From positions 96,001 to 160,000 of the forward strand of contig JBKHIT010000003.1 in assembly GCA_046538485.1 (NCBI GenBank): 64,000 nt of DNA, read 5' to 3'. Source of the DNA: Candidatus Brocadiia bacterium (GTDB lineage Bacteria > Planctomycetota > Brocadiia > SM23-32). Position 1 is the stretch's first letter, and each line of letters starts with the position of its first letter. The notes under the pieces were generated by a model, which made no database searches, had not been told where the DNA came from, and saw only the letters and a program-made list of their open reading frames with translations. The translations under genes and the position numbers were made by a program. Of the stretch, positions 1 through 64,000 are shown in pieces.

Positions 1-2
1 CC

Positions 3-218
3 GACGAACAACAGGGACAGGGGTTGGGCAGCGCCATGATGGCCCACGTTTTTGATCTGGCCCGGCGGGTAATGCGACTGACTGTCGTTTTGCAGGGGGG
101 TGTGCAGGCGAGTAATACTGTTGCGCGGAATTTCTACGCAAAATTCGGCTTCCGAAATGTCGGCATTTTTGAGGCCGCAAACCGGCAAAACTACGATATG
201 ATGGTGGAGTTGCGGTGA
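3..218 (+). CDS. GNAT family N-acetyltransferase, C-terminal part (5' end outside window)
   Basis: Frame open from the window edge; reads DEQQGQGLGSAMM (acetyl-CoA-binding Q/RxxGxG motif) and N..ARNFYAKFGF (GNAT C-terminal motif). Confidence 0.8.
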   Translation, partial: DEQQGQGLGSAMMAHVFDLARRVMRLTVVLQGGVQASNTVARNFYAKFGFRNVGIFEAANRQNYDMMVELR

Positions 219-293
219 TAAAGGACGGATGCCATAGATTCCCATCTGGCTGAGATTTAAAATAAATGAGAGGATACAGGGCTATAGACGAAA

Positions 294-2315
294 ATGGACA
301 TAAACAAAACGGCAGAGACCTTGAGCCAACGGACGGGTTTTCGGAAACAGATTTCGGGCCCTGAACCGGATTCATATTTGACAGAATGGACAGATATGGC
401 GGATAAAGAGCTGGGAAAAACCATCGTTGTCGATACTACCGAAAGTGACCATGCAAAACTACGGCCGGTCCCCGTTTCATCGGTACAATTGAACGACGAA
501 TTCTGGGCACCACGTCTCAGAACCAATCGCGAAGTGACGATACCGGACCAGTTTCGATCAATCGAAGAGAGCGGGCGATTGGATAACCTTCGTCGGGCCG
601 GAGGACTGGCGGACGGTAAATTTGAGGGGATTTATTTCAATGATTCCGATATCTATAAATGGCTGGAAGCCGCCTGCTGGGAATTCGCTCGGGAGCCCGA
701 TGATGAGCTTAAACAGAAGATAGAGCAAACCGTATCGATTATCGAGCAGGCGCAGGAAGACGATGGGTACCTCAACAGTTACTTCACACTTATGTCTCCT
801 GATAAACGTTGGGAAAACTTACGTGACCGGCACGAACTGTATTGCGCAGGACATATGATACAGGCAGCTGTGGCGCATCATCGAGCAACCAGCAGCGACC
901 GAATGCTGAACGTCGCCTGCCGATTCGCGGACCTGATTTGCGATGTGTTTGGTCCTGGAGAGGACCAAAGAAAAGGTGCTGCAGGCCACCCGGAAATTGA
1001 AATGGCATTGGTGGAACTTTACAGAACAACCGGGAATGAACGGTACCTCGAGCAAGCCAGATTCCAGGTGAGTTGCCGGGGGAAAGGAGTCGCGGGCGGC
1101 GATGTCTATCATCAGGATCACATACCGATTGCAGAGATGACACGTATGGTCGGTCACGCGGTTCGGGCCGTATATCTCAATGCGGGTGTTACGGATATTT
1201 ATACTGAAACTGGGGCGGAAAGTTTCATAACGGCGCTGAACAAAATGTGGAAGAACATGGTTACACGGCAGATGTATGTAACCGGTTCCCTCGGGTCGCG
1301 CTATAAAGGTGAGGCATTTGGGCGTGATTATGAGCTGCCCAACGAACGAGCCTATGCGGAATCCTGTGCTGCTATTGCCAGCATTATGTGGAATTGGCGG
1401 ATGCTGATGCTGGAGGGCGATGCGAAATATGCTGAGGTGTTGGAGCGCATCCTCTACAATGGTTTCCTGAGCTCAATTTCACTGGATGGAACTCGCTACT
1501 TCTATCAAAATCCTCTTGCCGACGATGGCACACACCGCCGGCAAGAATGGTTTTCGTGCGCCTGTTGTCCGCCAAACATTGCGAGGATGTTGTCCTCTTT
1601 GCCAGGCTACTTTTACAGCACATCGCAGGACGGAGTTTGGGTCCATCTTTTTGCGGGGAACAGTGCAAATCTGGAATTGCCTGACGGGACCGACGTCAGT
1701 CTGACTCAGCGAACGCGGTATCCCTGGGAGGGACTAATTGAGATCGGGGTGTGCGGAGAGGGCGTTTTCAGCGTTTATGTGCGGATCCCTGAGTGGGCAG
1801 GGAATGAGGCCGAGTTGACGGTCGGCGAGGATCCCAATCCGCGTTACGTAGAGGGTGGGGAATATACGGAGGTCCGGAGAGATTGGTCCGACGGGGCGGT
1901 TATTGCGGTAAATTTGCCCATGAAAGTTTTTCGCGTTGTGAGTCATCCGTACGTTACCCAGAATGTCTGTCGGGTGGCCTTAATGCGAGGGCCTTTTGTT
2001 TACTGTTTTGAACAAGTCGATAATCCCAATATTGATCCTCGCGAGATCGTTCTACCGGGGCCGGGAGGGGTTGTGGAGACCTCTTACGAGGACAAAACAC
2101 TCGACGGGATTGTCATTTTGCGCACTGAAATTGGTTTGGTCCCCGCCGGCGAACTCTGGGAGAATCGCCTGTATCGTCGACGAAACATCTCGGACGGAGA
2201 GGCGACGACGATCGGGCAGGATATGCGGGGCGGTATCGAGATGACAGCGGTGCCTTATTTCGCCTGGGGGAACCGTGAGCCAGGACGTATGCAGGTCTGG
2301 TTGCGATCGAGATGA
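294..2315 (+). CDS. GH127 beta-L-arabinofuranosidase-like glycoside hydrolase (start may be ATG 396)
   Basis: Motifs FNDSDIYKWLEA, HELYCAGH, GHPEIE, GHAVRA, YAESCAA, WFSCACCPPN (Zn/Cys catalytic site) and VPYFAWGNR. No signal peptide evident. Confidence 0.92.
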   Translation: MDINKTAETLSQRTGFRKQISGPEPDSYLTEWTDMADKELGKTIVVDTTESDHAKLRPVPVSSVQLNDEFWAPRLRTNREVTIPDQFRSIEESGRLDNLRRAGGLADGKFEGIYFNDSDIYKWLEAACWEFAREPDDELKQKIEQTVSIIEQAQEDDGYLNSYFTLMSPDKRWENLRDRHELYCAGHMIQAAVAHHRATSSDRMLNVACRFADLICDVFGPGEDQRKGAAGHPEIEMALVELYRTTGNERYLEQARFQVSCRGKGVAGGDVYHQDHIPIAEMTRMVGHAVRAVYLNAGVTDIYTETGAESFITALNKMWKNMVTRQMYVTGSLGSRYKGEAFGRDYELPNERAYAESCAAIASIMWNWRMLMLEGDAKYAEVLERILYNGFLSSISLDGTRYFYQNPLADDGTHRRQEWFSCACCPPNIARMLSSLPGYFYSTSQDGVWVHLFAGNSANLELPDGTDVSLTQRTRYPWEGLIEIGVCGEGVFSVYVRIPEWAGNEAELTVGEDPNPRYVEGGEYTEVRRDWSDGAVIAVNLPMKVFRVVSHPYVTQNVCRVALMRGPFVYCFEQVDNPNIDPREIVLPGPGGVVETSYEDKTLDGIVILRTEIGLVPAGELWENRLYRRRNISDGEATTIGQDMRGGIEMTAVPYFAWGNREPGRMQVWLRSR

Positions 2316-2368
2316 GTTTTTGCTTAAATCCCGAATTAGAATTGTAATAACGAAAGGTTTTGAAATAC

Positions 2369-3685
2369 ATGTCTCTACCGAATATTCTGTATCTCCATTC
2401 TCATGACACGGGTCGTTACATTGAGCCGTTTGGTCACGATATTCCTGCACCTAATTTGAGCCGTCTGGCAAAAGAGGGAGTGTTGTTTCGCCAGCTGCAC
2501 TGTTCTTGTCCAACGTGCTCTCCGAGTCGAGGGGCGATGCTTACCGGCCAGAGCGCGCATTCTTCAGGTATGCTCGGGCTTGCGCACCGCGGATTCAGGC
2601 TTAACGATTACAGCCAACATATTCTGAGCACTTTGCGGGGAGCTGGCTATCACAGCAGTCTGATCGGGGCGCAGCATATCGCCGAGGATGCCGATTCGAT
2701 TGGATACGATGAAATCGTCGATATAGAGCCCGGGGGTGGCGAGGCGATTTGTGAGGGGGCGGAATCATTTTTTGAGAATCCGCCAGAAGAGCCCTTCTTT
2801 GTATCCGTAGGGTATGCGACTACACACAGGAAGTATGCAGAACCCAGCGGGAAGGGCGCCGAGGACCCGCGTTATTGTTGTCCGCCGCCGCCATTGCCAG
2901 ATACACCGGAGACGCGTTATGACATGGCCAGCTACAAAGCTTCAGCGCGAAAACTGGATGCGGAGATGGGGCGGGTCTTGAAAGCTCTCGATCAAAGTGC
3001 CGTAGCAGACGAGACGCTGGTTATCTGCACAACAGACCACGGAATTGCTTTCCCCTATATGAAATGTAACCTGACGGATCACGGGACGGGCGTTTTTATG
3101 ATCATGCGCGGACCGGGCGGCTTTGAGGGTGGCCGTGTGCTGGATTCTTTGCTCAGTCATGTTGACCTTTTCCCCACGCTGTGCGATCTGCTTGAAATTC
3201 AGCCGCCAGATTGGCTGGAAGGCAAATCCTTCATGCCGATCATCCGGGGAGAGACGGAGGAGATCAACGATGCCATCTTCACAGAAGTGACTTTCCACGC
3301 GGCATACGAACCGCAACGAGCAGTGAGAACCCGGCGGTTCAAATACATCCGCCGTTTCGGGGAAATGGCGAACAGAAGGGTTCTGGCTAACTGTGATGGT
3401 GGCCCGAGCAAAAACGTATGGATTGATTCCGGATGGGCCGACAGACCTGTTGATGAGGAACAACTCTACGACCTGACTTTCGATCCTGCAGAGACGAACA
3501 ATCTTGCCGGGGAGGAAGAGATGGGCGAGGTGTTGGATGAAATGCGGGGAAGACTGGATCGCTGGATGGAAGAGACGGACGATCCTTTGCTTGAAGGAGA
3601 GGTGCCGCCGCCTCCGGGAGCCTGTGTCACCCCGCCGGATTCGGTATCCGCGGGGCAAAACGTGCGCACAGTACCGAAGGAATAA
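2369..3685 (+). CDS. Cys-type sulfatase (N-sulfoglucosamine sulfohydrolase-like)
   Basis: PNILYLHSHD, CSPSR (CxPxR formylglycine motif), TTDHG, LYDLTFDPAETNNLA. Confidence 0.92.
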   Translation: MSLPNILYLHSHDTGRYIEPFGHDIPAPNLSRLAKEGVLFRQLHCSCPTCSPSRGAMLTGQSAHSSGMLGLAHRGFRLNDYSQHILSTLRGAGYHSSLIGAQHIAEDADSIGYDEIVDIEPGGGEAICEGAESFFENPPEEPFFVSVGYATTHRKYAEPSGKGAEDPRYCCPPPPLPDTPETRYDMASYKASARKLDAEMGRVLKALDQSAVADETLVICTTDHGIAFPYMKCNLTDHGTGVFMIMRGPGGFEGGRVLDSLLSHVDLFPTLCDLLEIQPPDWLEGKSFMPIIRGETEEINDAIFTEVTFHAAYEPQRAVRTRRFKYIRRFGEMANRRVLANCDGGPSKNVWIDSGWADRPVDEEQLYDLTFDPAETNNLAGEEEMGEVLDEMRGRLDRWMEETDDPLLEGEVPPPPGACVTPPDSVSAGQNVRTVPKE

Positions 3686-3763
3686 GTATCCTCCCGAAAT
3701 TCGCGCGGTTTCTCAGCCGTGTGCCGCCCCCATTTATCGTCGGTCTCTGCAGTTGCTGCCTCG

Positions 3764-5335
3764 TTAATCAATTGTTTTCAAACAATGATCCCAGGGCAGG
3801 GGAGTTTTAGATTTGAGAGCTTGAAATTCCGGGCAGTGAAGCATGAGAGCGCCGGAGGTATTGTTACGGTGGAAACAGCTTACGATTTGAGCGCCCGCGC
3901 CGAGGAGCAGCCGATCGCGGAGCTGCCTGACTCCTTCGTCGTCTTCGACAAGATTCAGGTAATGATCGCAAATTTCATACATATTCCCGGCGGCCCATTG
4001 CGATGTTCGCGTCGGTACGAAAGCTGTTTGCCCGGTTACGGCGCCGTTTGTGCGCGTCAGGAACGTGAAAGCGCTGCGCAGACCTGTTTCAAGCTGAGGC
4101 AAGACTTGTTCCGCCAGGTCATGGCTTTGTTCGCAGAGTGATCGAGCCATTGTCAGCGCGGGCAAGAGCCCGTTGATGATATTGAGATTGCCGCACCAGA
4201 TGTGGCATTTTCCTTCGACCAGGCAGCCGGAATCGTACCAACCCTCATTTGATATGACTTCGCCTGCGAACTCAGCGGCGGTGGAGAGAAGCTTGCCTTG
4301 AGCGTCCGGGCTAAAGAACAGTCCGTGCTCGGCTTTATGGGCGAGACAGTACCAGGTCATACCCGCGAGGATACGTCCGTCGTATACGCGACATTGTCCT
4401 GCGCAACCGGGTTCCAGTGGCAGATCAAGCTGATATCGGAACATTTCTCCGGCCGTGTGGAGTATTTCCCGGGCGTAATCTTTGTTGTCTCCAGGCCCGA
4501 ACCGGAAATAGAAATACATTTGGGCCAGAAACTTCAGCGCGAGAGCGTCCTGTTGTCGTGAATGTCCCAGGGGGGAACGCTCATTTTCGACATCGGAGAC
4601 TGCGGCCAGGCGCCCATCCCCGACCCACATTACGTTTTGGATGGTGTGGATGATTCTGTGCAGAGTTTCTTCGCAATAAGTTGCGCGTTCCGGCTCTCCA
4701 AGGGTGTGATAAACATGGGCGGCGAACAGAAATCCCAATCCGCCATCGTGTTGAAGTTCGGGCCAGGTTTTTTCTTCTGTGACAAATTCGCGGCGGAATT
4801 TAGCGGCGGCCTCATCTGAAAACGGGTCGATGGAAGGAGGGAGCGCGTCTCGATAGCATTTGTAATAGATTCCGTACTGTCTATCGAAGGCGAATTCGGC
4901 TCGTGCGAGGTTGTAGCTTGCTCGTGCATGTTCCGGACTTTCGCCGGGGAAACGGACGTAAACGACGGCGCTGCCGACCTCGTTTTGTGCAAGACTTTGT
5001 TTTTCCACCATAACGTCTACCATGAGATGCCAGCATCCCGGTTCGAGTTTCAGGGTTTTTTGGGGGAGCAGCAGTTGATAGGAGCCGGGACCATTTTCAC
5101 GGAATTGGTCCATAAGGTGGTCGAGTTCATCTATGTTATTACTATAGAGAGCTTTTGTTGTTTCAGAGAAGATTTCGTGGGCGGTAAGAACAAATTCAGC
5201 ATTTTCAGGAAGGTCTGTGTTCCACGTCATTTTTACAGCCATACACAGAGGGGTATGTTCCGTCAGTATTGAGGGAACGAAGTCGGTATGACTGTGTATA
5301 AGTTCGCTCTGGATTTTAAAGCCAGCCGCATTCAT
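3764..5335 (-). CDS. Hypothetical protein (~520 aa; possible N-terminal beta domain plus helical C-terminal domain)
   Basis: Long ORF filling the gap between genes; AGAGG upstream of ATG 5335; no family recognised. Confidence 0.7.
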   Translation of the reverse strand: MNAAGFKIQSELIHSHTDFVPSILTEHTPLCMAVKMTWNTDLPENAEFVLTAHEIFSETTKALYSNNIDELDHLMDQFRENGPGSYQLLLPQKTLKLEPGCWHLMVDVMVEKQSLAQNEVGSAVVYVRFPGESPEHARASYNLARAEFAFDRQYGIYYKCYRDALPPSIDPFSDEAAAKFRREFVTEEKTWPELQHDGGLGFLFAAHVYHTLGEPERATYCEETLHRIIHTIQNVMWVGDGRLAAVSDVENERSPLGHSRQQDALALKFLAQMYFYFRFGPGDNKDYAREILHTAGEMFRYQLDLPLEPGCAGQCRVYDGRILAGMTWYCLAHKAEHGLFFSPDAQGKLLSTAAEFAGEVISNEGWYDSGCLVEGKCHIWCGNLNIINGLLPALTMARSLCEQSHDLAEQVLPQLETGLRSAFTFLTRTNGAVTGQTAFVPTRTSQWAAGNMYEICDHYLNLVEDDEGVRQLRDRLLLGAGAQIVSCFHRNNTSGALMLHCPEFQALKSKTPLPWDHCLKTID

Positions 5336-5544
5336 TGAGTTTCCTCTGGTTTCTGGTAAGAAGCGCCCGGCATGTCGGACTAACACTATGTCGTACCCGA
5401 AAGACTTTTCGGGCGGGCCGGGCTGGAATCAAGGTTACGTTCGGACGTGTTGAGGTTACATATTTTGGGGAGTATGGTCAATTCAGTTAAGTCCTGCCGG
5501 ACCGGATCGTAAGGGTTTGTATTGTTCATTATGGTGGCTCTCAC

Positions 5545-5573
5545 TTGCAAAAAAATCCCTTAGAACGTATAAA
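5545..5573 (+). promoter_or_regulatory. Sigma70-like promoter
   Basis: TTGCAA-17 nt-TATAAA upstream of the CDS at 5660. Confidence 0.5.
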
Positions 5574-5659
5574 CATTATCTCACAATTGACCATAAAGTT
5601 TGTGGATACGGACGCGCGGCACCGATTTCCTATTCGTTCAACCGGTCAGGGGTGCAAGC

Positions 5660-7612
5660 ATGCAGATCCGTGAGCATAAGGACCATTTTTGGGTTGAGTT
5701 TGAGAACGGAATGTCTGTTGAAGTTTTGAGCGATGGTCGCAATTTCGATGGGGTCGGACGGGTAAAATCTGGGCGTCGGCATTTGCGGGGAGAAGATTTG
5801 CCGATTCTCCCTCTTATTACCACCCTGGATGGGTATCAGGTGCGTCATTTTGAAATCGACGATGTAGAAGAAGATGACAAAGTTTTGACCATTACTTTCC
5901 GGCCTTTCATCACGGTATGCGGGCATAGTGAGAGGGAGACAAAAGAAGGGGGGGACTGCTGGCATACTTCCGAATGGAATCAAGAAGCGTTCCACGACCG
6001 GGGAGGGTCGCTGGAATTAGAGTTGAGACCGGTGAATCGGTTGATGGGCCAGATCGAGTTTTCAGGATTTTCCTATTCATATAAATTCCGCTCGCGGAAA
6101 TATTATCCTCACGCCATTCATGATCGGGCTACCTGGGAACTGGATGGTCGCGCGACGGGTAATACTTTGTTCATGCCCTCCGTGGTCCGGGAGCCAAAAA
6201 AGGAAATCCAGAATAAACAGGATGAATTCAGCTCGGTTTCCCGCGACGGAGAAGACATTATCAGTCAGTTCCGTCCTTTTTTCACAGAGCTTGGGGGAAT
6301 GACATTTCAGTGTAATGGGACGAGCCTGCTGGTGACGGCATTTGAAGAGCCCTTCCCATGTCGGACGGTGATTGAGAAGCCGGCCGATGAGAATTATGTT
6401 GTGCACTGGCATCAGCTCAAGGGAATAAAATCGAGGAACGGTGGCGCGATTGATGTCCCGGCGCAAGAGATCCTCTATGCTGAGACAAAAGAAAATCGGG
6501 AAATCGATCGGATGAATCAATACGATGCGGTCCGACGCGAAGTTTCGACGTGGCATCGCGATGCGCTCGGGATAGCCGAGGAGAAGCCGTGTCCGTCCGG
6601 ATCATTGCTTTCTGGATCGCTGGATAGAGAAGAAGTGGTAGAACGCGGGGTCGAAGAATTAGCTGATGCTGGCTGCAAAGAAGTAGTAATTCGGGACCTT
6701 GTTTATTCGGACTCAGACCACGGCTTGCAGCTTGAAGATGATATCAATCGGATAGGCGATATGGCGTCAGATTTGCTCGGTTCAATTGTTGAGGCCATTC
6801 ATCACTGGGGCATGGAAGCCGGTATGGTTCTGCTCCCTGGACTGGAAGATACCACATGCGATTCTGATTCACAGGAGGGGCTGGAGGAATTTCTTAAAGA
6901 ACTGCGAGACGATGTCGAACTGGACTGTATTTACCTGGCAGGGGGCAGCCGGGAACCTTCTTTAGACGATCGTCGGGCGTACGTTAAAAAACTGATCAAA
7001 GCTGTGGAACTTGATCTACAAAAAAAGTTTGTCTCAGTCGCCCAAAAAATTGGGTTTCGATGTGGGACGGCCGGTCTGGGTTGTGGGGGAATCAACTTCC
7101 AGCAAATTCCTTACGAAGCGATCCGGAACCGCGAATTTTTGTATCAGGGCTTGAGTACGGATTTTCCTTATGAGGAAGTCATAGCGGTCGAAGATGATCC
7201 TCATGACGCATATTTCCGCGGTTATGCGAATTATCTTTGCTACAGGGTTGCTTTTGGCAGCCATCACGAAGGAGAACGTCCAGAAATGGATAAGTGGTGG
7301 GATTCATTCCTCGTTTCTGTAAATAGCGCATTTGATGCGGTGCGAGAACACATGGGAAAAGCGCGTTTGCTGGCCGATGACGCGGGTGTATTGTGGTCCG
7401 ATGCTGAAGAACCGAAGGCGATGAAAGTGCTCTGGGCATTTAACAGCTTGAAATGGGACGTGGGACCGGAGGCTGACATTTTTGACGTGATGAGTGGAGA
7501 GCCGATCGAATTAAACATACCCGACGAGGACACCGAAGATCCGGTGGAATTTAAAGCAGAAGCTCGACGAGTCTATTTGGTGCAAAATGCACTGGAGCTG
7601 GAAAGCTATTGA
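5660..7612 (+). CDS. Hypothetical acidic protein, possibly a divergent glycoside-hydrolase-like fold
   Basis: 650 aa ORF; beta-rich N-terminal half and alternating alpha/beta C-terminal half; the function is a guess. Confidence 0.65.
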   Translation: MQIREHKDHFWVEFENGMSVEVLSDGRNFDGVGRVKSGRRHLRGEDLPILPLITTLDGYQVRHFEIDDVEEDDKVLTITFRPFITVCGHSERETKEGGDCWHTSEWNQEAFHDRGGSLELELRPVNRLMGQIEFSGFSYSYKFRSRKYYPHAIHDRATWELDGRATGNTLFMPSVVREPKKEIQNKQDEFSSVSRDGEDIISQFRPFFTELGGMTFQCNGTSLLVTAFEEPFPCRTVIEKPADENYVVHWHQLKGIKSRNGGAIDVPAQEILYAETKENREIDRMNQYDAVRREVSTWHRDALGIAEEKPCPSGSLLSGSLDREEVVERGVEELADAGCKEVVIRDLVYSDSDHGLQLEDDINRIGDMASDLLGSIVEAIHHWGMEAGMVLLPGLEDTTCDSDSQEGLEEFLKELRDDVELDCIYLAGGSREPSLDDRRAYVKKLIKAVELDLQKKFVSVAQKIGFRCGTAGLGCGGINFQQIPYEAIRNREFLYQGLSTDFPYEEVIAVEDDPHDAYFRGYANYLCYRVAFGSHHEGERPEMDKWWDSFLVSVNSAFDAVREHMGKARLLADDAGVLWSDAEEPKAMKVLWAFNSLKWDVGPEADIFDVMSGEPIELNIPDEDTEDPVEFKAEARRVYLVQNALELESY

Positions 7613-7655
7613 GGGACCGGGCGGTATTCTGAGATGTTTTGCACCTTGCCGGGTT

Positions 7656-8366
7656 TCAGTCGACCTCAGAGACGTCATCCCAGTCTGGATATAGATGTTT
7701 CAGCGCCAACCGGGCGGCTGCCTGCTCAGCTTCTTTTTTGCTGCTTCCCTGCCCTCTACCATAGATCTGACTGTCGATTTTTACTTCTGCCTCGAAAAGC
7801 GCATCGTGTGCAGGCCCCGAGGCGTGCTGCGTGCGGTAAGCGGGAGGCGGTTTGCCTTCTCCCTGGGCAAATTCCTGGAGCACAGACTTGTAGTTGAGTT
7901 GTCCGTATTGTTGACGAGCCAGCTCTAATTCCGGTCTCAGGGTTCTTTTCAGAAACGAGCAGGCGGTTTCGAACCCGCCATCGAGGTAAATTGCTGCCAA
8001 GAGGGCTTCATAAGCATTTCCAATTATTGATCCCGGGTAAGGTTTTTGCTTTTTCAGGCCTTTACCGATTCGCAAATATTTGCCCAGACCGAGTCGTCTG
8101 CCCGCGCGGGCCATACTGCTACGACTGGCAGCAATGGATCGAATCTTTGACATCTCTCCCTCGTTGAGACTGTCGGAACTTCGATAAAGGTATTCGGCAA
8201 CAATAATTTCGGCTACGGCGTCCCCGAGAAACTCAAGCCGTTCGTACGATTCTTCGCGGTCTGTAGCAGCTGACGGGTGAGTCAAGGCTTTTTGAAGCAG
8301 AGAGGGATCTTTGAAAATGTAATCGATATCATGCTGCAATTCGCTGGGGGAAACAGCAGGGCTCAT
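7656..8366 (-). CDS. rnc: Ribonuclease III
   Basis: ALTHPS, ERLEFLGDA signature, EALLAAIYLDGG, and a C-terminal dsRBD (YKSVLQE...G.GSSKKEAEQAAA). Confidence 0.97.
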   Translation of the reverse strand: MSPAVSPSELQHDIDYIFKDPSLLQKALTHPSAATDREESYERLEFLGDAVAEIIVAEYLYRSSDSLNEGEMSKIRSIAASRSSMARAGRRLGLGKYLRIGKGLKKQKPYPGSIIGNAYEALLAAIYLDGGFETACSFLKRTLRPELELARQQYGQLNYKSVLQEFAQGEGKPPPAYRTQHASGPAHDALFEAEVKIDSQIYGRGQGSSKKEAEQAAARLALKHLYPDWDDVSEVD

Positions 8367-8390
8367 CGTGTCATTCTCGGGGGCTTTTGA

Positions 8391-9392
8391 TTAACGGGTG
8401 CGTTCTGCCATAAAACGGGCCACTTGCTGGAAAAAAGCACTATCTTTAATCGGGATTGATTCGAGCGTTGCAAAAGCTTCTTCGACAAGCTGATTGGCTT
8501 TTTTTTGGGCAAACTCGATGGAACCGGTGCTACGGTAAACTTCCAGCACGGTTTCCACGTCGTGTGTTTTGGTTTCAGCTCGGGGTTTCCGGATAATTTC
8601 CAGCAGCTTAGCTTTCATTTCGGGCTCGGCAACATTCAGAGAATGTGCGTAAAGGATACTCGGTTTTCCCTCCCGTATGTCATTACCGATCTCCCCACCG
8701 CGTCCTTTGCCTTTGGTCAAATCGATGATGTCGTCGCGAATCTGGAAAGCAGGGCCCATATTGGATCCCAATTCCCTGATGGGTTGAGTTTCTTCCGGCC
8801 TCATCCCAGCGATCAGCGCACCACCGACCATCCCGAGGGCAAGATAGTCGCCGGTTTTCAATTCCACCATTTTTAAATAGTCGCTGACTGTGAAATCTTT
8901 GGAGCCGCGACAGTTAAGGTCAAGGGCTTGACCGGCGCAAGTGTGTTCGTAAGCCCTTGTGAACGCACTAATAAGTTGTCGCAGCTTTGTATCGTCGACG
9001 GGACACCTGAGGATAGCCGAGTAGGCGCGGCCCAGCATGTAATCGCCGACGTTGATAGCATTTCCCTGCCCGAATTGCTTCCAAACTGTTGGTTTGTCCC
9101 GGCGAATCGCATCGCCATCTTCAAGGTCATCATGGATCAGCAACATGTTGTGGAGTAGCTCAACCGCAGCGGCGAATGGGAGAGCGGCATCGGAGTCCCC
9201 GCCCAAATGCTCGCAGCACATCAGGCAGAGGGCCGGCCGGACACGTTTCCCTCCGCTTTCCATATGATGCCAGAAGGGCCTAGAAATGTAATCTTTATCT
9301 CCAGCTGGAAACAACTCGTGCAGGAGAGGATTAATACGGCCACCTGCTTCCGTGAGGCGTTGTTCAAATTCTGCGAGTTGTTTCTCGTCCAT
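8391..9392 (-). CDS. Polyprenyl diphosphate synthase (GGPP synthase-like); ORF extends to 9434
   Basis: GGKRVRP, FARM HDDLEDGDAIRR, GQALDL, KT, SARM FQIRDDIID, GNDIREGK. Confidence 0.93.
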   Translation of the reverse strand: MDEKQLAEFEQRLTEAGGRINPLLHELFPAGDKDYISRPFWHHMESGGKRVRPALCLMCCEHLGGDSDAALPFAAAVELLHNMLLIHDDLEDGDAIRRDKPTVWKQFGQGNAINVGDYMLGRAYSAILRCPVDDTKLRQLISAFTRAYEHTCAGQALDLNCRGSKDFTVSDYLKMVELKTGDYLALGMVGGALIAGMRPEETQPIRELGSNMGPAFQIRDDIIDLTKGKGRGGEIGNDIREGKPSILYAHSLNVAEPEMKAKLLEIIRKPRAETKTHDVETVLEVYRSTGSIEFAQKKANQLVEEAFATLESIPIKDSAFFQQVARFMAERTR

Positions 9393-9551
9393 GTGAAGGC
9401 TTTCAGTTAACAGGGAACTCTCAAACCCCCGCATTTTATCGTACCAGCAGCTGAGCTCATGTCAACATGAGAAGTCTCAAATGTTAAAATGTAGAGGAAC
9501 CGATAAGTTATTCTTTCGGGGGTGGTTACATTCCTGCGAAGATGCTCAAGG

Positions 9552-9580
9552 TTGACATGCCTGCGGCACGTGATTAGGAT
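9552..9580 (+). promoter_or_regulatory. Sigma70 promoter of tRNA-Ser
   Basis: TTGACA (9552-9557)-17 nt-TAGGAT (9575-9580), 11 nt before the tRNA. Confidence 0.75.
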
Positions 9581-9591
9581 AACCCGTCTGC

Positions 9592-9687
<96 letters not shown>

Positions 9688-9752
9688 TTTGAATACGCTG
9701 CCGTGTAGGGTTTACAAAGGCAGATTATTTGAGATATGGGGTGAGGTCCGTC

Positions 9753-10307
9753 TTAAGAGAGTTCCAGCAAGTCCCGTATTTTGTCTTTAAGGCTTACCGT
9801 TGAAACGGGTTTGCCAATAACGTCATGGGCACCTTCAATTTGGGCGCTGGAATCCCCGGCGATTGCCAGTGTGCGAACAGGGCGGAATTCCGTTACTGTG
9901 CGTATGCTCTGGCAGATTTCGGCTGGATCAAGACCGCTGATATCTGTGTTCACCACGACAAAATCCGGCTGGTAGATACCGAGTCGAATCAAACCGGCAT
10001 AGCCACCTGTTGAAGATTCAATCTCAAAATCTTGTTCCATCGGCTCTACCACATTTCTGATCGTTTCGATATCGCTCGGTTTATCTGTGAGCACAAATAC
10101 ATTGAACGTTTCAAAAGCCTTGAGGCGGTCCATCGATATGTCATACTGCTCCATAAATTCTATAAGTGCCTTTCGTGGAATACGCCGGACACCTGTGACA
10201 GGTGATTTAATAACGCCAATCCTACCCGAATCGCAGTAGCGAATAATTGTCATCGGGCTGACCTGGCAAATTTCAGCCGCCTCACCAGTGGTGAAAAGCT
10301 CTTTCAT
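9753..10307 (-). CDS. Excisionase/MerR-like HTH plus atypical receiver-domain regulator
   Basis: N-terminal FTTGEAAEICQVSPMTIIRYCDSG...RRIPR HTH; C-terminal REC-like fold ending in GKP. Confidence 0.85.
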   Translation of the reverse strand: MKELFTTGEAAEICQVSPMTIIRYCDSGRIGVIKSPVTGVRRIPRKALIEFMEQYDISMDRLKAFETFNVFVLTDKPSDIETIRNVVEPMEQDFEIESSTGGYAGLIRLGIYQPDFVVVNTDISGLDPAEICQSIRTVTEFRPVRTLAIAGDSSAQIEGAHDVIGKPVSTVSLKDKIRDLLELS

Positions 10308-10382
10308 TTTCCCGGTACCTGCAAAAAAGTTACAAGAAATTAATTCTATAAAAAGGGTCCCCTTCAGCACTATCTATTAATA

Positions 10383-10411
10383 ATTATTGCAGCTACTGCT
10401 AAAAATGTCAA
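10383..10411 (-). promoter_or_regulatory. Sigma70-like promoter of the HTH-REC gene
   Basis: Minus strand TTGACA-17 nt-AATAAT. Confidence 0.55.
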
Positions 10412-10616
10412 CCCATTTCTATTTAAAGTACAGAAAATGCATTCAATTGTTTCCAGAGCTATGTTTCCCTTTCTTTGTGAGGAAAGAAACATATTTGCGG
10501 GCACTAAAGCGTTTGACGAATGGCACCTGAGAGAGATAATGTCGAAAGATTAGAGTTTTCATTCCAAGCAGAAAGAATTTCGCATCCCCGATGGTAATAG
10601 CATCCAGGAGAAAATA

Positions 10617-11402
10617 ATGACAGATGAAGAAATTTTCGCCCATGCTGGCGAAGAAAAAGTAAGTCGAGCTATTGTGTCTGCATTTTCCCAAGAATTGCTC
10701 GAATACATCGAAAGTGATTGCCTGATAATTGGTGGTGGCCCCAGCGGCTTGATGCTTGCCCGAGAGGTGGCATCCAGCGGATTAAAGACTCTGATTGTCG
10801 AGCGAAACAACTACCTCGGTGGCGGTTTTTGGCTGGGAGGCTACCTCATGAATAAACTCACCATCCGTGCCCCCGCTCAGAAAGAACTCGACGACCTCGG
10901 AATTCCCTATACCCAGGCTGAAGAAGGTCTTTATGTTGCTGACGGACCCCTGGCGTGCTCGAAACTCATAGTTGAAGCATGCGAAGCCGGTGCAAAAGTG
11001 CTTAACATGACAAGTTTCGAAGACGTGGTGGTTCGAGAAGGCGGACGGGTGGCCGGCGCGGTCATCAACTGGACCCCGGTTGCAAACCTTCCAGTACAGG
11101 TGCGTTGTGTCGATCCCATATCGCTGAAGGCTGACTATGTGGTTGATGCTACGGGACACGATGCTTTTGTGCTGCACTCTCTGGAAGACAGGGGATTTTT
11201 CGAGACGAAGGGGTACGGTGCCATGTGGGTGGAGCGGTCTGAGGATTTGATTGTACAAAAAACGGGTGAAGTTCACCCGGGTCTTATTGCTGTGGGGATG
11301 TCAGTGAGCACGGCTTTCGGAGTCCCTCGGATGGGCCCTACTTTTGGTGCAATGTTGCTTTCAGGGAAGAAAGGGGCCGAAGTTATTCTTAAAAACCACT
11401 GA
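10617..11402 (+). CDS. thi4: THI4-family adenosine diphosphate thiazole synthase (Cys-type)
   Basis: GGGPSGL, ERNNYLGGGFWLGG, NWTPV...CVDP, DATGHDA, PRMGPTFGAMLLSG; SD CAGGAG. Confidence 0.95.
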   Translation: MTDEEIFAHAGEEKVSRAIVSAFSQELLEYIESDCLIIGGGPSGLMLAREVASSGLKTLIVERNNYLGGGFWLGGYLMNKLTIRAPAQKELDDLGIPYTQAEEGLYVADGPLACSKLIVEACEAGAKVLNMTSFEDVVVREGGRVAGAVINWTPVANLPVQVRCVDPISLKADYVVDATGHDAFVLHSLEDRGFFETKGYGAMWVERSEDLIVQKTGEVHPGLIAVGMSVSTAFGVPRMGPTFGAMLLSGKKGAEVILKNH

Positions 11403-11544
11403 GTTCTGGCTACAGATTTTTTTGGTTTTAAAGATATTCGGGCAAAATGTGTAATTCCCATTCGAAATTGAAGTTGCGGATTTGAAAATGGCACAATGAT
11501 CGTTTCAATAGTGGTTTGAATTGTTTCTAAGGGCAGAGATTCCA

Positions 11545-12459
11545 ATGGTATCGCAAAACAAAATGGTTCAGGAACTGGATGATCTTAAATCTCGCCGTAA
11601 CGCCATTCTCCTCGTACATAACTACCAGGTGCCAGAGTTACAGGATGTGGCCGACTTTCGGGGAGATTCCCTGGGCCTCAGTCGGAAAGCCGCCGAAAGT
11701 GACGCCGACGTTATCGTTTTTTGTGGCGTGCATTTTATGGCTGAAACGGCTTCAATCCTCTGCAGGGAAAAAACAGTGCTCATCCCGGATTTGCACTGTG
11801 GGTGTCCGATGGCTGATATGATTGATGCCGAGCAGTTGCGTGCTTTGAAGCGTGAGCACCCCGGGGCCGTGGTCGTTTGTTACGTTAACAGCAGTGCGGA
11901 AGTAAAGGCCGAGAGCGATTTGTGCTGCACATCCGCCAATTCTCAAGAAATAGTGAATTCTGTCGGAAAAGACAGGTCGATAATTTTCGTTCCGGACAGG
12001 TTCCTGGGCACGTATACAGCATCCCAGACAGGGCGTGATTTGATCTTGTGGGACGGATATTGCCCTGTGCATGCCAATATGAGTCCAGAAGATATCGCAC
12101 GGGCGCGACGGGAACACCCGGGTGCGGCCATCGTGGTTCATCCCGAATGCGGGCCGGAGGTAACTGAAAAAGCTGATGCGGTGGAATCAACGAGTGGTAT
12201 GTGTCGTTTCTCCGGCAAGACCAAGGCAAATGAAATCGTTGTTGGGACGGAAGTCGGTATGATATACCGTCTGCAAACGGATTACCCGGACAAGTCGTTT
12301 TATCCTCTTCTCAAATCGGCGGAGTGCGCGGGTATGAAACGGAATTCTTTTCAGAAAGTGGTCTTTGCGCTCCGGGAAATGCAACACAAGGTTAAGGTTC
12401 CTGAAGATATCGCTGAGAGGGCCGAGGACGCCATAAACGCGATGGTCCAGGCAGGATGA
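11545..12459 (+). CDS. nadA: Quinolinate synthase
   Basis: HNYQ, GDSLGL, CGVHFMAET, GCPMAD, YVNSSA, CPVH, HPEC, and a third Fe-S Cys in ECAGMK. Confidence 0.96.
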   Translation: MVSQNKMVQELDDLKSRRNAILLVHNYQVPELQDVADFRGDSLGLSRKAAESDADVIVFCGVHFMAETASILCREKTVLIPDLHCGCPMADMIDAEQLRALKREHPGAVVVCYVNSSAEVKAESDLCCTSANSQEIVNSVGKDRSIIFVPDRFLGTYTASQTGRDLILWDGYCPVHANMSPEDIARARREHPGAAIVVHPECGPEVTEKADAVESTSGMCRFSGKTKANEIVVGTEVGMIYRLQTDYPDKSFYPLLKSAECAGMKRNSFQKVVFALREMQHKVKVPEDIAERAEDAINAMVQAG

Positions 12460-12657
12460 AAGGCCCCGAATACGAACCTCGGAGGGAAAACGGGCGATTA
12501 ATAAGTAGCGTCGGCTCAGGGGAAATACAGGAGGTCTTTGACTCCGCGAAATTAATGCCGCCGTGTTTGCGGTCTGTGAACCGGGGGTTTTGCTTTGACT
12601 GTGGCGGTGTGGCCATTAGAATCATCATATGTTTTTCTTGTTTCCACAGGTGCAGCG

Positions 12658-15024
12658 ATGAAACGTGTCTTATTGGTCATAATGACGGTGTTTTTGGTGA
12701 ATTTCTCCGGCATAATTGCGGGAGAGCAGGGCCAGACCGACTCCAGGGAGTCAATTTTTCGTTTTGCCGGGCCTCATCTTTTCCCGTATAACCCGCGGAT
12801 AAGCAATTTGAGGGTGGCGGATGTCAACAGTGATGGCGGCCTGGACCTCGTGTTTTTAAATAACCGTCTGAGCAAAGTGGAGTTTCGTCTTCAGAAAACC
12901 GGGCAGGCAGGGGGAGAGGACACCGATTCTACCAATACTAAAGAGCCAAATAAGATCGAAGCTGCCCGTTTGCTTAAGGAAGATGCCTTCCCGACAAGTC
13001 ACACAATCAGAGCGTACAGCCCCATCCGCATGGGCGAAAAAACCCCCGGTATAGCGTATTTTTGCGATACCAGAGAGCTTTTCCTGGCCGTGAGTAAGGA
13101 AAATGGGGATTGGGAGCAACGTCAGAGAATGTTGTTGGAAGTCGATTCATCTTATGTGGGAGGTTTTGAAACCGCTGATTTGAACGGCGACGGCCTGGAA
13201 GATCTGGTTTTTCTCACAAGTAAAGCATTGCTGGTTTTTCCCCAGGACAGAACTGATCGCAGGTTAATGGCGCCGCGGCGATATCCGGTTGCGAAGACGA
13301 ATCCTCGCCTGCTTCGCCTGGGCGATATAAGTGGCGATGGGAGGCCGGATTACATCTATGTGGCCTCTGGCACGTTCTATCCGTTGCGCGTGCGTATCAC
13401 TCAGAGGGACGGAGCGGCGGGGCCGGAACACAGGTTCCGAATGCCAGGACCGCGAGATATTGCGGTGGGCGAGATTGATGGCCGAAAAGGATGCGAACTG
13501 GTTGTTATTGAATCTACTACCAACAGGATCAAAATTTTGCGGTGGTCGCGTGAAAAGCCCGAAGAAGAAGACGAATTTGACTATTCAAACGTTCGGTTGA
13601 CGCCTTTGCCAAAGGACAAGATGGCAGAGAAAAGAGACTTTGCTATCGGTGATGTTGATGGAAACGGTCTTGAAGATATTATTGTGACAAGTCCGGCGTC
13701 TTCGCAGGTGACGCTCATCAGGTCGGGGAAAAAGACAGGTATGTTGCCGCCAGAGAATTTCCCGGCATTTAAACGAACCGATCAGCTTATCATTGCTCCG
13801 AGGGGCAAGGAGGGCAGAAACGTCGTTTTCATGCTGAGCAAAGAAGAAAAAATCGTCGGAGTGAGCTTTTTCGACACCGTAAAGGGGCGTCTGACCTATC
13901 CGCAACCGATTGATACTGGCGGAAAACCGCTGAACATTGCTTTAAACCCGGGCTCAGCGGACCGCAAGGCGGGGTTGTGGTGTATGGTTGAGAAAAAGCT
14001 CGAGGATAAAGAGGAGAAGAAAAAAGAACTTTTTATTGTTTTGCTAACAGAATCCAAAGGCAAATACATTGTTGCGACCGAAACAATTGCGCCCGGGTTG
14101 GACTCGGCACCGGAGAGAGTACTTCCGATAAATCTCAACAAAGACGGGCGGGTAGATTTAATGTGCCTGAGAAAATACGAATCGCCGGTATTGCTCGTTC
14201 AAAAGGCGGATGGGACGTTCGAGAACGTGACGGCTAGAGCGGATTTTCGAGGTCATATTCTACGGGATATAAGCAGAGCCACCGTTCACGCCGCGCCATT
14301 AAAAAAAGGGACGGATCCGCTTATTTTTGTAGCAAGCGGCAATTTAATCCGGGCGGTTGCTTTCGAAAAAAAGAATCTCGTTGTGAAGGAACAATTCAGC
14401 AGTGAACGAGGGAACGCAAAGTTTGCAGCACTTCATATTGCAGATCTGGATTCTGACGGTGAGAATGAGATCCTGGCGCTTGATTCCAACGACGATCTGC
14501 TGAATTTCCTGGATAGAGATGAGAAAGGGATTTTCCAGACCAGGCGGAAAACCGATGTGGGAAGTTTTGGTCTTCTGGGTTTGGTTCGAATTGATCAGGA
14601 TGGCGATGGACAAAAGGAAATTGTCTTTGTCGGGACGAAGAAACTCGGCGTGATGTCACGTTCCGCGTCACGACCAAGGTTAACCGAAATCGGAATGGTC
14701 GAGGCTGATCGGGATCGGGTGCACTACGGACAGGTGCTGGTGGGCGATCTGAACAACGATGGTCGTTCTGACCTTGTGCTACGAGAGCTGGCAAAACACC
14801 AGCTTGAGATTTACAGCTATTCACTCGGGCAGAGAGGAAACATGAACTGGAAGAGCAAGTTTCGTTTCCCGGTTTTTGAATCCCATAGTTTTCGAAGCGG
14901 TTCCTCGAGTCAGCATGGTCAACAGCCGAGGGAACTTGTGCTGGGCGACGTTACGGGAGACGGGCTGACGGATATGGCTATTATTGTTCATGACCGTGTC
15001 ATTGTCTATCCGCAACAAAAATAG
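12658..15024 (+). CDS. Secreted FG-GAP/VCBS repeat beta-propeller protein
   Basis: Signal peptide MKRVLLVIMTVFLV...A; many DxN/DGDGxxD repeats (DVNSDGGLD, DLNGDGLED, DVDGNGLED, DLNNDGRSD, DVTGDGLTD). Confidence 0.9.
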   Translation: MKRVLLVIMTVFLVNFSGIIAGEQGQTDSRESIFRFAGPHLFPYNPRISNLRVADVNSDGGLDLVFLNNRLSKVEFRLQKTGQAGGEDTDSTNTKEPNKIEAARLLKEDAFPTSHTIRAYSPIRMGEKTPGIAYFCDTRELFLAVSKENGDWEQRQRMLLEVDSSYVGGFETADLNGDGLEDLVFLTSKALLVFPQDRTDRRLMAPRRYPVAKTNPRLLRLGDISGDGRPDYIYVASGTFYPLRVRITQRDGAAGPEHRFRMPGPRDIAVGEIDGRKGCELVVIESTTNRIKILRWSREKPEEEDEFDYSNVRLTPLPKDKMAEKRDFAIGDVDGNGLEDIIVTSPASSQVTLIRSGKKTGMLPPENFPAFKRTDQLIIAPRGKEGRNVVFMLSKEEKIVGVSFFDTVKGRLTYPQPIDTGGKPLNIALNPGSADRKAGLWCMVEKKLEDKEEKKKELFIVLLTESKGKYIVATETIAPGLDSAPERVLPINLNKDGRVDLMCLRKYESPVLLVQKADGTFENVTARADFRGHILRDISRATVHAAPLKKGTDPLIFVASGNLIRAVAFEKKNLVVKEQFSSERGNAKFAALHIADLDSDGENEILALDSNDDLLNFLDRDEKGIFQTRRKTDVGSFGLLGLVRIDQDGDGQKEIVFVGTKKLGVMSRSASRPRLTEIGMVEADRDRVHYGQVLVGDLNNDGRSDLVLRELAKHQLEIYSYSLGQRGNMNWKSKFRFPVFESHSFRSGSSSQHGQQPRELVLGDVTGDGLTDMAIIVHDRVIVYPQQK

Positions 15025-15034
15025 GAGTTGGTTA

Positions 15035-17086
15035 ATGAGGGATGCGACTCTCCGCAGTGAAGTTTGTGAGATTTCGGAAAAAGATTTCTGGTCTTCGTTC
15101 CGAATTCTCGAGGAGAAAGAGCCCGACGCTTCAAGAAAGCTGGAGGCTGCAATTGGTTTGGCTGAAGGTGGGCACAAAGCACGGGCGTACAACCGGATTG
15201 CCGATTACCATATGATGACACTTGCGGAGGAGTGGGAAAGTATCCGGGACGAGTTTGTTTCGAAAAGTGTACCGGATTCGGAAGAATTGGATGACCTCTA
15301 CGAACGCCGGATCAAGGGGCCAGCTGGTAAAAGTGTGAGTTTCGGTGAGGACTTTGATTGGAACTGTCGAGAGTTTGGCCCACAGGGTTGTTACAGGTTT
15401 CATCGTCTTGAATGGCTTATGCCGGCTGTTCAGAAATATATTCGCGACGGGGAGAGACGTTGGGCGCGTTTTTTGAACCGGGTTCTTGTCAGTTATTACC
15501 ACGCCCGGAATAATGAGGATTATCTCGGTAATAAACAGCATCCCGTTTACTGTGAACGGGGGATTGATCGCAAACTGGATGTTCTTTTGCCTGCTTATCT
15601 TGCGCTTGTCAATAATGATGATGCTGCGGTTGATACGGTTGAAGCCATTTTGAAATTTTTTCTTGGATTTGGACGTTGGTTGCAAAGTGCTGTCAAAAAT
15701 TTTAGGCCCGATGCGGCCCATTGCGTTGGCACTGCCAGTCTTTTCCGCCTGGCACGTCTTTTCCCGGAATTTGAGAAAAGCCGCGACTGGGAGGATCAAA
15801 CGATCGATAATCTCGTTTCGCATGCGGACAAAAGTTTTACCAACGACGGATGCCACATAAGCCGCTGTTGGCAAACAGGATGGTGTGTTCTAGGTGCTTT
15901 AACAGAGGCGTATCTTCTGGCCGTAAAGCGAGGCGGTTTTCCAAAAGAAGAAAGGCATTTTCGCAATCGACTTCGGATTGCATTCCGTTGGATGGCGCGT
16001 ACCATGGGGCCCGGTGATACCATGCCGGGCTACGGGAATGGCTGGGTGAAGGAAAGCCCGGAAGTCTTTGATCTCGCCGGCAAACTTTTTCGCGATACGG
16101 GGGACCGTTATTTCGGGGAAGATCGCGGGCGCTCCTGGCGGCTGCGACGTTCCGGTTATGCCGTAATGAGAAACGGGACGGGGGCAACGTCCGGATATCT
16201 GTTGCTTAACTTCGGCCGTTTTGCGGATGACCAGGCCCATTTTGATCTATTGAACCTGGATTTTTGGGCTTACGGACAACCTCTTATAGATGAAGCCGGC
16301 GGCTCTTGCTCACAAGATCAGGGGCTTGATTGCGTTATGAGAACGCCGAGAAGCCATAATCAGGTGCTTATCGATGGCCATCCGTATGATTCCCGTGCTA
16401 TTGAAGCCAAAGATATCATCTGGAAATCGACACAAGAAATCGATTTTTTCTCCGCTTGCCATCGGGCATACCGGAAAAGGGGAGAAGTTGATGGCCGAGA
16501 TTTTATTCCGAGCATGGATGCTGTGATCAGGCGAACTGTCGTCTTTGTCAAAAAACCAGGATATGCTGTTGTAATGGATTCGGTGCAGCCCGAAGGGAAC
16601 GGAGATTATAATCGTTCTATTTCAGCGTGGTGGCACTCAAGCCAGCCATTCAAAGTGGCAGCTACCGGACGGGCTATTACTAAAGGTAGTCCCGGGATGC
16701 TCGTGTTTTCGGTCCGTCCACAGGGGATCCACCGTATGGAAACCGGTGTTGACCGATATCCGGATGAATGCATGGAAAAAAACATGGCCCGCTACTACCT
16801 CCGGGTGAGGCGGTGGGGCGCACCGGGGCACACCGGTTGCCTGGGCTTTATCACGTTGCTGTATCCTTTCGAGGATAAAACTCCTGAGATCGCTTTTGAT
16901 ACGCTGCCCACGCACGGAGGAGAACAGTGGCGGAGCGAGGCCATCGAAGTAAGGAGTCCTGCGGGGCGCGATATTTTGGTTTTGAATCCCGAAAGAATGC
17001 GCAATTTGCTCTGGCGTGGTCGTGATCTGAGCTCGCGTGCCTGGATCCGGCTGGGCGGGGAGCGGGGGACAGTAACTGTCGAATGA
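15035..17086 (+). CDS. Heparinase II/III-family protein (catalytic motifs appear degenerate)
   Basis: FHRLEWL, FPEF..S..W, DGCH, SGYAVMR, HFDLLNL...G..LI.EAG, SHNQVLIDG; SD AGGAG. Confidence 0.8.
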   Translation: MRDATLRSEVCEISEKDFWSSFRILEEKEPDASRKLEAAIGLAEGGHKARAYNRIADYHMMTLAEEWESIRDEFVSKSVPDSEELDDLYERRIKGPAGKSVSFGEDFDWNCREFGPQGCYRFHRLEWLMPAVQKYIRDGERRWARFLNRVLVSYYHARNNEDYLGNKQHPVYCERGIDRKLDVLLPAYLALVNNDDAAVDTVEAILKFFLGFGRWLQSAVKNFRPDAAHCVGTASLFRLARLFPEFEKSRDWEDQTIDNLVSHADKSFTNDGCHISRCWQTGWCVLGALTEAYLLAVKRGGFPKEERHFRNRLRIAFRWMARTMGPGDTMPGYGNGWVKESPEVFDLAGKLFRDTGDRYFGEDRGRSWRLRRSGYAVMRNGTGATSGYLLLNFGRFADDQAHFDLLNLDFWAYGQPLIDEAGGSCSQDQGLDCVMRTPRSHNQVLIDGHPYDSRAIEAKDIIWKSTQEIDFFSACHRAYRKRGEVDGRDFIPSMDAVIRRTVVFVKKPGYAVVMDSVQPEGNGDYNRSISAWWHSSQPFKVAATGRAITKGSPGMLVFSVRPQGIHRMETGVDRYPDECMEKNMARYYLRVRRWGAPGHTGCLGFITLLYPFEDKTPEIAFDTLPTHGGEQWRSEAIEVRSPAGRDILVLNPERMRNLLWRGRDLSSRAWIRLGGERGTVTVE

Positions 17087-17093
17087 GAGATGA

Positions 17094-17981
17094 TCAAGCC
17101 CGGGGATGAGATTGATCGTAAATTTCTTTCAGGTTCTCGGTGGTCAGGTGTGTGTAAATCTGTGTGGTACTCAGATTCTCATGACCGAGCAGCTCCTGAA
17201 TCGAACGAAGGTCTGCTCCGTTTTGAAGCATGTGGGTGGCAAAACTGTGCCTTAGAGAATGGGGACTGAGATTTGCGTCAAGACCCGCTTTCAGAAGATA
17301 TTTTCGCAGAATGCGCCGGACACTCCGCGATGTTAAACGCCCCCCATCGACCGCATTAATAAAAAGCGCAATTGGGCTGCGATCGGGCAGGTTCGCCTCT
17401 CGGACCTTGCTGCGATAGCTGCGAATAGCCCGGATTGCCGTCGACCCCAAAGGAGCGAGGCGTTCTTTCTTGCCTTTCCCTTGCACACGAGCAACTTCCG
17501 CCGAAAGGTCAAGATCGTCAAGATCCAGCGAAACGAGCTCGCTAACCCGCAGTCCGCCCCCATAAAGTGTCTCAAGTATCGCCAGGTCGCGGGCCCCTTT
17601 CCAATCGGTCGTTTCCGGGGCATCCATCAAGCGTTCAATATCTGCGACTGTGAGAAAACGAGGCAGTTTCTTTTCCTGCCGGGGCGTCCGCAGGACCGAA
17701 ACCGGATTCTTCTTTATGTAGCCCTCCCTGTACATAAATTTATAGAGAGAACGAATGGCTGATACTTTCCGCGCGACGGTGCTTCTCGACAGCCCACGGG
17801 CGCGGAGAGTTGCCAGAAAACCCCTTACGTCCCGGAGAACTGCTGCCTGTACCTCTTTTTCGCGCGCATTAAGGAAATCACGGAAATCCTCAAGGTCCGT
17901 CCGATAGGCGCGTAGAGTGTGTTCAGAATAGCTTTTCTCAACTTTGAGCCGGTTCAAAAACTGGTCGACAAGAGAATCCAT
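17094..17981 (-). CDS. xerC: Tyrosine recombinase XerC
   Basis: SAM-like N-domain (SEHTLRAYRTDL); catalytic R (GLRVSEL), K (GKGKKER), HSLRH, LLGH and TQIY. Confidence 0.9.
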   Translation of the reverse strand: MDSLVDQFLNRLKVEKSYSEHTLRAYRTDLEDFRDFLNAREKEVQAAVLRDVRGFLATLRARGLSRSTVARKVSAIRSLYKFMYREGYIKKNPVSVLRTPRQEKKLPRFLTVADIERLMDAPETTDWKGARDLAILETLYGGGLRVSELVSLDLDDLDLSAEVARVQGKGKKERLAPLGSTAIRAIRSYRSKVREANLPDRSPIALFINAVDGGRLTSRSVRRILRKYLLKAGLDANLSPHSLRHSFATHMLQNGADLRSIQELLGHENLSTTQIYTHLTTENLKEIYDQSHPRA

Positions 17982-18020
17982 CTGGCATCCAATCAAGAAG
18001 GAAAAACGGAGTCGGGTTAC

Positions 18021-18292
18021 TAGTGGTCCGTTCCACTTGATGTTGTGCGTTCAGCCGTTCGTCGGCGGTTCAGATGCAAGGCGCAGTGAGAAGTTCGACC
18101 CAAGTGGGTCCACGCCGAACTGCAACGCCGCAGATGGGCCGCCGCCGTCCGGCCCGAGGGGAGCAATTCTGCCGGGCCATTTCTTCGTTGCGGCTTCGCA
18201 GGGACCCGTCCGGGTCACCTTTGGCGCCGCGCTTCGAACTGACCTCGGCAGAAATGCTCTGAACCCACAAAATCAAATGGAACGGACCACTA
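18021..18292. mobile_element. MITE-like element with 34 bp terminal inverted repeats
   Basis: 18021-18054 TAGTGGTCCGTTCCACTTGATGTTGTGCGTTCAG vs reverse complement of 18259-18292 TAGTGGTCCGTTCCATTTGATTTTGTGGGTTCAG (31/34 identical); both ends TA; no transposase; internal inverted lobes. Confidence 0.8.
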
Positions 18293-18519
18293 TCCTGCAT
18301 CTTACGGATGCAGGCTATATAAAACGGCGCATGTCGTTTAGGAGTAAGAACTTACGAAAACAAGAAGTGTTCACAATTTCCGACCACCGCCGCCGTGCCG
18401 GAAGATGTCTGTATCTTCCTTGCGAAAAAGCAGTTAAAGCCAGTCGTTTCTCAACGTAACGTTCGCCTCGTTGGTGATCACTGATTTGAAGTTGTCAGAT
18501 TTTATGCGCCGTTTTTTTC

Positions 18520-18704
18520 GCCCGGATTTTGGGCTGGGAAGGGTTGTGAACGGTGTTCAATAAAGATTCTACCCTGATTGGGCAACAATAGCTCCCAATT
18601 ATCCGTAAAATCCGGGCTAGAAAGGCAAAAAGGCTAAGACACCTATCTTCCAGACCACTAGAATAGCATTTGTGAGGGAGCAGTCTCAAGAAATATCGGG
18701 GCCA
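18520..18704. repeat. Cluster of degenerate MITE-like end sequences
   Basis: GCCCGGATTTT (18520-30)/AAAATCCGGGC(TAG) (18607-20) inverted pair; GACCACTAG (~18653-61); AAGAAATATCGGGGC (~18688). Confidence 0.5.
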
Positions 18705-18932
18705 TGCTGACCCGCCGGGGTGGATGTTCGGCGGGGGATTTTTGGTGTCTGCTTTCTTTCGACCCATATCGTTGGCATTTTTTATAAGTCAAAAATGCCC
18801 ATTAAGGCGGACAGAAACGACCTGGAAATGCGAAGAAACTTGACATTGGTTCTTTGCTCGGGTAGGTTTCCACATTCGGCGAAATTGTGGGTGGGGGCGT
18901 TTATGAACCACTGATATAAATGGGAGAATGGG

Positions 18933-19910
18933 ATGGATCCGGACAAACTGGAAGTTGGGGAACTTGTTACAGACGTTTTTCTGATTGCAAAATCGAGACT
19001 TGGGACAGACCGACGCGGGCAGAATTATTACACTCTTACCGTGAACTGTGCAGGTGGCAAACAGCTGGAGGCTAAAATTTGGAGTGACAATATCGGGGCT
19101 CCTCTGGAGGTCGGGCAGGCTATTGAGGCCCTTGCTCGCGTTGACGAATATATGGGAGATACACAACTTAACATTCAACGTTATGAGGTTATTCCTCCGG
19201 AAGAATTCGACCCTTCTCCGTACGTCCGTTCCAGCGATATTGACGCTGATGCTGCGTTTAACACTTTGTTCGATTGGCAAGGGGACGATTTTAGCAATCC
19301 ATACCTCAAGCGTTTGATGAAAGAACTTTACGAGAACGAAGGATTTGCCCGATCATTCAAGACAAGTCCCGCTGCGAGTCATCACCATCACAACTACCTC
19401 GGCGGTCTCGCCGAGCATACGCTTGAGGTGTGGGAGCTGGCTGAACGGTTCTGCGCGCAGTACGAAGAACAGATAAGCCGGGAACTTGTGCTGGCGGGAG
19501 CCGCCTTACATGACATCGGGAAAATCCGCTGCTATGAACTTCTCAGTGGAGTGAGCGAACATACAGATGAAGGCTACCTGCTGAATCATATCTTCATAAG
19601 CTCCTCTATGATCAGTAATCTTTGGGACCAAAACGTCACACCGGAGGTCGACCCGGAAAATAAAGAGGAAGCTAACGAGCTGAAACATGTTTTGCTTCAC
19701 ATCATCCTCAGTCATCACGGGAAAAAAGAATGGGGCTCGCCCATCATACCCCAGACCCCCGAGGCGCTGCTGATTCATTATTGCGATCAAATCAGCGCGA
19801 CCATGCGCACGTGTTTCGATGCCGTGGAAGAAATCCCTGAAGGTGAATCGTGGACGGACTGGCTTCTCGTGATGGACAACCGGCGAAAGCTCTTTGCGCC
19901 CGAGCGTTGA
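18933..19910 (+). CDS. YhaM/CBF1-like 3'-5' exoribonuclease (OB fold plus HD domain)
   Basis: N-terminal OB (EAKIW, V.EY.G..QL.I), PAASHHHHNYLGGLAEH, LHDIGK, SHHG, P.TPEA..IHYCD. Confidence 0.88.
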   Translation: MDPDKLEVGELVTDVFLIAKSRLGTDRRGQNYYTLTVNCAGGKQLEAKIWSDNIGAPLEVGQAIEALARVDEYMGDTQLNIQRYEVIPPEEFDPSPYVRSSDIDADAAFNTLFDWQGDDFSNPYLKRLMKELYENEGFARSFKTSPAASHHHHNYLGGLAEHTLEVWELAERFCAQYEEQISRELVLAGAALHDIGKIRCYELLSGVSEHTDEGYLLNHIFISSSMISNLWDQNVTPEVDPENKEEANELKHVLLHIILSHHGKKEWGSPIIPQTPEALLIHYCDQISATMRTCFDAVEEIPEGESWTDWLLVMDNRRKLFAPER

Positions 19911-20043
19911 AGTGGTCTGAAAAATCGTTTCAGTCTCCAGATCATGCAGGGAAGATGAAAACAGGATCGTCAAAGACCACAAAAACCCGACGCAAGACAA
20001 AAATTGAAAATCGCGGTACCGCTCGTTTTATAAGGAGAACGTT

Positions 20044-23000
20044 TTGAGCACTAAAGAGGTTTATCAGGAATTTGTCAGTCCAAACGCACAATACCGAGGG
20101 AAGCCTTTCTGGGCCTGGAACGGCGTTCTTGACAGCGAAGAATTGAGGCGCCAGATTCGTGTTATGGACGAAATGGGTCTCGGCGGATTCTTCATGCATA
20201 GCCGCGTCGGACTCGGAACAGCATATTTGTCTGACGAATGGTTCGATATGATCAAAGCGTGCGTCGATGAAGCCAGAAAACGGGACATGGAAGCCTGGAT
20301 GTACGATGAAGACCGCTGGCCTTCGGGGGCCGCAGGCGGCTTCGTGACGAAAGATGAACGTTACAGGCGGCGAAGCCTCGTGGTGGTTCCCGAACATCCC
20401 GATAATGTTGAACTCGGAATTACCCCCCTCACACTGTTTGTGGCCCGGATTGAGGACGGATCTCTCATTGAGTACCAGAAGTATGAGAAAACAGAGGACC
20501 TGCCGGCGGACCTGGAACAGCCTGAGAGCTATCTGAGCTTCTATGTCAAACTGGACGATCCTTCCTCCTGGTACAATAATGGCACCTATCTCGACACAAT
20601 GAATCACGAGGCCGTGCAGCGTTTCATCGAAGTGACGCACGAGAGATATCGCGAGGAAGTTGGCGATGAGTTTGGAAACCATATCCCCGGGATCTTTACC
20701 GATGAACCTAATTATGGAAACATTGTCCAGCCTTTTGCGATTGAGGGAACGAAATCCTGGGAAACCGCCTGGACCGGGTCGCTTCCAGAAACGTTCAGCA
20801 AACGTTACGGCTACGAGATCATGGATGTGCTTCCTGAAATATTTTTCACCCCCGAGGGCGAAGAAATTTCTACGACTCGGTGGGATTATATGGATTGTGT
20901 TACGTTCCTTTTTTCCGATGCCTTCGCAAGGCAAATAGGGGAGTGGTGTGAAGAGAACAATGTAATGCACACGGGACATGTCCTTGCGGAGGGGACTCTT
21001 CGTTCCCAGAGTAGCGTCGTCGGATCGGCAATGCGATTTTACGAATATATGCAAGCTCAGGGGATCGATATCCTGACGGAGCATAATTACGAGTACGGAA
21101 CCGCTAAGCAATGTTCCAGCGTACAGCATCAAATGGGCCGCCGCTGGGTGCTGAGCGAGACCTATGGGTGCACGGGCTGGGATTTCAGTTTTGAAGGACA
21201 CAAAGCCGTTGGCGACTGGCAGGCGGCTCTTGGAATCAATCTGAGGTGTCAGCACCTCTCCTGGTATACCATGGCCGGTCAGGCCAAGCGCGATTATCCC
21301 GCTTCTATCCATTATCAATCTCCCTGGTGGCGGTACTACAGCACTGTGGAAGATTATTTTGCACGCCTTGCTGTGCTGACCAGCCGAGGACAAGCCGTCC
21401 GCCCACTGCTTGTCGTCCACCCTGTTGAAAGCGTCTGGGCTCTTGCCGGAGCGGAATGGCAAGACGATGAACGGGTCAAAATCCTGGACCAGCAACACGA
21501 CCAACTGCGTCAGTGGTTGTTGGAGGAACACCTGGATTTCGATTACGGGGACGAGGACATGATCGCTCGACTCGGAAAGGTTGATGCTGAGGAGCAGTCG
21601 CTCTGCATCGGAGAGGCGAACTACCAGACAGTTCTGGTGCCACCTATGCTGACGATACGGAGCAGCACTGCTGAAATTCTCAGCGAGTTCGCCGAAAAGG
21701 GCGGAAAAGTTGTTTTCTGCGGACAGATCCCTGAATACGTGGATGCTGCCAAACCCGAGGGGGGAGAACTCGACTTTGCTGGAAACTGCGCGCAGGCTTC
21801 CTTTTCCCGTGACCCCGTCGTTGATTCGGTGGCCGAGACACGTGTGGTCAGTATAACCGACGAGAACGGGAAACAGTGCAGGGATGTTCTGTATCTATTG
21901 CACCGGGACGGTTCGGACTACTACCTGTTTATCTGTAATACGAACCGGGAGGAAGGCACCGGGGTTTTGAAGATAAAAATCGAGGCTGAAGGACAGGTAC
22001 AGGCCTGGAACGCTGAAACCGGTGAGCGCTCGGATGCGGGAGCCGAGATCACTGAAGACGGCATGGAATTTTCCAGGGCACTTGCCCCTACCGGTAGCGC
22101 TGTTTTTGTAATAACTCCGGATGAAGAAGATTTGTCCGAGGAGAAACGCGCTTCAGAAGTAAAATCCGTGCCGTTGCCGGAAGACGGATGGGATATGCGG
22201 GTGAATGAACCGAATGTTTATGTGCTTGACCGCGTTTGGTACCGCATTGAGGAGGGGGACTGGCAGGGACCAGCAGAAGTGCTCAAGGCGGATAACGCCA
22301 TTCGCGACGCAATTGGACTTGATTCCCGTGGAGGGAAAATGGTCCAACCGTGGGCGAGAGAAGAAACGGCGGAAGGTCCAAAAGGGGAAGTGCAGTTGCG
22401 TGCGGAATTTAAGGTTGATGAAATTCCGAAAGGGCCTATCCAGGTGGCGCTCGAGGATCCCCAGAGGTTTTCAATTACACTGAACGGCCAGAGCGTTTCC
22501 ACGGAAGCTGAATGTGGCTGGTGGGTCGATCGGTCTATTCGTGTGATTCCACTCGATGTGGCAGAGGTAAAGGAAGGCACAAATACCATAGAACTTTCTG
22601 GAACTTATGACGATGATGCCGGGCTGGAGACTATGTTTTTGCTCGGATATTTTGGCGTCTCTTTGAACGGCAATGAGGCTGTTATAAAGGGCTTGTCTCA
22701 TTTAGATTTTGGGGATTGGACTCAGCAGGATCTGCCATTCTACAGCGGTGCGATAGCCTATGAAAGAAGCGTTCCGGTGCAGGCTGATAGCCGCAAAGTA
22801 TTCGTGAAAGTGCCTGATTTCAGCGGTGCTTGTGCGCGAGTGCTGGTTGACGGCGAAGAAGCGGGAGTGATAGGCTGGCAACCGGCCGAAGTTGAGATTA
22901 CGGAATACGTGCAGGATACGAGGGAAATTGGCCTGACCATTGAAGTAGTCTCGCACCGCAGGAATGCGTTTGGCCCGCTTCATAATGTGGAAACATGGCC

Positions 23001-23118
23001 ACGATGGACCGGCCCCTCCCAGTTTATAACATCCGGAGATCAATGGTCCGAAGATTATAACCTTGTCCCATGCGGTTGCTTCTCAATACCTCAAATCAGT
23101 TATCGAACGGTCGACTGA
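20044..23118 (+). CDS. GH106-like glycoside hydrolase (alpha-L-rhamnosidase family)
   Basis: PFWAWNG, MGLGGFFMHSRVGL, YDEDRWPSGAAGG, FTDEP, KRDYPASI, C-terminal PFYSG; TTG start with SD AAGGAG. Confidence 0.85.
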   Translation: MSTKEVYQEFVSPNAQYRGKPFWAWNGVLDSEELRRQIRVMDEMGLGGFFMHSRVGLGTAYLSDEWFDMIKACVDEARKRDMEAWMYDEDRWPSGAAGGFVTKDERYRRRSLVVVPEHPDNVELGITPLTLFVARIEDGSLIEYQKYEKTEDLPADLEQPESYLSFYVKLDDPSSWYNNGTYLDTMNHEAVQRFIEVTHERYREEVGDEFGNHIPGIFTDEPNYGNIVQPFAIEGTKSWETAWTGSLPETFSKRYGYEIMDVLPEIFFTPEGEEISTTRWDYMDCVTFLFSDAFARQIGEWCEENNVMHTGHVLAEGTLRSQSSVVGSAMRFYEYMQAQGIDILTEHNYEYGTAKQCSSVQHQMGRRWVLSETYGCTGWDFSFEGHKAVGDWQAALGINLRCQHLSWYTMAGQAKRDYPASIHYQSPWWRYYSTVEDYFARLAVLTSRGQAVRPLLVVHPVESVWALAGAEWQDDERVKILDQQHDQLRQWLLEEHLDFDYGDEDMIARLGKVDAEEQSLCIGEANYQTVLVPPMLTIRSSTAEILSEFAEKGGKVVFCGQIPEYVDAAKPEGGELDFAGNCAQASFSRDPVVDSVAETRVVSITDENGKQCRDVLYLLHRDGSDYYLFICNTNREEGTGVLKIKIEAEGQVQAWNAETGERSDAGAEITEDGMEFSRALAPTGSAVFVITPDEEDLSEEKRASEVKSVPLPEDGWDMRVNEPNVYVLDRVWYRIEEGDWQGPAEVLKADNAIRDAIGLDSRGGKMVQPWAREETAEGPKGEVQLRAEFKVDEIPKGPIQVALEDPQRFSITLNGQSVSTEAECGWWVDRSIRVIPLDVAEVKEGTNTIELSGTYDDDAGLETMFLLGYFGVSLNGNEAVIKGLSHLDFGDWTQQDLPFYSGAIAYERSVPVQADSRKVFVKVPDFSGACARVLVDGEEAGVIGWQPAEVEITEYVQDTREIGLTIEVVSHRRNAFGPLHNVETWPRWTGPSQFITSGDQWSEDYNLVPCGCFSIPQISYRTVD

Positions 23119-23535
23119 TTCCCATCGTCGTGGGAGTGGCTATAATTTGCCTGGTTCATCCGTTTCGTTGGTGTCCAACGTCAGAATAACCAGCCACAAC
23201 CGTCGCTACAACGGCGGCCGTGTGCCGCACCAAAACGTATCCTTCCTTTCGTGATTAATTTCGTAATTATATCCGCGCGATAGCCAGATTACTGCGGCGG
23301 CTACGCTGCTGCTTGACAACGACATTCGGGCGCCAGCTATGTTAACGCGCGGTAAACGGATACTCGTATATTGCTAAAGGGGCTGAATCTGAGTCTTCTT
23401 GTATCTTTTTCGGGTTTCCCGAAGTGGATGCCTGGCATTTGTAACTGGCGCATCACGCCATTCCCCTTTATTCTGTACATGCATAAACATAGAAATCATG
23501 AGAAAACGCCGGTTTCATCGGGAGAGTGCAAAATC

Positions 23536-26500
23536 ATGAACCATAAACTCAGAAGGCCCTTGAGTTTTTCTGTTTTCCTTGTTTTCACACTTGCGAACTG
23601 GGCTTGTGTTTTTGCGGGAGAAGCCGGCCAGATGAAGGAAAAGAGTGCGGCCGGTGAGGTATCATTTTCATACGAGCTTAAAGAGTCCGGACGTGTTTCA
23701 GCAGCCGTCTACGATACCGAGGGACATTTGCTACGTGAATTGCTGCGCGCTGAAAAGCAAAAACCGGGGCAGCATATTATTTCCTGGGATGGGTTGGACC
23801 GTGAAGGTAATCCGCAGAAGCCTGGCGAATACCAGTGGCGGGTGCTCCGCACACCCGGTTTTAGAGCCGAATACGTGACGAATTTGGGCATTAATCCGGA
23901 TTCCGTTCCTTATGACAAATGGGTGGGCAATCATGGTGGACCGGCCTCGGTCGAGGTCGATTCGTCCGGAATGTATATCGCAGCGACAGTGACAGAAACG
24001 GCCCCTGTGCTTTTGAAACAATCGCTCGGTGGTAAGGAGCGATTCTGGACGCGTGGCCGGGGCGATGTTACGACGGGACGTTTCCAGGGCGGTGTTTCTC
24101 TGGCGAGCGATGGCGAAGGGACGCTCTATATGTTGCAGCAGAACGCCTACGTTCAGGTAATTGATGCAAAAAGTGGACACCGGCGTGGCACGTGGGATCT
24201 TCTGCCCGAGGACGATGAACGTCGCGAAGACGGCCGTCTGAAACATCGTCGTTACAAGCACGGGCAGGCGATTTCTATGATAGACCTGGATGCGCGGGGG
24301 AGAACGGTGGTGATAAGCTACCACGACAGGGATAAAGTTTGCTGGGTGAGTCCTGATGACGGTTCGGTGCAATCGGAGGTGGCCATTGAGAATCCCTGGG
24401 GCGTTGAAGTGGGGTCGAATGACGAAGTTTTCGTGATTTCTTCAAAGAAGATAGTCAAAGTTGCGGCCTCCGGTGAACAGAGCGTGGTCGTTGCGGCCGG
24501 AATGATATCACCTCGGCGTCTTGCGATTGACCAAACGAGCGGAGATTTGTTGGTTTCTGAATTTGCCCCCACGCATCAGGTGAAACGTTTTTCGCCGAAG
24601 GGCAAACTCCAGAGTACCTACGGGCGGAAGGGCGGACGGCAGGATGGGCTTTATGTTCCAACGGATTTCCTGCACATTACCTCGATCTGTTCTGACGGAC
24701 AGGATGGCTTTGTTGTTACCGAGGAAAGAACCGCCCCGCGACGTGTGGCGCGTTTCAATGGAGAAGGACAGCTGGTGAAGGAGTGGTACGGCGGTCAACC
24801 TTACTATACCTGGGGAGAACCGGATACGCGCAATCCTCTCCGTGTCTGGTTTAATCCGGGATCATGGCTGACTTTGGCCGAGATAGACGCTGAAACCAAA
24901 AAATGGCGGGTTCTTGAAAATTATCGCCAGAGCGAGCTTGGCGGTGGGCTTGTGCGGACGGTCACCGGACACCGCGGGCGCTGGCATGTGTTGTATCGTG
25001 GGGATCAGCGGTATCTGGTCAGCGAAGGGGTACCACACGTTCTATTGCACGAAAAAGGTGCGCTGCGGGCGGTCGCAGTGGTGAGCAATGATGCCAGGCA
25101 GGTGTCAGTTGCTGCGGAGATGGCTGGCTACGAAGAAAAAGCGCGGTCATTTCGATGGCTCGATAAAAACAGGGACGGAACGCCTCAAGGTGAGGAGTTT
25201 ACGTTCTCGCCCGAAAGGCATGTGCCACGCGGACGTTGGGTTTCCGACAAGTTTGAAATTGTCGGTTTCGCTTCCGGGCGCGGGGAAGATGGCGCATTTG
25301 TCCGAGTCACCAGCACGCATCCAAAATGGACACAACGCGGGCCTGTCTACCCGATCGGGAATGAGGATGGTGTCAACAACACCGCCGGGGAAATGGAGGT
25401 TCCCAGCCCCGCAACGACAGGCGGAACACGGGGAGCGTGTGCTTTTCGCGACCGTAAGGGGGACTATTACGCTATTTACAATACCAGCAGTGACAGGCAC
25501 GGGACTACCTGGCCTACCGAATGGGGAGGGCGAAGCCGGGTTGTCAGGTGGGATTCAAAGGGAAACAAGCAATGGGAGGTCGGTCGGCATGCAATCCATG
25601 GCGGGCTCGGGAGTCGGCCTCACACGACCCCGCCGGGATACCTGCACGTGCCCGCGGCAATGATCGGAGAAATCCGCAATACGGTCGTAATGACCGATCG
25701 AGTCGAATGGATGGGATTAGTGTGGACGAAAGACGGATTATGCTGCGGCGATGTGCTGGATGGGCGCGTTGAAGACGGGTTGCCGGAGATTTGTTATTAC
25801 TGGTGGCGGACGCCCAGCGGCAAAGAAGCGATCATTACCAGTGACAATGCGACCGGTGGAGCTATTGTTGAAAACGATGATGGGTCCGTATACTTTTTCA
25901 CTCAGGGCCGCAACAGTGTGCCCGTTTACAAAATACACGGATGGGAGGACTGGAAACGTTTCAATGGGAAGATCGAACTCAAAGCCGAACCGCTTTACGC
26001 ACGCGGAGAGGGCAAAGGACTTACCGCGCGGTATTATCGCATAAAGAGCGAAGGCGGTTCCGAAGAAATAACGGAGTTATTCGAATCTGGCGGGACTGAT
26101 TTTGATGAACCGAATGTTGTCCGTGTCGATCGCCAGGTCTGGCATGGGGTCCCGCGTCATAACCCTGGAAACCATACGATTATCGACGGTTTTCGTGGTG
26201 GGCCAGCCTATGATTGGTCAGAAGGTGTGAAACTTCTGAAGAAGGCCGAAGGGGGACAGCTGGGACTCAATGCTATGGCAAAGCCGTCGCGGGCTTTCGG
26301 GGTGCGGTGGACAGGGGAAATCGAATCCCCGCTGACTGAAATCTTCGTTTTTTCAGTCTATCACCGCGGGCGCGTCAGGCTCTGGATCGATGGGCAACAG
26401 AAAATATTTGGCTGGAACGAGAGCCGGCAGCGTCGGGAAAGTGGTACGATCGAGCTGAGAGCGGGAAAGCGCTACAGCATCCAGCTCGATTTCAAATCCG

Positions 26501-27018
26501 AGCAGTTGTATCCCGCGTGCAGTTTGAACTGGGAATCATCAAGTATAGATCGGCGGCGTATCCCGCAGAAATATCTTTATCCCGCTGAAATAGAAGTCGC
26601 AGATAAACCGGACGTGCGCGATGCCAGGACCAGAATCCCTGCGTTTACTTTCGATGAGACAAATATAGAGACTGACGATCGGCGAAATTATACCCGGGGT
26701 CTGCGACAGCGGGGGATCGGTACGTCGGGGGCATACCTCGGTTTCAAGCGAATCGATTTTGGAGAAGGGAGTACCAAATTGAAAGCGATGGCGAGGGGTA
26801 ATCCAGCGGGGCGGAACAAATTCGACGTTAGTTTCACGTTCAAAATAGATAATCTCGATGGATCTGCGATTGCGAAAGTGAGCATGAGGGACGGCAAAAT
26901 GCGGGAGCGGCCGGTTGAACTGAAAAAAAAGATCTCGGGGATTCACGATGTTTACGTGGTAAACACGAGCCCGAAGAGATGGCATTTTATCGGGTTGAAA
27001 TATTTTGTTTTCAAATAA
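23536..27018 (+). CDS. Large secreted modular protein: FlgD-Ig domain, beta-propeller, PA14 domain, CBM6-like domain
   Basis: Signal peptide; VSAAVYD..G.LLREL...G.H...WDG.D..G (FlgD-Ig); GKGLTARYY, FGVRWTG.I.SP, VRLWIDG (PA14); FKRIDFGEG...ISGIHDVYVV (CBM6-like). Confidence 0.8.
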   Translation: MNHKLRRPLSFSVFLVFTLANWACVFAGEAGQMKEKSAAGEVSFSYELKESGRVSAAVYDTEGHLLRELLRAEKQKPGQHIISWDGLDREGNPQKPGEYQWRVLRTPGFRAEYVTNLGINPDSVPYDKWVGNHGGPASVEVDSSGMYIAATVTETAPVLLKQSLGGKERFWTRGRGDVTTGRFQGGVSLASDGEGTLYMLQQNAYVQVIDAKSGHRRGTWDLLPEDDERREDGRLKHRRYKHGQAISMIDLDARGRTVVISYHDRDKVCWVSPDDGSVQSEVAIENPWGVEVGSNDEVFVISSKKIVKVAASGEQSVVVAAGMISPRRLAIDQTSGDLLVSEFAPTHQVKRFSPKGKLQSTYGRKGGRQDGLYVPTDFLHITSICSDGQDGFVVTEERTAPRRVARFNGEGQLVKEWYGGQPYYTWGEPDTRNPLRVWFNPGSWLTLAEIDAETKKWRVLENYRQSELGGGLVRTVTGHRGRWHVLYRGDQRYLVSEGVPHVLLHEKGALRAVAVVSNDARQVSVAAEMAGYEEKARSFRWLDKNRDGTPQGEEFTFSPERHVPRGRWVSDKFEIVGFASGRGEDGAFVRVTSTHPKWTQRGPVYPIGNEDGVNNTAGEMEVPSPATTGGTRGACAFRDRKGDYYAIYNTSSDRHGTTWPTEWGGRSRVVRWDSKGNKQWEVGRHAIHGGLGSRPHTTPPGYLHVPAAMIGEIRNTVVMTDRVEWMGLVWTKDGLCCGDVLDGRVEDGLPEICYYWWRTPSGKEAIITSDNATGGAIVENDDGSVYFFTQGRNSVPVYKIHGWEDWKRFNGKIELKAEPLYARGEGKGLTARYYRIKSEGGSEEITELFESGGTDFDEPNVVRVDRQVWHGVPRHNPGNHTIIDGFRGGPAYDWSEGVKLLKKAEGGQLGLNAMAKPSRAFGVRWTGEIESPLTEIFVFSVYHRGRVRLWIDGQQKIFGWNESRQRRESGTIELRAGKRYSIQLDFKSEQLYPACSLNWESSSIDRRRIPQKYLYPAEIEVADKPDVRDARTRIPAFTFDETNIETDDRRNYTRGLRQRGIGTSGAYLGFKRIDFGEGSTKLKAMARGNPAGRNKFDVSFTFKIDNLDGSAIAKVSMRDGKMRERPVELKKKISGIHDVYVVNTSPKRWHFIGLKYFVFK

Positions 27019-27094
27019 CCGGATCGAATTCGTAGAGTTTGGGTACGGTTGGCCACTTTCGAGCGGGACTTACAAAATGGCATTACGACGTTCC

Positions 27095-28450
27095 TTAATT
27101 CCCGGGTTCGGCCGTACTGGAAGACTTTTCACTTTCGAAGTTTTTCCAGTCATCTTCGATCTTTTCCGCTTCAATGGGAGTGCCGCCGTAATGGAAGGTC
27201 TCCCCGTGTCCCGCAACGACCCTGACATCACGTTCTTCACTGCGTGCGCGAATATGACCGGCAAGAACTTTCACGGTGATGGTATGGTCTTCATCGACGG
27301 TGACCTCCGCTTTGCCCGAGAGTAAATTCAAGCGAGCGGCTTTTGAGCGGATCTGAAGCTCTGATCGCCCGGGGACGGTCGCGAGCAGTTTGCCGCTGTA
27401 GACGCTTACAGAACCCGCACTATGGATTTGCAGTTTGGATTGGCCAGCAAGGCGGACGGTTTTTTCCCCGAGCTTAATGCGTGCAAGACTACTTTCTATC
27501 GTGCGGGATACCATTCCGTGTCGAAGCTGCGCTGATTCACCAGCCGAAAGTGATTTATCGCCCAATTTCAGCGTTCCATCGATGGCCTCGATCGTTCCGA
27601 TTGGCCAGAACAGAAAATAGCCTGCAATGAGTACGACCACCAGCGCTATTGTCCCGGCGAACTTGGCGAAGTTCAGAAAAGCTTTCCGGGTGGGAGCGGC
27701 AGCCAGCGCGCCCAGGTCATACAGCAGAATAAGCGGGACCGCCATCATGATTTGTGTGAAGGGATCAGGCGGAGTGAAGACGGCGGCGAGGACGAAACCG
27801 AGGAGAATAGCGGTTTTACGGTGTTTTTGGACCGTTTCGATGGAAATGATGTTCCACTGAACAAGGTGATACATAATAAGGGGAGTCTGAAATACAATGC
27901 CCAGGACCAGAGTCATCAGGACGATAAGCGAGAGGTAGGGGCCGATCATCAACATCGGTTGAGTGGTCGCACCTGATAGCGTGAGGAGAAAACGCAGTGC
28001 GTAGGGGATAAAAACGAAATACCCGAAGGCTATCCCAATGATAAAACATAGCAGGGAGATAGCGCCCAATCGCAGTAGAACGGAGCGCTCTTTTTTGTAA
28101 AGCCCGGGAGCGACGAAGGCCCACATCTGATAAAGCCAGAAAGGAGCGGCCAGAATCGCGGCGATCAGAAGAGACGCTTTCATATATGCAAGGACATCTT
28201 CGAGATAACCCTGGTACTTTAAGCGGGTATCGATATGATGGGCCTGTGTGGCGAGAATATGCGGCCGGATCAAAATCTGTCGGATGCGATGGCGGAAAAA
28301 CCAGGCTAAGATGAAAGCCACTGCAAGGACTGCGAGGCATCTCAAAATTCTCGTTCGGAGTTCTTCCAGGTGGTCTCCGAGCGGCATTTCCAGTTCGCCT
28401 GTCTCGCTCTTGGGTGAATCGGTGTTCACCAGCAATCCGTTTCCTGCCAA
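27095..28450 (-). CDS. tatC: Twin-arginine translocase subunit TatC with C-terminal extra TM and FecR-like domain (start may be GTG 28429)
   Basis: MPLGDHLEELRTR, YQMWAFVAPGLYKKE, FQTP and TPPDPFTQ motifs, followed by a ~190 aa extension. Confidence 0.92.
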   Translation of the reverse strand: MAGNGLLVNTDSPKSETGELEMPLGDHLEELRTRILRCLAVLAVAFILAWFFRHRIRQILIRPHILATQAHHIDTRLKYQGYLEDVLAYMKASLLIAAILAAPFWLYQMWAFVAPGLYKKERSVLLRLGAISLLCFIIGIAFGYFVFIPYALRFLLTLSGATTQPMLMIGPYLSLIVLMTLVLGIVFQTPLIMYHLVQWNIISIETVQKHRKTAILLGFVLAAVFTPPDPFTQIMMAVPLILLYDLGALAAAPTRKAFLNFAKFAGTIALVVVLIAGYFLFWPIGTIEAIDGTLKLGDKSLSAGESAQLRHGMVSRTIESSLARIKLGEKTVRLAGQSKLQIHSAGSVSVYSGKLLATVPGRSELQIRSKAARLNLLSGKAEVTVDEDHTITVKVLAGHIRARSEERDVRVVAGHGETFHYGGTPIEAEKIEDDWKNFESEKSSSTAEPGN

Positions 28451-28490
28451 GAAAGATTCGGGTGGGGAATTTCAGGAAGAGGTCCGGTCT

Positions 28491-29966
28491 TCAATATTCT
28501 TTTCGCATTCGAGATGACGGAATATTCAGGTTCTTCCGGTATTTGGAGATAGTACGGCGAGCGATATCAATGCCTTCTTCGTTCAGTTTATCCGCGATGT
28601 CCTGGTCGCTGAGGGGATTGCTCTTATCTTCGTTTTCAACAATATTGAGGAGTTTTTTCTTGACGACTTCCCACGACTCCATTTCTCCATTATCTTTCTC
28701 TACTCCTCCTGTAAAGAAATGCTTGAGAGAATAGATTCCCTGGGGAGTTTGCGCATATTTATCGGAAATTGCCCGGCTGACGGTTGAAACATGGACGCCC
28801 ACGCGGTCTGCGACTTCCTGCATTTTCAGCGGTTTCAGGTGCATTTCTCCTTTTTCAAAGAATTCTTTCTGAGCATTAACGATATCCTCAGTCACATTTT
28901 GAACGGTGGCTCGACGTTGCTCAATAGCAGAGATCAATCCTTGGGCGCTTTGAAGCTTTTTCTTCAGATACTCACGCGTCTTTTCATCGAGATCTTTTTG
29001 GCGCAGCCTGCGGGCGTAGTATGCGCAGATGCTCAGCGATGGAAGCCAGCTATCTTCCTGGATTACTTCGAATTTCCCATCTCGTTCAACGATGCGAATT
29101 TCAGGTGTGACGTGGGGGGTAATGGGTTTTTGGAAGAGGGATCCTGGAATGGGGTTTAGTTTACTGATAGATTCAACAGCTTCTTTCAGCTTTTCAATGG
29201 AGCAGCCGACAGCTCGGGCAACCTTAGGATAGCGATTTTGGAGGATGTCGTCGAAATGATCGGTGATGATTTTTTTCAGAAGGTCATAATTCGGATCTCT
29301 CTTATCCAGTTGCAACAGCAGGCATTCTTCCGTATTACGGGCGGCAACGCCGGGTGGCTCAAAGCTCTGCACCAGTTTGAGTGCATCCTCGGCCTGCTCG
29401 AGCGTAACGTTATTATCCATCGACGCCACAATCTCTTCCAGAGGATGTGCGAGATAACCTCTGTCGTCGAGGTTGGCAACGATATTTTCGCCGATCGCGC
29501 GCATATCTTCGTCAAGGTCATGGTATGCCAGCTGGCTGTTGAGATGATCTTCGAGAGACGGGTCCGGGGCAGGGGAGTTTTCGAATGCTTCCTGTTTATC
29601 GCCTTTGGTATTGGGCGAGTAGCTCCCTGATGAGGTTGCGGAGGCTGAACGTTCGTAATATGAGGCCAAATCGTCAAAACGATCAAAATCGTCGGCTTGC
29701 TCTTCTTCGTTGGCGCTGACCTCGTCGAGCTTTTCTTCCTCTGCTGGCTCTTCGACCTCTGAGTTTTCGAGGGATTTTGTTTTTGCATCCTCTTCTTTAT
29801 CTTCAGAGATGGTTTGCTCCAACATGGGGTTTTCCTGCAGTTCTTCATCGATTCGGTGTTTCAACTCAATCAGGGGCAACTGCAGTATTTCTATCGACTG
29901 GATTACCTGTGGAGCCAGCCGCATACGCATTTCCTGTCGCGCCTGCAGGCTGGCTTCCATTCTCAT
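28491..29966 (-). CDS. rpoN: RNA polymerase sigma-54 factor
   Basis: Q/L-rich N-terminus (QSIEILQL...ENPMLE), NLDDRGYL, HVSTVSRA HTH, RpoN box ARRTISKYR. Confidence 0.97.
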   Translation of the reverse strand: MRMEASLQARQEMRMRLAPQVIQSIEILQLPLIELKHRIDEELQENPMLEQTISEDKEEDAKTKSLENSEVEEPAEEEKLDEVSANEEEQADDFDRFDDLASYYERSASATSSGSYSPNTKGDKQEAFENSPAPDPSLEDHLNSQLAYHDLDEDMRAIGENIVANLDDRGYLAHPLEEIVASMDNNVTLEQAEDALKLVQSFEPPGVAARNTEECLLLQLDKRDPNYDLLKKIITDHFDDILQNRYPKVARAVGCSIEKLKEAVESISKLNPIPGSLFQKPITPHVTPEIRIVERDGKFEVIQEDSWLPSLSICAYYARRLRQKDLDEKTREYLKKKLQSAQGLISAIEQRRATVQNVTEDIVNAQKEFFEKGEMHLKPLKMQEVADRVGVHVSTVSRAISDKYAQTPQGIYSLKHFFTGGVEKDNGEMESWEVVKKKLLNIVENEDKSNPLSDQDIADKLNEEGIDIARRTISKYRKNLNIPSSRMRKEY

Positions 29967-29996
29967 GGATTTATTACCTTTCTTCGATTAAAAGGC

Positions 29997-30617
29997 CTAT
30001 TCGGTCTCTGATTGTTCGATTTCACGTCGCCCTTGCAACGCTTCGGTGACAATTGCCGAATCGGCGTACTCGAGGTGGCTGCCGCTGGGAAGTCCTTTGG
30101 CAATGCGCGTGATTTTCACATCGATGTTCTCGAGAGCCTTGCGCACGAATTCGGCGGTTACATCTCCTTCCATATCGGGATTGGTGGCAAGGATGATTTC
30201 TTCACTTTGTTCATCGGCTGCTCTCCGCAGCAGATCATCAATCGTCAGATCTTCAGGCTCAATACCATCAAGAGGTGCCAGGCGGCCGCCGAGAACATGG
30301 TAAAGCCCCCTGTATCCGCCGCTTTCTTCAATCGCTGCTGCGTCCTGAGAACTTTCGACCACACAAATTGTGCTGGGGTCTCGACGTTCATCGGAGCATA
30401 TGTGACACGGGTCGCTTTCCGATAGCAAATGGCAAATCGAACATTGCCTGATACTCTTTTTGACAGTTTCGATTGCCCGGGCAAGCTCAAGAGCTTCATC
30501 ATTGCTGAGACGCACGATATGATAAGCCAGCCGCTCGGCCGTTTTCTCCCCGACTCCTGGCAGACCGGTCAACCGTTCTACCAACCGGGAAATAGATTCG
30601 GCACCTCCCTTGTTCAT
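29997..30617 (-). CDS. recR: Recombination mediator RecR
   Basis: LPGVGEKTAERLA HhH, C4 zinc finger CSIC...CHIC, TOPRIM (YHVLGG, ATNPDMEGD). Confidence 0.97.
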   Translation of the reverse strand: MNKGGAESISRLVERLTGLPGVGEKTAERLAYHIVRLSNDEALELARAIETVKKSIRQCSICHLLSESDPCHICSDERRDPSTICVVESSQDAAAIEESGGYRGLYHVLGGRLAPLDGIEPEDLTIDDLLRRAADEQSEEIILATNPDMEGDVTAEFVRKALENIDVKITRIAKGLPSGSHLEYADSAIVTEALQGRREIEQSETE

Positions 30618-30685
30618 AGTCGGTCCTCTCCTGCTTTCCGGATGCCAGAATTATTGTACCAGCTGAGCTGTATTTTTGCCAATTT

Positions 30686-31036
30686 TTAGAGCAAGTTTTC
30701 GATTCCCGGCAACGGGATTCCCTGGGTCAATTTGCTTTTTTCTTCCTCTTCAATGTCGGCGGCTTTTTTCAAGCCCTGCCTTACGGCAGCGAGGATCATC
30801 TCCTGGAGGAATTCCGGGTCTTCTTCCTCCAGAATGGTCGGTTCTATCTTGACATCAAGGGGCTCTTGAAGCCCGTTGAAAAGCACCTTCACCATACCTC
30901 CGCCGGCACTTCCCTCGACCACCCGCTCTTTGAGCGTTTCATCGAGTTCATCCATCTGTTTCTGCAATTCTTTTACCTGATTCTGAGCTTGTTTCATGAT
31001 ACGACCCATGTCGCCCAGACCGCCTAAACCTTTCAT
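30686..31036 (-). CDS. ybaB: YbaB/EbfC nucleoid-associated protein
   Basis: MKQAQ...GSAGGGMVKV..NG...LQEMILAAV; lies between dnaX and recR. Confidence 0.93.
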   Translation of the reverse strand: MKGLGGLGDMGRIMKQAQNQVKELQKQMDELDETLKERVVEGSAGGGMVKVLFNGLQEPLDVKIEPTILEEEDPEFLQEMILAAVRQGLKKAADIEEEEKSKLTQGIPLPGIENLL

Positions 31037-31168
31037 TACCTGGCTCCTGAAATAAATTATCGCTTGTAGAGTTCTTCTTTATCCACTAAAACCACCCGGT
31101 CCCGTTTGCATCATCTTTGTCGAGAGATTTTTGCACGGATAGCGATTTGCGTGTGAAAATAAAACAGT

Positions 31169-32698
31169 TTACTGATCGTCTTCCATGGTGTTTTCGCCGG
31201 TTTGTTTTTGTTCGTCCAATTTTTTTTGCCGTTCCCGCAGCTGTACAGGGCGCAACCCAAATTCTTTATCGGCTTGGATGAACGCTTGCATCAGCGAGTC
31301 TTCGTTTTTTAAACCGTTTGCCAGAGTTCGTTTTTCGGCCGATACTTCAATCTGCTTGTATGTGTCTCTGTCGATTCCCTCCGGGAGATCCATTTTTTCT
31401 GTCTCTGAAATACGTCTCTGACCAGAAGGATTTTTCTGCTGCAGTTTCTTCATCATGCTGGCCACACGCGAAGATTGACTATCTTTCTTTTTTTTTTGAG
31501 GAGACACTCCCGTTGACTTTTTCTGTGCGGTCTCTTTTTCCGTTGACGGATTGGCTTCTGTTTGCGGATCCCCTCCCGAAAGGCGTTCGATAGCTTCTTC
31601 CAAATGCAGCAAATCCTCTGTGTTTGAAAGTTTAATAATAGCCAGTTCCATTGCCAGCCGACCCGTGCTATCGCGTCGGGCTCGGAGTTTTGCCTCACGG
31701 AAGACCTGAAGTAGATAGAGTATTTGGTCTGGAGAGAAGGCTTCTGCCTGGCGTTCGAGGGTTTCAGAATCAGCGGGGGCGCTGGCGAGCAAGTCATCCT
31801 CTGGTCCACAATAACTGGCGACCAGCAAATCGCGGAGGTATGCCGAAATCTGATCGGCAAAATCCAGAATATCAACGCCCCCCAGCAGCACTTCGTGCAT
31901 TTTTTGCAGGGCCTTGCCGGTTTGCTGGTCAGATAGGGCGTCAACAATTTCGACCAGAGTTTGTGTGCGAGCGGTGCCCAAAACCATGCGGACATCCTCG
32001 GACCGCACCTGCTTTCCACCGAATGCTGCCACCTGGTCGAGTGTCCCGAGGGCGTCCCTCATACTTCCCCGCGCCGCCCGTGCGATAAGTTGCAGCGCAC
32101 CGTCTTCCACCTCAAGATCTTCTTGGGAACAGATCCCACGCAGATGATCGACGATCTGGAGGTCCGATAAACGCCGAAAATCAAAACGCTGGCAGCGGCT
32201 CTTAACAGTTTCAGGTAATTGTTGGGGGTCGGTGGTTGAGAAAATAAATTTTACGTGTTCGGGCGGTTCTTCCAGCGTTTTGAGCAGGGCGTTGAAGGCA
32301 TGATCGCTGAGCATATGGACTTCATCAATGTAATAAATTTTGTAACGACTGCGCGCCGGGGCATATTTAACGTTCTGGCGCAACTGTTCGATATCTTCCA
32401 CGAGTCGATTTGATGCACCATCGATCTCCATGACATCAATATCCTCCCCGCTTGCAATGCGTTTGCAGGCATCACATTCCCCGCAGGGCTCCGGCGTCGG
32501 TCCTTTTTCGCAGTTCAGAGCGCAGGCAAGGATCCGAGCCATCGTTGTTTTGCCGACTCCGCGGCTGCCGCAGAACAAATAAGCGTGCGCCACTTTGCCT
32601 TCCCGAACTGCATTTTGCAGCGTTCGGGCAACATGTTCTTGTCCAACCACTTCGCTGAACTGAGTCGGTCGGTATTTTCGAGCAAAAACCAAATACAC
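31169..32698 (-). CDS. dnaX: DNA polymerase III subunit gamma/tau (GTG start at 32698)
   Basis: ARKYRP, GQEHV, Walker A GSRGVGKTT, zinc CEKG..PCGECDAC, IDEVHML, NALLKTLEEPP, SRC, GSMRDA. Confidence 0.97.
   Translation of the reverse strand: MYLVFARKYRPTQFSEVVGQEHVARTLQNAVREGKVAHAYLFCGSRGVGKTTMARILACALNCEKGPTPEPCGECDACKRIASGEDIDVMEIDGASNRLVEDIEQLRQNVKYAPARSRYKIYYIDEVHMLSDHAFNALLKTLEEPPEHVKFIFSTTDPQQLPETVKSRCQRFDFRRLSDLQIVDHLRGICSQEDLEVEDGALQLIARAARGSMRDALGTLDQVAAFGGKQVRSEDVRMVLGTARTQTLVEIVDALSDQQTGKALQKMHEVLLGGVDILDFADQISAYLRDLLVASYCGPEDDLLASAPADSETLERQAEAFSPDQILYLLQVFREAKLRARRDSTGRLAMELAIIKLSNTEDLLHLEEAIERLSGGDPQTEANPSTEKETAQKKSTGVSPQKKKKDSQSSRVASMMKKLQQKNPSGQRRISETEKMDLPEGIDRDTYKQIEVSAEKRTLANGLKNEDSLMQAFIQADKEFGLRPVQLRERQKKLDEQKQTGENTMEDDQ
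31479..31511 (-). other. Candidate programmed frameshift / slippage site in dnaX
   Basis: Coding strand GGGAG-TGTCTCCTC-A10-GAAAGATAG; in-frame A AAA AAG; -1 frame TAG two codons later. Confidence 0.6.
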
Positions 32699-32753
32699 GG
32701 AACTGACCCCGGAAAAGCAGAATACTTCCTGTCTGAGAGAAAGCCAAAAATTT

Positions 32754-33025
32754 GGGATCGTGCACTCCGTTTGGCAACACATCTTCGGCAGTAGCCGTTG
32801 TTCAGCTCCCGGCGAGCTGCCCCACGGCAGGCAGGGGTACCGCTTATGGCTGCTGGCGTCAACCCCTGACCAAGTTCACGGCCGCCCTACTCCATGGGAC
32901 CCACCGTTCAATACTGAGCTAACAGCTCTTTTCCTGAAAGATGCCATTGCCGCAGCGGAGCGGTCAGCCCTGCTGAGCGGTTTGCAGGTACAGGGCACCG
33001 CTAGTACCCCGCTTAGCACGATCCC
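32754..33025 (-). ncRNA. ffs: Large bacterial SRP RNA (Alu-domain type)
   Basis: 5' GTGCTAAGCGGGG..TAGCGGTGCCCTGTACCTGCAA.CCGCT..GCAGGG matches the Bacillus scRNA Alu domain; helix 8 CAGG-GGT-TGAC-GCC-AGCAG; terminal helix TTTGGGATCGTGC/GCACGATCCCAAA; directly upstream of dnaX. Confidence 0.93.
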
Positions 33026-33409
33026 AAAATGCCAAAGACTCGATTAAACCCGAACAAAAAGCCCCCAAAACGTTTATTTTGGTGGACAATAAGCCCAAAA
33101 TACGACACGATCTAGACGATATCACACTACTGTCGAGCACGCAACCTAAATCGACCGGTTTAAGAACCACTTGTTTCTGATGGCCCAATTTTGTGATTCC
33201 ATCGTGCGGCACCGTTTTCGAACGCTATTTCGGTTTAAAAATTATTGGGAACGGTATATAGTGATAAAATCCGGCGAATTCCCTGATGAAGGCTTCAAAC
33301 TGTCCGTGAAATCCAGGTCGGGTCTGAATCCCATCTTGCCTGGTATAAGATTGTGCAACGTCTGCAGTAAAAAAATGCAAAAGTGCCTGTCTGTGAAAGG
33401 ATTAAAACG

Positions 33410-34225
33410 ATGATTGTCATTGCTGAACGGATCAATGCGACCCGCGAACCGATATCTCTGGCAATGAATGAGCGCGACGCGGCTCATATTGCTGAAGAAA
33501 CTAAATTGCAGGAAAGGTGCGGCGCGGATTATATCGACATTAATGGCGGAAACACTCCAGATCAGGAAGTCGAAAATCTCAGCTGGGCCGTGGAGATTGT
33601 CCAGCAGAATACTGATTTACCGCTTTGCATCGATTCTGCGGGGGCTGAAGGTTTTGAGGCAGCTCTCGAGAAGATACATTCCGAAGATGTCATGCTGAAT
33701 AGCGTCAATGGAGAATCGGAAAAGATGGAAAAAATCCTTCCGATTGCTGCCGAGAGGAGCGCAAGGTTGGTAGCATTGCTCATGGACGAGGAAGGTCTGC
33801 CCTCCGGAGTCGATGATAGGCTTCAGATCGCGGAGAAAATCGTGGAACAGGCGGAGAAAGCTGGAGTTGCGCTGGGCAAACTTTATGTTGATCCGTGCGT
33901 CCAGCCTTTGTGTACAAATCCAGACCAGGCCAATGCGGTGATCGAGTGCGTCGGGCGGGTGATGGAAGATTATCCCGGGATCCATACAACGGGGGGACTT
34001 TCAAATATCAGTTTCGGACTCCCTTATCGTGGTGTGGTAAATCGGGCGTTCATTACATTTTTGATCGGAGCAGGCCTGGATTCCGGAATTGTTGATCCCA
34101 CCAGTCAAGATATGATGGCCACGATTCTGGCGGCTGAAGCCATCTGCGAAAAGGACGAAATGTGCATGAATTATATCAAAGCCGACCGCCAGGGGCTTCT
34201 GAGGCCGGATGAGATCGAGGCATAA
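33410..34225 (+). CDS. Methyltetrahydrofolate:corrinoid methyltransferase (AcsE-like, pterin-binding TIM barrel)
   Basis: IAERINAT, GADYIDIN, PLCIDS, LNSVN, DP.VQP, GLSNISFGLP; SD AAAGGA. Confidence 0.88.
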   Translation: MIVIAERINATREPISLAMNERDAAHIAEETKLQERCGADYIDINGGNTPDQEVENLSWAVEIVQQNTDLPLCIDSAGAEGFEAALEKIHSEDVMLNSVNGESEKMEKILPIAAERSARLVALLMDEEGLPSGVDDRLQIAEKIVEQAEKAGVALGKLYVDPCVQPLCTNPDQANAVIECVGRVMEDYPGIHTTGGLSNISFGLPYRGVVNRAFITFLIGAGLDSGIVDPTSQDMMATILAAEAICEKDEMCMNYIKADRQGLLRPDEIEA

Positions 34226-34267
34226 GCGTGATCGAGTCTCTATAGTGCAGAAAACAGGAGAGACAAA

Positions 34268-35089
34268 TTGAAAGACCCTGCCAGCGTGAACCAGAAACAT
34301 GTGAAGGTGCAGGCAGGGCGCGGCGAATTGCTCGGGATGATATACGAAGACCGCGCAGGGTGCGCCTGCGATACCGCTGTGCTGATATGCAATCCGTTTG
34401 GGGACGAGCGCAAATCGAGCTGTCTGGGTCTGAGCCGAATGGCCTGTCATATTGCGCGTAAGGGTTTCCGGGTTTTGCGGTTCGATTACTATGGAACCGG
34501 AGATAGCCCGGGAGATTTTCGAGAAGCCACACTGGAATCCAGGCTCGACGATATTGCTTCTGCGGCCGAGTTTCTCTCCGGATTTGAGAAAACTGATGGA
34601 CTTGTGCTTATCGGCCTGCGCTATGGTGCTTTATTGGCCGCTCGATCTGCTCGGGATATCGAATTGTGCCGGGGAGTGGCCCTTTTGGAGCCGGTTCCCC
34701 ACGGCCGGTCGTATTTCGAACGCCAGATCCAGCGGAAAAAAGTACGGCAGATGATAACGAGTGGCAAGGCCTCATCCAGTAGCGAGGAGGACGGAGAGGA
34801 AATTATAGATCTCGATGGCTACCCCATTCCCAAAGACATCATTGAAGGGCTTCAAAGTCCTTGTCTGAGCGAGACTGAGCTGTCCGGGAAAATTTTGCTT
34901 GTTCAAATTTCATTTGATGAAAACTTGCGGCGGGAAACAAAAGAACTTCGCGATAGTCTTGGCAGTGGTGTCACCGGGATATTGACGAAAACCGTCGTGC
35001 TGCCGCCTTTTTGGAGCCGGATTGAGATCACCGATACGACGGAACTAAACGAGGTAGCATCGGGTTGGTTGACAGGCTTATGGGGTTAA
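34268..35089 (+). CDS. Alpha/beta-hydrolase-fold protein (exosortase/PKS-associated hydrolase 2-like)
   Basis: LICNPFGDE, RFDYYGTGDS.G, GLRYGA elbow, PV..GR.Y, PPFW. Confidence 0.78.
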   Translation: MKDPASVNQKHVKVQAGRGELLGMIYEDRAGCACDTAVLICNPFGDERKSSCLGLSRMACHIARKGFRVLRFDYYGTGDSPGDFREATLESRLDDIASAAEFLSGFEKTDGLVLIGLRYGALLAARSARDIELCRGVALLEPVPHGRSYFERQIQRKKVRQMITSGKASSSSEEDGEEIIDLDGYPIPKDIIEGLQSPCLSETELSGKILLVQISFDENLRRETKELRDSLGSGVTGILTKTVVLPPFWSRIEITDTTELNEVASGWLTGLWG

Positions 35090-35094
35090 TTTGA

Positions 35095-35116
35095 CGTTTT
35101 GAGCGCCTCAAAAACG
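35095..35116. terminator. Hairpin between convergent genes (possible terminator)
   Basis: CGTTTTGAG-CGC-CTCAAAAACG with one bulge. Confidence 0.4.
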
Positions 35117-35130
35117 CAAGGAGGAACAAA

Positions 35131-37419
35131 TCACTCCGGTCTTTTCCCATGCAGATCAGCATCAATTGCGTGCGCTGCGTCTTTCCCTGCTCCCATGGCC
35201 TGAATTACCGTGGCAGCGCCCGTCACAATATCGCCGCCTGCATAGACCTTATCCAGAGTGGTTTTTCCCGTTCCGGGTTCAGCGACAATTGTCCCCCATT
35301 TGTCAACTTCAAGGCCTTTGGTTGTCTGTGGTATGAGCGGGTGAGGCCGGTTGCCGAAAGCGATAATGACCATATCCATGGGGATTTCAAATTCAGAGCC
35401 TTCGATCGGATAGGGCCGCCTGCGACCGTCTTCGCCGGGTTCTCCGAGTTCCATTTGAATGCATCGGACTCCCTTGACCCATCCGTCCGAATCGCCAAGA
35501 ATTTCCACCACATTGGTGAGCCAGCGGATGTCGACGTCTTCTTCCATGGCATGTTCCAGTTCGGCCTGGCGTGCCGGGCATTCCTCCTCGGAGCGACGGT
35601 AGAGGACAGTTACTTCGTCAGCACCGAGTCTCAGGGCTGTGCGTGCCGAGTCCATGGCGACATTCCCCCCGCCGAGCACGGCGATACGAGGGCGGACCAG
35701 TACGGGAGTTTCGTATCGGGTGTCATAAGCGCGCATCAGATTAACCCGGGTGAGATATTCGTTGGCGCTGAGCACTCCATTCAGGTTTTCCCCGGCTGTA
35801 CCCACGAGGATGGGGAGGCCTGCTCCCGAGCCAACAAAAACCGCCGCGAATCCTTCATCGAACAGTTCCCGGATAGAAGCGGTTTTCCCGACGACAAAAT
35901 TCGTGCGGATTTCTACGCCCAGTGATTTTATGAAATCCACTTCCTGAGCGACGATTTCTTTGGGTAGTCTGAATTGGGGAATACCGTATGTGAGCACGCC
36001 TCCAGGTTCATGGAGAGCTTCGTGGATCACCGGTTGGTAACCGAGCCGCGCCAGTTCCCCCGCTGCTGTCAGACCGGCCGGTCCGCTTCCCACAATAGCA
36101 ATTCTTTCTTTGGTTGCCTTTGCCAGATTCGGCGTTTCAATCAGGTCGTTTTCTCGTTCGTAGTCAGCGACAAACCGCTCGAGGTTACCGATAGCGACGG
36201 GGTCCGCTTTTCGGCCGAGAACGCAATTCGCTTCGCATTGATCTTCCTGCGGGCAGACCCGACCACAAACGGCTGGCAGGGCATTGTCTTCTTTTATGAG
36301 GCTGGCGGCATCCGCAAATTTGCGTTGCGTTATCAGCTTGATAAATCCGGGAATGTCGATCCCCACCGGACATCCTTCAACGCACTTCGGTTTTTTGCAT
36401 TGCAGGCACCTGTTGGCTTCCATTACGGCTTGTTCTGGTCTCAGACCAAAAGGGACTTCCACAAAATTATTTATGCGTTTGTCGGCTGGTTGCTCGGGCA
36501 TTGGTTGCCGGGGGATTTCTATGCTTTTTTCGGCTTCTCGCCCGGCCTGCAGTTTTGCATTTTGAAAATCGGTATGATCCTGGTCGCACTCATGAGCTGG
36601 CTCATACTGGGGTAGTTCCCGTGCACGCGGATTGTCTTCATATTGTGCGAGGCGGGCTCGGAGTTCCTCGAAATCGACCTGATGTCCGTCAAATTCCGGT
36701 CCGTCGACGCAGGCGAATTTCGTTTCCCCACCAATAGTAACGCGGCATCCTCCGCACATGCCGGTGCCATCGAGCATTATGGGGTTGAGGCTCACGATTG
36801 TTTTGACACCAAAGGGTCTTGTAATGTCTGAAATGGCGGCCATCATTGGCACGGGGCCAACGGCATAGACGGCATCGATTTTTCCGTTTGATTGAAGCAT
36901 CTCTTTCAGCAGGTCCGTTGGAAAGCCGTGATACCCTTTGGAACCGTCATCGGTAGCGATCTGGAGGTCTTCGCAGAGCTGGGCGAGCTCCTTTTCCATG
37001 ATCAGAAGTTCTTCACTCCGGGCACTTATAATTCCGGTGACCCCTTTCATGTGGGCTCGTATTGCTCGGACGAGTGGCAGTATCAAGGCGATACCCAGGC
37101 CACCCCCGACGCAGACTGCGTGTTCCCCGTCATGCAATTCAGTGGGTTTCCCGAGCGGGCCGGCTACGTCAAGGATCTCGTCTCCCGCCGAGAATGTTGC
37201 CAGATGCTCTGTGGTATTTCCGACGGCCTGGAAAACGACCGTTATTGAGTGATTTTCCGGTTCGCCTCCGGCGATGGTGAGAGGAATTCGTTCGCCGGTT
37301 TCGGAGAGGCGGAGGACCACAAACTGCCCGGCTTTCCGTTTCTGGGCGATACGCGGCGCGTGGATCTTAATCTGGTAGGTCTTTGGGGCCAGCTTTTCTT
37401 TTGCGAGGATTTCATACAT
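35131..37419 (-). CDS. Fused NfnA-NfnB (SudB-SudA/GltD-like) electron-bifurcating transhydrogenase
   Basis: N-part ERIPLTIA, GPLG, MLDGTGMCGGCRV...CVDGPEFD (Asp-ligated 2Fe-2S); C-part RCLQCKKPKCVEGCP, GRVCPQEDQCE..C, GSGPAGL, GGGNVAMD, AGGDIVTGAATVI. Confidence 0.92.
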   Translation of the reverse strand: MYEILAKEKLAPKTYQIKIHAPRIAQKRKAGQFVVLRLSETGERIPLTIAGGEPENHSITVVFQAVGNTTEHLATFSAGDEILDVAGPLGKPTELHDGEHAVCVGGGLGIALILPLVRAIRAHMKGVTGIISARSEELLIMEKELAQLCEDLQIATDDGSKGYHGFPTDLLKEMLQSNGKIDAVYAVGPVPMMAAISDITRPFGVKTIVSLNPIMLDGTGMCGGCRVTIGGETKFACVDGPEFDGHQVDFEELRARLAQYEDNPRARELPQYEPAHECDQDHTDFQNAKLQAGREAEKSIEIPRQPMPEQPADKRINNFVEVPFGLRPEQAVMEANRCLQCKKPKCVEGCPVGIDIPGFIKLITQRKFADAASLIKEDNALPAVCGRVCPQEDQCEANCVLGRKADPVAIGNLERFVADYERENDLIETPNLAKATKERIAIVGSGPAGLTAAGELARLGYQPVIHEALHEPGGVLTYGIPQFRLPKEIVAQEVDFIKSLGVEIRTNFVVGKTASIRELFDEGFAAVFVGSGAGLPILVGTAGENLNGVLSANEYLTRVNLMRAYDTRYETPVLVRPRIAVLGGGNVAMDSARTALRLGADEVTVLYRRSEEECPARQAELEHAMEEDVDIRWLTNVVEILGDSDGWVKGVRCIQMELGEPGEDGRRRPYPIEGSEFEIPMDMVIIAFGNRPHPLIPQTTKGLEVDKWGTIVAEPGTGKTTLDKVYAGGDIVTGAATVIQAMGAGKDAAHAIDADLHGKRPE

Positions 37420-37450
37420 TTTTAAAGCTCAATCAGCCATAAGAAGAGCC

Positions 37451-37805
37451 CTAACCCGCATATTTCAAGCCCCCTCAGCGCCGGATATGCGCGGAGGGCA
37501 AAGGCGGGTGTATTCGTATACCCCAACTGCAGCCTGACAAAGCATAGAGGCAGAAGCCTCTTTCATCATAGTAAGACCGGGGCTGGTTTTTTTGTCACCG
37601 TCCGCGCGGTCTGACAGTCTCACTCCAACGGAACCGCCAACTGGCGGCTGAGGGGGCTCCCGACAGGGTGAATTCCTGCCGTTTGTTTGAAAAAGCGCTC
37701 AGTACAGGGTGTGTACAAATCATCATGGCAAAATCCGTAGTAAGGCCAAGTCCAGAAATGCTTTATAGTAATATCACTTCGGAATTTATGAGATATGGGG
37801 GCTAA
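37451..37805. mobile_element. Non-coding element bounded by imperfect 17 bp inverted ends, with an internal multi-hairpin structure
   Basis: CTAACCCGCATATTTCA (37451-67) vs reverse complement of 37789-805 TTAGCCCCCATATCTCA (13/17); perfect 12 bp stem AGCCCCCTCAGC (37468-79)/GCTGAGGGGGCT (37647-58). Confidence 0.55.
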
Positions 37806-37837
37806 TCCCCGGCGGGACCCCGAGCTCCGTGTTTTCG

Positions 37838-38701
37838 TCAGGAGTGATTACCGGTTTCCTCGCGGAACATTTCCAGAAGTTGTAGTGTAATGGGTCCGGG
37901 TGTGCCGTCCCCGATATCACGGCTATCAATGCGCACGACAGGCACCAGTTCGGCGGCGGTACCCGTGAGGAAACACTCATCGGCGACGTAAAGATCAAAA
38001 CGGGTCAGCTGGCGTTCTTCGATCCCTATATCCGCGCTTCGCGCAAGCTGCATTACCACCTGGCGTGTGATGCCTTCCAGCATCCCAGCTTCAGGAGGGG
38101 GAGTGACGAGTGTGCTTTCTGAAACGATGAACAGGTTATCGCCCGTACATTCGGCGACATAGCCCTGGCTGTTGAGCATAATTGCTTCAATAACCCCTGC
38201 CTGAAGGGCCTCTATTTTCGCGAGGATATTGTTGAGATAGTTTAGAGATTTGATTTTCGGGCTCAGGACATTGTGGTGGGTCCGCATAGTGGGGACGGTT
38301 ACCACTTCCAATCCTTTTTCGTAAAACTCTTTCGGGTAAAGAGATATAGAGTCCGTGATAATGATCACCTCTGGATCCGGGCATTTTGTTGGATCGAGAC
38401 CTAAGGTCCCAACTCCCCGGGTGATAACGACCCTGATATAGGCATTTGTCAGGTCATTGGCTTCAAGCGTTTCATGAATAGCTTCGATCAATTCCTCTTT
38501 GCTCATGGGGATTTCCAGGGCAATCGCCCGAGCGGAATTGTAAAGCCGTTCGATATGCTGCTCGCACCGGAATACTTTTCCTTTATAGGCACGGATTCCT
38601 TCAAATACACCATCGCCGTAGAGCAAACCGTGATCGTAAACGGAAATTTTTGCGTCTGCTCTTTCCTTCAATTCGCCGCTGATATAAACTTTTAGACCCA
38701 C
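37838..38701 (-). CDS. ilvE: Branched-chain amino acid aminotransferase (GTG start at 38701)
   Basis: DHGLLYGDGVFEGIRAY, H..RLY.SA, PLP lysine in KIKSLNYLNN, ECTGDN, LEGITR, ECFLTGTAAE; SD AAGGAG. Confidence 0.95.
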   Translation of the reverse strand: MGLKVYISGELKERADAKISVYDHGLLYGDGVFEGIRAYKGKVFRCEQHIERLYNSARAIALEIPMSKEELIEAIHETLEANDLTNAYIRVVITRGVGTLGLDPTKCPDPEVIIITDSISLYPKEFYEKGLEVVTVPTMRTHHNVLSPKIKSLNYLNNILAKIEALQAGVIEAIMLNSQGYVAECTGDNLFIVSESTLVTPPPEAGMLEGITRQVVMQLARSADIGIEERQLTRFDLYVADECFLTGTAAELVPVVRIDSRDIGDGTPGPITLQLLEMFREETGNHS

Positions 38702-38780
38702 ATCGCGCTCCTTAGATACTCCTTCAATTTCAATTGTATTGGGTAAACTACCGCAAAGCCTTGAGTTGTTCAAGCGTGAA

Positions 38781-39470
38781 TTATGAGGCTCTTTCGAGTC
38801 GTCCATCGACCAATCGGATTTTTCTTTCCGCGCGGGCGGCGATTGTAGGATCGTGCGTAACGATCACAAGGGTAGCCCCGGTTTCTTCTTTAAGCGTGCA
38901 GAGAAGATTAAGAATGGATTCCCCGGTGTGTGAATCGAGGTTGCCCGTCGGCTCGTCACAAAGCAGTATATGAGGTTTGTTGATAAGGGCTCGGGCGATG
39001 GCGACCCGCTGGCGTTCCCCTCCGGAGAGCTGGCCCGGTTTATGTGCGGCGCGCTCCCCCAGCCCGACCAGTTTCAGAAGTCGCTGGGCTTCCTGAAGTG
39101 ATTCTTTCTTTTTGCGTCTCCACGATCCCATGCCGGCATCAGCGATAGCGGGGAGGGCAACGTTTTCAACGGCGGTAAAATCGGGAAGAAGATGGTAGAA
39201 TTGGAAGACAAAGCCGAAAATCCGGTTCCGCCAACGCGCCTGGCGTTTTTGACTCAGGCTGGAAATTACCTGTTGTTTGTAAACCACCTGACCTTGGGTG
39301 GGGGTGTCGAGAATCCCCATCAGATGAAGCAAAGTGCTTTTACCTGCACCACTCGGTCCCTCAATAGCGAGAATTTCCCTGGGACTTACCTTCAATGAAA
39401 CGTTGTGGAGCACTCGCAGGGCTCGGCGGCCAATTTTATAATCTTTGCATACTTCTTGTACTTCAAGCAT
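38781..39470 (-). CDS. lolD: LolD-like ABC transporter ATP-binding protein
   Basis: GPSGAGKST, LolD-type R..WRN..FGFVFQFYHLLPDF, LSGGERQRVAIARAL, DEPTGNLD, VTHD. Confidence 0.8.
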   Translation of the reverse strand: MLEVQEVCKDYKIGRRALRVLHNVSLKVSPREILAIEGPSGAGKSTLLHLMGILDTPTQGQVVYKQQVISSLSQKRQARWRNRIFGFVFQFYHLLPDFTAVENVALPAIADAGMGSWRRKKKESLQEAQRLLKLVGLGERAAHKPGQLSGGERQRVAIARALINKPHILLCDEPTGNLDSHTGESILNLLCTLKEETGATLVIVTHDPTIAARAERKIRLVDGRLERAS

Positions 39471-39503
39471 GGTTTTCGCTCGAGAGGCAATCGTATCTTA
39501 GCC

Positions 39504-40955
39504 TTATTCTTGATCGATAGGCCGCAGAAGGGGAAACAGAATGACCTCGCGGATGGAGGGGCTATTCGACAGCAGCATAACAAGTCGATCGATCCCCACG
39601 CCCATACCCCCCGCTGGTGGCATACCATGGGCGAGCGCGCGCAGGAAATCGAGGTCGACCGTCCGCAGAGTTTCCTGTTCTGCATCCTCACCTTCCAGTT
39701 GTTGGAGAAATTTCTCTTCCTGAAGCTGAGGGTCATTCAGCTCCGTATAAGCCGTTCCCATCTCCAAGCCTCCGATGAACAGATCCCAGCGTTGGGCCTG
39801 AGCTTCATCGTCCGGACAAGGCTTGGTGAGAGGAGATAGAGCAGCTGGATAATCGAAGATAAAGGTCGGATGAATAATTTCATCCTCTACGGTTCGTTCA
39901 AAGACGCGTTCAAGCAGCAATTCATCTCCCGTTCCGGATACGTCCAGATCGAGTTCCTGCGCTTTCTCACGGAGCTTTTCGCTATCATCAGGGGAGAAAT
40001 CATTCTTTTCTTCAAAAGCTTCTCGGTAATCAACCTGCTGAAAAGGAACGGTAAAGTCGATTTCGTAATCGCCGTATTGAATTAAGCCCTCGGAATTGAT
40101 ATTGAGGGCGAGAGAACGGATTAAATCCTCGGTTAGTTCTCTCATATCTCTGTAATCGGCGTAAGCCTGGTAAAGTTCAAGCGAGGTAAATTCCGGGTTG
40201 TGTTGCCTGTCCACGCCTTCATTTCGGAAATTCCGATTAATTTCGAAAACCCTTTCCATCCCTCCCACCAGAAGCCGTTTCAGGTAAAGCTCTGGAGCGA
40301 CTCGCAGATAGAGGTCGATATCGAGCGCGTTATGATGGGTTACGAACGGGCGGGCAGCGGCACCTCCGGGAACTGGTTGCATCATGGGGGTTTCAACCTC
40401 GATAAAACCCCTATCCTGCAGTAAAGATCGGATTGATTGGTTCAGTTCCGAGCGGATGAGGAATCGCTCCATCACTTCATCGTTTGTGAACAGGTCAACC
40501 GAACGACGACGATACCGAAATTCCTCATCTTTCAAACCGTGCCATTTTTCAGGTGGACGCAGTAATGCTTTGGAGAGCACCTGGAATTTATCGACAAAGA
40601 TAGTGATTTCGCCGGTCCGGGTTTTCGTCAGGTCGCCGCTCACGCCAACGATATCGGCCGCCTGAAGCTGTTGATAGACCTCGAAATTTTCTTCGCCGAG
40701 CCGTTTTTCTTGAAAGAATATCTGGATGCTGCCTGTTTTATCTTTTATATCTACGAAAGAAGCTTTACCCATATCCCGGATGTTTGTGATTCGGCCGGCG
40801 GTTCTAACAGTTTTCGGATTATCTTCTTCGAAGCTCTCTAGGATCGATGAAATGGGTTCTGTATCCGGGAATCGCCCTCCGAAAGGGTCGACCCCGCGCT
40901 CACGTAATGCTTCCAGCGTGTCGAGTCGGAAATCTTCGTATTCGATCAGAGACAA
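39504..40955 (-). CDS. lysS: Lysyl-tRNA synthetase, class II
   Basis: OB anticodon domain (AGRI..R.MGKASF), EVETPMM..GGAAARPF.THHN, FRNEG...HNPEFT, GMPPAGGMG.GIDRL. Confidence 0.97.
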   Translation of the reverse strand: MSLIEYEDFRLDTLEALRERGVDPFGGRFPDTEPISSILESFEEDNPKTVRTAGRITNIRDMGKASFVDIKDKTGSIQIFFQEKRLGEENFEVYQQLQAADIVGVSGDLTKTRTGEITIFVDKFQVLSKALLRPPEKWHGLKDEEFRYRRRSVDLFTNDEVMERFLIRSELNQSIRSLLQDRGFIEVETPMMQPVPGGAAARPFVTHHNALDIDLYLRVAPELYLKRLLVGGMERVFEINRNFRNEGVDRQHNPEFTSLELYQAYADYRDMRELTEDLIRSLALNINSEGLIQYGDYEIDFTVPFQQVDYREAFEEKNDFSPDDSEKLREKAQELDLDVSGTGDELLLERVFERTVEDEIIHPTFIFDYPAALSPLTKPCPDDEAQAQRWDLFIGGLEMGTAYTELNDPQLQEEKFLQQLEGEDAEQETLRTVDLDFLRALAHGMPPAGGMGVGIDRLVMLLSNSPSIREVILFPLLRPIDQE

Positions 40956-41118
40956 CTCAGATGCTCCCGGGATTAAATAAGGTCTGAGATGGGCACCATA
41001 GCCAGAGCATTAGCAGATCAGGACACTCTCTGAGTGCTTTGCCGCTCGGGCCAGATTTTCGGATGCTACACAGATGAAGAATTATATGTTTGGGGGCCTT
41101 TTAGAACAAGCGAATGGC

Positions 41119-41892
41119 CTACGTCCCGTCTTTCAACCGATCGGCTGTATGGTCGCTTAAATGTTCGTTCTGACGGATTTTAGTTGATGCTTTTTCGACG
41201 TCATATTCTACTCGGTGGTACCGAATTCCCTCCGCTTGAAGCGTTACATAACACGCCCGGGGATCGCCGTCTCTGGGCTGACCGACACTGCCGACATTGA
41301 TAATGGCTTTTTTCTCTTCGGCGGGCCAATAAGGCAAGGAAAGCGCATCTGGCCGAATGAACTCGAAATTCGAGTTTATTATGCCAGCTTTATGCGTATG
41401 TCCCACGAAAGCCACTTTCTCGATGCGATTGAAATTCTCAGAAAGTTTCGTATTCAGTTGTAAGCGGCAATCGCGTTCGCGAAGATATTCGTTAACGGGG
41501 TTCCGTGGAGAGGCATGAACGAACAGATTATCCTCTTCCACGTATCGGTGGGAGAGGCCTTTCAAGAAATCCCACCTCTGCCGTTCGGTGTTGTTCTCGT
41601 TGCCACCTTCAGTCCGGGGTGCAGGGCTGAGAATAGAACGATGATACTTGACGGATTTTGCCGCTTCGTCGCTAAAATTCTCGCTGCCGTAAATGAGAGC
41701 GGAATCATGGTTTCCACAAATGACCACTTCACAAGAGCTTCGAATGGCATCAATACACCACGCGGGCTCGGCTCCGTAGCCCACGATGTCTCCAAGACAT
41801 ATGACTTTTTCGGGATTGAGTGCCAGAATTTCTGCGAGGACAACCGTCAGAGCTTCGCGGTTTGCATGTATGTCACTGATGATTGCGATCAT
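41119..41892 (-). CDS. Metallophosphoesterase (calcineurin-like)
   Basis: SDIHAN, GDIVGYG, GNHD, HASP, GHTH, NVGSVGQPRD. Confidence 0.92.
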   Translation of the reverse strand: MIAIISDIHANREALTVVLAEILALNPEKVICLGDIVGYGAEPAWCIDAIRSSCEVVICGNHDSALIYGSENFSDEAAKSVKYHRSILSPAPRTEGGNENNTERQRWDFLKGLSHRYVEEDNLFVHASPRNPVNEYLRERDCRLQLNTKLSENFNRIEKVAFVGHTHKAGIINSNFEFIRPDALSLPYWPAEEKKAIINVGSVGQPRDGDPRACYVTLQAEGIRYHRVEYDVEKASTKIRQNEHLSDHTADRLKDGT

Positions 41893-41994
41893 ATTTCTTG
41901 GCGTTCTGATGCAATAAATATTTCGATCTGATTATAGATTGTAAGGGGCCGATTAGGAGTTGTCATCTGAGGACGGAGGAAAGGTATGCATTTG

Positions 41995-42023
41995 TTGCGA
42001 AAAATTCGCTCTGGAGGTATAAT
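41995..42023 (+). promoter_or_regulatory. Sigma70-like promoter
   Basis: TTGCGA-17 nt-TATAAT upstream of the CDS at 42126. Confidence 0.6.
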
Positions 42024-42125
42024 TATAGGGCAAGCAAAGATGGTTCCTGACCTCTTCCAACAGAGGATAGAAGGGAATTGACGAGTGAAGGAACTAAGTT
42101 ATAACCTCCGGCGAGGTAACTGCTT

Positions 42126-42536
42126 ATGTTTGATTGTGACAAATTAATGAGGTGTCCGGATTGCAGTTACGAGGGGCAATGGCAGCGATTCCGGGCGCAG
42201 ACTTCTCTTTTCAAGCTTCCTTTCCGCTGCCCGTCCTGTGGCAAATACCTTTTCAGGGTTTGGAACTGGAAAGCCCCATTAGCTTACATTGTTTTAGTGA
42301 CCGGTTTGCTTGTTTTATGGGAAGTCCGCACCGTTTACCAGATTCCGGTCGACGTCTTGTGGGTCCTTGGTTTCCATGCTTTTTACGTCCATTTTGAGGG
42401 AGCATTAATACAAGACTTACGGTTAGCTCGGAAAGGGCGCAGGCTTTTCCACACGGTTTTGAAAGCTGTTTTGGTGGTGGTCGGTGCGGCTCTGCTTATA
42501 GCTTCTTTTGTTCTTCTGGCCCCGACTTTAAGTTAA
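42126..42536 (+). CDS. Small membrane protein with N-terminal zinc ribbon
   Basis: CPDC...CPSCG followed by about three hydrophobic segments; SD GAGGT. Confidence 0.7.
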   Translation: MFDCDKLMRCPDCSYEGQWQRFRAQTSLFKLPFRCPSCGKYLFRVWNWKAPLAYIVLVTGLLVLWEVRTVYQIPVDVLWVLGFHAFYVHFEGALIQDLRLARKGRRLFHTVLKAVLVVVGAALLIASFVLLAPTLS

Positions 42537-42573
42537 GAATCCTGTCGGGTTCTATGGGGGGTATGCCACACAA

Positions 42574-43968
42574 TTATTCCAGGAGTTCTGCGGCTTTCTC
42601 AGCCAGTTCCGGAATATTCTGGATGACCAGTTCCACGAGTTCTTCGTCGCTCATTACAGCAACACGACCCTCCTCGTATTGTTTGGCAACATCCTGGTAA
42701 ATCTCTGATACCTCGGGATTGTTTTTGTCCACCTTGGAATTGTCTTCGAGTTCGAGCTTGGTATTTATCCAGTAGGCAATACCGGCCCGTCCACTTTTGT
42801 CTGTGATCCGGATGCCTGGTTTGACATTGAGGATCTCTTCGGTGTCGAAAATCGTATAAACACGTTTGTCTTTTTCCATCGCATCAATGTGGATTCCCGC
42901 AAGTGTTGTATTGAACCGGGAACCGGCGAAAGGTTGCTGCGGTGGGATGTCATAACCAATTTCAACCTTGAAATAATGGGCGAGTTCGGTGATCACTTCT
43001 GTGTTGATATCCTCATCGTCTCCTCGGAGTGCCAGGTGTTCCATCACCATACCCTCCAGAGGGGCATTCCCCGTGCGCTCACCCACGCCGAATAGGGTCG
43101 AGTTTGTGGCGCTGCAGCCGTACAACCAGGCTATTGCTGAATTGACCAGGACCTTATGAAAATCGTTATGCCCATGCCATTCCAGCCATTCGCTCGGGAA
43201 CCCGGCGTAACATTGCAGGCCGTAAATGATACCGGGGACGCTCCGGGGCAGGGAAGCACCCGGGTAAGGGACTCCGAACCCCATTGTATCGCACGCCCGG
43301 ATTTTGATCGGCACTCCACTCTCGTCCGCGAGTTTTCGCAGTTCAATGGCGAAAGGCACAACGAACCCGTAAAAATCGGCCCGGGTGATGTCTTCAAAAT
43401 GGCATCGCGGTTTTATACCTTCGTTGAGGGCTGATTTGACGATGGATAGGTAGCGTTCCATCGCTTTCTTGCGGTTAAAACCTTCCCACTTGCCAAAAAT
43501 ATGGTAGTCCGAGACGCTGGTGAGGATACCCGTTTCTTCCAGCCCCATTGAGTTGACCAGATCGAAATCACGTGGGTGGGCTCGAATCCAACCGGTCACG
43601 TGGGGATATTCGTAATCCAGTTCCAGGCATTTTTCGACCGCTTCTCGATCTCGATCCTGGTAGAGGAAAAACTCACACTGTCGAATGAGACCTTTCTCGC
43701 CTCCGAGACGATGCAGCATTTTGTAGACTTCCACTACTTGATCGGCTGTGAAGGGAGGCATTGCCTGCTGACCGTCTCGGAACGTCGTATCGGTGATCCA
43801 TGTCTCTTGAGCGGGCCGCATCGGAACATGGCGGTGGTTGAAAGGAATCTGGGGAACCTCCCCATCCGGAAATACATCATCAAAGTACTCCGGATAGTCC
43901 ATATTTTGGAGCACGAAATTGTGTTCTTCTCTTTGAAGTGTGCGTGTGTGCTCGTTGTATCTCAGCAT
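42574..43968 (-). CDS. Re-citrate synthase (homocitrate/isopropylmalate synthase superfamily)
   Basis: ITDTTFRDGQQ.MPP, EFFLY, WIRA, SDYHIF, RCHFEDITRAD, HGHNDF, GERTGN; the N-terminal F...VP.I.FN segment resembles clostridial Re-citrate synthase. Confidence 0.82.
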   Translation of the reverse strand: MLRYNEHTRTLQREEHNFVLQNMDYPEYFDDVFPDGEVPQIPFNHRHVPMRPAQETWITDTTFRDGQQAMPPFTADQVVEVYKMLHRLGGEKGLIRQCEFFLYQDRDREAVEKCLELDYEYPHVTGWIRAHPRDFDLVNSMGLEETGILTSVSDYHIFGKWEGFNRKKAMERYLSIVKSALNEGIKPRCHFEDITRADFYGFVVPFAIELRKLADESGVPIKIRACDTMGFGVPYPGASLPRSVPGIIYGLQCYAGFPSEWLEWHGHNDFHKVLVNSAIAWLYGCSATNSTLFGVGERTGNAPLEGMVMEHLALRGDDEDINTEVITELAHYFKVEIGYDIPPQQPFAGSRFNTTLAGIHIDAMEKDKRVYTIFDTEEILNVKPGIRITDKSGRAGIAYWINTKLELEDNSKVDKNNPEVSEIYQDVAKQYEEGRVAVMSDEELVELVIQNIPELAEKAAELLE

Positions 43969-44233
43969 GGCTACAGGTTTCTTTCATAATAATTGTGTAT
44001 GCGTGTACAGAGAACCCCGCCGGCTTTGGCTGCCCGTCCAGGTGCGAACACGATTTCCCAGAATATGAAATCCAATCATATACAATATCCGCCGGGACCT
44101 GACTTCGCAAACGAACCTGACCACAGAGCAGCAGTCCGATAAAAAGTTGCGAGGTTGACAGAGAAACCTTTGGCTTTCTTGTTTCGTCTGACCTACAATA
44201 AAGCCAAATCCTAAAAATCAGATCACTGAGTTT

Positions 44234-45382
44234 ATGGAAAAAAGAATCCTATATGTCAGCGCAGGAGGCCGAATCAGCGGGGCGGAGAGGAGCCTGCTTG
44301 AGCTTGTGAGTGGGCTTAATGGGCAAGAGTATGTCTTAAACGCCGCGGCCCCTCAAGTTGGGGTTTTGTCCGCCCAGCTGGCCGAAGCAGGAGTTAAGGT
44401 CCACCGTGGGTTACAGTTCCGCCCGCAGAAGAGTTGGTCCCCTGTGGCAATGGCATCTCTGGCCAGCCAGTGGGCGCGGGCTGTAAAGCGGGTGGTTAGA
44501 ATTGCAGAAGAGTGTGGCGCGCAAATGATTCATTCCAACAATACCGCCGCCCAGTGTATAGGGGGGCCGGCCTCGGCGTTCGCTCATATCCCCTGTCTCT
44601 GGCATGTGCGAGATTTTCAGTCAGCAGGCCCTCTCGATCATGTGCTGAAGGGAACCTCTGAAATAGCTGTCTGCGCCAGCCACGCCCTAAAGCATTACCT
44701 GGATGAAATTGCGGGCGGTCAAATCAAAAAAAAGGTTATTCACAATGCCATCGATTCTGACAGCTTTACCCGCGATGCCAATCCGGGAGCGTTTCGAGAA
44801 GAAATGAAATTGAGTGCCAATACTCCCGTCATGCTGATGGTTGGACAACTGGTCCCGTGGAAACGGCACGACACATTTATAGAAACTCTGGCTGTCATTT
44901 CAGAAATGTATCCCCAAATACACGGTGCCATAGCAGGAGAAGATCTCTTTGGAGAACATTCATGGTACGAAAGGCGTCTCCAATCTTTGGCTCATAGGCT
45001 ACACGTCGAATCGCAGATGCATTTCCTCGGATATCGAAACGATGTTGCTACCCTTATGGCCGATGCCGATGTGCTTGTCGTGCCGAGTGAAAAAGAGCCA
45101 TTCGGGCGTGTCGCTCTGGAGGCGATGGCCATGGAAACGCCAGTGGTTGCAACAAGAGCCGGTGGCCTTAAGGAAATAGTCGAAGATGGGGAAACCGGCT
45201 GGCTGGTTCCTGTCGGTGATATAGAACGCACGGCAAATGCTATCAAGAAGGTGCTGGAAGATCCAGATCTTGCGGTGCAGATGGGCCAGAAAGGAAGACA
45301 ACGTGTCATCGAACATTTCAACCGCGACGAGCATGTCCGGCAGATTGCTGAAATCTACGAACAAATTCTTGCGGCGGAATAA
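44234..45382 (+). CDS. GT4 family glycosyltransferase
   Basis: SGAERSL, WHVR, VGQLVPWK, FLGYRNDV, EPFGRVALEAMA (EX7E motif). Confidence 0.92.
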   Translation: MEKRILYVSAGGRISGAERSLLELVSGLNGQEYVLNAAAPQVGVLSAQLAEAGVKVHRGLQFRPQKSWSPVAMASLASQWARAVKRVVRIAEECGAQMIHSNNTAAQCIGGPASAFAHIPCLWHVRDFQSAGPLDHVLKGTSEIAVCASHALKHYLDEIAGGQIKKKVIHNAIDSDSFTRDANPGAFREEMKLSANTPVMLMVGQLVPWKRHDTFIETLAVISEMYPQIHGAIAGEDLFGEHSWYERRLQSLAHRLHVESQMHFLGYRNDVATLMADADVLVVPSEKEPFGRVALEAMAMETPVVATRAGGLKEIVEDGETGWLVPVGDIERTANAIKKVLEDPDLAVQMGQKGRQRVIEHFNRDEHVRQIAEIYEQILAAE

Positions 45383-45405
45383 TAGGGCTGATTTGAAAGA
45401 TTTTG

Positions 45406-45428
45406 AACGTCCTGCGGGGGGACGTTTT
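45406..45428 (+). terminator. Possible intrinsic terminator
   Basis: AACGTCC-loop-GGACGTT-TT shortly after the glycosyltransferase stop. Confidence 0.4.
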
Positions 45429-45626
45429 GGCGTGATTTTCGTGGGACTGTTTTTCTCTGGATAATTTTTATCGGTGCAACACGAAACAATATTGAAAAGG
45501 GGCAAAGGAGTCCCTCTTGAAAAAGGAGACGCTTGCGCTTTTTCGCCGGGCCAACTATAAATGATGAGAGTGCGCGGAGTTTACCTGTCCTGGACCCTCC
45601 GGAATCAACAAAAGAGAGGCGAAAAA

Positions 45627-46790
45627 TTGCAGCATCCCGAAAGAGAAGATGATCCTGAACTGGAAGACATTCTCCCGTTTCACAAGCGCGGCAAAACTCG
45701 CATGGTGAGCCGATGCGAACTTAAAACTGTTTCAGACCTGAGGCGAATCTACACGCCGGGTGTGGCTAAAGTGAGCCAGTTGATTGAAGCGGAACCGAAG
45801 CAAATTTACTCGCACACTTCGATCGGAGATACCGTTGCCGTGATGACAAACGGGACGGCAGTTCTGGGCCTGGGAGATGTCGGCGTTCAGGCGTCTATGC
45901 CGGTTATGGAAGGGAAAGCCGTCATATTGATGGAAATGGTCGATATCAGTGCAATCCCACTTTTGGTCGATACCCACGACGCGGAGGAGTTTGTACAGAC
46001 GGCTTCTCTTGTCTCTCCAACGTTCGGTGCCATTCTTCTGGAGGATATTGCAGCTCCTTTGTGCTTCGAGATCGAAAATGAATTGAAAGCCAAGCTCGAT
46101 ATAGCGGTATTCCACGACGATCAGCACGGGACAGCGGTCGTGGTTCTCGGCGCTCTGATCAATGCACTCAATCACACAGGTAAAGAACCCGAGGAGGTGA
46201 CTGCTGTGATTAATGGAGCCGGTGCAGCGGGATGGGCAATAGCGCGGTTCCTGCTGGAGTACGGTGTGAACGATGTTGTTCTATGTGATCGTTCAGGGGC
46301 CATTTACCGCGGTCGCGATGAACATATGAATGAGGTCAAACAGAAGATCGCGAAAGATACAAATCGATCGGAGGAGCAGGGTTCCCTCGCGGAGGTGATG
46401 GAAAGCAAAGATCTGTTCATCGGAGTGAGCGCAGCGGGCTTGGCCAGCAAAGATATGGTCCGGTCAATGGCGCCTGATCCGATTGTTTTTGCAATGGCGA
46501 ATCCAATCCCGGAGATCTGGCCGGACGAAGCGATCGACGCTGGCGCCGCGGTTGCGACAGATGGCCGCCATCTGAACAATGCTCTGGGTTTCCCGGGCAT
46601 CTTTCGGGGCGCTTTAGATGCGCGAGCCAGCGATATAAATGATGCCATGAAAATTGCCGCATCCCGGACCCTTGCTAATCTGGCTCCAGAGGGCGAACTC
46701 GTGCCCGATTTTATGGACCGTGCTGTCCACCAAAAGGTGGCAGCGGCGGTATGTGAAGCTGCACGGGACAGCGGTGTGGCAAGAATTTGA
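45627..46790 (+). CDS. NAD(P)-dependent malic enzyme (TTG start 45627 probable; ORF extends to 45561)
   Basis: YTPGVA, GTAVLGLG, PVMEGKA, LEDIAAP.CF, FHDDQHGTA, GAGAAG, FAMANP, NN.LGFPGIFRGALD. Confidence 0.95.
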   Translation: MQHPEREDDPELEDILPFHKRGKTRMVSRCELKTVSDLRRIYTPGVAKVSQLIEAEPKQIYSHTSIGDTVAVMTNGTAVLGLGDVGVQASMPVMEGKAVILMEMVDISAIPLLVDTHDAEEFVQTASLVSPTFGAILLEDIAAPLCFEIENELKAKLDIAVFHDDQHGTAVVVLGALINALNHTGKEPEEVTAVINGAGAAGWAIARFLLEYGVNDVVLCDRSGAIYRGRDEHMNEVKQKIAKDTNRSEEQGSLAEVMESKDLFIGVSAAGLASKDMVRSMAPDPIVFAMANPIPEIWPDEAIDAGAAVATDGRHLNNALGFPGIFRGALDARASDINDAMKIAASRTLANLAPEGELVPDFMDRAVHQKVAAAVCEAARDSGVARI

Positions 46791-46821
46791 CCGTGTTGAA
46801 AAAGAAAGCCATTTCATTCCA

Positions 46822-48096
46822 TTGACGACTTTTTATGTCGAAACATTCGGTTGTCGTTCCAACCAGTACGATTCCCAGCGTCTCCGTGAGGCGTTGCAGG
46901 AAGTCGGCCTGCAAGGGGCGAGCAATACCCGGAATACCGATCTTATAATTGTCAATACCTGTACCGTAACCCATACGGCATCTCGGAAGGCCCGGCGCCG
47001 TTTGAGAGAACTTGTCCGGGAATGCCCGCAATCAAAAGTTTATGCCACCGGCTGCTATGCTTCAGCTGATCCTGAGGAACTCGGCGAGATCGAGGGGCTG
47101 GCCGGTGTCTACGGGCGTGAGCAGTGGGAGGAATTGCTGGAGGCAGCGACCGGCGAAAAAGCACACGATTCCCGGCGTGTAAAAGGGGATTTCGGAATCA
47201 GGTCATTTACAGGGCGAAGCCGGGCGCTTTTGAAAGTGCAGGAGGGATGTGACTTTTTCTGTGCCTACTGCATAGTGCCGTTCGTCCGTGGTGAACCGAG
47301 AAGCCGACCGCTTCAGGAAGCGGTCAAGGAAGCTCAACGGCTGATCTCCCGAGGATTCAGGGAGATTGTCCTGACCGGTATCCATCTCGGGCTCTATGGA
47401 CGCGATAGACCGGATGACGAGAATCTCCCGAACCTTGTCCGTTCTCTTGCAGACTTGCCCGGCCTGGAACGCCTCAGGCTGAGTTCGATCGAGGCCGTTG
47501 AGGTTGATGAACTTTTGCTCAAGGCAATGGAACACCCGTCCGTTTGCCAGCACCTCCATCTTGCCCTGCAGAGTGGGGACGACGAAACTCTTGAGCGGAT
47601 GGGACGGCGCTATACGTCGGCGGATTTTATGGAACGGGTGGGAATGATTCGTGACCATCTGGAAAACCCCGCTATTTCCGGTGACGTAATTGTGGGTTTC
47701 CCGGGGGAGACGGATAAGGCTTTTGCAAAGACAATGGAGGTCTGCCGGAAAGTGGCGTTCAGTCGAATGCACATCTTCCGATACAGCGTAAGGCCCGGAA
47801 CTCGGGCTGCTGAGATGCCCGGACAGGTTCATTCTCGCACAGCAAAAAAACGCTCAAAACAATTGAGAAAACTTGCCCGACAACTGTCGCAGGAATGGGC
47901 GGAACAATTCGTCGGCAGGAATGTCCGTGTGTTGTTGGAGGAACAAAAGGCTCCCAATTGCTTTACGGGATATACGGACCGCTACGTCCGCGCCGAGGTG
48001 AGAGGGCAGGGGAGTACCGACCAGGTCCGCCACGCAGAAATAAGATCGGCCAGAAACTCCAAATTGCAGGGAGACTTGATCGAATTACAAAGTTAA
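46822..48096 (+). CDS. mtaB: tRNA t6A37 methylthiotransferase MtaB
   Basis: TFGCRSNQYDS, NTCTVT, TGCYA, radical SAM KVQEGCDFFCAYC, LTGIHLG, RLRLSSIE, degenerate TRAM domain. Confidence 0.92.
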   Translation: MTTFYVETFGCRSNQYDSQRLREALQEVGLQGASNTRNTDLIIVNTCTVTHTASRKARRRLRELVRECPQSKVYATGCYASADPEELGEIEGLAGVYGREQWEELLEAATGEKAHDSRRVKGDFGIRSFTGRSRALLKVQEGCDFFCAYCIVPFVRGEPRSRPLQEAVKEAQRLISRGFREIVLTGIHLGLYGRDRPDDENLPNLVRSLADLPGLERLRLSSIEAVEVDELLLKAMEHPSVCQHLHLALQSGDDETLERMGRRYTSADFMERVGMIRDHLENPAISGDVIVGFPGETDKAFAKTMEVCRKVAFSRMHIFRYSVRPGTRAAEMPGQVHSRTAKKRSKQLRKLARQLSQEWAEQFVGRNVRVLLEEQKAPNCFTGYTDRYVRAEVRGQGSTDQVRHAEIRSARNSKLQGDLIELQS

Positions 48097-48201
48097 AACC
48101 GAAATTCTTGGTTTAGTCCCTTATGTCGCTTACGTCTCTTCTGTCCCTTTAATCCTGCCTGTGGTGCTAACAAATCATCCCAAGTCATTTTCATTCCACC
48201 C

Positions 48202-48888
48202 TCACGCAAGCGACCGGCTTATAATGCTACAGAGTTCGATGGCAATCTCGGACTTTGTGCCGGGTTCAGCCAGTATACTTCCTTGTCGATTCACGATGAT
48301 AGCCGGATGCTTTTCATCGCGGATTTCTGAAAGGTTGTTTCCGACGGCGAGATCGGCCCGGCTGTTTCGAATCAATGACGTTGCGATTTCCCGGAGCCTG
48401 TCGCGGCTTTCATCAATTTCCAGTTTGAAACCAACGAGCAGGGTTCGCGGGCTCCAATCCTTGATCTGACGAATAACTTTCGGAGTCCGACTCAACTGCA
48501 GCGTCAGTCGATCCTTACCGGATGCTATTTTCCGAGTGTGGTCGGCCTCCGGCACATAATCAAGAACTGCCATGGCATGGATAACGGCAACGTAGCGCTG
48601 TTTCTTGCTGAGTTCGTTTTCAAGAGTCTGCAGGAGGTCAAAAACCGTTTCAATTCGTTCGATGCGCAATCGATTCCATTCTTCGGAGGATACATCCTCG
48701 GGTTCAGGAACGATGCTGTCGGGTCCCGCGAGCATTGTAACGTGTGCGCCAAGCGCCACCGCCTCAATGGCTATGCGGGAGCCAAGTTTCCCCGAGGAAC
48801 GATTGCTGATATACCGCACGGCATCGATGTCGGCCCGTGTAGGGCCACTGGTGATCAAAATACGCTTTTCGTCAAGAGAAGGGGACAT
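48202..48888 (-). CDS. coaB: Stand-alone phosphopantothenate-cysteine ligase (CoaB)
   Basis: LITSGPT..IDAVRYISNRSSGKLG, HAMAVLDY, TPKVI, LVGFKLE. Confidence 0.88.
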   Translation of the reverse strand: MSPSLDEKRILITSGPTRADIDAVRYISNRSSGKLGSRIAIEAVALGAHVTMLAGPDSIVPEPEDVSSEEWNRLRIERIETVFDLLQTLENELSKKQRYVAVIHAMAVLDYVPEADHTRKIASGKDRLTLQLSRTPKVIRQIKDWSPRTLLVGFKLEIDESRDRLREIATSLIRNSRADLAVGNNLSEIRDEKHPAIIVNRQGSILAEPGTKSEIAIELCSIISRSLA

Positions 48889-48909
48889 GGTAGGGCTTTC
48901 CAGCAGAGG

Positions 48910-49476
48910 TCAGTTCATTTCCAGGAAATTTTGCAATAGTGTAGGACCGTCTTTTGTGAGAAACGATTCGGGATGGAACTGGACGCCCTCCAAAGGATAT
49001 TCAACGTGCCGGATCCCCATTATCTCATCTTGTTCGGCTCGGGCGGTGACTTCAAAACAGTCAGGAAGGGACTCTTCAGGCACTGAGAGGGAATGATAAC
49101 GTGTGGCTTCGAACGGATTAGGGAGTCCTGCGTAAACGGTTTTGCCGTCATGGGTTATCATACTTGTCTTGCCGTGCATAAGACGCCTGTGTCGCACAAC
49201 CTCAGCCCCGAAAGTGTGTGCGATACACTGGTGGCCGAGGCAAACCCCCATCAGCGGTATTTCCCCGGCGAATCGCTCGACCACTTCATTGGATATCCCT
49301 GCCTCAAGAGGTGTGCATGGACCGGGGGAGATAATGATGTGGTCCGGATCTAATTCGCTGATTTCATCGGTGGCTATTTTATCGTTTCGAAACACCTGAA
49401 TCTCGGCGCCCAGTTCTCCGAGACGTTGAACGAGATTGTAGGTGAAGGAATCGTAGTTATCGATGATGAGAATCAT
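48910..49476 (-). CDS. Anthranilate / aminodeoxychorismate synthase component II (TrpG/PabA)
   Basis: [43 protein letters not shown]. Confidence 0.95.
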
Positions 49477-49668
49477 GAAGTAGCTTTCACATTGTTTGCC
49501 AGAAGAACATGCATTATTGTCCGGCTCAACAGAAAAAGTCAAATCAGCGTAGAGCGACGCTGTAATAAAGTACTCCATCTGTTATTTGGTTTGACCGCAA
49601 TGAATCCATCGGCATAATAGCTTTTTGAGGGAAGAGTGAGAGAGCAAAATTCGTTTCGGAGGGACATC

Positions 49669-50343
49669 ATGTGTCCGGTACCTTCCAAGATGTGCGTGGC
49701 TGCCGATGTTGCAGCATTTCGCTGCCTGGCGGAGAAAGAACTTGAAATCCTGCTGGTGGAGCGCGGAAACGATCCTTACAAAGGAATGTGGGCTCTGCCC
49801 GGTGGTTTTGTTGAACTGGATGAAGATCTGGATGATGCCGCCAGGCGAGAACTCAAAGAGGAAACCGGTTTGGAACCCGTGGCCATTTCGCAGGTGGGAG
49901 CCTGGGGGGCTCCCGGCCGCGATCCGAGAGGCCGGACGGTTAGCGCAGTATACCTCGGCACAACTCGGGCCGGGTCTGACCAGGTCGAAGGGGCGGATGA
50001 TGCGGCAGCGGCCGGTTGGCATCCGGTAAGTTCACCGCCTGCGCTCGCTTTCGACCATGATGAAATTCTCGCAGCCTGTGTGAAAGAAATGCACAGGCTT
50101 TGTGAACGAACGCACCTTGCGCTGTCTTTTCTGCCGGACTCATTTATGCCCGGCGAACTGGCGACCGTTCTGAAGAAGCTGGGTGTGAGACACCCGGAAG
50201 ATGCGGCGGCTCGTCTGATATCCGCCGCGGAGGTTGAGCAGATGCAAGGTGAAGAGTCGGGATACGGCGTCGTTGCGGATTCTTTTCTGGAAAATCTCCG
50301 AGAACCAGTTCTGATGTTTCCTGTGGGTAATAAGAACAGGTAA
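49669..50343 (+). CDS. NUDIX hydrolase (NrtR-like N-domain, degenerate C-terminal domain)
   Basis: WALPGGFV...E...AARRELKEETGL Nudix box, RDPRGR, LAFDH; SD GGAGGG. Confidence 0.88.
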   Translation: MCPVPSKMCVAADVAAFRCLAEKELEILLVERGNDPYKGMWALPGGFVELDEDLDDAARRELKEETGLEPVAISQVGAWGAPGRDPRGRTVSAVYLGTTRAGSDQVEGADDAAAAGWHPVSSPPALAFDHDEILAACVKEMHRLCERTHLALSFLPDSFMPGELATVLKKLGVRHPEDAAARLISAAEVEQMQGEESGYGVVADSFLENLREPVLMFPVGNKNR

Positions 50344-50345
50344 AA

Positions 50346-51185
50346 ATGATGCACTTTACTAAGATGCATGGGATTGGGAACGATTATGTCTTTGTGAACG
50401 CCTTTGAACAGTCGATCGAGGATCCGCCGGATCTCGCCAGGAAAATGGCGCGCCGACATTTTGGGATCGGATCCGACGGCCTGATTCTGATTGGACCATC
50501 CGAAAAAGCCGATGTTGAGATGAGGATTTTTAATGCCGACGGCAGCGAAGCCGAAATGTGCGGCAACGGTATCCGATGCGTTGGGAAATACGTCTACGAT
50601 CGAGGTGTTTGCGAAAAAGAAACCTTTCGGGTGGAGACAAAAGCCGGTGTCCGTACGATCGAGCTTCTAACTGAGAATGGGCGAGCCGTTGGCGCAACCG
50701 TCAATATGGGCGAGCCAGGCCTCACCAGAGCGGAAATACCGATGAGCGGTTCGCCCGACGAACGTGCTGTCGATATCGACCTGCTGGTGGGGGACCGGAG
50801 ACTCGAAGTGACGTGCGTTTCGATGGGAAATCCGCACTGCATCGTGCCAGTGGAACAGATCGAGGGCTATCCCTGGAAAGAGCTTGGACCGACGGTTGAA
50901 AACCATGAGGTCTTTCCAGAAAGGACCAACGTCCATTTCGTTCAAACGGAATCGCCGGGCGAAGTGACGATGGCGACGTGGGAGCGGGGGAGTGGTGTGA
51001 CACTGGCCTGCGGCACGGGAGCTTCTGCGGTTTGCGTTGCCATGAATTTGCTCGATCAGACGGATCGGAAAATTCTGGCACATCTACCCGGAGGGGATCT
51101 TGAGCTTGTATGGTCCGCGGACGACAATTGCGTTTACATGACCGGTCCGGCGGAAGAAGTGTTCGAAGGAGAATGGCCGGAGTAG
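50346..51185 (+). CDS. dapF: Diaminopimelate epimerase
   Basis: FTKMHGIGND, NADGSEAEMCGNGIRC, SMGNPH, ERGSGVTLACGTGA. Confidence 0.97.
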   Translation: MMHFTKMHGIGNDYVFVNAFEQSIEDPPDLARKMARRHFGIGSDGLILIGPSEKADVEMRIFNADGSEAEMCGNGIRCVGKYVYDRGVCEKETFRVETKAGVRTIELLTENGRAVGATVNMGEPGLTRAEIPMSGSPDERAVDIDLLVGDRRLEVTCVSMGNPHCIVPVEQIEGYPWKELGPTVENHEVFPERTNVHFVQTESPGEVTMATWERGSGVTLACGTGASAVCVAMNLLDQTDRKILAHLPGGDLELVWSADDNCVYMTGPAEEVFEGEWPE

Positions 51186-51249
51186 CCACCTGAGCAACGC
51201 GGAATGGATGCAGATATTGCCAGTTGAATGTTTGTTCGGGGGTTTTTGA

Positions 51250-52075
51250 CCTAACCGGGAGGTCTCATGCCAGCGGCACACAATAACCAGAGTTTCGGGC
51301 CAATGGGGGAACACTCACTGCACGAGCAGCTCAAAACCTGGTACTCCATCCCGGATGATCGGGCTGAAGTGCCCGTTGAAGGATATATTATCGATCTGGT
51401 TCGAGGAGGACTGCTCATCGAGATTCAGACGGGGAATTTCACGGCTTTGAAAGATAAACTCCCCGCTCTTCTGGAAGGCCATCCAGTCCGGGTTGTCTAT
51501 CCTTTATCCCGCGAAAAATGGATTGTGCATATCGGCACCGACGGTCTCACCAAACTTAATCGTCGGAAATCCCCCAAACACCAGTCATTGATCGATATCT
51601 TTTGGGAGCTGGTGAGTATCCCCGAACTGATGATGGATCCCGGTTTTATCCTCGAAGTTATTGTCATTCAGGAAGAAGCTATCCGCCGGCAGGTGAAGAC
51701 GAATTCCTCGCGCAAGCGGCGCAAATTTATACCTTTCGACAGACGCCTGCTTTCGGTCGAAGGGCGTCGGCTTTATGAAAAGCCCGCTGATCTAAAATCT
51801 TTTATACCTGACCGGCTCGAACGGCCTTTCACGAACGCGCAGCTGGCCAGAGCCATCGGCCGGCGACGAAAACTCGCCGAGAAGATAACGTACTGTTTGC
51901 GTCATATGAACGTTCTCAAAGTCGTGGGCAAAGACGGGGGAGCATATTTGCACGAAGACTGTGAACCGGGGGAAATAAGGGACGGCGTGGACGGCACTCC
52001 GGATTCGTAAGTCAGATGTGCAGAAGGTGCATTATAATAATTATTGCCTCAAATTCATGAAATATCCGGGTTAGG
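51250..52075. mobile_element. Candidate gene-carrying cassette bounded by imperfect 20 bp inverted ends
   Basis: CCTAACCGGGAGGTCTCATG (51250-69) vs reverse complement of 52056-75 CCTAACCCGGATATTTCATG (16/20); the same end motif occurs at 37451. Confidence 0.5.
51303..52010 (+). CDS. Hypothetical protein with a PD-(D/E)XK-like nuclease motif (alternative ATG 51267)
   Basis: EHSLHEQLK (E..H..K helix), EVPVEGYIIDL, IEIQT (D...ExQ), C-terminal wHTH-like segment (FTNAQLARAIG...YCL). Confidence 0.7.
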   Translation: MGEHSLHEQLKTWYSIPDDRAEVPVEGYIIDLVRGGLLIEIQTGNFTALKDKLPALLEGHPVRVVYPLSREKWIVHIGTDGLTKLNRRKSPKHQSLIDIFWELVSIPELMMDPGFILEVIVIQEEAIRRQVKTNSSRKRRKFIPFDRRLLSVEGRRLYEKPADLKSFIPDRLERPFTNAQLARAIGRRRKLAEKITYCLRHMNVLKVVGKDGGAYLHEDCEPGEIRDGVDGTPDS

Positions 52076-52196
52076 CACCCCTTACCGACAGCATTCTGAA
52101 CTCCGGGCTCTGACCGAAGGTCCAGTCTTCTGATTGAATTTGTGTGGTTCAGGTGTGTCCGCCTGCCGGTCTTGCCCCGCCGGGGGATGTTTTGCG

Positions 52197-52793
52197 CTAT
52201 AGTTTTCCTTTTGTTGAGGGCACTTCGTCCCCGGCCGATGGATCGATGGAAACAGCCTCCCTCAAGGCCCGTGCGAGAGCCTTAAAGATAGACTCTGCAA
52301 TGTGGTGGGAATTTTCACCACGTACGACGTCCAGGTGCAAAGTAAGTCCTGCGTGATTGACAAAAGCCTGGAGGAACTCATTGACGAGTTCTACGTCAAA
52401 TTCGCCGACTTTGTGGGTGGGGAACGCGACATTTGAGCTCAAGTATGCTCGACCGCTGACGTCGACCGCGACAGTTGCCAGGCTTTCCTGCATGGGCAAT
52501 CGGACGTTGGCGAAACGGCGTATGCCTGCTTTATCACCCAACGCTTCTGCCAGCGCGTTTCCGAGAACAATACCTACGTCTTCCGTTGTGTGGTGGTCAT
52601 CTACTTCCAGGTCACCCGTCGCTTTTATTTCCAAGTTGAAACGTCCATGTCGGGCGAGAAGTTCGAGCATGTGGTCAAGGAACCCGACACCGGAACTGAT
52701 ATTGGATTTTCCTTCACCATCAATGTTCAACTCCACGGATACCGTTGTTTCGCTTGTTTCTCGTTCGACCTTTGCCGTGCGCATTTTATCCAT
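52197..52793 (-). CDS. hisB: Imidazoleglycerol-phosphate dehydratase
   Basis: [39 protein letters not shown]. Confidence 0.97.
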
Positions 52794-52827
52794 GATATTT
52801 GCTCCTGCGCCAACGTTTGTTTGCTTT

Positions 52828-53871
52828 TCAGAGTATTGCCTTAAGAGTTTTCAGCAGAACGTCAATTTCTTTATCGGTCCCAACCGTTATACGAAGGCAA
52901 TCGTCGATTCTTGGGAGATCGAAATAACGTACCAATATTTTATTTTCAAAAAGCGCTTCGAATAGCTCTTTGCCGTTCTGGCCTTCCGGCACACGCGCCA
53001 GCACGAAGTTCGACTGTGAATCCCAGCAGAAAAATCCCAGTTCTCGAAGGTTCTCAGTGAGCCAAGCACGAGTTTTACGGATACGCGCGATGTTTTTGCC
53101 CAGCCATTTCTGGTCAGCAATTGCTGCTCGCGCACCTGCTACACCGGGAGCGCTGACGTTGTATGAATCTTTGACTTTCAGCATAGCTTCAGCCAGTGGC
53201 CGGGGCGCCACAGCATAGCCGAAACGAAGGCCGGCCAGGCTGTACGATTTGGACATGGTTCTGGTGACGACTACGTTTTCGCAGGTTTTTGTCAGCTCGA
53301 GACAGTTGTCGTCTGCAAAATCTACGTAGGCCTCATCGATTGCAAGGACGCCATTCAATTCATTGGCCAATGTCTCTACACGATCGGGTGCTATGAGCGT
53401 TCCACTTGGCGCGTTCGGGTTTGCAAGAAAAGTCAATTCGGCATCTATTCTGGCCAGATTTTCAGGCAAAGAATAATCTTCGGGAAATTCAGTGGTTTCT
53501 GTGCGGGCTCCCTGAATTTGAGCCAGGACTGGGTAGAGGCTGTAAGTCGGGCTCGGGTAAGCGATTGTCTGCCCTTCGCCGCAAAAAGTTCGCACTGCAA
53601 TGGTGAGAATATCATCAGAGCCGAATCCGCAAATGATACAGTCCGGATCGATCCCGAATACATCGCCCGCTTTTTCCCGGAATGGATCTCCAAGAGGAGG
53701 AGGATATTTCCGGATGGATTTTTCACATGCCTCTTCCATCGCCTTTAGAACGTGGGAAGAGGGTGGATAGGGGTTTTCGTTGGTGTTCAGCTTGATAAAG
53801 TCGGTATCTTTGGGCTGAAATCCGGGCGTATATCCCTGCATTGCATCAATGTTATCGCGCACGTATGACAT
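52828..53871 (-). CDS. hisC: Histidinol-phosphate aminotransferase
   Basis: [45 protein letters not shown]; adjacent to hisB. Confidence 0.96.
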
Positions 53872-54000
53872 AATCCGGGCTGGTTTCTGAAACGAAAGGA
53901 AATCGAGGCGCCATTATAAACCTCTGCTGAGCGCAACTGCAACCCCTGCGCGCCGAGAATGGTGATTAACCCATCTCAATACTTTGCAGATCCGGGTTGG

Positions 54001-54023
54001 GCAGGGCTTTTCGCCCTGCTTTT
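54001..54023 (+). terminator. Terminator-like hairpin upstream of the sugar cluster
   Basis: GCAGGGC-TTTTC-GCCCTGC followed by TTTT. Confidence 0.45.
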
Positions 54024-54237
54024 GCCGAGTCTCTTGCCATCTGTGATAGACATCGGCCGATTTCCCCAGGAAGTTTTATCTCACTTAATGCAGTATATTT
54101 GTTTGAACTTTGTTTGCAAATCGTGTTTCAGCTTGAGTGCCGAGCTGGCATGGTCTATTATCCCGTCGACTGGGAAATAATAGGATCGACTTGTACTGAT
54201 AGAGCCGTATGGAGAATTTTTACCGAAAAGGGATTCT

Positions 54238-54993
54238 ATGATTAGTTTCAGCGCCAGTCCATGTAGCACCCCCAATCTGTCGCTGGAAGAAGCCCTGCGT
54301 GGGTACGAAGAAGCAGGATTTCGAGACGTCGAGCTTTTTTCCAACTGGACTGAAGCCCGTTTCGATATGGAAAGACCCTGCGGAGAATACAGGGACATTT
54401 TCAAGCAATACGGAATTCGATTATCATCACTGCATCTTTCCTATCTGACAGGTCGGCCGGAAAGCGTAGAAGAGGCCTGTCAAATGTGCCGTTGCGCCGC
54501 GGAGCTGAAATGCCGGGTTGTTATTCTGAATGCGAATTCCAAAGACAGCTACATCGAACGGGCGCCTGCGTTGTTGGACTCCATCAGCGGTTTGCCGATT
54601 ACAGCGGTTCTTACCAACCATATCAATTCGCCCATCGAGACCGTAGAAGATATGCAAGAAATCCTGAATAAAATCGCCAATCCTGCTTTGAAAACATTGC
54701 TGGAAGTCGGCCAATACCACAGCATGGGAATAAGCTGGCAAAAAGCTTATCAGAAACTGGCGGAACAGGTGGCATTGGTGCATCTGAAAGATCAGGTGGG
54801 ATCCCGGAGCGTTCGCTTCGGGGAAGGTGAAGTCGATATTGAAGGTCTGTTGCGAAGACTTGTTAAGGACAATTACGACGGGAATGTCGTTCTGGAGATG
54901 GAATTGGAAAATGATCAGGAGGGACTGGACGCCCTTGCGGAAGCTCTCGAATACGTGACAGAGGTAGTTAATCGATGTCATTCCCCAAAATAG
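54238..54993 (+). CDS. Sugar phosphate isomerase/epimerase (xylose isomerase-like TIM barrel)
   Basis: GF..VEL, TNH, EVGQYH, VHLKD, FGEGEVD, YDG.VVLEME. Confidence 0.85.
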   Translation: MISFSASPCSTPNLSLEEALRGYEEAGFRDVELFSNWTEARFDMERPCGEYRDIFKQYGIRLSSLHLSYLTGRPESVEEACQMCRCAAELKCRVVILNANSKDSYIERAPALLDSISGLPITAVLTNHINSPIETVEDMQEILNKIANPALKTLLEVGQYHSMGISWQKAYQKLAEQVALVHLKDQVGSRSVRFGEGEVDIEGLLRRLVKDNYDGNVVLEMELENDQEGLDALAEALEYVTEVVNRCHSPK

Positions 54994-55964
54994 CGGTGGT
55001 CGGAGCAGGCAACCTCTCGACGCGCCGAATTTACCCTTACCTGGCGACAGCCGGAGCCAAACTTGTGGGTGTCTGCGACCTTGATCTTGAAAAGGCGGCC
55101 CGCAACGCCGAGTTGTTCGGAGGGAAGCCGTATGACGATATGGACAAAATGCTTGATGCCGCGCAACCGGACGGAGTCATCGTTTGCGTCGGGCCGGAAG
55201 CCCACGCAGAACTCGCTCCGAAAATAATGAGACACGGGCTGCCGGTCTACACGGAAAAACCGCCGGCCGCCTGTGCGGAGGATGCTCTGAAAGTCGCCCG
55301 GGTTTCAGAAGAAACCGGCCAGTTGTGCGTGACGGCTTTCAAAAAAAGGTATAGTCGCGCCTACACCCGGGCGAAGAAATTCATCGAAGAATTTGGTCCT
55401 GAAGAGCTGGAATCGCTTTCTATCGACTATGCTTCCTCGCGTTATACCAACGAGAGCTTTCGGACATCATTTCTCCTCGATTTTTGTATCCACATGATCG
55501 ATCTTTCCGGTTATCTTTTTGGGGATGCCGAACAGGTCTTTGTATTTGCCAGAGAAAAGCATTCCTATGCTGTGTCTGTGCGGTATGCCAGCGGCGCGGT
55601 TGGTTCATTCAACTTTACCGATGGGAGATCATTCCAAATTCCCACCGAGGAAGTCGAGATTACGGCCGCGGGCGGCAATTTTATGTCAGTGCATAATTCA
55701 TCGCAGTGGCGCATTGCCCGAGATGGAGAGTGTGTGGAATACCGCGAGCCGCCGACATTCGTCTCGGGCGGCGACAGCGGAAGGGACACCGGACATCTAT
55801 CGGAATTGGAAGATTTTATCGACGCCGTTCGCACGGGCCGTAAAGAGTCAAGATCTTCCGTTCAAAATTCGTATCGGAGCATGGTTCTTTACGAAGGAAT
55901 CGTCCGCTCCTGTGAAAAGAGTGAATCCGTCAATTTGACCTATGAGGAGGTAGAAAAAGCATGA
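54975..55964 (+). CDS. Gfo/Idh/MocA family oxidoreductase
   Basis: IAVVGAG, VCD, YTEKPPA, F.KRY, DFCIHMIDL. Confidence 0.9.
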   Translation: MSFPKIAVVGAGNLSTRRIYPYLATAGAKLVGVCDLDLEKAARNAELFGGKPYDDMDKMLDAAQPDGVIVCVGPEAHAELAPKIMRHGLPVYTEKPPAACAEDALKVARVSEETGQLCVTAFKKRYSRAYTRAKKFIEEFGPEELESLSIDYASSRYTNESFRTSFLLDFCIHMIDLSGYLFGDAEQVFVFAREKHSYAVSVRYASGAVGSFNFTDGRSFQIPTEEVEITAAGGNFMSVHNSSQWRIARDGECVEYREPPTFVSGGDSGRDTGHLSELEDFIDAVRTGRKESRSSVQNSYRSMVLYEGIVRSCEKSESVNLTYEEVEKA

Positions 55965-56329
55965 AGAGCGCAGCTAAACTTGTGCGTGAAGCCGATGCCG
56001 AAACCGAAGAGCATACATGGGGCAAACTCCGCTGGTATGCCGGGAAAGATGATGAAAATTCAAGAGAGCTTGCCGTGGCTATATGCGAGATCCTGCCCGA
56101 TTGCCGCACGGATGAACATTATCACCCGGGATGTGAGGAGTTCATCTACGTGATGACGGGCGTGGTGCGGCAATATATATCCAGTGAAGAAGAGTTCATG
56201 GAAATGACGGCCGGCGATGCTGTTGTGATTCCTCCCGGCCTGAAACATCGCAGCGAAAACGTCGCCAATGAAGCTTCCGAAATGCTGGTCGTCTATTCAT
56301 CCCGCGATTGCGAAAAAATGACCGACTGA
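55961..56329 (+). CDS. Cupin domain protein
   Basis: HYHPGCEEFIYV..G and GDAVVIPPGLKH cupin motifs; ATGA overlap with the upstream stop. Confidence 0.9.
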   Translation: MKSAAKLVREADAETEEHTWGKLRWYAGKDDENSRELAVAICEILPDCRTDEHYHPGCEEFIYVMTGVVRQYISSEEEFMEMTAGDAVVIPPGLKHRSENVANEASEMLVVYSSRDCEKMTD

Positions 56330-56355
56330 CCAATTTTTGAAAAAGGTGTTCCCTG

Positions 56356-57705
56356 ATGAGTGAAGAACAGAACAAACCGAATATCCTCTATTTTTTCACC
56401 GATCAGCAACGATGGGATACTGTCGGTTGTTACGGACAACCGCTCGATGTGACCCCGAATCTGGACCGCATGGCTCAGGAAGGCGTGCGATTTGAAAACG
56501 CTTTCACCTGCCAACCTGTCTGCGGACCGGCCCGTTCCTGCATCCAGACCGGGAAATGGGCGACCGAAACCGGTTGTGTGACGAACGGGATCGCGCTCCC
56601 CCAGGACACGCGAACGATCGCCCACTGGATGTCCGACGCCGGCTACGAGGTCGCCTATATTGGAAAGTGGCATCTGGCTTCTACACGGGGAGAGTTTGAT
56701 TACCGGACCGAACCTATCCCGCTCGAAAGACGGGGAGGCTACAAGGACCACTGGCTTGCCTCCGATATCCTCGAATTCACGTCTCACGGTTACGATGGGC
56801 ATATGTTCAACGCCGATAACGAGAAAGTCGAATTCAAGGGTTACAGAGTCGATTGTTGCACAGATTTTGCGCTCGATTACTTGAAATCTCGGAAGACCGA
56901 CAAGCCTTTCTTCCTATTCCTTTCCTATATCGAGCCTCACCATCAAAACGATCATAACCGGTACGAAGGTCCCGAGGGTTCAAAAGAACGATTTGGCGAT
57001 TTCGAAGTGCCCGGCGATCTCGTGGATACCGAAGGCGATTGGCGCGAGAATTACCCGGATTATCTCGGATGCATCAATGCGCTTGACCGCAACTTTGGCC
57101 GGCTGCGCGAGGAGCTTGAAGAGCAGGGAATCGCCGATGATACCCTGATTGTCTGGACCAGCGACCACGGATCGCATTTCCGCACGCGGAACGGGGAATA
57201 CAAACGCGCATGCCACGATGCCTGCACCCATATCCCGATGGTCATATCAGGGCCCGGTTTCCGTGGCGGGAAGGTGTGCAGCGAACTGGTCAATCTGATC
57301 GATACGCCAAACACCGTAATGAAAACTGCAGGACTTGATCTGCCCGATTACATGCGGGGAGAGCCATTGCAGAGACTGGTTGCCGGAGATAGCGAAGACT
57401 GGCGGGATGAAGTTTTCATCCAGATCAGCGAAAGTCACTGCGGCCGAGCAATTCGGACACATCGCTGGAAATATTCCGTGCGCGCGCCCGGCACAGGAGG
57501 TGGGGCCCCGGGCAGTGAACTCTATGTAGAGGATTTCCTTTACGATCTGGAAGCCGATCCGCACGAACGAAATAACCTTGTCGACGATCCGGCTTACGAA
57601 AATGTGCGGGCCGAATTGCGCGAGCGCCTGATATCGCGAATGGTGGCAGCACGAGAGCAGGAGCCGGAAATTCGCCCCTCACCCGAGGAAGAAATGGAAA
57701 ATTAA
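56356..57705 (+). CDS. Cys-type sulfatase
   Basis: PNILYFFTDQQRWD, CGPAR (CxPxR), GKWHL, EPHHQN, SDHG, LYDLEADPHERNNL. Confidence 0.93.
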   Translation: MSEEQNKPNILYFFTDQQRWDTVGCYGQPLDVTPNLDRMAQEGVRFENAFTCQPVCGPARSCIQTGKWATETGCVTNGIALPQDTRTIAHWMSDAGYEVAYIGKWHLASTRGEFDYRTEPIPLERRGGYKDHWLASDILEFTSHGYDGHMFNADNEKVEFKGYRVDCCTDFALDYLKSRKTDKPFFLFLSYIEPHHQNDHNRYEGPEGSKERFGDFEVPGDLVDTEGDWRENYPDYLGCINALDRNFGRLREELEEQGIADDTLIVWTSDHGSHFRTRNGEYKRACHDACTHIPMVISGPGFRGGKVCSELVNLIDTPNTVMKTAGLDLPDYMRGEPLQRLVAGDSEDWRDEVFIQISESHCGRAIRTHRWKYSVRAPGTGGGAPGSELYVEDFLYDLEADPHERNNLVDDPAYENVRAELRERLISRMVAAREQEPEIRPSPEEEMEN

Positions 57706-60798
<3,093 letters not shown>

Positions 60799-60862
60799 TG
60801 TCATTTTTCAAACCGAAAGATGACAAGCTTCCGCAACATTTTGAGGAAAGGATTCAGTCACA

Positions 60863-61942
60863 GTGGATTTGATGCCAATTGAGCGCATTCCCGATTCGGA
60901 AAAACGTATTGAGCGCCAGGATGCGTTTTGGGAAATGGAAATAATCGATCGTCCGGTGGCCAATATAACGATAGGGGAGGAGAATTCAGATTATCCACAC
61001 CCACCGCAGAAAGATTGGGATTCATTGCGAGACAGGTGGTGGGACACGGAGTATATGGCGGAAGCGAAACTTGCCAACGTGATGAATACCAGTTTCTTAG
61101 GAGATGCTCTTCCACATGCTTACCCAAACCTCGGGCCGGAAGTTTTCAGTTGTTTTTTCGGTGCGAAGATGGAATACGGCGAACGGACCAGCTGGTCTAT
61201 CCCCAATCTGGGAAACTGGGAGGATGCCGACGAGCTGGTGTTTTCTTGGGGCAACAAATACTTCCAGAAAATCGTGGAAATGACCGATGCGCTTCTGGAG
61301 GTAGGGGAGGGCAAATTCTACACCGGCCTAACCGATATCCACCCGGGCGGGGACGCCGTGGCGGCGTTCCGAGATCCCGAGCGACTGGCGCTCGATATGA
61401 TTGAGTATCAGGACGAAGTAAAGGAAATGGTGGAACGGGTGACTGACACTTACCTGAAGGTTTTTGATTTTTTCTGCGACAAACTCCAGGAGGCGAAACA
61501 GGCCATAACGACGTGGGCCGGAATTGTCTCAAGCAAACGTTGGTACGTTCCAAGCAATGATTTCTCATGCATGATTTCCAGTGAGATGTTCGACGACGTC
61601 TTTCTGCCCGGAATCATCAGAGAATGTGACCATCTGGAGGCGGCGATTTACCATCTGGATGGGCCGGGCGCTTTGCAGCACCTTGACAGTCTCCTGGCGA
61701 TAGATTCTTTGAACGCCATCCAATGGGTCTACGGGGCTGGAAAAGGGCCCGCATCCAACTGGCTTGACGTTTACAAGAAATGCCAGGACGCCGGCAAAGG
61801 CCTTCAGATTACACTCAACACCGATGAGCTGGATCTTTTCATGGAGGAACTCTCCCCGGAAGGGCTCTGGTTGAGAATCGGTGGGATTCACGATAGCGAG
61901 CACGCGGATCGAGTTCTCGAACAACTGAAAAACTGGACCTGA
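60863..61942 (+). CDS. Uroporphyrinogen decarboxylase-fold / MtaA-CmuA-like protein
   Basis: FW..EIIDRP, PNLGP, DFSCMISSEMFDDVFLP, YHLDGPGA..HLD.LL, AIQWVYGAG. Confidence 0.75.
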   Translation: MDLMPIERIPDSEKRIERQDAFWEMEIIDRPVANITIGEENSDYPHPPQKDWDSLRDRWWDTEYMAEAKLANVMNTSFLGDALPHAYPNLGPEVFSCFFGAKMEYGERTSWSIPNLGNWEDADELVFSWGNKYFQKIVEMTDALLEVGEGKFYTGLTDIHPGGDAVAAFRDPERLALDMIEYQDEVKEMVERVTDTYLKVFDFFCDKLQEAKQAITTWAGIVSSKRWYVPSNDFSCMISSEMFDDVFLPGIIRECDHLEAAIYHLDGPGALQHLDSLLAIDSLNAIQWVYGAGKGPASNWLDVYKKCQDAGKGLQITLNTDELDLFMEELSPEGLWLRIGGIHDSEHADRVLEQLKNWT

Positions 61943-61943
61943 T

Positions 61944-62945
61944 TTACAAGCGGTTTTTAGAAAGCGGATAACCGCTCACAACAGGTTGATTCATGTGAGG
62001 ACGGTAGCGACGGCACTCGCTGGATTCGGTCAGACGCTCGAGGTCTTCGGGGGCGATTTCAATCTCATCGAGTTCATACATTGAGTCGTAATGTTCCGGT
62101 TTGCTCCCCCCCAGAATGGGACAGCTGACTCCCGGCCTTGAGAGAAGCCATTTGATGGCGACCTGATTCATTCCAGCATCGTATTTTTCGGCGACTTCAC
62201 GCAAGACATCAAGGATGTCAAAGAGTTCGTCAGTGAGCAGTTTCCGGAATCCCTTGAGCTCGGCGGCTCGTGAACCGGCCGGCGGTTCCTCACCGCGTTT
62301 GTACTTTCCCGTTAACAAACCACCATCCAGCGGCCCGTAAAGCATCGTCGCGATATTAAATCTCCTGCAGAATGGCAACATCTCATTTTCGACAACGCGG
62401 TCCGTGAGATTGTAGCGGCATTGGAGTGAACTGACAGGTTCCCAGCCATTAAGCGCCGAAACCCCAAGCATGTGGGCCACCTGCCAGGCGTAATGATTGG
62501 CCACACCGATGTAACGGACTTTGCCCTGCTTGACAAAACTATCAAGCGTCGAAAGCACCTCTTCCAGAGGCGTGTTTCTGCCGGGATGATGCAACTGAAG
62601 AAGGTCGATGTAATCCGTTTGAAGTCTTTTCAGGCTGTCTTCCAGCGTGCGCATCATGTGGACGCGCGAACAACCGCGTCCGTTCGGGTCGTCGTAAATC
62701 TTAACCCATAATTTTGTCGCAACGATAACTTGATCGCGTTTCCCTTTCAGGGCTTTCCCAAGGATCTTTTCGCTCTCGAAATCGCTGTAATAGTTCGCTG
62801 TGTCGATGAAATTAATACCTTCATCGAGGGCCTTGTCTATGATGCCGATGGATGTTTTCTCGTCGCACGTTTCGGGGAATGTCATCGCTCCCAGGCAGAG
62901 CCTTGATACTTTCATGCCAGTGTTTCCGAACTTGATATATTCCAT
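61944..62945 (-). CDS. Aldo/keto reductase
   Basis: G.KVSRLCLGAMTF, DTANYY, ATK, SLKRLQTDYIDLLQLH, GKVRYIG, PL.GGLLTGKY. Confidence 0.95.
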   Translation of the reverse strand: MEYIKFGNTGMKVSRLCLGAMTFPETCDEKTSIGIIDKALDEGINFIDTANYYSDFESEKILGKALKGKRDQVIVATKLWVKIYDDPNGRGCSRVHMMRTLEDSLKRLQTDYIDLLQLHHPGRNTPLEEVLSTLDSFVKQGKVRYIGVANHYAWQVAHMLGVSALNGWEPVSSLQCRYNLTDRVVENEMLPFCRRFNIATMLYGPLDGGLLTGKYKRGEEPPAGSRAAELKGFRKLLTDELFDILDVLREVAEKYDAGMNQVAIKWLLSRPGVSCPILGGSKPEHYDSMYELDEIEIAPEDLERLTESSECRRYRPHMNQPVVSGYPLSKNRL

Positions 62946-63012
62946 GATACTTCTCCAGATCTGAATTGTGTCTCTTCGTAATACTTGCAGGTCAGTCTAC
63001 TGAGTTGAGTAA

Positions 63013-64000
63013 TTTCTGCAAGCAGATCTTCGCAAACCTGCCTATGTCTGGGGTTGGGACTGGGCTCCGCACCTGGCGAGTTGCGGGATTACGGGAAACG
63101 TTGAGTTGCGCCATCGACGTATTAACGAAATCATGGATGTGCACCTGCGTGTGGGTCTGCGTGAGGAAAACGCGCTTGTCAAAGCAAGCGTTGAGATCGA
63201 ACACAATACCCTCACTTCTTCGGGATGGGGTTCTCTATCCATTGAATTTGCCGATGAGGAAGGCCGAAAGTTTGGAGCTGAAAAAGAAGATGTGTTTCTC
63301 TCTTCGGGAATAGCAATCGCCGAACTCGATTTGGCCGTGGATGCTCTGCGGCTCTGGTGGCCGAACGGTAGCGGTTCACAGCACCGGTATGATGTGGAAA
63401 TCAATCTGGAATCGGAAGACGGTTCGGCATCAAAACATCTGAAATGGGGCATGCGGACAGTGCAGTTGAACAATCGGCCCGGTCGGTTTGGAGCCATCAT
63501 CAACGGAAAACCCATTTTCCTGAAGGGAGGCAATTGGATCCCGCCGGATTCTCTTTACGGGCGAGTTACACCCGACAAAGTGATTTCCCTGCTTGAAGAA
63601 GCGGCCGAGGCCAATTTTAACTGCCTGCGGATCTGGGGCGGCGGGCGATTCGAGATGGATGAGTTTTATGAGGCTTGTGACCGACACGGCATCTTCGTGT
63701 GGCAGGATTTTATGTCGGCCTGCGCACCTCTGCCCGCCCATCAAGAGTGGTTCAGGCGGGAATTTATGAAAGAAGCCGACTACCAGATTCGGCGTCTGCG
63801 TAACCGGGCCTGCTTGCTGCTGTGGTGCGGCAATAATGAAGTGGGCAGTTGTTACAGCTGGATGCCTGAATTCGATGAACATAAAGATCCTGCGTGGCGA
63901 ATTTATCACCGGGATTTGCCCCGTTTGCTAAAACAGTTAGATCCCGACATTCCATACTGGCCAACGTCGCCATACGGCGGGGCGGAAAACGTCAATGCCC
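63013..64000 (+). pseudogene. GH2 beta-mannosidase-like gene lacking its N-terminal domain; runs off the window end
   Basis: Frame open from TAA 63010-12 to the window end: RKPAYVWGWDW, LWWPNG.G, KGGNWIP.D, RIWGGG, WQDFM.AC, LWCGNNE, YWPTSP. The first TTG/ATG (63106/63133) lies after the conserved WGWDW motif. Confidence 0.7.

What the first reader, a model, noticed from the sequence alone, without database searches (positions are those of the whole stretch)
27095..28450. TatC fused to a seventh TM helix and a FecR-like domain
Seen in sequence: a complete TatC core (to ~aa 253) continues without a stop into another hydrophobic helix (FAGTIALVVVLIAGYFLFW). This is followed by ~150 aa with the beta-strand pattern of FecR domains (G.I..I.G...L..G...RT...S.A.I.L....V.L...S.L.I...V..G.L.A.V....L.I.S..A.L...G.A.V.V.....V.V..G.I....V.V.AG). 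Established: canonical TatC has six TMs with a cytoplasmic C-terminus, and FecR domains are extracytoplasmic signalling/interaction modules. Inference: the extra TM places this domain in the periplasm, giving a Tat receptor with a built-in trans-side module that might capture, gate or hand off substrates. No tatA/tatB is adjacent; the gene ends the ffs-dnaX-ybaB-recR-rpoN run. I do not know of a described TatC with this architecture.
Basis: partly seen in the sequence, partly recalled or inferred. Interest (0 to 1): 0.8.

Follow-up and report, generated by a model that had tools for sequence, protein, structure and literature searches.

The report
TatC export receptor with outward FecR domain
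This gene encodes the cell's only TatC (the receptor of the machine that exports folded proteins) joined through a seventh membrane helix to an outward-facing FecR-type beta domain; the fusion is real and nearly universal in its bacterial class, but it was already noted in 2010 and its function is still untested.

Summary
Window 27095..28450 (minus strand) is one open frame. Its likely start is the ATG at 28387, giving 430 aa: a full TatC core, a seventh hydrophobic helix and a ~170-aa beta domain.

The beta domain belongs to the FecR family. Pfam FecR is borderline in this copy but matches 19 of 30 orthologues. A profile of the domain hits PupR (6OVK), and Foldseek puts PupR and BDI_1681 on top.

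It is not an assembly artefact. Of 124 TatC-bearing genomes in the class, 105 carry the full-length form in one frame. Only two families have a plain TatC.

The architecture is not new. Medema et al. 2010 described TatC-FecR in Kuenenia and speculated on a role in anammoxosome sorting.

New here:
- The fusion also occurs in four families where hydrazine synthase alpha was not found, including this genome's family. That argues against an anammoxosome-specific role.
- The domain lacks the STN and anti-sigma parts of FecR regulators.
- A three-copy model predicts self-association (ipSAE 0.78, best control 0.00). This fits the (TatBC)3 architecture and the homotrimeric periplasmic insert of Myxococcus TatC (2026).

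Function remains inferred.

The parts
27095..28387 (-). tatC-fecR fusion gene, 430 aa from the ATG at 28387, stop codon included. The open frame runs on upstream to a TTG at 28450.
   Evidence: ORF list and translation. The start is placed by alignment with 29 orthologues.
27734..28375 (-). TatC core (residues 5-218 of the 430-aa protein), six transmembrane helices
   Evidence: Pfam TatC 8.1e-63 over 5-218. TIGR00945 188 bits. Aligns with A. aeolicus TatC 4B4A over 1-235. F91 and E100 are invariant in the W-x-F...L-Y-x-x-E motif.
27605..27688 (-). Seventh transmembrane helix (residues 234-261), preceded by P-T-R-K-A-F-L-N-F
   Evidence: AlphaFold2 helix 234-260. Hydropathy segment with a peak of 2.27. 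Present in all 30 aligned orthologues.
27191..27598 (-). FecR-type beta domain (residues 264-399), like the juxtamembrane (CJM) subdomain of PupR. No STN/FecR_C part.
   Evidence: Pfam FecR in 19 of 30 orthologues. Profile against PDB: 6ovk_R E 1.6e-6. AF2 pLDDT 95.2. Foldseek top 4 are PupR and BDI_1681.
27119..27169 (-). C-terminal helix (residues 407-423) with the invariant Trp414. It is the donor side of the predicted interface between copies.
   Evidence: AF2 helices. W invariant in 30 of 30. Interface residues 138-163 of the domain.

Best explanation
The gene encodes the genome's only TatC, and it looks functional as the signal-peptide receptor of a Tat system that works with an unlinked TatA.

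After TM6 the chain crosses the membrane once more (TM7). This places a ~170-aa FecR-family beta domain, the CJM-like part only, on the trans (periplasmic) side.

My best reading of that domain is structural. TatC works as a trimer. I propose that the three FecR domains associate head to tail through their conserved C-terminal segment (the G-G-x-P motif and the Trp helix). They would form a trans-side cap that adds to the TatC-TatC contacts. This would be analogous to the homotrimeric periplasmic insert of Myxococcus xanthus TatC, but reached by a different route (a C-terminal TM7 link instead of a loop insert) and with a different fold.

Shown:
- the domain composition;
- the fold family;
- conservation across the class;
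- that it is the only TatC found in the assembly.

Inferred:
- the topology;
- the trimeric cap, which is a model prediction only;
- any effect on transport.

The confidence given is for the cap mechanism. That this is a real TatC-TM7-FecR protein I hold at about 0.95.
For: Identity:
- TatC 212 bits and TIGR00945 above its cut-off.
- One TatC locus in the 88%-complete genome.
- One TatA of 78 aa on another contig.
- Three candidate substrates with canonical S/D-R-R-x-F-L-K/R motifs.

FecR domain:
- 19 of 30 orthologues match PF04773.
- The domain profile hits PupR 6ovk_R at E 1.6e-6 and 4m0h at 3.7e-5.
- AF2 model pLDDT 95.2.
- The Foldseek top 4 are PupR CCSSD and BDI_1681 (prob 1.00, TMq 0.51-0.59). 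The next hit is at E 0.07.

Conservation:
- The profile search of 132 class genomes gave 124 with TatC.
- 105 of these are full length in one stretch, and 10 are split or truncated but reach the FecR part.
- 4 are uninformative fragments and 5 are TatC only.

Self-association:
- Three copies of the domain scored ipSAE 0.78, against 0.00 for the best of 3 controls.
- The mark was reached by 20 of 30 proteins solved as pairs of one chain, and by 1 of 23 solved as single chains.
- The runs agree in at least 75% of contacts, and the partner's pLDDT is at least 87.
- These counts hold only roughly, because my own alignment and three copies were used.
- The interface includes the invariant W153 and G132 and the near-invariant G141 (domain numbering).

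Precedent, from passages of Deme et al. 2026: TatBC is (TatBC)3; the M. xanthus periplasmic insert forms a homotrimer (PDB 9E0S) and augments the TatC contacts.
Against: - The complex score is the model's own confidence. It was calibrated on two copies, not three.
- I could not see coordinates. So I cannot exclude that the interface is a swap of a helix that packs on its own domain in the monomer. I also cannot check that the three N-termini face the membrane at a spacing that fits TatC3.
- Conservation at the predicted interface is not significantly higher than in the rest of the domain (0.473 against 0.431, permutation p 0.11).
- PupR-type FecR domains are not known to me as trimers (from recall).
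- No experiment exists for any TatC-FecR protein. The literature searches found only the in-silico note of 2010.
- The full-length trimer (1290 residues) exceeds the tool's size limit and was not modelled.
Confidence: 0.4

Rival explanations
1. The FecR domain is a docking module for a separate trans-side partner. This could be a periplasmic or outer-membrane protein, a maturation or quality-control factor, or a just-exported substrate. It would be close to the first reader's 'capture, gate or hand off'.
For: In PupR and FecR the same fold is part of a protein-binding periplasmic module (structure titles; its role is from recall). The domain is conserved across the class, so it is under selection.
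Against: - The partner-binding STN/FecR_C subdomain of the regulators is missing. No such Pfam hit appeared at E<=1 in this protein, nor at E<=0.01 in the 30 orthologues.
- No conserved neighbour gene suggests a partner. rpoN adjacency occurs in 8 of 29 unnamed loci and 1 of 30 named loci.
- In anammox-type loci the conserved neighbours are ribH, nusB, ftsY and an Fe-S protein.
Confidence: 0.3
2. TM7 plus the FecR domain is a former Tat substrate that became fused to its receptor. In this reading TM7 is an internal, uncleaved Tat signal-anchor, as reported for E. coli FecR. It still binds the signal-peptide site of TatC, in cis or in a neighbouring subunit, and so regulates the translocase or needs Tat for its own export.
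For: - The stretch before TM7 reads T-R-K-A-F-L-N-F here, S-R-R-A-F-A-N-F in L003 and T-R-R-G-F-I-F-L in L024. All are close to the S/T-R-R-x-F-L-K consensus.
- The 2026 review lists FecR as a class V Tat substrate with an internal signal, citing Passmore et al. 2020. I saw only the review passage, not that paper.
Against: - The twin basic pair is not conserved. By my reading of the 30 sequences it is RR in 4, RK in 4 and KK in 4. The other 18 have a single R/K or none at that position.
- KK pairs are generally not accepted by Tat (from recall).
- Basic residues after TM6 are normal for the cytoplasmic tail of any TatC (tails).
Confidence: 0.08
3. The domain is a sorting or identity device for the anammoxosome membrane, as Medema et al. 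2010 speculated.
For: All anammox families sampled carry the fusion (f5, f80, f81, f82, f83). Medema et al. predicted an anammoxosomal Tat system (passages).
Against: - The fusion is just as conserved in four families where hydrazine synthase alpha was not found: f1 0 of 30 plus the window's genome, f2 0 of 1, f3 0 of 1, f6 0 of 2.
- All of these have the full-length fused TatC.
- The FecR-type cores form one group in the TatC tree. The fusion therefore looks older than, or independent of, anammox.
Confidence: 0.04
4. The domain is a sensor that is cut by regulated proteolysis, as in FecR-type anti-sigma regulators. Tat activity would then be coupled to an envelope signal.
For: Membership of the FecR family.
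Against: - There is no cytoplasmic anti-sigma domain and no STN domain.
- No conserved Gly-Thr pair appears in the domain consensus. That this pair is the self-cleavage site of FecR-like proteins is from recall.
- The adjacent rpoN is not a conserved neighbour.
Confidence: 0.05
5. Artefact: two genes joined by an assembly or sequencing error.
For: None. In three relatives (G008, G231, G240) the frame is split into adjacent pieces. This shows that frameshifts or errors occur in some assemblies, but they separate the parts rather than join them.
Against: 105 genomes carry the same architecture in one uninterrupted frame. The 30 aligned orthologues are collinear from end to end.
Confidence: 0.01

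Closest known systems
TatC-FecR of Candidatus Kuenenia stuttgartiensis, kustc0286 (Medema et al. 2010, BMC Genomics 11:299; passages read)
   Same: Same architecture: a canonical TatC with a C-terminal FecR (PF04773) domain predicted to be non-cytoplasmic. The anammox-family orthologues align end to end with the window protein at 29-34% identity. They share one group in the TatC tree.
   Different: This copy comes from a family where hydrazine synthase alpha was not found, so the proposed link to the anammoxosome cannot apply. The 2010 note was made in silico on one genome and took the domain for a unique anammox trait.
Myxococcus xanthus TatC with a homotrimeric periplasmic domain, and Nitratifractor salsuginis TatC (Deme et al. 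2026, Nat Microbiol; PDB 9E03, 9E0S, 9E02; passages read)
   Same: A TatC that carries a folded trans-side domain. In M. xanthus this domain trimerises and adds to the TatC-TatC contacts on the periplasmic face of (TatBC)3.
   Different: There the domain is an insert in a periplasmic loop of a six-helix TatC (chains of 382 and 409 aa). Here it hangs from a seventh helix at the C-terminus and has a FecR fold. No 9E0x chain was among the rows listed by Foldseek for the domain. Trimerisation here is only predicted.
FecR/PupR-type sigma regulators; PupR C-terminal cell-surface signalling domain, PDB 6OVK; BDI_1681, PDB 4M0H/4M0N
   Same: The beta domain matches by profile (E 1.6e-6) and by fold (TMq 0.59, rmsd 2.7 A over 123 columns). 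Like them, it follows a single membrane helix.
   Different: It has no N-terminal anti-sigma domain and no C-terminal STN/FecR_C subdomain. A short Trp-bearing helix follows the domain instead.
Haloarchaeal long TatCs: 14-TM TatCt and 10-TM TatCx (review by Bruser and co-workers 2026, PMC13673990; passages read)
   Same: TatC proteins with extra transmembrane helices beyond the canonical six.
   Different: Those add whole TatC repeats or four helices and no soluble trans-side domain. In the passages I searched, the review has no occurrence of planctomycete, anammox or seventh, and no passage on a TatC-FecR fusion.
Canonical six-helix TatC (A. aeolicus 4B4A; E. coli 9DZZ)
   Same: The core aligns over its whole length (E 2e-33) with the conserved receptor motifs.
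   Different: The canonical proteins end a few to about 25 residues after TM6 in the cytoplasm. Among 79 mostly Planctomycetota loci, 10 had a TM7-like stretch after the core and one record ran off its end. The rest had hydrophilic tails, mostly of about 1-36 aa.

Membership tests
TatC (PF00902 / TIGR00945) | Sequence matches the family model above the curated cut-off | tested here: met
   PF00902 212.2 bits against 25.1. TIGR00945 188 bits against 132.7.
TatC (PF00902 / TIGR00945) | Six-helix core collinear with solved TatC structures | tested here: met
   Aligns 1-235 with 4B4A residues 1-233. AF2 helices and hydropathy segments agree.
TatC (PF00902 / TIGR00945) | Residues that bind the twin-arginine motif (E. 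coli F94 and E103, as named in the review passage) | tested here: met
   F91 and E100 are invariant in 30 of 30. They lie in the W-x-F-x-x-P-x-L-Y-x-x-E motif, which aligns with the same motif of A. aeolicus TatC. The mapping to E. coli numbering is from recall.
TatC (PF00902 / TIGR00945) | A TatA-family partner and twin-arginine substrates in the same genome | tested here: met
   One TatA/B/E hit at 49.6 bits, a 78-aa ORF. Three TIGR01409 hits with canonical motifs.
TatC (PF00902 / TIGR00945) | Transport activity | not testable with these tools
   Needs complementation or in vitro transport.
FecR domain (PF04773) | Sequence matches the family model above the curated cut-off (24 bits) | tested here: inconclusive
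   This protein scores 20.3-20.4 bits by hmmscan and 24.2 bits in the six-frame genome search. 19 of 30 orthologues match at E<=0.01, best 3.4e-10.
FecR domain (PF04773) | Fold like the solved FecR-family domains | tested here: met
   The Foldseek top 4 of at least 500 matches are PupR 6OVK and BDI_1681 4M0H/4M0N (prob 1.00), then a gap to E 0.07. The profile hits the same chains.
FecR domain (PF04773) | Extracytoplasmic location behind a membrane helix | not testable with these tools
   Inferred from TatC topology plus one helix. My charge count is ambiguous. Medema et al. report three predictors agreeing for the Kuenenia orthologue.
FecR/PupR-type anti-sigma regulator | N-terminal cytoplasmic anti-sigma domain | tested here: not met
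   The N-terminus is the TatC core. There is no other Pfam hit at E<=1.
FecR/PupR-type anti-sigma regulator | C-terminal STN / FecR_C subdomain that binds the TonB-dependent transducer | tested here: not met
   No such Pfam hit in this protein or in the 30 orthologues. The match to PupR ends at chain residue 145 of 219. A 17-residue helix follows instead.
TatC-FecR fusion class (Medema et al. 2010) | TatC core, seventh helix and FecR domain in one polypeptide | tested here: met
TatC-FecR fusion class (Medema et al. 2010) | Orthology with the anammox proteins | tested here: met
   End-to-end alignment. 54 FecR-type cores and 2 truncated rows form one group with SH-aLRT 91. This is a quick tree, and the branch is not at the 95 mark.
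TatC with a trimerising trans-side domain (M. xanthus type) | Domain inserted in a periplasmic loop of TatC | tested here: not met
   The domain is C-terminal, behind TM7.
TatC with a trimerising trans-side domain (M. xanthus type) | Homotrimer of the trans-side domain | tested here: inconclusive
   Prediction only: ipSAE 0.78 against 0.00 for the best control. Conservation at the interface is not significant (p 0.11).

The most novel reading that the evidence does not exclude
TM7 and the FecR domain descend from a FecR-like Tat substrate that fused to its own receptor. TM7 would still act as a tethered signal-peptide mimic that occupies the signal-binding site of a TatC subunit. The three FecR domains would lock together on the trans side. 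The result would be a Tat core complex with a built-in pseudo-substrate that sets its resting or assembled state. Together with the other TM7-linked trans-side domains seen in Planctomycetota TatCs, this would mean that trans-side caps on TatC trimers evolved repeatedly.
Probability: 0.08. Interest if true: 0.7.

Novelty: new member of a known kind. Interest (0 to 1): 0.35.

Why it matters
TatC is the conserved receptor of the only general pathway that moves folded proteins across energised membranes. In well-studied systems it has almost no mass on the trans side.

A whole bacterial class, including the anammox bacteria that matter for the nitrogen cycle, has replaced the plain TatC with a seven-helix form carrying an outward FecR domain. 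Nobody has tested what this does.

The first (TatBC)3 structures of 2026 show that a trans-side trimerising domain can add to the TatC contacts in Myxococcus. That makes a concrete, cheap test possible here: does the isolated domain trimerise, and does removing it destabilise the complex?

The finding that families without hydrazine synthase carry the same fusion removes the only hypothesis in print, anammoxosome sorting, at least as a general explanation.

For the scan itself the result is modest. The gene is a new member of a kind described in 2010.

Tried and rejected
1. 'TM7 replaces TatB.' TatA-family hits per genome: f1 mostly one (17 of the 21 f1 relatives with a hit, and one in the window's genome). 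The fused families f5 and f6 mostly have two, and the unfused f4 has two next to tatC. No class-wide link, so rejected as a general explanation.

2. Internal twin-arginine signal before TM7. The motif is not conserved. Kept only as a low-odds rival.

3. Positive-inside count around TM7. Ambiguous: mean K+R is 1.5 before and 1.53 after, and 9 of 30 have more before. The window borders I chose cut through the basic residues, so I do not lean on it.

4. Conservation at the predicted interface. Not significant, p 0.11.

5. Gene neighbourhood. rpoN-tatC adjacency occurs in 8 of 29 unnamed and 1 of 30 named loci. The anammox-type loci share ribH, nusB-PHP, ftsY and an Fe-S protein upstream. No candidate partner emerged.

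6. Word-indexed protein search with the C-terminal region. It found only one near-identical protein, which reflects the limits of that index, as the later profile searches show.

7. Single-sequence search of the class with the domain. It found f1 and one f81 genome only (24 of 132). The profile was needed.

8. The search for related loci with the single protein P0034. It gave only two TatC-core matches in Actinomycetota-labelled MAGs.

9. HZS_alpha (PF18582) as an anammox marker. It is not specific, with many copies in large proteins of f2, f3, f6 and g19. I replaced it with the full HzsA protein and NF052339.

10. Fold search with the full-length model. It never ran.

11. Not done, because conservation of the uninterrupted frame in 105 genomes settles the question.
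Full report
**The observation**

Window 27095..28450 holds one open frame on the minus strand, 451 aa from a TTG. In an alignment with 29 orthologues every protein begins at M-[PST]-L-G-x-H-L-x-E-L-R. In the window this corresponds to the ATG at 28387, so the product is probably 430 aa.

- Pfam finds TatC over nearly the whole model (E 9.1e-63, 212 bits). TIGR00945 scores 188 bits against a cut-off of 132.7.
AlphaFold2 models it as helix 234-260 in 430-aa numbering.
- An all-beta domain follows.
- Pfam FecR is just below its cut-off in this copy (20.3 bits against 24). The six-frame genome search scored the same place at 24.2 bits. FecR matches 19 of the 30 aligned orthologues at E<=0.01, best 3.4e-10.
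- The upstream run is confirmed: large SRP RNA at 32758..33021, then dnaX, ybaB, recR and rpoN, all on the minus strand.
- No tatA or tatB lies nearby. The one TatA-family gene of the assembly is a 78-aa ORF on another contig, next to a 433-aa ORF that I take for histidinol dehydrogenase by eye; no family search was run on it.

**What the C-terminal domain is**

A profile of the 30 C-terminal domains, searched against all PDB sequences, hits the C-terminal cell-surface signalling domain of the sigma regulator PupR (6ovk_R, E 1.6e-6). It also hits the putative anti-sigma factor BDI_1681 (4m0h, E 3.7e-5). The next hits, ribosomal protein L6, are at E 0.12.

An AlphaFold2 model of the domain alone has mean pLDDT 95.2. 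Foldseek against the PDB puts the same two proteins in the first four places (probability 1.00, TMq 0.51-0.59, rmsd 2.7 A over 123 columns for PupR). Then there is a gap to E 0.07.

The match covers only the first ~145 residues of the PupR chain, the FecR or juxtamembrane part. The STN/FecR_C part is absent, and so is any anti-sigma domain. A 17-residue helix with an invariant tryptophan ends the protein. So the protein belongs to the FecR domain family but is not a FecR-type regulator.

**It is real and old**

- A profile of the whole protein was run over the 132 genomes held for the class. TatC was found in 124.
- By my count of that table, 105 have one uninterrupted match over essentially the whole profile.
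- 10 are split by frameshifts or contig ends but reach the FecR part.
- 4 are uninformative fragments.
- 5 are plain TatCs whose frame ends after the core. All five come from two families (f4 four of four, f7 one of one).
- Named records with full-length matches are labelled Candidatus Brocadia, Jettenia, Scalindua, 'Brocadiaceae bacterium' and Planctomycetota.
- In a quick maximum-likelihood tree of TatC cores, all 54 FecR-type rows and two truncated ones fall in one group (SH-aLRT 91, below the 95 mark).

An assembly artefact is excluded.

**It is in print**

Medema et al. [quoted passage not shown] They added that three topology predictors place it outside the cytoplasm, and that it might have a role in protein sorting to the anammoxosome.

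Four full-text searches (TatC with FecR; anammoxosome with TatC; kustc0286; anammox with twin-arginine and FecR) found no other paper that treats it. A 2026 review of Tat evolution discusses the 10- and 14-helix TatCs of haloarchaea. In the passages I searched it has no occurrence of planctomycete, anammox or seventh, and its only mentions of FecR concern FecR as a Tat substrate.

Two earlier reports of this scan, on other genomes, reached the same verdict.

**What is new here: not an anammox trait**

The hydrazine synthase alpha subunit is an 809-aa ORF in an f5 genome, an equivalog match to NF052339 at 1546 bits. As a protein query it found nothing in the window's genome (88% complete). It found only short domain-level hits in 2 of 30 other genomes of its family.

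The NCBIfam model, run over the class, gave:

| Families | hzsA found |
|---|---|
| f80 | 2 of 2 |
| f81 | 8 of 14 |
| f5 | 29 of 47 |
| f82 | 23 of 28 |
| f83 | 1 of 1 |
| f1 | 0 of 30, and not in the window's genome |
| f2 | 0 of 1 |
| f3 | 0 of 1 |
| f6 | 0 of 2 |
| f4 | 0 of 4 |
| f7 | 0 of 1 |

Families f1, f2, f3 and f6 nevertheless all carry the fused TatC. 'Not found' in draft genomes is not proof of absence. Even so, 0 of 34 across four families makes a function tied to the anammoxosome unlikely as the general explanation.

**Is the Tat system working?**

- This is the only TatC locus of the assembly.
- F91 and E100 are invariant in all 30 orthologues. They sit in the motif that aligns with the same motif of A. 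aeolicus TatC.
- I read them as the E. coli F94 and E103, which the review names as the key residues for twin-arginine binding. That mapping is from recall.
- The genome has three hits to the TAT-signal model. They have textbook motifs: SRRSFLKK on a DUF362 protein, SRRHFLKG on a sulfatase, and DRRNFLRK on a hemerythrin-domain protein.

**How it may work**

The 2026 cryo-EM work (Deme et al., Nat Microbiol; passages) shows a (TatBC)3 core whose three TatCs pack tightly at the periplasmic face. The authors also solved two 'atypical' complexes whose TatCs carry large inserts in periplasmic loops. The Myxococcus insert forms a homotrimer and augments the TatC contacts.

This prompted one test. 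Three copies of the window's FecR domain, with the 30-row alignment, gave the following:

- ipSAE 0.78 in all three runs, against 0.00 for the best of three controls.
- The mark was reached by 20 of 30 proteins solved as pairs of one chain, and by 1 of 23 solved as single chains.
- The runs agree in at least 75% of contacts, and the partner's pLDDT is at least 87.
- The counts hold only roughly, since my own alignment and three copies were used.

In the predicted interface the C-terminal segment of one copy (domain residues 138-163, with the G-G-x-P turn and the Trp helix) lies on the sheet face of the next copy. That face comprises residues 8-9, 21, 40, 51, 53, 74, 100, 112-117 and 123-135. 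The invariant W153 and G132 and the near-invariant G141 are in the interface.

Against this:

- Conservation over all 41 interface positions is not significantly above the rest of the domain (p 0.11).
- I could not inspect coordinates, so a swapped-helix artefact and the geometry relative to TM7 remain open.

I therefore hold the 'trimeric trans-side cap' at about 0.4. A separate, unknown trans-side partner is the main rival at 0.3.

**Ideas tested and set aside**

- The thought that TM7 stands in for TatB fails. The window's family mostly has one TatA-family gene, but the equally fused anammox families mostly have two.
- The stretch before TM7 resembles a Tat signal in some members: T-R-K-A-F-L here, S-R-R-A-F and T-R-R-G-F-I-F-L elsewhere. 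According to the review passage, E. coli FecR is itself a Tat substrate with an internal signal. But the basic pair is not conserved: by my count RR in 4 of 30, RK in 4 and KK in 4, with a single basic residue or none in the other 18. I keep this 'fused former substrate' idea as the most novel reading not excluded, at low odds.
- Gene neighbourhood gives no partner.

**Wider context, seen in passing**

A profile search of 1.84 billion representative proteins returned 150 top hits. My script sorted them as follows: 28 are FecR-type. A further 23 are long TatCs (429-583 aa) with a different C-terminal region behind the core; a seventh helix is clear in 19 of them and weaker in 4.

- One set of 16 has a domain with no Pfam match.
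- Five proteins have weak HEAT-repeat matches, one above Pfam's cut-off; four of them fall in a second set of five.
- Neither set is related to the FecR domain (hhalign probability 0.1%).
- In the tree these two sets form separate groups.

Among 79 named, mostly Planctomycetota loci:

- 6 have a tail of about 200 aa (five FecR-type and L115); five of these pass the hydropathy mark for a seventh helix, and L116, a FecR-type locus, falls just short at 1.4.
- 4 have a hydrophobic stretch and a short tail.
- One record ends inside the core.
- The rest have hydrophilic tails, mostly of about 1-36 aa.

Trans-side additions to TatC thus seem to have arisen more than once in this phylum.

**Verdict**

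The novelty claim is wrong, because the architecture has been known since 2010. The gene is a new member of a known kind. Its function is still open, and there is now a concrete structural hypothesis to test.

Noticed in passing
proteins P0031-P0129; locus L115:1001-2323: Other long TatCs (429-583 aa) have a C-terminal region after the core that is not FecR; most have a clear seventh helix. A set of 16 clusters has no Pfam match. Five proteins have weak HEAT_2 matches. They are unrelated to the FecR domain by hhalign (0.1%) and form separate groups in the TatC tree. The one named full-length relative is a Planctomycetota MAG.
   Followed up: partly
L130, L153, L160, L166 (about 1001-1900 in each): Four Planctomycetota TatCs have a hydrophobic stretch after TM6 (G-G-R-F-V-G-E...W-P-L...) but only a 43-67 aa tail. 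They may be a seven-helix TatC without a trans-side domain.
   Followed up: no
G231:C1:3568412-3569688; G240:C1:8536-9862; G008:C10:224435-225691: In three relatives the tatC-fecR frame is broken into two or three adjacent pieces. One of them is a single-contig genome. These are frameshifts, sequencing errors or decaying genes.
   Followed up: no
genomes G018, G025, G026, G029, G032: Between 11 and 18 matches to the HZS_alpha domain (PF18582) per genome, in open frames of about 710-1730 aa. In these genomes hydrazine synthase alpha itself was not found. The domain is therefore not a marker of anammox.
   Followed up: partly
window 32758-33021 (-) and 31169-32782 (-): The large SRP RNA overlaps the 5' end of the longest dnaX open frame by 25 bases, so the real dnaX start must lie further downstream.
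   Followed up: no
window 20044-23118 (+) and 23371-27018 (+): Two very large ORFs converge on tatC. One (1024 aa) has a weak alpha-L-rhamnosidase (GH106) match. The other (1215 aa) has FlgD-Ig, PA14 and CBM6 domains. They are probably secreted carbohydrate-active proteins.
   Followed up: no
window 27095-33021; L042:1705-7293 and 12 similar loci: tatC lies near SRP components in both lineages: ffs in the window, and ftsY (with ribH and nusB-PHP) divergently upstream in 10-13 of 19 anammox-type loci. This may be chance.
   Followed up: partly
L158:1001-1759: A MAG contig labelled Candidatus Kuenenia sp. carries a TatC that ends 8 residues after the core, unlike the fused form of the anammox families. 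It may be a mis-binned contig or a second TatC.
   Followed up: no
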